Shown here in pieces: positions 1 to 31,342 of a stretch of 31,342 nt of DNA. The stretch is from Calditrichia bacterium (GTDB taxonomy: Bacteria > Calditrichota > Calditrichia > RBG-13-44-9 > J075), in the NCBI GenBank assembly GCA_050633245.1, contig JBOEGD010000014.1:158516-189857 (forward strand), read 5' to 3'. How positions within the stretch are numbered: the stretch's first letter is position 1; each line of letters begins with the position of its first letter. Below the pieces are notes generated by a model, which saw only the letters and a list, made by a program, of their open reading frames with translations, was not told the DNA's origin and did not search any database. The position numbers and the translations under genes were made by a program.

Positions 1-69
1 GGTCGGTGGTCGGTGGTCGGTGGCCTGTGGTCGGTAGTTAATTCATCATTCATCAATCATAATTCATAA
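1..69. repeat. Heptamer tandem repeats (GGTCGGT)n then (ATTCATC)n
   Basis: GGTCGGT x3 plus degenerate units at 1-39; ATTCATC/AATCATA-type units at 41-69. Confidence 0.8.
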
Positions 70-110
70 ATAAAAACGTCCCACCACGAATATTCGCAGC
101 GGGACGTTTC
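70..110 (-). terminator. Rho-independent terminator of the FadL-like gene
   Basis: AAACGTCCC(74-82)...GGGACGTTT(101-109) stem followed on the minus strand by TTTTATTT, about 25 nt after the stop. Confidence 0.8.
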
Positions 111-133
111 ATTACGTTAAGATATAGTTTTGT

Positions 134-1537
134 CTAGCGAAAGTTGTAGGTCAGCCCAACTGCAAACTTATTGGTCTCTACATTTTCAAAGGCGGACTCT
201 GAAGTCAGTTCACCCTGCGATTCCTGCTCCCAACTGCCACGGCGATAGGTTATGTCCATGCGCACGTTGCGGTCTACTGCAAAGCCAAGACCCAGAGTAA
301 TGAATCGTTTATCAAACTCGGAAGGCATATCTTCACGGGGATCGGGCAGAACCGAAAATCCTACACGCAGAGCTGTTCGACCGCGCGGCGCTTTTATTTC
401 GCCACCAAAATGCATTTCGGTCGTTGCACGGTAGGTATCACGAATAATATCATTTTCCTGCTGCAGAGCAACACGATCGGAATTGGCGAGTTCAAAACCA
501 TCTACCTCAAAACGAGTCTGCGACCAGTCGCGATAACGTAACCCGGCAGAAAGGGTAAGTTGACGATTTGAAAATGAGGCACCTGCATCAAAATGAAACG
601 GTGTTTTAACATCATATTCAAATTCAGAAGCATCAAAATCTATCGCATCTTCTACGCCATCATCATAGGTAATAATGTCACCACCGGTAAATATTTCATT
701 CACGGTGTAGGTTGTAGGCAAACCAATTGTTGCACCAAGCTTCACGCCCGGAGCCAATCGCACCATTCCACCAACTTTTAAAGAAACAGCGGTATAGTCA
801 GTCTGTAAAAGCCGATTCAGCTGATAGCTCTGGAAGTCGGTGGTGTCGTTTGGCGGCGGATCGTTTACAAAAACAATGCGATCTGCAAAGTTATTGTTTA
901 CGTCATCCTGCAGAAAGCTGCTTGTATAGTCGCTGGTTCCGCTGATAACGCTGGCTGTTACACCAACAGAGGCATTCGGAGAAACCTTCATACCAAACCC
1001 CAAGCTCCACTGATCCAAACCACCTTCTTCATCAATCTGCTCGGTTTGCTGAACTTCCTGACCAGAAAAATCGAAAACCGTTCCATCGAGGTCAATTTCT
1101 AACCCATTATCTTCAGACGTATTTCCGGCTGCAAGAAATGTATTGTCCAGATCCTTTACGCGATTATAGCCAATACCGAGCACAAAACTACCTCGGCGAA
1201 CCGGCAGCGGCAAGGCAAAGCCCAGCGTGCGTAAGCGGGTATAATTTTGTGAGTTATCGCTTAGCTGCTCGGCAAAGCTTACCTCATTTTGAAAATTCAA
1301 ATGAGTTACTTCACCAAAGAATTGTGACTTTTTAACGGATGCTAAACCAGCGGGATTCCAATACAGCGCAGAATAATCGTCGGCTAATCCAACATAGGCA
1401 CCACCCATTGCTTCTGCACGGGCACCCACGCCTGTTTCATCCTGAGTAATACGAACAGCGTCTTCGGCAAACTGTGCCTGTAGAAAACCAACGCTGCATA
1501 TAAGTAGCGTAATAATAATTCGATATACGTTCATCAT
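134..1537 (-). CDS. Outer membrane beta-barrel, OmpP1/FadL/TodX family
   Basis: Signal peptide; GARAEAMGGAYVGLADDYSALYWNPAGL family motif; amphipathic strands; C-terminal YNFR. Confidence 0.85.
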   Translation of the reverse strand: MMNVYRIIITLLICSVGFLQAQFAEDAVRITQDETGVGARAEAMGGAYVGLADDYSALYWNPAGLASVKKSQFFGEVTHLNFQNEVSFAEQLSDNSQNYTRLRTLGFALPLPVRRGSFVLGIGYNRVKDLDNTFLAAGNTSEDNGLEIDLDGTVFDFSGQEVQQTEQIDEEGGLDQWSLGFGMKVSPNASVGVTASVISGTSDYTSSFLQDDVNNNFADRIVFVNDPPPNDTTDFQSYQLNRLLQTDYTAVSLKVGGMVRLAPGVKLGATIGLPTTYTVNEIFTGGDIITYDDGVEDAIDFDASEFEYDVKTPFHFDAGASFSNRQLTLSAGLRYRDWSQTRFEVDGFELANSDRVALQQENDIIRDTYRATTEMHFGGEIKAPRGRTALRVGFSVLPDPREDMPSEFDKRFITLGLGFAVDRNVRMDITYRRGSWEQESQGELTSESAFENVETNKFAVGLTYNFR

Positions 1538-1616
1538 AGCAATCCACTACAAACCCGGAGGTCTGTCAGCGGCTCCTTTCTCATGCTTCATTCCATAATC
1601 CTGATTAGTTTGACGC

Positions 1617-3410
1617 TTAGCGACTACGGCCACGGGAACGGGATGAGGAGCTGCTACGCCCGCTATCGCTGCTCTTCGAGGATGACTTGGACGAGGAGCG
1701 AGCACTGCTGCTACTCTTCTTCGAAGACGATCCGGATGACGAGCGAGCACTGCTCCGGGACGAAGATCGTGCCGGTGGGCTGGCCTTGCGGCTACCGCTG
1801 CTCTTGCGATTACTGCTGGGCTTATAGCTTTTTTTATCGCTCGAACGCGTAGTTTTGCGTTTGGAGCGTGTTGATTTTTTACTTTCATCCGAGCTGGAGC
1901 GCTTTGGCTTAGCTCTTTCCCTTGACGAGCGGTCACTTCGCGTACTGCGTGTGCGATCGACACTGCGATCGCTTGATCGTCTTTCACTCCTGCGAGTTTC
2001 AGAGCGACGCTTATTTCCTTCTGAGGAACGGGAGCGCTTTACCTCACGACGAGGTCGTTGCTTTTTAACCCGCTTCACATCCCGAGTATTTCTTTTGGTA
2101 CCTTCTTCAACCGAGCGGCTTCGTCGACGGCGATCGACTCTGCTACGGCCTTCATCTGCACGATCTACCTCTGTTCCACGGCGCGGGCTTCGCACATCAT
2201 CACCATTAGAACGAGTTCTTCTTTCACCACGAGTGCGAGTTCTGCGGCTTCGTCCCTCTTCGGCACTTGAACGACCCTCACCGCGAGCTGCAGGGCGAGC
2301 ACGACGCGTTCTACCTTCTTCGGCAGAAGAACCGCCTTCGCCACGAACGGCTGGCCGACCACGACGGGTAGAGCCACCTTCATTTGCGCTGGAACCACCT
2401 TCGCCACGCACAACGGTGCGGCCGCCCCGACCTTCTCGAGCAGAACTTCCGGTGTCACCCGTAGCACGTGGGGTAGCGTTTCCTACGGAACCAGAGTTGC
2501 CATTATTGCGCACAACCCGTCCGGCTGATCCGCGTGCTCTGCCGGTGTCAGTATTTCCTGATCCGACGACACTACTGCTACCGCTTCCATTGTTGCGCAC
2601 AACCCGTCCGGTATGATTTCCACGGTTTCCAGAACCACTAATTGCGCTGCTACTTCCATTGCGGCCACCGTTTCGAACTGCGGTACGACCGCCACGACGT
2701 CCCCAATTGCGACGTTCGACAGAAACTGACGCATATCCGCTACGACGACCAGAGTTTCCGTAATAATATCGGTGATGATAATAATAAGGACTGTAGCCAT
2801 AGTAGCCATAATGATGACTATAGTAAGGTCTGTAATAATAAGATGGACAATAAGTTACGTAGGGATAATAATCGTACCAATAATCATAGTAAGGACTATA
2901 TGGGTAGAAGTATGAATGTGAACGACGCCAGTTATAGCGTGAGCTTAAATAATGCGGATAGCGAAATGAAGGCGTTCCAATAAAGATGTTGATATAATCT
3001 TCATCATAGTCATCTGAGTAGTAATGATCGTACTCCAACTCTGCCGGACCATCATCATAGTAATATTCGCGATTTACGTAACGATTGGGATCGCTATCGT
3101 AATACACTTCGTAATCAAGTGAATCGTCATAAGACGAATCATAATCAACCGAATCATAAGCTACGTCATAATTGTCTGCCGGAGATGCGTAAGGAGATCG
3201 ATAGGCAATATCGGAATCTGCTTCTTCATCGGAAGCAGGGGGATAATAATAGCGATCATCATCACTATTGCTTGCTTCATCCCGCTCGTACCCACCACGC
3301 TCTACCCGATCCTCGTCCGGCACACCAAGCTGTGTATAGCAAGACTGAAACAAAAATGCTGAGGCTACCACCATAGCGCTCATCAATACAGTATTTAAAT
3401 TTTTCATCAT
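1617..3410 (-). CDS. Lipoprotein with Asp/Tyr-rich, Tyr/His-rich and Arg/Ser/Lys-rich low-complexity blocks
   Basis: Lipobox FQSC after a hydrophobic signal; upstream RBS GGAAAGG; long ORF upstream of the FadL-like gene. Confidence 0.75.
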   Translation of the reverse strand: MMKNLNTVLMSAMVVASAFLFQSCYTQLGVPDEDRVERGGYERDEASNSDDDRYYYPPASDEEADSDIAYRSPYASPADNYDVAYDSVDYDSSYDDSLDYEVYYDSDPNRYVNREYYYDDGPAELEYDHYYSDDYDEDYINIFIGTPSFRYPHYLSSRYNWRRSHSYFYPYSPYYDYWYDYYPYVTYCPSYYYRPYYSHHYGYYGYSPYYYHHRYYYGNSGRRSGYASVSVERRNWGRRGGRTAVRNGGRNGSSSAISGSGNRGNHTGRVVRNNGSGSSSVVGSGNTDTGRARGSAGRVVRNNGNSGSVGNATPRATGDTGSSAREGRGGRTVVRGEGGSSANEGGSTRRGRPAVRGEGGSSAEEGRTRRARPAARGEGRSSAEEGRSRRTRTRGERRTRSNGDDVRSPRRGTEVDRADEGRSRVDRRRRSRSVEEGTKRNTRDVKRVKKQRPRREVKRSRSSEGNKRRSETRRSERRSSDRSVDRTRSTRSDRSSRERAKPKRSSSDESKKSTRSKRKTTRSSDKKSYKPSSNRKSSGSRKASPPARSSSRSSARSSSGSSSKKSSSSARSSSKSSSKSSDSGRSSSSSRSRGRSR

Positions 3411-3446
3411 AGACCTTTCCCTAAATTTCCATCTATCCTATCGTGG

Positions 3447-3463
3447 TTCAAAAATGGTACCAG
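3447..3463 (-). promoter_or_regulatory. Putative sigma-54 (-24/-12) promoter
   Basis: Minus strand CTGGTACCATTTTTGAA = GG-N10-GA, about 37 nt upstream of the lipoprotein start. Confidence 0.6.
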
Positions 3464-3561
3464 CTTTTTCACGAGCAACCAAAAAAGAACCCAAGTCCAT
3501 CTTTATCAACAACTTAAAAAATCTACCGAAAACATAGTTCAGCATAATACTCAATTTTTCC

Positions 3562-3602
3562 TGCTAACAAAGTTAACAAAAAAAATGTTAACTTTGTTTA
3601 TA
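3562..3602. promoter_or_regulatory. Tandem palindromic sites, putative bEBP enhancer (UAS)
   Basis: TGCTAAC-AAA-GTTAACA (3562-3578) and TGTTAAC-TTT-GTTTATA (3586-3602), about 100-140 bp upstream of the -24 element. Confidence 0.5.
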
Positions 3603-5060
3603 GTTTGAAGCATCAATACCAAAGCGCTGCATTTTTTTATGAAGTCCCAGGCGACTTAAGCCCAATTTTTCAGCGGCACGACTAATATTGCCCTTCATCG
3701 CACCCAACGTGCGTATGATATAGACACTTTCCAATTCATCAACAATTTCTTTTAAACTGCGCTCATCATTTTCATCGGGCATCGTCGGAATAACCGGTGC
3801 TTTTGAGCGCGTCAAACCATCAATGAGCAACAAATCAGGCGTTACATTACCATCATCATCTGTCAGCGTTACCGCACGTTCCATAATGTTTTCCAGCTGT
3901 CTTACATTGCCCGGAAAATCCAGCGTCATTAATTCAGACACGGTTGCGGGGGCAAGAGTTACATTTGTTTTACCCAGCTTGCGTGCATATTTCTCCATAA
4001 AAAAATTCGCCAGCAGTGAAATGTCTTCTCTGCGCTCTCGTAAAGGGGGAATACGAATGGGAAAAACGTTCAATCTGTAGTAAAGATCTTCGCGAAACTT
4101 GCCCGCCTTTATCTCCTCTTCCAGATCCCGGTTTGCTGCCGAGACGATTCGCACATCGACATTCATTGTTTTTTCCGAACCTACCGGAGTAATTTCACCT
4201 TCTTGCAGCACGCGCAGCAATCGCTGCTGCATCGCCAGCGATGTATCTGCAACTTCATCCAGAAACACAGTACCACCGTCAGCTATTTCAAAGATCCCTT
4301 TTTTGTCTGCCGATGCACCGGTAAACGCGCCTTTTACGTGGCCAAACAGCTGACTTTCAAGTAGTGTTTCGGGCAGTGCCCCACAGTTTTGCGCCATAAA
4401 CACTTTATTCTGACGCGGGCCGTTATAATGAATCGAGCGTGCAATCAGCTCTTTTCCTGTTCCGGTTTCTCCCATCAACATCACCGTTATCGGTGTAGGA
4501 ATGGCCTTTTTCAGAAGCGTAAATACGCGATTGATGGCGGGACTGTCACCAATTATATTTTCAAACGAATAATTCTTTTCAACTTCTTTATGGAGGATGG
4601 TATTTTCTTCGGTAAGGCGCTTATTGGCATCTGCAAGCTCTTCCAATAGATGTGCATTTTCGCTCATCAGTCGATACTGATCGGCTGCCCGATGAACAAT
4701 AAGGCTCAGCTCATCGGGTTCCCATGGCTTGTGTACATAGTAAAAAATCTGCCCTTCATTTATCGCATGGATCATTGCCTCGGCATCGGAATATCCGGTA
4801 ATCAGGATGCGCATTGCAGCCGGTTGCCGCTCGATCGCTTTTTTGAAGAATTCCACGCCGGTCATTTCCGGCATACGCTGATCTGCCAGTATAACGGCAA
4901 ACTCATTCGTTCGCATCGCTTCAAGAGCGGCATGTCCATTTTTCGCCAGGGTGATATTAAAATCGCGGCGCAGTGTCCGCTTTATGGCATTCAGGCTAGA
5001 CTGCTCATCATCAACGGCAAGAAGATTTGGTAACATCTGTTCACTCATGGGTAAGGGCAT
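3588..5060 (-). CDS. Sigma-54-dependent response regulator (NtrC/AtoC family; REC-AAA+-Fis HTH)
   Basis: REC (VDDE, ADQRMP, KPW); Walker A GETGTGKE; GAFTGA; FLDEV; C-terminal HTH. Confidence 0.95.
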   Translation of the reverse strand: MPLPMSEQMLPNLLAVDDEQSSLNAIKRTLRRDFNITLAKNGHAALEAMRTNEFAVILADQRMPEMTGVEFFKKAIERQPAAMRILITGYSDAEAMIHAINEGQIFYYVHKPWEPDELSLIVHRAADQYRLMSENAHLLEELADANKRLTEENTILHKEVEKNYSFENIIGDSPAINRVFTLLKKAIPTPITVMLMGETGTGKELIARSIHYNGPRQNKVFMAQNCGALPETLLESQLFGHVKGAFTGASADKKGIFEIADGGTVFLDEVADTSLAMQQRLLRVLQEGEITPVGSEKTMNVDVRIVSAANRDLEEEIKAGKFREDLYYRLNVFPIRIPPLRERREDISLLANFFMEKYARKLGKTNVTLAPATVSELMTLDFPGNVRQLENIMERAVTLTDDDGNVTPDLLLIDGLTRSKAPVIPTMPDENDERSLKEIVDELESVYIIRTLGAMKGNISRAAEKLGLSRLGLHKKMQRFGIDASNYKQS

Positions 5061-5079
5061 CTCTGTCTATTTGTTAAAC

Positions 5080-5107
5080 ATCGGGAATCGGGCATCGGGA
5101 ATCGGGC
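5080..5107. repeat. Heptamer tandem repeat (ATCGGGA/C)x4
   Basis: ATCGGGA ATCGGGC ATCGGGA ATCGGGC. Confidence 0.85.
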
Positions 5108-5213
5108 AGATTTATTTTGCCTTAAGCTGGTGCTCTGAATAAATTCCGATCATCAATCATCAATTCAATATAGTCTCCGGAGCCATAAATGTCCAGCAGC
5201 GTATCGTGATGCG

Positions 5214-8200
5214 CTATTGATCTGTAGATGTTCCCAGCGGCAGAGAAACGATAAATTCTGTACCTTTTCCGATCTCGCTTTCTACAGCAATTTTGCCACC
5301 ATGTGAGGTAACAATATTATACGAAATGCTTAACCCAAGACCAGTGCCCTCTCCCACATCTTTTGTGGTGAAAAATGGATCAAATATTTTGCTGCGAATA
5401 TCTTCCGGTATGCCTTTGCCGTTATCACGAACATGAATCTGCACCTTATCGCCTACAACTTCAGTGCGCACCCAAATATCTCCTTTTCCACTGATTGCCT
5501 GTCCGGCATTAATCAACAGATTCATAAATACTTGATTAATCTGTCCGGGATTGCAGTAAACCGGAGGAATTTGCCCGTAGCCGCGGTGCACTTCAATGCG
5601 ATTCTTAAATTCATTGCTTAGCAATTTAAGGCTGGAATCAAGCCCTTCGTGCAGATTGACGGTTTTGAATTCTGCCTCATCAAGCCGCGAAAAGTTTCGC
5701 AGGTTGAGCACCAAATCTTTTACACGCTGACTGCCTTCAAGAGACTCATCAATCAATTCATCAATATCTTTACGGATGTATTTCAAATCATAGCTTTTAT
5801 CCAATTCATCGAGCTTCAATCTCAGCTTTTCCGGAAGGTGCTCATGCTGATCTTCTCCCAGCTCGGCCAAAACGGCATTGATGCCTTCAACATAGGTCTC
5901 AAGCTGCTTCATGTTTGCATAAATAAAGCTGATTGGATTATTCAATTCGTGGGCAATACCGGCGACAAGTTGTCCGAGGCTCCCCATCTTCTCACTTTGA
6001 ATCAGCTGAGACTGGGTATTTTTCAGTTCCTTGTACAGGGTTTCAAGGCTGGTATTCTTGTCCTCCAGTTCCGACACATATTTTTCGCGCAGGTCGGCTT
6101 CAGTAAGCCGTTGAATAAGCGCCTTACTTTCTTCGATATATTTATTGTTGTCAATCGCAATCGCGGCCTGGCGGCCTAGAATTTCCAGCAGCTCCAAATC
6201 TCCGGCAGGAAAATCCCCTTTCCCCGAGCGCGGTCCCAACACCAGCAATGCCGCCAGCTCATCCTTGCTCATCAGCGGAATCATCAGTTGTGTCTGCTTG
6301 CGAAACAGTTCGGGAAAATTTTGCTTAATCTCTCCTTCTAACAGGTAGGCACTTTTGCCGAGCAGAGCAGAATCAGAAGCATTTCGTGAAAGGCTCTCCG
6401 GCAACATCTGTGCGCTACCGGCGCTGCTATGCTGCAGTAATACTTCATCTTCAGCGCGATAAAGCCTGGCAAAGGTAACGCCGAGCGCATCGCGCACCGT
6501 TGTCACCAGCTTCTCATACAGTTCATCATTACTTTTGATAAAAATGACCTGCTCCGAAAATCCCTTAAGCACTTTACGATATCCAAAACGCTGTATTTCC
6601 AGACGGCGAATTTGCTCCATAAATACTACTGTCACCCCCATTACAAGCAGGGCTGCACCAATTTGCCATAGTAACAGCGTGGTAAATGAGCTTCGCAGGA
6701 AAAGCAGAGAAAGCAAATAAAGCGTAGACAGAAGCACCAAAAAGAACAGCAGAGTCTGGCGGTTTTGCCAATTATAGCGTCGAAAAGCAACTCGCAAAAA
6801 TCCCGTAATCAGTGCGATTAATAGCAATACCATAGCTGAGTTACGCAAAAAAGATTTCCCGGCTATTAGTCGCTGGAACCATTTCCTACCGCGCACGCTC
6901 AGCTTGCCAATCCCGGAGGCTTCCGAAAAACTATATCGTTTACCGGCTCTAAGATTTGACAGTTTTTTTTCGCGTCCGGAAGGAAAGAGGATGTGCGCTC
7001 GATAGGCCACATCCGGCGCAACACCAAAATGCAGAGCAGCTTCCCCTATAGAGAGATAGCCCGCCCCACCGCTCATCTCGCGATATGCAAGCGTATCAGA
7101 CCGCTCATTCAACAGCCAAACCTTAGTCCCAAACGCATCGCGATTGCTCTGCACACCTTCAAGATTTATGCGGATCGAATTATTGTCATTCAGCGGGTTG
7201 ATATAAAAAACGCTCTGGGTATCTTTGCAGGCGACAAATAGATCGAGATCGCCATCCAAATCATAATCAGCTGCGGCAACACCAGTACTATAGGAACGAC
7301 TCCGCGCATTGGGTCTTATCGCTTCTTCCCAAGCTAACTCAAAAAACCCGCTGTCGCTTCCGAGAAAAAACTGGTTGGGTCCAATATTGGTAAAAAAAAC
7401 ATCCTGCCAGCCATCATTATTTAAGTCTGCCACCAGAGTTCCATAGGAAGGGTAAGGATTTTCGAGTCCACTCGATTCCGTAATATCGCTAAAATTCCAG
7501 TCTTTGCCGTCGCAATTATTTTCATAAAGTCTTGAATAACCGGATCGCTCGGAAACCAGAATGTCCATGTCTCCATCATTATCGATATCGGCAGCGGAGA
7601 CGCCATTGCTGCTCAAGGACGTTTGGAGATGTAAAAGCCCCAGGTTCATAGCCTCAAAATGGTTTCCGCCGACATTGCGATATAAAATATCAGGTGTAAA
7701 CCAATTGCATACGTAAAGATCGGGATAGCCATCACCATCAAAATCGCTGAATGTCGCGCCCTGACTCTGTGAAACGCCACTAATTCCGTAGCTCTCATCT
7801 GCCTTGTCGAACAGGCCATTGCCATTGTTCAATAGCAGATGGTTGGCGGCATGTTCATCAGTGATAAATAAATCGAGGTCGCCATCAAGATCAATGTCTG
7901 CCCAGACGCCACCGTTTCCGCTTAGCGGAGTAAGAAAATCTGTTAAGCGAGCATTGTCGCGGAACACCATATCGTCTACCTGTTGATATAAACGAGTAGT
8001 TTTCCCCCATCCGACCGTCAACACATCCGGCAGACCATCGTTGTTGGCATCTGCGATAGAAGCTCCCAGCTCGAGGTTGGTTTGTCCCAACGGCATAAGC
8101 TCCCCACCTAAGCCAGTGTCTATCGTATAATCCTGAAATCCGGCCGGGGTGTTTAACAACAGACGATTAATTTCGCGAAAGCGCACCACAAACAGATCGG

Positions 8201-8450
8201 GCAGCGAATCGTCATTTACGTCCCTAAAAGCAACGCCATAGCAATCAGCGAGCTGCGGGAAGGTTGAGTTCTCGCGTGTTTGTCGGAACATTTCATCTGC
8301 CCAACTATTATTATCCGAATTTTGAGGGAAAAGTGGCAGAGCTATAAACAGAGTAAAAACAAATGGGTATAGACATCTGTTCCGGAACGGAAATTTGAAG
8401 AAAAGCTGCAAATGGGTCAACAGATTTAGCAAGCGCGGAGTCTCGTTCAT
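5214..8450 (-). CDS. Sensor histidine kinase with extracytoplasmic FG-GAP/CRTAC1-like and ASPIC-UnbV domains, about 3 TM helices, GAF, HisKA, HATPase
   Basis: Repeated D-x-D/N-x-D-G-x-x-D-L motifs; SNRDAFGTKV...GGAGYLS...LHFG (ASPIC/UnbV-like); H-box AHELNNP; N, G1, F and G2 boxes. Confidence 0.9.
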   Translation of the reverse strand: MNETPRLLNLLTHLQLFFKFPFRNRCLYPFVFTLFIALPLFPQNSDNNSWADEMFRQTRENSTFPQLADCYGVAFRDVNDDSLPDLFVVRFREINRLLLNTPAGFQDYTIDTGLGGELMPLGQTNLELGASIADANNDGLPDVLTVGWGKTTRLYQQVDDMVFRDNARLTDFLTPLSGNGGVWADIDLDGDLDLFITDEHAANHLLLNNGNGLFDKADESYGISGVSQSQGATFSDFDGDGYPDLYVCNWFTPDILYRNVGGNHFEAMNLGLLHLQTSLSSNGVSAADIDNDGDMDILVSERSGYSRLYENNCDGKDWNFSDITESSGLENPYPSYGTLVADLNNDGWQDVFFTNIGPNQFFLGSDSGFFELAWEEAIRPNARSRSYSTGVAAADYDLDGDLDLFVACKDTQSVFYINPLNDNNSIRINLEGVQSNRDAFGTKVWLLNERSDTLAYREMSGGAGYLSIGEAALHFGVAPDVAYRAHILFPSGREKKLSNLRAGKRYSFSEASGIGKLSVRGRKWFQRLIAGKSFLRNSAMVLLLIALITGFLRVAFRRYNWQNRQTLLFFLVLLSTLYLLSLLFLRSSFTTLLLWQIGAALLVMGVTVVFMEQIRRLEIQRFGYRKVLKGFSEQVIFIKSNDELYEKLVTTVRDALGVTFARLYRAEDEVLLQHSSAGSAQMLPESLSRNASDSALLGKSAYLLEGEIKQNFPELFRKQTQLMIPLMSKDELAALLVLGPRSGKGDFPAGDLELLEILGRQAAIAIDNNKYIEESKALIQRLTEADLREKYVSELEDKNTSLETLYKELKNTQSQLIQSEKMGSLGQLVAGIAHELNNPISFIYANMKQLETYVEGINAVLAELGEDQHEHLPEKLRLKLDELDKSYDLKYIRKDIDELIDESLEGSQRVKDLVLNLRNFSRLDEAEFKTVNLHEGLDSSLKLLSNEFKNRIEVHRGYGQIPPVYCNPGQINQVFMNLLINAGQAISGKGDIWVRTEVVGDKVQIHVRDNGKGIPEDIRSKIFDPFFTTKDVGEGTGLGLSISYNIVTSHGGKIAVESEIGKGTEFIVSLPLGTSTDQ

Positions 8451-8522
8451 TAGTCGATAACTTGAGCAATATAGAGCTGGGGTATGATGGATTCAAGGAC
8501 TATCTGGGTAGGCGTAGTCAAA

Positions 8523-8551
8523 CTCTGCCGTGCAGCATTGCAGCGGCAGAG
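8523..8551. terminator. Hairpin, probable terminator of the small upstream gene
   Basis: CTCTGCCG-TGCA-GCAT-TGCA-G-CGGCAGAG inverted repeat. Confidence 0.45.
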
Positions 8552-8566
8552 CGATAAAAACACGGA

Positions 8567-8821
8567 CTAATTTATTGCTTCAGTAAATGGGCGAAGTCCC
8601 CAGGTAAATTGGCTGGTATCAAATTGAATCTGAAAATTATTATTATCAGACTGAACAATAAAATTATGTAGTGGATTACCGTTTTCTTCTTCAATCCACT
8701 TCTTATGAATTCGCTTGACCGGATAAACGCGGCCATTCATGCGGAACTTGATCGGATCAATTTTACCATCTTCGAAAAACGTCAGCACATCGATCTTTTT
8801 CAACATTACTTTCAACGACAT
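8567..8821 (-). CDS. Small beta-rich hypothetical protein (DUF6504-like pattern)
   Basis: GGAGG RBS before ATG 8821; P-x-x-F-x-x-x-G-R-x-Y-x-V...W...F-x-V...W-x-L pattern; family call from memory only. Confidence 0.55.
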   Translation of the reverse strand: MSLKVMLKKIDVLTFFEDGKIDPIKFRMNGRVYPVKRIHKKWIEEENGNPLHNFIVQSDNNNFQIQFDTSQFTWGLRPFTEAIN

Positions 8822-9258
8822 TCTTACCTCCAAAAGTTTCGATCAGCAAATTCTATCTGATCGTTTGTCAACGGTTCGTACCGCCGAGAGAACACGTGAA
8901 CAAAAATCCACCAACAGAATAACACATGGTGACGTGATTGTCAACAAAAATGTTGCTACATCTTCAGAAAAAATACATCGGGTACAGTTTACAGGCTTTT
9001 TCTAAAACGTTGTGTTTTAATTCTACCTGTCAGAGCAGTGAGATGTTCCCTCCATGAACAATGCGGCAAACCAACATTCTATCATTCGGTTTTACAGTAG
9101 TTTATCCCAAGGGGTTTTTGTGGAAATAATTGCACACAGGCGAGAATATAGCACAAAGAACCCTATATTCTGCTTTGATCTACGTCAACAATTGGCAAGA
9201 AGGTTTCGGAAAAAGATGAAATACTGCACAAACCGGGCAGTCTGTGCAGCAATAAAAG

Positions 9259-9834
9259 TCAGCCTTCCATTAATGAGGAATCGGCAGAAACTTCAGGCTT
9301 CATTTCCATTGGCGGTTCGGCCTCAATAAGCGCCTTCAGCTTGTCGTAATCGGCCTGTTGACGCTCAACAATAGACGATTTACTAAGGGCCATAAGCCCC
9401 TTCATAAACATGCCTTTCCCCTCTGTTTTACTAACGCTGATCACCTCGCATTGCTGATCGCCCAGAGAGTTGAATCGAATATCTGTTTCGTTATACATCA
9501 TTTCGTGATCGATGGTAAAGGCCATCCGCTCGTTTGGAACGTACGCAGTCACCTTCTCTTCGACAATCGTTTCCCGGCCATCCTCATTAAAGTAAAGACG
9601 ATAGGTATTACCCACGGCTTCTGTTTCTGCTCCATCAACAAATTCAATTTTTTCCAGACCGGTGATCCATTCGGTAAGCTTATCCTCTGCGGCAAAAACG
9701 CCCCAAGCCTGCTCAACAGATCGGTCTACCGTCACTCTTGTCTCCACCGTAAATGGGCTGTTCATGCTGCCATAAACGACTAAAGCGATAGCAAGAAATG
9801 CCACGACAGCCAAAAGAATCTTTAAAATTTTCAT
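9259..9834 (-). CDS. SRPBCC (START/Bet v1) family protein with N-terminal membrane anchor
   Basis: V-x-V-D-R-S-V-E-Q-A-W...W-I-x-G; E-x-V-T-x-Y-x-P-x-x-R; C-terminal DYDKLKALIE helix; AGGAG RBS. Confidence 0.85.
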   Translation of the reverse strand: MKILKILLAVVAFLAIALVVYGSMNSPFTVETRVTVDRSVEQAWGVFAAEDKLTEWITGLEKIEFVDGAETEAVGNTYRLYFNEDGRETIVEEKVTAYVPNERMAFTIDHEMMYNETDIRFNSLGDQQCEVISVSKTEGKGMFMKGLMALSKSSIVERQQADYDKLKALIEAEPPMEMKPEVSADSSLMEG

Positions 9835-9872
9835 GTGCTACTCCTTTGTGGTTATCCACGTAATAGTTGCAA

Positions 9873-10505
9873 TTACATATCAAGAAACAGTGAGATATGC
9901 TTCCAAATAGCTTCCACGCTGTCTGTCATTTGATGATCTGTATTTAGCAGCACCAGTGAAGCCTGATTATTTTGCTGCATATAGGCAATGCTGAGCGAGT
10001 AGGGCACAGAATCGTCATGGATACCGTGCAGAAGCAATGTTGGTTGTGTCTTTTGAAAACTGACATCGTCATATTGACGCGCATCGTTTACGATATCATA
10101 ATTCAGCCTGCGGGTTTCGGCATATGCATAATGAAATACCTCGATATATCCTTTTTCCCGCCAGTTCTGCAAAATCTCCGGATCCAGCCGATCTATATAG
10201 CGGGCAGCAAAACGAAAAGCCGGAGCCAGGAGCACCAGCTTCTCTATTTTCTCGGTTCTTTCGGCCATCAGGGCAGCAAGAAATGCTCCCATACTCGATC
10301 CCATTAACGTTACACGTCCAGAGGTTTTGCTGATCAGCTGTTCCAGCTGTTTAAGCTGTCGGGAAAGTGTGAGCGTCGAAAAATCATCACCATTCAGATC
10401 AGGTGTTTGTAACTCAATCCCCTTTTCGGCAAAGCGCTTTCGCATATAGCTGCCTTTATACGAGTTCGCACCGGAGCAAAAGCCATGAAGATAAATATAT
10501 TCCAT
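9873..10505 (-). CDS. YqiA/YcfP-family alpha/beta esterase
   Basis: YLHGF-x-S...K; nucleophile elbow GSSMG; HG-x-x-DDSV; DH. Confidence 0.9.
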   Translation of the reverse strand: MEYIYLHGFCSGANSYKGSYMRKRFAEKGIELQTPDLNGDDFSTLTLSRQLKQLEQLISKTSGRVTLMGSSMGAFLAALMAERTEKIEKLVLLAPAFRFAARYIDRLDPEILQNWREKGYIEVFHYAYAETRRLNYDIVNDARQYDDVSFQKTQPTLLLHGIHDDSVPYSLSIAYMQQNNQASLVLLNTDHQMTDSVEAIWKHISLFLDM

Positions 10506-10910
10506 AGGACATTCCGTTGTTGATAAAGTGGCGATACCTGATATTGAAGGAATATAACGGTGGGGGGGCTGTTAGACAAAAATCGACAACAGATTGGAGC
10601 ATTGTCAGAATGGAGCAGTGTTGTGAGCTAGACAGCCTCTACCAGTACTTAGAAAAAAAGACGCAAATTTTTAATTGCTAAAAAATTTATTTTGGTTGCT
10701 GCCTGATTGTCGCCAAAGTTCGACGCCACACGGAACATATAGGAAAAACCGCAACACCTTTTAAAGCTATTCCAGTTGAAGAAAAACACGTGAATTTTGA
10801 AGCTCTTCTGGAATTACTTCACTTCACGCCATGATGCAGACTGAAGCTGAGCTTGGGAATAAACAAGCCAATTGGAGGGTTCATTAAGATGAACACTGGA
10901 AAAACAGTCT

Positions 10911-10977
10911 TGAGAAGGTTGGAGAAGATTGGAGCAGTTTGAAGAAGATTGGAGCAGTTTGGAAAACTGCTCCAATC
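10911..10977. repeat. 10-bp-period direct repeats ending in a perfect 14-bp hairpin
   Basis: TGAGAAGGTT GGAGAAGATT GGAGCAGTTT GAAGAAGATT GGAGCAGTTT; stem GATTGGAGCAGTTT(10947-60)/AAACTGCTCCAATC(10964-77). Confidence 0.8.
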
Positions 10978-10984
10978 GGGTAAG

Positions 10985-11518
10985 TTAAGATGCAGAGTCT
11001 TGTTTCATAGCTCGCTGACGTTTTAAATTACGACGCCCACGCAGCAACAAGCGCATGCCGATCAAAATAATCAGCAGCGGCCAAAGCAGCCGAACTTCCG
11101 ACATATCCAGCAAAAAAAGCAGCCCGACGGACGTAATTGCCAATCCACTAAAAAGCAGCGCCCCATCCCGTTTTCCCAACACATACATCGCCAGAAATCC
11201 CAGCCCCGGCCCGATTATAAAAAAGGCCCAAAGGTCATACCCGCCCATCATCCACCAACCATGAAGCGAGCAGTAGTAAAACAACGAACCGTATACCAGA
11301 AAAACGACCGCAGGAAAAACCGGAGCCACATTCGAGCGATTGGCAAACCAACGCATCCAAAACAGCCCACTAAGCCCTAACAACGCCAGTGGCCAGGCAC
11401 TGAAGATAGAATCTCGCAGATACGCCCAGGGAATTTCAACGACGTTAAAGTTCTGAGCCAAGAGCAATGCGCCAAAGGCAATTAGCAAAATCCCGGCAAT
11501 TGGTGAATGACTTTTCAT
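10985..11518 (-). CDS. Multi-pass membrane protein, LiaI/LiaF-TM (DUF5668-like) repeats
   Basis: GILLIAFGALLL...WPL and LWPLLIILIG repeats; AGGAG RBS favours ATG 11518. Confidence 0.75.
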   Translation of the reverse strand: MKSHSPIAGILLIAFGALLLAQNFNVVEIPWAYLRDSIFSAWPLALLGLSGLFWMRWFANRSNVAPVFPAVVFLVYGSLFYYCSLHGWWMMGGYDLWAFFIIGPGLGFLAMYVLGKRDGALLFSGLAITSVGLLFLLDMSEVRLLWPLLIILIGMRLLLRGRRNLKRQRAMKQDSAS

Positions 11519-11638
11519 ATGCTGACTCCTATTGAGAGGCAATTCAAGACTGCAATAAAACGCGCTTTAACGAAAAAAGCTGCGGTTAAACGAAAAAAGC
11601 AATTGTGACCTGATCTTCAAACGACCTGTCTAATAGAA

Positions 11639-11665
11639 TACGGTACATAACAAACATAAGTTGCA
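11639..11665 (-). promoter_or_regulatory. Possible ECF sigma promoter
   Basis: TGCAAC-N17-CGTA on the minus strand, upstream of a LiaF-like membrane gene. Confidence 0.4.
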
Positions 11666-11898
11666 GGCGAATTAGGCTCTGTTGATCATTTACTTTAAAG
11701 CTGAAAATTAGACCAAAACCATTATCCTATCTACTATTTATTACTTATATTTAGTTTTAGTTAAAACGCTTTAAAAAGTTGTCTGCAATCAGACATCTTA
11801 AGCCGGTCAAAAAATGATCGCGCTAAAATAGCACCTGCAATTATCACGGCCCCAAACGCCGTCGCAGACTAAAAATCAGCACGATGGAGGTATTACTC

Positions 11899-12300
11899 GT
11901 GAGTAAAGATCAGGGAAACGCTGGAAATATCGACCAAATTCGCTCGTTGATATTTGGCGACCAGATGCAAAATTATGAGTCTCGTTTCAACGAGCTTCAG
12001 GAAGAAGTAGGAACGCTTCGAAAAGAATTCAAACAGAGTGTCACCGAGCTGAAAAACATTATCGAAGGATTAAGATCCGATAACAACAAGTCGCTTGACA
12101 CACTACAGTCCCACCTCGAGAAATCTGAAAACACAATGCAGGACATGCTTAATGCCACCCAAAATAAACTGGATAACAGTATTCGTCAACTTTCGGATGA
12201 TGCTGTAAAGCGCGAAGATTTAATGCGCATCTTCGGAGAAGCAGCAACCCGACTTGAAGGCACTAAAACATCTGCATCAACAAACGGCAAGCCGGAATAA
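11899..12300 (+). CDS. Coiled-coil protein, first gene of the small-GTPase operon
   Basis: GGAGG RBS before GTG 11899; NIDQIRSLIFGDQMQNYESRF motif followed by heptad repeats. Confidence 0.8.
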   Translation: MSKDQGNAGNIDQIRSLIFGDQMQNYESRFNELQEEVGTLRKEFKQSVTELKNIIEGLRSDNNKSLDTLQSHLEKSENTMQDMLNATQNKLDNSIRQLSDDAVKREDLMRIFGEAATRLEGTKTSASTNGKPE

Positions 12301-12308
12301 GCACCTCA

Positions 12309-13175
12309 ATGGCCTCCGGAAACAAACAGCTGATGCGAGATGAGCGCTTCCAAACACTCAAGAACCTGCTTCTGGAAGAAGATCAAGAAAAAATTGAGCG
12401 GCTTGAAGAAGAGCTAAATCAGCTAAAGCTTGAGCTATCGGAAAAAGAGCGATTGCTTGAGCGATTTGACCCCATAGTGGGCGAATTGCTCAAGGACAAG
12501 CTTGCAAACTCGCGCAAGGAAATGGCCGATGCTATTGCCCCGCTTCTCGGCATGTCGATAAAAAAGCAGGTTACCGAAGCCCGTGAAGATATTGTAGACG
12601 CACTGTATCCTGCGATTGGACAAATGATTCGGCGCTCCGTAGCGGAATACATGAAGAAGATTGCACACGACATCAACGTCACCGTAAATCAGGGGTTTTC
12701 TCCAAACGTTTGGTTTAGCTGGATTAAAGCCAAAATTTTTCGCATAGACCCGGCAAAGGTAATTCTCGCGGAAAGCATGCCTCTCGAAATAGAGGAAGTG
12801 TATCTGATATCCAAAGGCTCCGGTTTACTAATCGCCCATGTTAACGGAAATGAAAACAACGTAAACATAAACAACGCACAGATTGTTGGTGGTATGCTAA
12901 CCGCAATAAAATCCTTCGCAGAAGATGCCTTTGCCAGTTCCGAAGGTGACGAGCTACATGAAATTAATTACAGCGGCCGTACGATTTTGCTGGACTCCGG
13001 CAGACATTCCTACCTCGCCGCCGTTTACCGCAATGTCGCCCCATCCGGATTTGGTCAAAGGCTGAGTGACTGTCACAATCAAATTCACAAGCGTTATTTT
13101 CGCCAGCTGCGCGACTACAACGGCAATAACTCAACGATGCCGGGCATTGAAGCCAACTTGAAATCAATCCTATGA
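12309..13175 (+). CDS. Coiled-coil/helical-repeat protein with C-terminal Roadblock/MglB(longin)-like domain
   Basis: DAIAP/DALYP helical repeats; EVYLISKGSGLLIAH...VGGMLTAIKSFAEDAF...ELHEI pattern. Confidence 0.7.
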   Translation: MASGNKQLMRDERFQTLKNLLLEEDQEKIERLEEELNQLKLELSEKERLLERFDPIVGELLKDKLANSRKEMADAIAPLLGMSIKKQVTEAREDIVDALYPAIGQMIRRSVAEYMKKIAHDINVTVNQGFSPNVWFSWIKAKIFRIDPAKVILAESMPLEIEEVYLISKGSGLLIAHVNGNENNVNINNAQIVGGMLTAIKSFAEDAFASSEGDELHEINYSGRTILLDSGRHSYLAAVYRNVAPSGFGQRLSDCHNQIHKRYFRQLRDYNGNNSTMPGIEANLKSIL

Positions 13176-13194
13176 AATGTTGTGACGACTTCTC

Positions 13195-13722
13195 ATGAGT
13201 AATCAATTACTACAAAAAAAAATCTGCATGCTCGGTATTTTCGGTGTGGGTAAAACCAGCCTTACACGCCGCTTTGTGCACGACATGTTTGATGACAAAT
13301 ATCTCTCTACTATTGGAGTAAAAGTCTCGCAAAAGCTGCTTCCTCCGGTAGATGCCGGCAACGGAGAGTGCAAACAGTTCAATTTCATGATCTGGGATAT
13401 TGAAGGCATCGAAAATCCCTCCCCGGCGATTCGCAACTACCTGATCGGTTCTCAGGGGGCAATTATCATCTGCGACCTAACCCGGGAAGAGAGCATCGAA
13501 GCAATTCCGGCAACTATTCATCTTTTTCATCAAACCTGCCCCGATGGCGTGGTTGTTCTCGCAGGAAACAAATGTGACTTGCTGGAAGATTTCACAAAGC
13601 CGGCCAAACGTCTTCAGGAGATTGCAGATGAGACAAATTCATCCTCGTATCTGACGAGTGCTAAAAACGGTCAGAATGTTGAGCAGGTTTTTTTGCAGCT
13701 TGGCCTGCTAATTGCTAAGTAA
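13195..13722 (+). CDS. Rab/Ras-like small GTPase (prokaryotic Rup-type)
   Basis: G1 GIFGVGKTS, G2 YLSTIG, G3 WDIEG, G4 NKCD, G5 TSAK; 175 aa single domain. Confidence 0.9.
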   Translation: MSNQLLQKKICMLGIFGVGKTSLTRRFVHDMFDDKYLSTIGVKVSQKLLPPVDAGNGECKQFNFMIWDIEGIENPSPAIRNYLIGSQGAIIICDLTREESIEAIPATIHLFHQTCPDGVVVLAGNKCDLLEDFTKPAKRLQEIADETNSSSYLTSAKNGQNVEQVFLQLGLLIAK

Positions 13723-13728
13723 GTCCTC

Positions 13729-15105
13729 ATGGATACAACCTTCTTACATCGAATATTCGAACACAGCGGTTTCGGTTGCGCTACGCTTACAGAGGACTGG
13801 CGAATCGTTGCAGCGAATAAACGCTTCTCCCAATTCAGCGTTGGTCCCGGTAATCCAGAAGACGTTCCCATTCAGACACTATTCCCAGAGACTTTTGGCC
13901 TGGACGCTGTTTTTAAGCAGCTGAAAAGCGGAGAACGACAGTTATTCAAGCTGGAAAATCTGAATCGCGACTCCGGCAATCAGGAACTCACTTACTTTTC
14001 AATGAGCTTCTTTTCCACTGAGAACGAAGAGAATCCGATCCTTTGTATTATCGAAGATGCCACGCCACGCGCTGTACTTGATCAAAGAATCTATCAGCAG
14101 CGCAATGAAATTCGCTTGCTGGAGAGCCTGCTTGGCACAACCGGCAGCTCAATCGCCACCAGCATTCTCGGACAGTCTGAGCCTATCAATGTAGTTCGTC
14201 AAACGATCGAGAAGATGAGTAAAATCCCCTCTGCCAATATCCTGTTAACGGGTGAAAGCGGGACCGGAAAGAGCATGATTGCACGGGTAATTCATCGCTC
14301 CTCGCAAGGTGACAATCACCCTTTTGTTGAGATAAACTGTGCGGCAATTCCCGAAACATTGCTGGAATCCGAGCTCTTCGGATATGAAAAGGGCGCATTT
14401 ACCAACGCAACCAACACCAAACGCGGACTGTTAGAAGAAGCAGACAATGGCACCCTCTTTCTGGACGAAATAGGTGAATTGCCTCTGAAGCTACAGGCAA
14501 AATTATTGTCCTTTCTCGAAACCAAGCGCTTCAGAAGACTCGGTAGTACCACTGAGCTCAGCGTCAAGCTACGCCTGATTACTGCTTCAAATCGCAGTTT
14601 GCCCGACATGGTTACAGAGGGTAACTTTCGTGAAGATCTGTTCTATCGCCTGAATGTGGTAAAAATAGAGTTGCCGAACTTACGCGGGTTAGGAAACGAT
14701 ATTTTGATCATTGCAGCGAATTTTATTAGCGTATTTAACCGCGATTTCAATAAATCCATAGAAGGATTGACGTCAGAAGCGACCAAAAAGCTTTTGGATT
14801 ACAGATGGCCCGGCAATATCCGTGAGTTACGCAACGCCATCGAGCGAGCAATGATATTCGCCGAAGGCGAAACAATTGATGCAGAAGACCTGCAGCTTGG
14901 TACGCTTCAACTTTCGAAAAGTCCTCTCTCTCCTCTTGATGCTTTTGATCTGCCTCCGGAAGGCCTTTCCTTTGTCGATCTCGAAAAGAAGATCTTACAG
15001 CAGGCCATGGATATGTGTAGCGGAAATCAATCTCGTGCGGCGCAACTCCTGCAGCTTAGCCGTGATACTTTCAGATATCGACTCGAAAAATACGACCTTT
15101 TATAA
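13729..15105 (+). CDS. PAS-domain sigma-54 enhancer-binding protein
   Basis: N-terminal PAS-like region; GESGTGKS; GAFTNA; FLDEI; WPGNIREL; Fis-type HTH. Confidence 0.92.
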   Translation: MDTTFLHRIFEHSGFGCATLTEDWRIVAANKRFSQFSVGPGNPEDVPIQTLFPETFGLDAVFKQLKSGERQLFKLENLNRDSGNQELTYFSMSFFSTENEENPILCIIEDATPRAVLDQRIYQQRNEIRLLESLLGTTGSSIATSILGQSEPINVVRQTIEKMSKIPSANILLTGESGTGKSMIARVIHRSSQGDNHPFVEINCAAIPETLLESELFGYEKGAFTNATNTKRGLLEEADNGTLFLDEIGELPLKLQAKLLSFLETKRFRRLGSTTELSVKLRLITASNRSLPDMVTEGNFREDLFYRLNVVKIELPNLRGLGNDILIIAANFISVFNRDFNKSIEGLTSEATKKLLDYRWPGNIRELRNAIERAMIFAEGETIDAEDLQLGTLQLSKSPLSPLDAFDLPPEGLSFVDLEKKILQQAMDMCSGNQSRAAQLLQLSRDTFRYRLEKYDLL

Positions 15106-15113
15106 ACGTCAGA

Positions 15114-15161
15114 CTGTGGCATATCACCCAAGCGCCCCACAACCTGTGGGATATAACGCAA
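15114..15161. promoter_or_regulatory. Tandem 18-bp sites, putative enhancer for the PAS-bEBP
   Basis: CTGTGGCATATCACCCAA (15114) and CTGTGGGATATAACGCAA (15144): 15/18 identical, 30-bp period, TGTG-N8-C(G/C)CA dyad-like. Confidence 0.6.
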
Positions 15162-15288
15162 ATTCGCAAACTCAATCCCCCCCGCAAAACCTCGACAGGA
15201 AGTCATTTTTGAGAAAAATGTCAAAAAACACACCTGAATGGCGATTTTTAATGACAATTTTCACAATCTTCGGTCTGAATAAGTGAAA

Positions 15289-15304
15289 TGGCATACAATT
15301 TGAC
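15289..15304 (+). promoter_or_regulatory. Putative sigma-54 (-24/-12) promoter
   Basis: TGGCATACAATTTGAC = GG-N10-GA, about 40 nt upstream of ATG 15344. Confidence 0.65.
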
Positions 15305-15343
15305 CCCATAATCGCTAAGAACATGTGTGATGGAGAGTTAAAA

Positions 15344-16528
15344 ATGAATCGAACAGTATTACTATTAGTTGGTATTCTCGCATTCCTGATATTAGGATAC
15401 ATTTGCATTTATTCAAATGGACATCCAGAGGAAATCCAGTCAGATTTGTTAGCGCGCTCTAGTGAAGCGTTACAAACTGAGAACATCTCCGCTGTGGCAC
15501 TCACTGCCGACGCAGTCGATCAGGCTTCACCTGCTTCCGCTGGAACCATGCGGCTGGTAATGGATGGACGCGATGCAACTCTCGAAGGCTGGGCCGGCTC
15601 GAAGGCTATTGCCAATAAAGCGGCTGAAACTATAAGCGCCGTTTACGGCATTAACAACGTAACAAATAACTTAAAAATCGGTGGTGAGGTCGATCTAGAC
15701 TTTCTGGCAAAGCTTAGATCTATGGTTAACAGCGACGCATTCGCTAACATTAGCGGCCTAAGTGATGAAGACCTTGCATCGTTTCGATCACTGAAAGATA
15801 CCGATTTGCTGGAGAAGCTTCGCGCAACTGCTGATGGCGACATGCTTGCCAAGCTAAAGGATATGAGCGACCTGGAGTTTCTTAAGCTTTTTCCGTTTGC
15901 CGTAAGCTCATTAAGCGACAGATGGAAAACAATGCCAGATATCAGTCTAATGGACAAGTTAAAAAGCTTATCCGGCATCGACTTGATAAAAACCCTCAAA
16001 GAGCTTTCCGCAAAAGAATTAATCCGTCTCAAGGGTCTGCCAGACAGCGACCTGCTTGCAGGACTACGATCACTATTTAACGCAAATTTTCTATCACGCC
16101 TGCGCGATCTGTTTAGCTCTCGCCTGAAGATAGAAGCGCCGGAGCTGTCTGAGGATGGACAAAAAGCACAGCTGGCCTTTAATGAGGCGTTGAAGGGTAA
16201 GCGTATTCAATTCGAGACCGCAAGCTCCGTTATTCGCCCGGTGAGCTATCCGATTATTGAGGAAATCATTGCCATTCTTTCACGCTATCCGGAAATGAAT
16301 CTGGAAGTAGGCGGACATACCGACTCTCGTGGAAAAAACGTTTCTAACCTGCAGCTGAGTAAAGAACGTGCTGAAGCGGTGCAAAGCTATATGACCAATA
16401 AGGGCGTAAAGACCAATCGCCTGGCCGCCAAAGGGTTTGGCCACAAACGTCCCATCGCGAGTAATGCAAGCGCAGCCGGACGCAAATTGAACAGAAGAGT
16501 TGAATTTAAGGTTTTGGAGGTAAACTAA
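15344..16528 (+). CDS. Membrane-anchored BON + helical repeats + OmpA-C peptidoglycan-binding protein
   Basis: N-terminal TM; DGRDATLEG...GINNVTNNL (BON); GHTDSRG...NLQLSKERAEAV...NRRVEF (OmpA-C); GGAGAG RBS. Confidence 0.88.
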   Translation: MNRTVLLLVGILAFLILGYICIYSNGHPEEIQSDLLARSSEALQTENISAVALTADAVDQASPASAGTMRLVMDGRDATLEGWAGSKAIANKAAETISAVYGINNVTNNLKIGGEVDLDFLAKLRSMVNSDAFANISGLSDEDLASFRSLKDTDLLEKLRATADGDMLAKLKDMSDLEFLKLFPFAVSSLSDRWKTMPDISLMDKLKSLSGIDLIKTLKELSAKELIRLKGLPDSDLLAGLRSLFNANFLSRLRDLFSSRLKIEAPELSEDGQKAQLAFNEALKGKRIQFETASSVIRPVSYPIIEEIIAILSRYPEMNLEVGGHTDSRGKNVSNLQLSKERAEAVQSYMTNKGVKTNRLAAKGFGHKRPIASNASAAGRKLNRRVEFKVLEVN

Positions 16529-16529
16529 T

Positions 16530-17018
16530 ATGGGATATCTGGTAACGCAAATTTGGCTATGCCTGCTACTGGCATTCTTGCTGGGGCTGCTAATCGGCTG
16601 GTTAATTGCCCGCTGGAGCAACAAAAATAAAATCACATATCTGGAAAATATTTGGAAGGCGAATCTGTACAGCCGTGAAGAGGATCTGAAAACGGCTAAT
16701 GTAGAACTCGACACGCTTAGGCTAAAAATCGCGGACCTTGAATCGCGTCCGGTCGTTGCTGCGGGACCTGTTTTTCCCGATGAGGCTACTGAAGTACGGG
16801 ATGACTTAAAGCTGATTTATGGTGTTGGTCCATTTATTGAAAAGCGTCTGAATGAGCTTGGCATTATGAAGTTTCGCCATGTGGCACAGTTTACGGATGA
16901 TAAAATCGATGAAATTAAAGATCAAATCGGGCCATTTAAAGAGCGAATTCGTCGCGATGGATGGGTTAAGCACGCACAAATGCTTTATAAAGAGAAATAT
17001 GGAAAAGACCTGAGCTAA
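16530..17018 (+). CDS. Membrane-anchored coiled-coil protein with C-terminal helix-hairpin-helix domain
   Basis: TM helix LLLAFLLGLLIGWLI; DDLKLIYGVGPFIEKRLNELGI...RIRRDGWVKHA. Confidence 0.8.
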   Translation: MGYLVTQIWLCLLLAFLLGLLIGWLIARWSNKNKITYLENIWKANLYSREEDLKTANVELDTLRLKIADLESRPVVAAGPVFPDEATEVRDDLKLIYGVGPFIEKRLNELGIMKFRHVAQFTDDKIDEIKDQIGPFKERIRRDGWVKHAQMLYKEKYGKDLS

Positions 17019-17028
17019 GAATTACGCG

Positions 17029-17060
17029 ATTGAGGAAGCATAGCGTCTTCCTCAATTTTT
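17029..17060 (+). terminator. Rho-independent terminator
   Basis: ATTGAGGAAG...CTTCCTCAAT followed by a T-tract, just after stop 17018. Confidence 0.8.
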
Positions 17061-17458
17061 GAGGAGAGATTGTTCGGCGATGAAGGTACGTGTATTAACC
17101 TTCTTACCGAGAACTTTAGAATGGTAAAAAGCTGTGAAATTGTGGATTTTTCATAATGTTCGTATTAAATGATTAAATACATTAAATCTTGAACTTTACA
17201 GAAAAAAGTGATAACCTTTATCCACAACACCGCAAATCACAAAGAAAGACCGCTCCAGAGAGAATCTACTCAAAAAAACAATCATTGGGAAAATATCGAA
17301 TTTTATTTTTACGATACGTGTGATGTTCGTATATTCTCGGGCTATATAGGAATAATGATAGGGATGTACCACGTCCCGAAGTCATTTAAGAGACACTATA
17401 GAAAAGCAGAAACTTAAACTATTTATTACATCCTAACTAATTTATAAGGAGAAGTTAT

Positions 17459-18970
17459 ATGTCAAAACGTTATCTAGTAGTATTGATTGCGATTTCAATG
17501 CTGGCTACGACCTTCTCGGCTCTGGCTCAGTTTAAAGCAAACACCCTTGGTGGTGGTGCCGCAATTGGTACGACCATTGGTGACACAGACTTTGGACGTG
17601 ATGATGAAGGCGCAACTAATTTTCGCGCATTCCTTCGCCATAGCCTGGCAGACAAACTCGAAGCTGAAGTTGGTGCTGGAATTGCAAGCGGCCTGAACGG
17701 TGAAGATTACGAAACGCAGATGCTGCCGATCGACTTTCGCCTGTTATATCGTCCGTTTGAATTAACTGGTCTCAGCCCATATGTATTCGCTGGTGCCGGA
17801 GCAATCCGCTATGATGTTCGCGACGTTCCTGCAACTGCTACCGCAGATGCAGAGCTCGACGGATGGATGGGTTATGCTCCGCTGGGTGCTGGTGTTCAGA
17901 TTCGTCTAAATGACTACACCTCTTTTGAGATTCAAGGAACTTATGGGCTTGCATTTGATGACGAGCTGGAAGGCGTTGTTGCTGATGGCAACGATAAATT
18001 CTACAGCTTGACTGCTGGTCTTACCATGGCTGGTTTCGACGGCAACGCCGATCCGGACATGGATGGTCTTACGAATAGCGAAGAGAAGAAACTCGGAACC
18101 GATCCGCAGGTTGCCGACACCGATGGTGACGGTCTATTAGACGGTGAAGAATTCAATACGTATAAGACCGACCCGCTGAATCCTGATAGCGACAGCGACG
18201 GACTATCCGACAGCGAAGAAGTGAAGACTCATAAAACGAATCCGAACAGCGCCGACTCTGATGATGATACTCTTGGTGACAAGGACGAAGTTATGACCCA
18301 CGGTACCGACCCGAACAAGGCCGACACCGATGGCGACGGACTATCCGACCCGGATGAGTTGAACACTCACACCACCGATCCGAAGATGGCCGATATGGAC
18401 AAAGACGGTCTGAACGACGGTAAAGAGGTTAACGATACTAAAACCGATCCGAAGAACGCTGACACTGATGGTGATGGCCTCAACGACGGTGACGAAGTAA
18501 TGACTCACAAGTCCGATCCGATGAATGTTGACACTGACGCCGGTTCTGTTAATGACGGTGCTGAAGTTGCTCGCGGAACCAATCCGCTGGTTGCCTCCGA
18601 CGACGTTATTATCGAGGTTAAAGAAGTTGGTGCTCCAATCATTCTGGACGGTGTGGTATTTGCCACTGGTAAAGCAGACATTACCGATGCTTCCGCAGAA
18701 ATCCTGGAAAAAGCTTACAACACCATGCTGGCTTATCCGGAACTGGAAGTAGAGATTCATGGTTATACCGACAGCCAGGGTGGCGCACGTAGCAACCAGC
18801 GTCTTTCCAAGCGTCGTGCCGACTCCGTTCGCGCATGGCTCCTGCAGAAAGGTGTAGATCCTGCACGCGTAGCTGCTAAAGGTTTTGGCGAAGACAATCC
18901 GATTGCAGATAACGCTACTGCTGAAGGTCGTCAAGCTAACCGCCGCATCGAGTTTGTTCGCTCTAAGTAA
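17459..18970 (+). CDS. OmpA-family outer membrane protein (beta-barrel, Ca-binding DxDGDGL repeats, OmpA-C)
   Basis: Signal peptide; 8-strand-type barrel; about eight 23-aa DTDGDGLxDGxE...TDP repeats; GYTDSQG...NQRLSKRRA...NRRIEF. Confidence 0.92.
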   Translation: MSKRYLVVLIAISMLATTFSALAQFKANTLGGGAAIGTTIGDTDFGRDDEGATNFRAFLRHSLADKLEAEVGAGIASGLNGEDYETQMLPIDFRLLYRPFELTGLSPYVFAGAGAIRYDVRDVPATATADAELDGWMGYAPLGAGVQIRLNDYTSFEIQGTYGLAFDDELEGVVADGNDKFYSLTAGLTMAGFDGNADPDMDGLTNSEEKKLGTDPQVADTDGDGLLDGEEFNTYKTDPLNPDSDSDGLSDSEEVKTHKTNPNSADSDDDTLGDKDEVMTHGTDPNKADTDGDGLSDPDELNTHTTDPKMADMDKDGLNDGKEVNDTKTDPKNADTDGDGLNDGDEVMTHKSDPMNVDTDAGSVNDGAEVARGTNPLVASDDVIIEVKEVGAPIILDGVVFATGKADITDASAEILEKAYNTMLAYPELEVEIHGYTDSQGGARSNQRLSKRRADSVRAWLLQKGVDPARVAAKGFGEDNPIADNATAEGRQANRRIEFVRSK

Positions 18971-18990
18971 TAGCGAATCAAATTAGTTTC

Positions 18991-19028
18991 AAAAGGCCTC
19001 GTCCGATTATCGGGCGAGGCCTTTTTTA
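18991..19028 (+). terminator. Rho-independent terminator
   Basis: AAAAGGCCTCGTCCGA-TTA-TCGGGCGAGGCCTTTTTT. Confidence 0.9.
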
Positions 19029-19315
19029 TACCTGCTGCTGCTCAAGCGTACAAACGGCCTATGCAACAGCAGATTAATGTGGTATTTTATTTCAAAAAAC
19101 GATACTTTAGTCACTGTTGTAGCGCCTCTCATAAATCGTAAACAACACAACAATCCGCACTGAGAGCTCTACTTTAACTGCCCCTGATTGCTTGTTAAGC
19201 ATGGATGGCAGCGTGTGACTTTTTTATGTGTGTCGGGTCTGAAAGAACAGAAAATGAGACAAGAATCCATTTAAGCATAACTAAACGTATATACTCAAAT
19301 GAAAGGTAATTCAAG

Positions 19316-20218
19316 ATGAATGCTAAACTGCGACTGACAGCTATTATAATGCTGCTCTCTACGCTAATTATATTTGCGCAAGATGAAGAGAAAAAAGAGA
19401 AACCGATCGGCTGGATAAATACCATGGTGGGCGGACTAAACTTTACGCAATCGAGCTTCAGCAACTGGGCTCAGGGTGGCGAGAACAACTGGACCAGCCA
19501 GCTGGATATTAATGGCGCAGCAGAATACAATCAGGAAAAATACAACTGGCTCAACTCGTTGAAGGTTCAGTATGGCGTGCAGGAAGTAGAAGATATCGGC
19601 AGTCGCAAAACTGTTGACGAAATTCGTCTTGAAAGTGTTGGAACCTATAAGGTAAGCAAGTATGTAAATCCTTATGCTGCCTTTAAAGCAGAGTCACAGT
19701 TTTCTCCTGGCTTCGACTATGATGAAGAGGGTACAGGGCTCCGCGTATCCAAGGCATTCAACCCACTGCGTCTAACCGAAAGTTTTGGTGTTGGTTACCA
19801 GCCAACGGACAATTTTAAAACCCGCGTTGGTTTTGCTTTCAAACAAACGCTTACCGGTGAGGATCGCTTTGCACTCATCTATACCGATTCCGATGCATCA
19901 AATGGAATTGACAGAACACTGGCAGAATATGGTTTTGAGTCTATTACCGATTATCAGCGCAAGGTTTTGGACAATGTTCTTTTTGTTACCAAGCTGGAAC
20001 TGTTCTCAACCTTTACGGATATTGAATTAGCGGCTGGCGTAGAACAACCGTCACTGTTCGAGCAAATTGACGTTCGGTGGGATGGTACTCTCAGTTCTCA
20101 GATCTCAAAATACTTAGCCGTTAGCTTTAACGCTCAAATGCTTTATGATCGGAATGTCAGCAAAAAGCGTCAGCTGAAGCAGGTGCTGGCAGCAGGGTTA
20201 ACATACACGTTCTTTTAA
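19316..20218 (+). CDS. DUF3078-like outer membrane beta-barrel
   Basis: Signal peptide; LNFTQSSFSNWAQGGEN motif; RKTVDEI; C-terminal GLTYTFF. Confidence 0.85.
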   Translation: MNAKLRLTAIIMLLSTLIIFAQDEEKKEKPIGWINTMVGGLNFTQSSFSNWAQGGENNWTSQLDINGAAEYNQEKYNWLNSLKVQYGVQEVEDIGSRKTVDEIRLESVGTYKVSKYVNPYAAFKAESQFSPGFDYDEEGTGLRVSKAFNPLRLTESFGVGYQPTDNFKTRVGFAFKQTLTGEDRFALIYTDSDASNGIDRTLAEYGFESITDYQRKVLDNVLFVTKLELFSTFTDIELAAGVEQPSLFEQIDVRWDGTLSSQISKYLAVSFNAQMLYDRNVSKKRQLKQVLAAGLTYTFF

Positions 20219-20258
20219 TGAACTGTGCGTAATAAATTTACGCAAACCGACCTCCCCC

Positions 20259-20295
20259 AAAAATCCTGTCTGGCTTCGGCCGGGCGGGATTTTTT
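20259..20295. terminator. Bidirectional terminator between convergent genes
   Basis: AAAAATCCTGTCTGGC-TTCG-GCCGGGCGGGATTTTTT. Confidence 0.85.
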
Positions 20296-20297
20296 AA

Positions 20298-21200
20298 CTA
20301 GAAGCCAGCCATGGCAACACGCAGTTTACCGGGAATGGCTTCGGCCGTTAAGGTTGCTGCAGAGTAATGTAGCTTTCCATCCGCATGAACCACGCCCTCC
20401 TCCTCACGATGCACAATAACCCGCTTCGTACGGAAAATCTCCACTTCGGGTAGCTTATCTATCGTTCCGTTAAACAAGCGCGGGAGATTTAATATGGCCT
20501 TCCAGGTTGGCAGGCTATTCACGACACACACGTTTAACATGCCATCATTCAGTGAAGCCTCTGGCGCAATAATCGCCTGATTACCAAACTGTGGCAAATT
20601 AGCCAAACAGACCATTAACGGGCGACGTTCTAAATACTTACCTTCGAATTGAAGCGTAATCTTTTGTGGATAAGACCGAAAAAATTGACGCATGGCTCGC
20701 CAATAGTAAGGAAGAACGCCAATCATGCGATTTTGATTATATCGAAATGCGATGTCGGCCGTTAAGCCGGCACCGGCAACATTCAGGAAGTAATGTTTAT
20801 CTATTCGCCCAATATCAACTGCAACGAATTCGGGAGTTTGCAATGCTGTAATGGCCTTTCGCTGATCGAGTGGTAATTTCAAATTGCGCGCAAAGCCATT
20901 AGCTGCTCCGGCGGGAATTACCCCCAAAGCGGTTTTGCTTCCGAGCAGACCCTGAGCAATCTCACTAATCATATTGTCATCGCCAACAGCAACAACCATT
21001 TCAACTCCGGACGCAGCAGCCAATTCTGCAAGCTCTACACCATGTCCCTGATGAGCTACTTTGAATATCTCGTATTCGATTCCGGCATCAGCCCACATCT
21101 TTTCAATCATACGCACGATTTGGCCGGGCTTACGATTGAATCCGCTGGTCGGATCGACGATAAAACTGACGCGCTTTAATTTCTTTTTTACGGACAGCAT
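20298..21200 (-). CDS. Diacylglycerol/lipid kinase family protein (YegS/BmrU-like) with degenerate motifs
   Basis: Fold motifs recognisable (LGVIPAG...N.FAR.L, IDIG, F.NVAG.G, N.PQFG...IAP.A...DG.L), but GGDG reads GDDN and DGE reads DGK. Confidence 0.85.
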   Translation of the reverse strand: MLSVKKKLKRVSFIVDPTSGFNRKPGQIVRMIEKMWADAGIEYEIFKVAHQGHGVELAELAAASGVEMVVAVGDDNMISEIAQGLLGSKTALGVIPAGAANGFARNLKLPLDQRKAITALQTPEFVAVDIGRIDKHYFLNVAGAGLTADIAFRYNQNRMIGVLPYYWRAMRQFFRSYPQKITLQFEGKYLERRPLMVCLANLPQFGNQAIIAPEASLNDGMLNVCVVNSLPTWKAILNLPRLFNGTIDKLPEVEIFRTKRVIVHREEEGVVHADGKLHYSAATLTAEAIPGKLRVAMAGF

Positions 21201-21417
21201 AGAGGAATAACTCCTTCATGAAGGTTCAGATTTAAAGAGTGAGTAGTGAACGGAGAACGGTGAAAAGGGCAGTAAGGCAGTAAGGCAGTCTAATCCTGTC
21301 GTTTGTTAGTTGCCGTTTGCTTTGGCGCCCACTCTCACACTTACCGCGTCACCCACTCGGTGTTCGGTATTCTGAGTTCTGTAGTTATACAGGCAGACAC
21401 GAATAGATCTGATTAAA

Positions 21418-22353
21418 TCAGGAGGAGTGAATGGCAATAATTTTGTCGGCAATTTCAGTCGGGTCAGATTCCGGTGTTACAGACACCCAGTTTTGCGATT
21501 TGTCAGCTCGCAGCCAAGTCAATTGACGCTTGGCATAGCGTCGGGTATTGCGCTTAATCAACTCTTCGCACTTATCCAGATCAATGGTGCCATTGAGGTA
21601 TTGAATCACCTCTTTGTACCCCACCGAGTTAAGTGCGTTTAAGTCGGAGGAGTATCCCATCTCCAAAACAGCTTTTACTTCATCGACCAAACCATCTTTC
21701 AGCATGTTTTTTACACGACGGTTGGTGCGGCGATAAAGCAGTTCCCGATCCATTATTAAGCTAAACTTTGTCCATTTAAATGGGGCTGGATCACGATTCT
21801 CTTTACGTATTTCTGAAATAGATTTTCCAGAGGCATAAAAAACCTCCAAAGCGCGTACGGTACGAAAGGCATTGTTCGGATGACTCTTCTGCGCAGATTC
21901 CGGGTCGACGCGCTGTAGTTCTGCAAATAGCGCATCGGCTCCCTCATCCTCCAGCCGCCGCTGCAACTCTTCTCGTATTTTCGGATATTTTTCATCATTC
22001 TTTATAAATCCATCCAGTACACCTTTTACATATAACCCGGATCCACCAACCAATAATGGGATTTTATTACGCGCATAAATATCCGTAATCACCTCACGCG
22101 CATCCAGACCAAACTGCCCGGCACTGTAGTCTTCATCGGGATTTAAAATATCGATAAAGTGATGCGGCACGGCCGCCAGCTCTTCGACAGAGGGCTTGGC
22201 TGTTCCAATATCCATATAGCGATATATTTGACGGGAATCGGCAGAGACAATCTCGACCGGAAGTTTTTTAGCAATAGCTAACGACACCGCGGTTTTACCG
22301 ATAGCGGTTGGACCGGAGATGACGATAACGGGATGGGATTGATCATTGATCAT
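21418..22353 (-). CDS. miaA: tRNA (adenosine(37)-N6)-dimethylallyltransferase
   Basis: GPTAIGKT; SADSRQIY..MDIGTAKP; VGGSGLY; RALEV; GYKE; TRRYAKRQLTW; follows mutL. Confidence 0.97.
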   Translation of the reverse strand: MINDQSHPVIVISGPTAIGKTAVSLAIAKKLPVEIVSADSRQIYRYMDIGTAKPSVEELAAVPHHFIDILNPDEDYSAGQFGLDAREVITDIYARNKIPLLVGGSGLYVKGVLDGFIKNDEKYPKIREELQRRLEDEGADALFAELQRVDPESAQKSHPNNAFRTVRALEVFYASGKSISEIRKENRDPAPFKWTKFSLIMDRELLYRRTNRRVKNMLKDGLVDEVKAVLEMGYSSDLNALNSVGYKEVIQYLNGTIDLDKCEELIKRNTRRYAKRQLTWLRADKSQNWVSVTPESDPTEIADKIIAIHSS

Positions 22354-22401
22354 TGATTATTGACTATTGAATTGATGAATTATGATTGATGAATTATGAT
22401 T
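22339..22401. repeat. Heptamer tandem repeat overlapping the miaA start
   Basis: TTGATCA TTGATCA TTGATTA TTGACTA ... GATGAAT TATGATT GATGAAT TATGATT. Confidence 0.75.
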
Positions 22402-22532
22402 CGGCTTCCGGCTTCTTGTCACCCGCTCTCCCCGTAACCCATAAGCTCCGAAGGAGCGCCCCATCAGTGAAACGCCCTATAAAAATTGCGCTCTGGCTTC
22501 AACTCCGCTCACCCGCTCGCCTTGTCGCTCGC

Positions 22533-24353
22533 TCATCTCTTAAACCGCCTATCAAGCTCTTCGGTATCCAACGTGACCACAACCGGACGACCGTGCGGAC
22601 AAAAATAGGGTTCCTTTGTGGCAAACAGTTGGTTAATCAGGCTAAGCATGGCTTCCTGCGTCAGCGTTTCACCAGAGCGGATGCAGTTTTTATTGGCGTA
22701 AGCCGCAGCAATCTTTTCATTATGTTCGTAGCGACCACCGCTGTTCTCACGATAAAAATCGATAATATCCAGCAGGATCTTCGCCTCATTGCCAACGCGA
22801 ACGTCAGTGGGTATCGCTTCAATAACAATGGTGCGGCCGCTGAGCTGATTTATGGCAAAGCCAATCTTTTGCAGCCACTCATCAATCTCTTTGAAGATCA
22901 GAAAATCTTCCAGAGGAAGATCAATCGTTTGCGGAAATAACAGTTGCTGCGCAGCCGGTCGGCGGCCATCTTCAAGCTGCTTCAGAACCTGCTCATACAA
23001 AATACGCTCATGTGCCACCTGCTGATCGATAATAACCAGTCCGCTTTTTATCTGCGAGAAGATGTAACGTTTATGCACCTGCCACAGCGTGCCGACAGCC
23101 TCATCCTTCGGCGTCTGACCTTCAGATTCTGGTGGAGCTTGAACGGATGTCTTTGGCTTCAGATCCTCCGGCAGCGGTTTGTATTCAATACTGGTTTGCG
23201 CCTGCTCAGGTGGCAACGGTCGTTTTTCCGGCTCAACCGGAGCAAAATTTGTTGGTCGCGGTGGCGTAATCGAGGCAGACTTAAAGCTGCTCTCCTTACT
23301 AAAGTCCGATAGGCGTGCTCGCAGGTCGGTCGAGACATCCTTTTTCATATCAATCGATGGCACACCGCCGCCGGACTGTATTGCTTCGCGTATTGCCGAC
23401 AAGAATAAATGGTAAATGGCCTGATCATTGGCGAAGCGCACCTCCAGCTTCTTCGGGTGCACATTAATATCTACGCGATCAGGAGGCACTTCCAGAAACA
23501 GCACATATTGCGAGTAACGACCGCGTTCAATCAGATTTCCATAGCCCTGATGAATAGCATGCGACATGCTGCGACTGACAATCGCACGATTATTCAAGAA
23601 CATAAACTGATTGGCGGAATTGCCACGCGTTTTATCCGGACGACAGGCAAAACCACTCAACTGAATATCACCCAGCGTTTCGCGCACCGGCACCAGCGTA
23701 TTGAAAAAGGCCTTACCCATGGCTCCGGCAATGCGATCTTCCAGCGAAGCGGCAGGGAGATTATACAGTTCTTCACCGTCGCGGATCAGCACAAAATGCA
23801 CCTGCGGAAAAGACAGGAAGAAGCGCTTCATCCAGTTGTGGATATGATTGAATTCTGTATTGTCGGCGCGCAGGAAATTGCGCCGCGCAGGCGTATTAAA
23901 GAACAAATTGCGAATGGCAATCGACGTCCCAATGTTAAACGGAATTTTTTCGGTGGGATGCACCTTGCCGCCATCCATCAGAATGCGGCTGCCCACCGGC
24001 TCATTTTCAGTACGCGTTTTAATCTCCACCCGCGACACCGAAGCAATGCTCGGCAGCGCCTCACCGCGAAACCCCAGCGTTAGAATCTTATCGAGATCTT
24101 CCACTTCGGCGATCTTGCTGGTGGCGTGGCGCTCAAAAGCCAAAAGTACATCCTCATCGGTCATACCGATGCCGTCATCAATTACCTGAATCAGCTCTTT
24201 GCCAGCCTTCTCGATGACCACAGTAATTTTAGCAGAACCGGCATCGAGTGCATTCTCGACCAGCTCCTTTACAACCGCGGCAGGACGATCGACCACCTCT
24301 CCGGCAGCGATTTTATTGGCGATATGTGGTGGTAAAACAGTGATAGAAGACAT
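22533..24353 (-). CDS. mutL: DNA mismatch repair endonuclease MutL
   Basis: IAAGEVVDRPAAVVKELVENALDAG; HATSKI; GFRGEAL; DINVHP; DQQVAHERILYE; CPHGRP. Confidence 0.98.
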   Translation of the reverse strand: MSSITVLPPHIANKIAAGEVVDRPAAVVKELVENALDAGSAKITVVIEKAGKELIQVIDDGIGMTDEDVLLAFERHATSKIAEVEDLDKILTLGFRGEALPSIASVSRVEIKTRTENEPVGSRILMDGGKVHPTEKIPFNIGTSIAIRNLFFNTPARRNFLRADNTEFNHIHNWMKRFFLSFPQVHFVLIRDGEELYNLPAASLEDRIAGAMGKAFFNTLVPVRETLGDIQLSGFACRPDKTRGNSANQFMFLNNRAIVSRSMSHAIHQGYGNLIERGRYSQYVLFLEVPPDRVDINVHPKKLEVRFANDQAIYHLFLSAIREAIQSGGGVPSIDMKKDVSTDLRARLSDFSKESSFKSASITPPRPTNFAPVEPEKRPLPPEQAQTSIEYKPLPEDLKPKTSVQAPPESEGQTPKDEAVGTLWQVHKRYIFSQIKSGLVIIDQQVAHERILYEQVLKQLEDGRRPAAQQLLFPQTIDLPLEDFLIFKEIDEWLQKIGFAINQLSGRTIVIEAIPTDVRVGNEAKILLDIIDFYRENSGGRYEHNEKIAAAYANKNCIRSGETLTQEAMLSLINQLFATKEPYFCPHGRPVVVTLDTEELDRRFKR

Positions 24354-24475
24354 TGAATATTGACCAGTGGCAATTGAAATGATGGATTAGTATTGATGAT
24401 CTATGATTTATGAATCATGATTAAAAAGACAGATTTTCATTTTTTATCACGCTAAGCCCTTGGCTGTTGCACCGA

Positions 24476-24645
24476 GTCCCTTCGTTTGTCACACCGAGCG
24501 GAGTCGAGGTGCTCAGTATAAACTCCGTCGAAGCGCTTGCAGCAGATAAAAATCGGCAATTTACATACGGCAAATACAAAACGGCAATTTACAGACGGCA
24601 GCTTTTTCTGACCGTCTCTCACTGCCTCTCACCGCTTCTGACATC
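24476..24645. repeat. REP-like palindrome remnant plus 14-bp-period repeats
   Basis: GTCACACCGAGCGGAGTCGAGGTG and CTCCGTCGAAG; ACGGCAAWTTAC-type units at about 24549-24601; TCTCACYGC-type units at about 24606-24645. Confidence 0.5.
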
Positions 24646-24829
24646 TAACAGCGAAGCGATCTGTCTTCTGTATTTGATGAATTTACGGCTGATAAGAGAA
24701 GAAATCAAACGGCGAAGGAAGTTTTCGGTTGTTTGTAAGGTTTGACAGTGTTCTAGAACGAACATACGGAAATTGATTAAGGCGGCTTTTTTAAGATGCC
24801 TGGCGGCGATATAATCAAGTCGTTTGAAC

Positions 24830-24942
24830 GCGGCTATCGATCTCTTGCTTTCTCAAAATAAGCCCTTTATATTCCCAAACAAACTCAATCCAACTTTAAC
24901 AAATAATCTCAATAAAAGGCAATTGCTGATATTGGGAATGTT
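24830..24942 (+). promoter_or_regulatory. Repeated module copy 1: sigma-70 promoter + attI-like site
   Basis: TTGCTT(24845)-N17-TATATT(24868); TTAACAAATA...GCAATTG..GATATTGGGAAT-GTT(24940). Confidence 0.75.
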
Positions 24943-24965
24943 GTACGCAATTAAAAGAAAACCAT

Positions 24966-26402
24966 ATGAAACCTAAAATATTCATTGGATCTTCAGTTGA
25001 AGGATTAAGCATTGCTTATTCAATACAACAAAATTTAACCCATGATGCTGAAATTACAGTTTGGGATCAAGGTGTTTTTGAGTTATCAAGTACAACCATT
25101 GAATCCTTAGTAAAAATTTTGGAGAATTCAGACTTTGGCATTTTTGTTTTTAGTAATGACGATATTACTAAAATTAGAGATAAAGAACTTGAAACTATTA
25201 GAGATAATGTACTATTTGAATTTGGATTGTTTATTGGCAAACTATCAAGAGAACGTGTTTATTTTGTAATACCTTCAGATACAGAATTGCATTTACCTAC
25301 AGATTTACTAGGAATAACTCCAGGGAAGTTTGACCCTAATAGGGAAGATGGGAGTTTACAAGCTGCAACGGGTGCTGTTTCTAATCAGATACGACTTATG
25401 ATGAAGAAACTTGGTAAAATTAATCCAGATGATGCCGACCCTTCTTCATCAGACAGGTCATCCAGGATAATTGATAAAGATAATGCATGGCATGATGATT
25501 TTCTAAACAAAAAGTATGTCGATGCACAAAAAAAATTAAAAGCACTAATAAAGAAAACAAAAGAGCCTGAAGAAAAGGTAGAAAATGAGTTATGGTCGCT
25601 TTATTGTGATATGAAAAATAATGAGCAAGAAGGCATAAAGTTATTGGATAAGTATTTAAAAAAGAACTACGAAAATATTAGGATACATAAGGGTGTAGCG
25701 AGAATTTATATGTGGGAAGACTATCTAGATAAATCAAGTGATATTCTTAGTACTGCAATTGAGAAATTCAATTCTGACCCTTCATTAATTTTAGTATTGT
25801 CACAATGCTATAAAAAATCATACAGCATTGACAAGTCGATACAACTTCTTAAAGATCATAAGCCTACGGAAAATCCAGATATTGCGGTTGAGATTGTAAC
25901 CTTATTAATGGAGGAGAATGAGTATCATGAAGCAAGAGCAATCATTCATGAAACGTATAATAAATATCCGAATAATGAAAATGTAAAATATAAATATGCT
26001 CTGCTTGCCATTGAATTAGAGGAAAATGAAATAGCTCTATTTTTACTTAATTCTCTTACGATTGAATTTGATAACAATTCGTCCTATTGGGGTTATCTAA
26101 GCAATACAGCAGTACAACTAGATTTTTATGATTTAGCACTTTCTGCCTGCCGTAAGGCTGAAGACTTGTCTAATTCTAAGGAGGAATGGATAAAGTCAAA
26201 CATCGGTAATATGCTTAAAAATAAAGGGTTTTATACTGAAAGTATTGAATACTTTGAAAAGGGAATTGGGTTAGATAAAAGCTCAGACTATGCACATGAA
26301 AGATTAGCTTCTGCTTTAAAACTGAAAGAAGAAGAAAATAAAAAAGTTCAAACTTCAATTAAATCGGGTTTAAAACAAATTAGAGAATATATTCGAGAAT
26401 AA
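24966..26402 (+). CDS. Cap12/Pycsar-type TIR domain fused to TPR repeats; candidate anti-phage NADase
   Basis: KPKIFIGSSVEGL...VWDQGVF...TIESL...DFGIFVFSNDD...RDNVLFEFGLFIGKLSRER...PTDLLG; C-terminal TPR-like helical repeats. Confidence 0.85.
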   Translation: MKPKIFIGSSVEGLSIAYSIQQNLTHDAEITVWDQGVFELSSTTIESLVKILENSDFGIFVFSNDDITKIRDKELETIRDNVLFEFGLFIGKLSRERVYFVIPSDTELHLPTDLLGITPGKFDPNREDGSLQAATGAVSNQIRLMMKKLGKINPDDADPSSSDRSSRIIDKDNAWHDDFLNKKYVDAQKKLKALIKKTKEPEEKVENELWSLYCDMKNNEQEGIKLLDKYLKKNYENIRIHKGVARIYMWEDYLDKSSDILSTAIEKFNSDPSLILVLSQCYKKSYSIDKSIQLLKDHKPTENPDIAVEIVTLLMEENEYHEARAIIHETYNKYPNNENVKYKYALLAIELEENEIALFLLNSLTIEFDNNSSYWGYLSNTAVQLDFYDLALSACRKAEDLSNSKEEWIKSNIGNMLKNKGFYTESIEYFEKGIGLDKSSDYAHERLASALKLKEEENKKVQTSIKSGLKQIREYIRE

Positions 26403-26406
26403 CTGC

Positions 26407-26538
26407 ATACAACATTTTGTATAAGTCATGGCAAGGAAAGTGCTTAATATCAAGGTTTGTAGCTCGCTCAAACGGTGTAGCGGCTTGATTGGATATTATC
26501 ACGTAATCTACCACTACTCATACAATTTACCGTTACCG
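26407..26538 (+). mobile_element. attC site of the TIR-TPR cassette
   Basis: R'' ATACAAC; arms TTGTATAAGT(26417-26)/ACTCATACAA(26516-25); R' GTTACCG; TAACTGCATACAAC is 12/14 complementary to cassette start GTTGTACGCAATTA(24940). Confidence 0.8.
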
Positions 26539-26656
26539 ATAGCATCGAGCTATGCATGCCCCCTTTAACAAATCAGCAGCCTACCGATTAAAACCATTCT
26601 CTCCTCTCACCTTCCATAAGCAGCAACAAGACTATCCGCTTTTTACAAACCGAAAT

Positions 26657-26763
26657 GCAACCATCGGCCTTTTTGCTTTTACACAATAGAGCCTCTATAT
26701 TTCTAAATAATCGCACCTCATGATTAACAAATAGCCCAAGCAACTGTGGATATTGGCCATGTT
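26657..26763 (+). promoter_or_regulatory. Repeated module copy 2: sigma-70 promoter + attI-like site
   Basis: TTGCTT(26673)-N17-TATATT(26696); TTAACAAATAG...GCAACTG..GATATTGGCCAT-GTT(26761). Confidence 0.75.
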
Positions 26764-26794
26764 ATGAGCAATTCAAAAAAATGAACCATTCTGA

Positions 26795-27838
26795 ATGAAT
26801 ATGACAAAAGAAAAAATAAAACAAATCCTCAGAATAGTATTTATTATAGCAAGCATATCCTCCCTGTTCTTTGTGCCATGGCTGTTGGTTAAGGCGTGGA
26901 TACTTCCGTTACCGGATACGGTTCAAGAGCAGTTAGATGAAGCCATTGGTCATGGATTTGACGGAATGATTGTTTACGTAGACCAGGCTGGTAAACCACC
27001 GCAGTATTTTGCTTCCGGATGGCACGATCGAGAATCCAAGATACCTGCTAATCCTCACGCACTATTTAAGATTGCAAGCATCAGTAAGCTATATGATGCT
27101 GTAGCTGTTACCAAACTGGTTGGTGATGAACGTCTTTCTTTGGATAAAACCATCGCAGATTATTTACCGGAGCTTGTGGGAAGAATCGAAAATTCAGACA
27201 AAATCACCTTGCGGTTGATGATACAACATAGAAGTGGCATACCCAATTTTACAGACGCTCCAAATTTTTGGGCAGCTCCAACAGAAACCTATGAAGAAAG
27301 CCTTGCACTGATTCAGGACAAGCCGGCCAACTTTGAACCCGGTGAAGACTATGAATATTGTAATACGAATTATCTTTTAATCAATAAAATAATGGATGAT
27401 ACACTGGGTTATGGGAACTTTCAATTCATTCAGGAAGAGATACTAATACCGCTAAATCTTAACCATACCTTCAGTTCGCTAAGTGAAGTAAATATAGACG
27501 ATGTGATGAGTGGCTATCATGTTGGATATCCCCATGATTTAAAGACTAACGATTATGGCATGCATGCCACAGCAGAAGACGTGGGCACTTTCCTAAGAGC
27601 ATTAAACGATGGATCATTGTTTGAACCAGGAGAACAGGAAATATATGCGTCTATTTATGAGTATGAGCATTCGGGTTGGGTGCCGGGATACCAGAGTTTC
27701 GCAAAATATGACAAAGACCTTGATGCTGTTATTATTGAGTTCTACAGCACAACCGATCCTAAACTGTACAATTGGAACCTGTCTGAAATCATAAATAATA
27801 GAATTGTTAAAATACTAAAAAAGAAAAAAAGCTCATAA
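26795..27838 (+). CDS. Serine hydrolase, beta-lactamase/PBP-like (AmpC-related) family
   Basis: SISK (SxxK), YCN (YxN), HSG; HRSGI; N-terminal TM helix. Confidence 0.9.
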   Translation: MNMTKEKIKQILRIVFIIASISSLFFVPWLLVKAWILPLPDTVQEQLDEAIGHGFDGMIVYVDQAGKPPQYFASGWHDRESKIPANPHALFKIASISKLYDAVAVTKLVGDERLSLDKTIADYLPELVGRIENSDKITLRLMIQHRSGIPNFTDAPNFWAAPTETYEESLALIQDKPANFEPGEDYEYCNTNYLLINKIMDDTLGYGNFQFIQEEILIPLNLNHTFSSLSEVNIDDVMSGYHVGYPHDLKTNDYGMHATAEDVGTFLRALNDGSLFEPGEQEIYASIYEYEHSGWVPGYQSFAKYDKDLDAVIIEFYSTTDPKLYNWNLSEIINNRIVKILKKKKSS

Positions 27839-27848
27839 TATTTTGTAG
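27831..27848 (+). mobile_element. Truncated, degenerate attC (left half only)
   Basis: GCTCATAAT complements cassette start GTTATGAGC (AAC changed to AAT), followed by ATTTTGTA as in the first attC, then no partner arm. Confidence 0.6.
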
Positions 27849-27921
27849 CAGAGAATGGGACCGTATTTCGTTCCCATGATCAAAAGCAAGTACGCTCAGG
27901 TAATGACAACGTTTTGATAAT

Positions 27922-28032
27922 GCGACTATCGCTCTCTTGCATTCCCACAACAGGCCCTTTATATTTCTAAATAACCGTACTTCTTAATTAACAAATAGCC
28001 CCAAAAGCGCAATTGCAGATATTGGGACTGTT
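27922..28032 (+). promoter_or_regulatory. Repeated module copy 3: sigma-70 promoter + attI-like site
   Basis: TTGCAT(27937)-N17-TATATT(27960); TTAACAAATAG...GCAATTG..GATATTGGGACT-GTT(28030). Confidence 0.75.
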
Positions 28033-28047
28033 AGAGGTAATTAATAA

Positions 28048-28764
28048 ATGGAAAATCAGAACTTCAATATTATTTCAATTGCTCCCAGTATAATCAGGTA
28101 CTTCCCGGCTTCTATGGAAAAGGAAGACTGGATGGGAGATGAATATGTTAAATTCACAGAATTAGAAATTCCTCTTGGACATTCCAGATATGGCGGACCT
28201 GTGGTTGACTTGCCTGAAGATACTCAGATTCCTGGAGGCATGAGATTTGCCGCCCAATTAGATCTCTTTATGTTTTCTAAATACGACCCTTCTGGGCTAT
28301 TACCTCAAAAAGGGCAACTCATTTTCTTTGCCGATATAATGTCAGACTCAGGGAAAGTAATTTATAATGATACGCCCAATGAAAACTTAAAAAGAAATAT
28401 CATTGAACATGAGGATAACTTCTGGGATGGAGTTCTAATTGATAAAATCTGGACAGACAAGGAATCTTGGAATGAAAGGTTTCGAGAACCCGAAGACGAT
28501 TGGGACAAAAAAAACGTAAATGAAAACGGATTGATCTGGGACGATTTCGCTGGGAGTGAAAGATCTAAGTTGTTTGGGATTTTTACGCATTGCCAATTGG
28601 GACAGTCTGAAATTGAAAAAATCACTGACTCAGGGAAAGTCGTTCTACTTCAAATAGGGGAAAACGGATTTAATGATGAAGGGGTTTTCAGTGTCCTTAT
28701 TCCCAAAAAGGATTTAGAGAACTTAAATTTCCACAACTGTGAATTTCACTGGGGACAATCATGA
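28048..28764 (+). CDS. DUF1963/YwqG-like protein
   Basis: G-x-S-R-Y-G-G-P-x-x-D-L-P; FAAQLDL...LLPQKGQLIFF; VLLQI...D-x-G...LIPKKDLENLNF...WGQS. Confidence 0.75.
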   Translation: MENQNFNIISIAPSIIRYFPASMEKEDWMGDEYVKFTELEIPLGHSRYGGPVVDLPEDTQIPGGMRFAAQLDLFMFSKYDPSGLLPQKGQLIFFADIMSDSGKVIYNDTPNENLKRNIIEHEDNFWDGVLIDKIWTDKESWNERFREPEDDWDKKNVNENGLIWDDFAGSERSKLFGIFTHCQLGQSEIEKITDSGKVVLLQIGENGFNDEGVFSVLIPKKDLENLNFHNCEFHWGQS

Positions 28765-28771
28765 AAAATAC

Positions 28772-28824
28772 CGCCAACACAGTGTAAAAGTGTATTAAAA
28801 CGCATTTTACACTAAATGTTATGC
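28772..28824 (+). mobile_element. Short attC site
   Basis: R'' CGCCAAC; arms AGTGTAAAA/TTTTACACT with an adjacent extra G; R' GTTATGC; R'' region 9/12 complementary to cassette start GTTAGAGGTAAT. Confidence 0.85.
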
Positions 28825-28855
28825 TCAACTAAAAAAGAAAAAATCGACAGCTCAA

Positions 28856-29293
28856 ATGAAAAAGCTAATTCCAGCAGAATCAGATAAAGTTTTAAAATCC
28901 CAAATTGGGGAAATAAAAAACAATGACGATGCAATCAAACAGTTTTTGAAATTCTTCGAAGAATTCAAAATTAAAGAAGAATTAGAACATGAGGAAGAAG
29001 ATATGATGTTGTTTCAATATGGTATCTACGATTGGCAAAACGGAAAGGGGAAAGAATTCAGCTTCGGTTTAACCAGGCAATTTGAAATTCCAGATGAAGA
29101 TGAATTTTTACAATTAAGTCTAACACTCTTTTACAATTGCGACCAAACCGGAGAAGTTGAATCGTTTAATAGTTGGTCAGTAGATAGTGGAAACCTAAAT
29201 GATTGGGAACAACTAATAAAAAATTCAGAAGGGTATTTAAAATCCAAAAATCGAACTCCCAATAGAATTGAAATTGGATTGGTTGAAACATAA
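28856..29293 (+). CDS. Hypothetical acidic protein (cassette gene of unknown function)
   Basis: 145-aa ORF right after an attC R'; DMMLFQYGIYDW...LTRQF...LQLSLTLFY. Confidence 0.75.
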   Translation: MKKLIPAESDKVLKSQIGEIKNNDDAIKQFLKFFEEFKIKEELEHEEEDMMLFQYGIYDWQNGKGKEFSFGLTRQFEIPDEDEFLQLSLTLFYNCDQTGEVESFNSWSVDSGNLNDWEQLIKNSEGYLKSKNRTPNRIEIGLVET

Positions 29294-29405
29294 ATAAGGT
29301 GTTTTGAAAAAAAGTTTTAACTATGAAGATTCTATATATTAGAATTCCAATTGAGGGAAAGATAATCCCCCCGAAAAATAGTGCTGTTTGTAAGTAGAAT
29401 TTTCT

Positions 29406-29414
29406 TGTTATACT
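29406..29414 (+). promoter_or_regulatory. Possible extended -10 promoter for the esterase
   Basis: TG-T-TATACT, 27 nt before ATG 29442. Confidence 0.4.
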
Positions 29415-29441
29415 TAGTCTCCACCAAAACCCGAGCTCCCA

Positions 29442-30710
29442 ATGAAAGACCTCTCGATCTTCCTGTTACTCATCTCCATTCAGTTCACAGTATTCGCTCA
29501 GAGCAATGACCAAACAAACGACATCTCCATCGGCCAAACAATTGAAATAGAATCCAGAATTCTCGGTGAGACCAGGCAGATCTTTGTGCATCAGCCGAAA
29601 GGCTTTTGGGGTATGGATGAAGCGATGAGTAATTTTCCAGTTGTGCTGGTTCTGGATGGCGAATCGCAGTTCCTGCATACGGTAAGCACCGTGGACTTTT
29701 TGAGCTCTGCCCCGCTGGGGAACGATATAATTCCGAGATCGCTTGTGGTTGGAATAGCGAATACCAATCGCGATAGAGATTTAACTCCCATCAAAGGAGT
29801 GATTGCAAATGATTCAACGACTTTGGAAATAACCGGCGGTGGGAAAACATTTCTGAGCTTCATAACGGAGGAGCTGATTCCGTTTATTGAGGCTAACTAT
29901 TCAACGTCAAATCATCGAACAATTATTGGGCATTCTTTAGGTGGACTCATTGCGTTTGAAGCGCTCCTGCGAAAAAGAGGCTACTTCAATAACTACATTG
30001 CAATAGATCCTGGATTGGGATATGCAGACGAAATCTATATGCAAGAAGTCCTGGATACGCTAAACCATGCTGACCTTTCAACAGAGAACCTGTATTTTGC
30101 AGCCGGTAATACCCGGCCGACTTTTTTGACAGATGAAGATCTGCTAACAGACGACTCGGATTTTATGAAGCTAACGGACATACCAAATCGAAAGTTCATC
30201 AATGAGACCGAGAAGAATGAATGGTCACTCAACCTGACCTCCAAACATTATCCAGCAGACAACCACTTTTCAATTCCCCTGAAGGCAACCGATGACGCCC
30301 TGAGGACATTCTATCAGTATTACTCATTTCCGGAAATAATCGATTACTATCATCCGAAGTACAAGAATAAGTCAGGCCTGATTGAAAAAATCGAAGCCCA
30401 TTACAAAATGATTAGCTCCAAAATGGGATATGAAGTTATTCCGATGGTGGGCTACATAAATTCATTTGCATTCGGCATCGCCCCCTCAGGCAGAATGGAT
30501 TTAGCAATTGCCTTATTCGAGTACAATATTGAACTGCACCCGAATAATCCTGTTGTCTATAATAACATTGGCTACTTCTACATGTCCCAAGGAAATAAAC
30601 AGGGTGCTTTAAAAGCCTTTAAGAAATCGGTTCAGCTTAAATTCGACGATTACATTCTCGGATTGGTCGAGAGTCTGGAAAAGGAAATAGCTGATGATAA
30701 CAAAGGATAA
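29442..30710 (+). CDS. Secreted alpha/beta hydrolase (IroE/Fes-like esterase) with C-terminal TPR
   Basis: Signal peptide; PVVLVLDG; RDRDLTP; GHSLGG; DNH; TPR-like tail. Confidence 0.88.
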   Translation: MKDLSIFLLLISIQFTVFAQSNDQTNDISIGQTIEIESRILGETRQIFVHQPKGFWGMDEAMSNFPVVLVLDGESQFLHTVSTVDFLSSAPLGNDIIPRSLVVGIANTNRDRDLTPIKGVIANDSTTLEITGGGKTFLSFITEELIPFIEANYSTSNHRTIIGHSLGGLIAFEALLRKRGYFNNYIAIDPGLGYADEIYMQEVLDTLNHADLSTENLYFAAGNTRPTFLTDEDLLTDDSDFMKLTDIPNRKFINETEKNEWSLNLTSKHYPADNHFSIPLKATDDALRTFYQYYSFPEIIDYYHPKYKNKSGLIEKIEAHYKMISSKMGYEVIPMVGYINSFAFGIAPSGRMDLAIALFEYNIELHPNNPVVYNNIGYFYMSQGNKQGALKAFKKSVQLKFDDYILGLVESLEKEIADDNKG

Positions 30711-30755
30711 AACATCAGTAGAATAATAGGGCAAGAATTAAATAAAAAGATCAGC

Positions 30756-30821
30756 TGACAACAAGACTTATAAGCAATAGCGCCCTGCGGGACGCTACTG
30801 CTCATAGCCAAACCGTTATGC
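30756..30821 (+). mobile_element. attC site
   Basis: R'' TGACAAC; GACTTATAAGCAATAGCGCCC-TGC-GGGACGCTACTGCTCATAGCC hairpin with extrahelical bases; R' GTTATGC. Confidence 0.88.
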
Positions 30822-30854
30822 TCAATTATATATAAAAAAGCCGACAAAATAATA

Positions 30855-31307
30855 ATGAACCAATTCAATATATTAAATCGTGAAATGACGCCTGAAGAAA
30901 TGGATAAAATGAACTCTGGGTTTGATCAGCTTTCGCTTGAGGAAGGTTTAGAACCAGAAAGTTCAGACAGACTCACTTTCGTGGCTCTGGACGGTAACAC
31001 GTTTATCGGTTGTTCATCAGGTTTAGTATACAAAAATGGTGATAACTATTCGGGTTGGTTTTTTCTTACAGATCTTTTTGTAGAGAAAAAATATCGTTCT
31101 CAAGGTTTGGGGACAGATCTATTGAAAACACTAGAAGAACAGGCAATAGTCATAGGTGTAAAAAACATATGGCTTTGGACCTCGGGCTTTGAAGCCTTGA
31201 AGTTCTATCGAAGACATGGTTATTATGAGTTCATAGAAATGGAATCGTGGTATTCTGATGGAAGCAGTCGGGTTGGATTAAGAAAGAATTTATCCACAAT
31301 ATCATGA
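30855..31307 (+). CDS. GNAT family N-acetyltransferase
   Basis: LFVEKKYRSQGLGTDLL (motif A); ALKFYRRHGY. Confidence 0.93.
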   Translation: MNQFNILNREMTPEEMDKMNSGFDQLSLEEGLEPESSDRLTFVALDGNTFIGCSSGLVYKNGDNYSGWFFLTDLFVEKKYRSQGLGTDLLKTLEEQAIVIGVKNIWLWTSGFEALKFYRRHGYYEFIEMESWYSDGSSRVGLRKNLSTIS

Positions 31308-31320
31308 CCATACGAAAAGA

Positions 31321-31342
31321 TAACAGAGTACAACGAATGAAT
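31321..31342 (+). mobile_element. Start (R'') of the next attC, cut by the window edge
   Basis: TAACAGAGTACAAC is 10/14 complementary to GNAT cassette start GTTATGCTCAATTA (30815). Confidence 0.7.

Follow-up and report, generated by a model that had tools for sequence, protein, structure and literature searches.

A repeated module with a putative promoter between the gene cassettes of an array that lacks an adjoining integrase

How can the genes of a cassette array be expressed when there is no integron integrase beside the array, nor the attI site and Pc promoter of a canonical integron? This question is raised by a locus in the window (the whole stretch of DNA that was analysed, 31,342 nucleotides), in which copies of one short module alternate with gene cassettes. 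A sequence-only reading had proposed that the copies are attI-like loading sites of an unprecedented platform with several entries, served by an integrase in trans. It is argued here that the repeated promoter units most likely switch on the captured genes downstream of them, as judged from their sequence and placement, and that this is a known kind of arrangement and not a new type of recombination platform.

The three copies of the module reported for the window were confirmed at 24830–24942, 26657–26763 and 27922–28032, with a mean column identity of 73% in the alignment; with copy 3 as BLAST query against the whole 6.35-Mb genome, copy 1 (E = 5.7e-15) and copy 2 (E = 2.4e-13) were recovered at 74–75% identity. 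A repeat search also lists the three, as families D1–D3. Three is the right count for the window and not for the genome, where BLAST and model R1 gave six copies in all and no further ones elsewhere in the 6.35 Mb. Five of these lie in 10.4 kb of contig C14 (C14:183331–193776), share one orientation and are spaced 1.3–3.6 kb apart along the array, and the sixth is on contig C7; identity among the copies is 72–76% by BLAST. As six different genes follow the six copies the module is not tied to one gene. The features are listed below in window coordinates unless a contig is named; M1 to M6 are the six module copies and the slash in G/TT marks the point where a cassette begins.

22533..24353, minus strand: mutL, a core gene that borders the array on the left (Pfam DNA_mis_repair, MutL_C, HATPase_c_3).
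24354..24821: spacer between mutL and the array, rich in REP-like sequence, with a 28-nt tandem pair at 24542–24597.
24822..24942, plus strand: gene-less unit with M1, from the left GTT at 24822 to the right G/TT (G at 24940); delimited by alignments, model R1 score 108.9 bits.
24845..24873, plus strand: putative M1 promoter TTGCTT-N17-TATATT, matching the host tRNA-promoter motif.
24895..24946, plus strand: eroded M1 palindrome TTTAAC ... GCAATTGC ... GATATTGGGAATGTT, with a weak fold (-1.5 to -3.1 kcal/mol, z 0.7 to -0.1).
24941..26532, plus strand: cassette 1, with a TIR (CAP12/Pycsar-type) and TPR gene at 24966–26402 (Pfam) and a complete attC at 26405–26538.
26533..26761, plus strand: gene-less unit 2, delimited by alignments, of which M2 (26657–26763) is the 3' part, with a putative promoter at 26673–26701.
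26762..27911, plus strand: cassette 2, with a beta-lactamase-fold gene at 26795–27838 (Pfam), an R''-like GCTCATAAT at 27831–27839 and a non-canonical attC region up to the GTT at 27911.
27912..28032, plus strand: 119-nt gene-less unit with M3, between the GTT at 27911 and the G/TT at 28030, with a putative promoter at 27937–27965 and a palindrome at 27986–28036.
28031..28818, plus strand: cassette 3, with a DUF1963 gene at 28048–28764 (Pfam) and a short canonical attC at 28772–28824.
28819..30815, plus strand: two more genes, one for a 145-aa unknown protein (28856–29293) and one for an esterase-TPR protein (29442–30710; Pfam), with an attC at 30756–30821.
30816..31342, plus strand: GNAT cassette, with the GNAT gene at 30855–31307 (Pfam).
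C14:190065–190206: M4, just past the window end.
C14:193640–193776: M5, past the window end.
C7:165169–165304, minus strand: M6, a degenerate copy.

The assembly yielded no integron integrase, and the array is therefore a CALIN, having two or more neighbouring attC sites on a single strand and no integron integrase nearby. As the assembly is 97% complete in 59 contigs, an unassembled intI may have escaped. The best match to the TIGR02249 model in the genome scored 83 bits, where the cut-off is 265, with no match on C14, and tblastn with the IntI proteins of four relatives gave only matches of 23–40% identity, all on other contigs, among which the full-length ones were Xer-like (27–34%). The earlier statement that no integrase adjoins the array is thus borne out by both searches; the integrase that was supposed to act in trans was found by neither of them anywhere in the assembly. 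It also stands that mutL, and not intI, lies upstream of the first module copy. The MutL protein is 54–62% identical to the MutL of 15 other genomes in the family. The spacer 24354..24821 holds no remnant of intI by HMM or tblastn, which gave no IntI match on C14, and a word of this spacer, GAGCGGAGTCGA, occurs 44 times in the genome.

The attC sites of the array were identified by reading and folding; a first scan that required R'' and R' to be complementary returned mostly false positives in coding regions and was dropped. Three sites in the window (26405–26538, 28772–28824 with N6, and 30756–30821) have the anatomy R''-N6-L''...L'-N6 to N9-R', and two further sites lie past the window at 14044–14092 and about 17738–17795 of locus L019. 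The bottom-strand folds of the five range from -7.2 to -14.7 kcal/mol (z -1.6 to -3.3), with -7.8 kcal/mol (z -3.3) for the site at 28772–28824 and -11.3 kcal/mol (z -2.6) for the site at 30756–30821, which forms a stem of 17 pairs. The cassette starts at the module's G/TT complement the R'' behind the same gene, as had been noticed, at 10 of 12 positions in cassette 1 (reached by 3 of 2000 shuffles), 9 of 12 in cassette 2 (74 of 2000) and 9 of 12 in cassette 3 (117 of 2000); in cassette 1 the start and R'' make up a 17-nt inverted repeat that is 88% complementary. The cargo includes defence-type genes, with two TIR proteins in the array and an HD-CE protein at the sixth module copy. This C7 gene was considered as a true cassette and rejected (start against R'' without gaps 8 of 12, which 266 of 2000 shuffles reached and which is not above chance; the sequence behind the gene does not fold, z about 0). 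At the window end, positions 31324–31342 are one arm of a perfect 19-nt palindrome interrupted by NN, with the other arm at 7861–7879 of L019, and Rfam gave nothing in L019 apart from matches to this artificial palindrome.

Between the cassette crossover points that bound them, the units 24822–24940, 26533–26761 and 27912–28030 hold no gene. The length of units 1 and 3 is just 119 nt; in the two longer ones, units 2 and 4, the longest ORFs measure 51 and 56 aa, respectively. On the left the units begin at a GTT (M1 and M3) or at the G/TT of a complete attC (unit 2), and on the right they end at a G/TT whose G is at 24940, 26761 and 28030 in M1, M2 and M3. That the module is a unit separate from the cassette behind it is supported by the start of this cassette at the module's G/TT and by the match of that start to the cassette's own R''. 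After the promoter the three window copies have in common TTAACAAATA, GCAAYTG and then GATATTGG-N4-GTT, and these elements together with the G/TT endings can be read directly from the sequence as the earlier reading had them.

The module very probably carries a promoter directed into the cassettes. TTGC(T/A)T-N17-TATATT with an exact 17-nt spacer, as had been claimed, was read and located by script in all three window copies (-35 starting at 24845, 26673 and 27937; -10 ending at 24873, 26701 and 27965). The motif TTGNNN-N17-TATATT is found in the 100 nt upstream of 10 of the 35 host tRNA genes and occurs only 206 times genome-wide with both strands counted. Between C14:182000 and 201000 it occurs five times on the plus strand, which is the cassette strand, once in each module, and not at all on the minus strand. 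The two hexamers are the best conserved parts of the module, the mean pairwise identity among M1–M5 being 1.00 for the -10 and 0.93 for the -35, compared with 0.50 just past the -10, 0.68–0.78 further downstream, where the right arm beside G/TT reaches 0.78, and 0.42–0.51 past the GTT. As a promoter of the E. coli type it is weak, since a scan with the sigma-70 consensus did not list it, and by reading the -35 TTGCTT matches that consensus at only 3 of 6 positions. In two relatives TTGNNN-N17-TATATT precedes intI, and in a third it lies at the start of intI and faces the cassettes; in its strict form it is absent from the cassette strand of the arrays sampled from two relatives that have an integrase, G012 (about 15 kb) and G009 (9 kb).

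In attC sites the inverted core sites are RYYYAAC (R'') and GTTRRRY (R'). An imperfect AAC...GTT palindrome closes every module; it is perfect in M4 and eroded in the other copies, and its consensus left arm is complementary to the consensus right arm as read off the alignment. The claim that the module has no AAC left half was wrong, as TTAAC lies 36–41 nt 5' of the GTT within an imperfect inverted repeat in M1–M3, and AAC-N7-TAA and AAC-N6-TAA are present at the 5' edge of M3 and M4, respectively; the argument that the module resembles attI for want of a left half is not supported. The core sites read (A/T)TTAAC ... GTT in M1–M3, with GAC (M4) or AAT (M5) replacing AAC and GTC replacing GTT in M5. 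From AAC to GTT, M3 measures 43 nt and the bona fide attC site at 28772–28824 measures 45 nt. The hairpin is stable in M4 (-17 kcal/mol, z about -8 to -9) and not in M1, M2, M3 and M5, whose hairpins are no stabler than shuffled sequence (z 0.7 to -1.3). The five-copy alignment has no covariation (60.9% of cells pair, 59.1% in shuffles; one compensatory pair). By reading, the geometry of the stem is odd, since it pairs a stretch that is unpaired spacer in the neighbouring canonical attC sites and has a 3–4 nt bulge beside AAC. The 5' ends of the three window units match their own internal AAC region at 6–8 of 12 positions, which 590–1683 of 2000 shuffles reached and which is chance, so that the terminal complementarity of the true cassettes 1–3 (9–10 of 12) is not seen in the gene-less units.

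Of the order's other genomes, 36 in number and 16 with IntI above the cut-off, none gave the module with model R1, and a BLAST search of the family's 15 other genomes was negative; R1 had four weak matches in the order (E 3.5e-4 to 9e-3), the two best of which sit inside ORFs of 422 and 555 aa. Four relatives have no gene order in common with C14:170000–235952 beyond mutL, and as MutL is so diverged no empty site could be reconstructed. No match was found in plasmid or phage collections or in Rfam. With a strict pattern, which fits four of the six copies and which diverged relatives would escape, one match was found in the genome-contig collection, in a Wolbachia record, and judged to be chance; two in the metagenome-contig collection were likewise judged to be chance because their nhmmer scores were no better than that of the Wolbachia match and their flanks are unlike the module.

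The reading that we prefer, and to which we give about an even chance, is that the modules make up one family of promoter cassettes that hold no gene and whose attC ends are decaying, within a CALIN. Each unit would consist of a promoter that matches the host housekeeping consensus and is aimed at the downstream cassettes and, about 20 nt further on, the imperfect palindrome that ends at the G/TT of the next cassette. On this reading the attC ends would mostly have decayed after integrase activity was lost while the promoter was kept by selection, and each copy would start a transcript over the next one to four cassettes, the module promoters standing in for the missing Pc. What the sequence shows is the repeat with its boundaries, its match to the host promoter motif, the lack of intI in the assembly and the independence of the module from the cassette behind it; the promoter activity, the cassette origin and the attC decay of the units are what we infer here. 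The weak hairpins of M1, M2, M3 and M5, the lack of covariation, the chance-level terminal complementarity of the units, the odd stem geometry and the weakness of the promoter by the E. coli consensus count against the reading.

Such cassettes within arrays have been described, which removes the claim that the locus is unprecedented. In Vibrio superintegrons most of the gene-less cassettes that were tested have sense-strand promoter activity (Blanco et al., 2024; PMC11014356), and ORF-less Treponema-type oral cassettes are reported to have promoter activity likewise (Tansirichaiya et al., 2019; PMC6557892). The likeness is in short units without a gene between crossover points, a sense-strand promoter that would boost the cassettes downstream and a position away from Pc. 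The present units differ in that one sequence family is found five times in 10.4 kb at 72–76% identity, that the first copy heads an array without intI, attI or Pc, and that the attC part measures a short 43 nt between AAC and GTT and is eroded in all but one of the five copies. Promoter activity is here deduced from sequence, and the host is a T9SS-bearing bacterium, probably of the FCB group, and neither a Vibrio nor a spirochaete. With the CALINs of Cury et al. (2016; PMC4889954) the array shares several attC sites in one orientation, cassette-type cargo and no intI or intI pseudogene nearby, whereas it also has its own repeated consensus promoters. M1 and M6 resemble the attG/SALIN insertions of a preprint (Loot et al.; 10.1101/2022.09.11.507474) in abutting ordinary core intergenic DNA, and M1 starts at GTT as expected for insertion outside any att site. 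The expression of cassettes at such genomic secondary sites is described there as relying on nearby host promoters, whereas the inserted unit here would carry its own.

It is tempting to extend this to an integrase-free mini-platform, in which a promoter joined to an attC-type docking site was inserted at ordinary genomic sites (beside mutL; on C7) and would receive cassettes there from a visiting integrase through attC x attC recombination. We regard this as a speculative and rather unlikely extension; it has the function of the promoter-equipped loading site proposed earlier but is built from attC and not from attI. If true, each incoming cassette would gain first-position expression, which would account for how CALINs arise and stay expressed without intI.

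It is possible, though unlikely, that the module, as a promoter with an operator or leader, has no connection with integron recombination and multiplied through duplication or gene conversion; its palindrome would then be the site of a dimeric regulator or a 5'-UTR hairpin. The palindrome has GCAATTGC at its centre and lies about 25–65 nt downstream of the -10, the stretch past the promoter (0.68–0.78) is more conserved than the flanks, and M6 stands outside any array, upstream of the HD-CE gene, and keeps promoter and left arm while the right arm is lost. However, the arm spacing of 12, 13 and 15 nt by our own count and the partly deleted centre of M2 are unusual for an operator, no regulator gene is associated with the module, and its edges fall on GTT crossover points, the right edge being the start of cassettes with a matching R''.

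It appears fairly improbable that the modules are double-stranded, attI-like entry sites, each with a promoter, which provide the array with several loading sites for an integrase in trans. The well conserved right arm beside G/TT (0.78) fits this, as do the six different following genes, the position of M1 at the head of the array and of M6 at the head of a single foreign gene on C7, both adjoining REP-rich core DNA, and a weak direct repeat between 5' block and right arm (GATAATGCGACT and GATATTGGGACT in M3, by reading). As in canonical attI with Pc, a promoter precedes the G/TT where cassettes begin and one copy heads the array, but here no integrase adjoins and there are several in-array copies. 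An attI would be expected single, beside intI at the array head, whereas five copies are found in an array without it and no IntI was found in the assembly; to our knowledge, there is no precedent for five attI sites in one array. The attI1 simple site has an inverted AAC box within about 15 nt upstream of G/TT, and by reading there is none in the module, which instead of adjacent L and R sites has an inverted AAC...GTT palindrome with the left half present, perfect in M4, and about as much decay in the left arm (some 9 departures from consensus in 50 positions) as in the right arm (some 7 in 50), by hand count on the alignment. Conservation of attI sequences from one integron to another is lacking. 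Comparison of the module with the DNA beside intI at 19 loci from relatives gave no similarity (best E 0.078), and the module is absent from the 36 other genomes of the order including the 16 with IntI.

Sedentary integrons have species-specific attC repeats of 120–130 nt, and the whole unit of about 130 nt could be one long attC of the upstream cassette with the promoter in its variable loop, close in size to the attC sites of roughly 130 nt in the relative G012. The edge motifs of M3 and M4 are in the canonical attC register and AAC is there in M2 too. We nevertheless consider this reading improbable, as whole-module bottom-strand folds pair the ends in none of four copies and a notable z-score was obtained in M4 only, from its inner hairpin. 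In addition, the R'' of cassette 2 is at 27831–27839, off the module edge, the complete attC of cassette 1 already precedes unit 2, and M1 and M6 have no upstream cassette. A MITE or insertion-sequence end that targets cassette arrays is highly improbable, for although the repeat is short and multi-copy and an IS3-type transposase fragment, recognised by eye only, lies beside the C7 locus, the alignment shows neither terminal inverted repeats nor target duplications at the unit edges, there are only six copies at 72–76% identity, five of them in one array and there in one orientation, and plasmid collections, phage collections and Rfam gave no match.

Returning to the gene-less promoter cassettes, clusters of cassettes without an integrase are common. 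Whether the genes of CALINs are expressed is stated as unknown by Cury et al. (2016; PMC4889954). The present array suggests one answer, namely that one family of gene-free units with the host consensus promoter has been spread throughout it. As the cargo is in part of the defence type, with two TIR proteins and one HD-CE protein, these promoters may help genes of that kind to stay switched on. Should the units dock cassettes as well, they would illustrate a way for arrays to grow where no platform is resident.

A promoter module ending at a cassette crossover point (G|TT) had been described in three copies in the window. These are present at their claimed positions, with a mean column identity of 73% in the alignment (repeat families D1-D3), and the motif details are borne out on reading the sequence (an exact 17-nt spacer, TTAACAAATA, GCAAYTG and GATATTGG-N4-GTT). 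A sequence search of the 6.35-Mb genome with copy 3 matched copies 1 and 2 (E 5.7e-15 and 2.4e-13) and two additional copies directly past the window end, and a profile of the five found a sixth, degenerate copy on a second contig (C7:165169-165304, minus strand) and no other in the whole genome. The observation is thereby confirmed and extended by three copies, two on the contig of the window (C14, on which the window covers 158516-189857) and one on C7. The five array copies (M1-M5, of which M1-M3 are those in the window) lie at C14:183331-193776 in one orientation, spaced 1.3-3.6 kb apart, and a different gene follows each of the six copies. The sixth copy (M6; locus C7:162056-165320, minus strand) lies upstream of a 1013-aa HD-CE-domain gene in DNA of 31-37% G+C, with REP-rich core DNA on one side and an IS3-type transposase C-terminal fragment (by eye) on the other; it has kept the promoter and the left arm of the 3' palindrome but not the right arm.

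Features of the array and its left flank in the window
22533-24353, minus strand: mutL
24940: G of G|TT, copy 1 (located by script)
26405-26538: canonical attC site
26761: G of G|TT, copy 2 (located by script)
28030: G of G|TT, copy 3 (located by script)
28772-28824: canonical attC site
30756-30821: canonical attC site

Past mutL there is a REP-rich spacer of 470 nt, in which two 28-nt units, 86% alike (family D5), stand in tandem at 24542-24597. The genes after the spacer all lie on one strand, are low in G+C and encode products typical of cassettes: a TIR-TPR protein, three beta-lactamase-fold proteins, DUF1963, an esterase-TPR protein and GNAT; from three consecutive genes, an MBOAT protein, a 338-aa protein of unknown family and a TIR_2 protein; and DUF6624, a glyoxalase-like protein and RibD_C. 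Two further canonical attC sites lie past the window, and the array extends to about C14:199800, judged by G+C and the last recognised attC. The two TIR cassettes, at 24966-26402 of the window (CAP12/Pycsar-effector-type TIR with TPR repeats) and at 10657-11421 of L019, the C14 stretch retrieved past the window end (TIR_2), suggest anti-phage defence cargo. The DUF6624 homologue behind M5 (L019 11757-12404) is probably a pseudogene, in two pieces of 85 and 126 aa with an in-frame TAG between them. At the window end, an NN (C14:189858-189859) stands between the two arms of a perfect 19-nt inverted duplicate (window 31324-31342, L019 7861-7879); ACAAC...GTTGT lies within the duplicate, with GATAAC and GTTAAAA on either side of it. 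Either this is an attC-like hairpin whose loop has been masked or the assembly was joined there as a fold-back, so that it is not certain that the array runs on unbroken past this point.

The sequence-only reading placed no integrase next to the array, and by TIGR02249 there is none on C14. No integron integrase was found in the genome, where the best TIGR02249 score is 83 bits against a cut-off of 265 bits; tblastn with IntI of four relatives gave only matches of 23-40% identity elsewhere in the genome, the longest of them Xer-like. Since attC sites are clustered and no integrase was found, the array is a CALIN (a cluster of attC sites without integron integrase) in the sense that passages of Cury et al. 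(2016; PMC4889954) give the term. Integrases are common in the group, with 16 of the 37 genomes of the order above the cut-off; within the family, 9 of 15 genomes match an integrase at E <= 1e-40, and 8 of those 9 exceed the cut-off. T9SS sorting domains number at least 150 in this genome and were found in none of 14 control genomes, and from this richness we take the host to belong probably to the FCB group.

The putative promoter claimed for the module is well supported by a motif of the host's own tRNA genes and by conservation of its hexamers. Among 35 tRNA genes called by aragorn, 10 have TTGNNN-N17-TATATT in the 100 nt upstream, 11-29 nt ahead of the tRNA, mostly as CTTGAC or CTTGC...TATATTT(T)G. 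The host consensus from these genes reads CTTGAC/CTTGC-N17-TATATTT(T)G, with a sigma-70-like -35 and a -10 that resembles the Bacteroidetes TAnnTTTG element. The motif occurs only 206 times in the whole genome on both strands; within C14:182000-201000 the plus strand has five occurrences, one per module, and the minus strand none, and M6 carries the motif too (by reading). It also precedes intI in two relatives, and a third relative has it at the start of intI, pointing at the cassettes. An E. coli-type sigma-70 scan did not list the module promoter, and the module -35, TTGCTT, matches that consensus at 3/6 positions (by reading), so that support comes from the host's consensus and from conservation, which is highest in the hexamers.

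Mean pairwise identity among M1-M5, by block
-10 block: 1.00
-35 block: 0.93
right arm: 0.78
TTAACAAAT block: 0.74
left arm: 0.68
stretch directly past the -10: 0.50
stretch past GTT: 0.42-0.51

Another promoter-like element, which is more diverged (TTTAT(A/T)TTTTCCAA-CTCAGCCCA-GTGTAAC-AAT) occurs twice in L019, directly upstream of M5 (11520-11600) and upstream of a 495-aa beta-lactamase-fold gene (12470-12545); the TTTAACAAAT fragment at 26564-26575 of the window may be another relic of it.

The 3' end of the module had been likened to attI on the ground that the left half of an attC is missing. This is not supported, as each copy has a left half, starting with (A/T)TTAAC (GAC in M4, AAT in M5). 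In the alignment the left arm consensus AGTCCCAATA and the right arm TATTGGGACT are complementary, on either side of the centre GCAATTGC, and AAC to GTT measures 43 nt in M3 as compared to 45 nt in the attC at 28772-28824. Nothing like the module was found in the intI-adjacent DNA of 19 loci of relatives (best E 0.078). In M4 the palindrome is perfect and folds at -17 kcal/mol (z -8 to -9), stronger than the canonical attCs of the array (-7.2 to -14.7 kcal/mol, z -1.6 to -3.3), and in M1, M2, M3 and M5 it is eroded (z 0.7 to -1.3). No covariation is seen among the five aligned copies, in which 60.9% of cells pair against 59.1% in shuffles, and departures from the consensus are about equal in the two arms (by hand count about 9/50 positions in the left and 7/50 in the right). 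Eroded hairpins beside conserved hexamers would fit a hairpin no longer selected next to a promoter that still is.

The gene-less stretches that hold a module (units) sit between crossover points, because their left edges are GTT (M1 and M3, at 24822 and 27911) or the G|TT of an attC (unit 2, at 26532, in the complete attC of cassette 1); they contain no ORF above 56 aa. Cassettes 1, 2 and 3 begin at the G|TT of their modules, and their first 12 nt are complementary to the stretch directly behind their own gene at 10/12, 9/12 and 9/12 positions, a value reached by 3, 74 and 117 of 2000 shuffles, respectively; cassette 1 has a 17-nt inverted repeat, 88% complementary. Judged from these ends, the module is a unit separate from the cassette behind it. 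GCAATTA follows GTT after N4 to N6 in several copies (N5 in copies 1-3), and as it also stands behind a module-free canonical attC (L019 14086-14100) it is a feature of the cassette 5' end rather than of the module. Two observations count against the units being true cassettes: complementarity of their 5' ends to their own inner AAC region is not above chance, and the module stem pairs a stretch that is left as unpaired spacer in neighbouring sites. Reading the whole module as one long attC, an idea suggested by the AAC-N6/N7-TAA that M3 and M4 carry at their 5' edge, is not supported by folding, the ends pairing in 0/4 folds.

Searches of the 36 remaining genomes in the order gave no credible match to the module, a strict pattern scan of two large contig collections only chance matches, and plasmid and phage collections none; beyond mutL, no gene order is common to this genome and the four relatives compared. 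In the complete integron of one relative (G012), a long (ATTGGTT)n microsatellite separates intI from the array, whose first 2 kb are a run of near-identical attC repeats of about 130 nt with no ORF of at least 100 aa between them (L040, the locus of this relative, 5230-5400 and 5900-7900).

The best reading, at about an even call, is that the module family represents gene-less promoter cassettes whose attC ends are decaying, residing in a CALIN. Two studies already describe such cassettes as shown by experiment, in arrays of Vibrio (PMC11014356) and Treponema (PMC6557892); unlike those, a single family is here iterated five times. The boldest reading left, in which a visiting integrase would use the attC-type end of the unit as a docking site coupled to a promoter, seems improbable. 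For promoter cassettes of this kind the arrangement would be unusual: compared with a canonical integron, one copy (M1) heads the array where Pc and attI, its promoter and entry site, would stand, and a further copy (M6) heads a lone foreign gene on C7. It is unusual also beside two integrase-bearing relatives, in whose sampled arrays the strict promoter motif is absent from the cassette strand.
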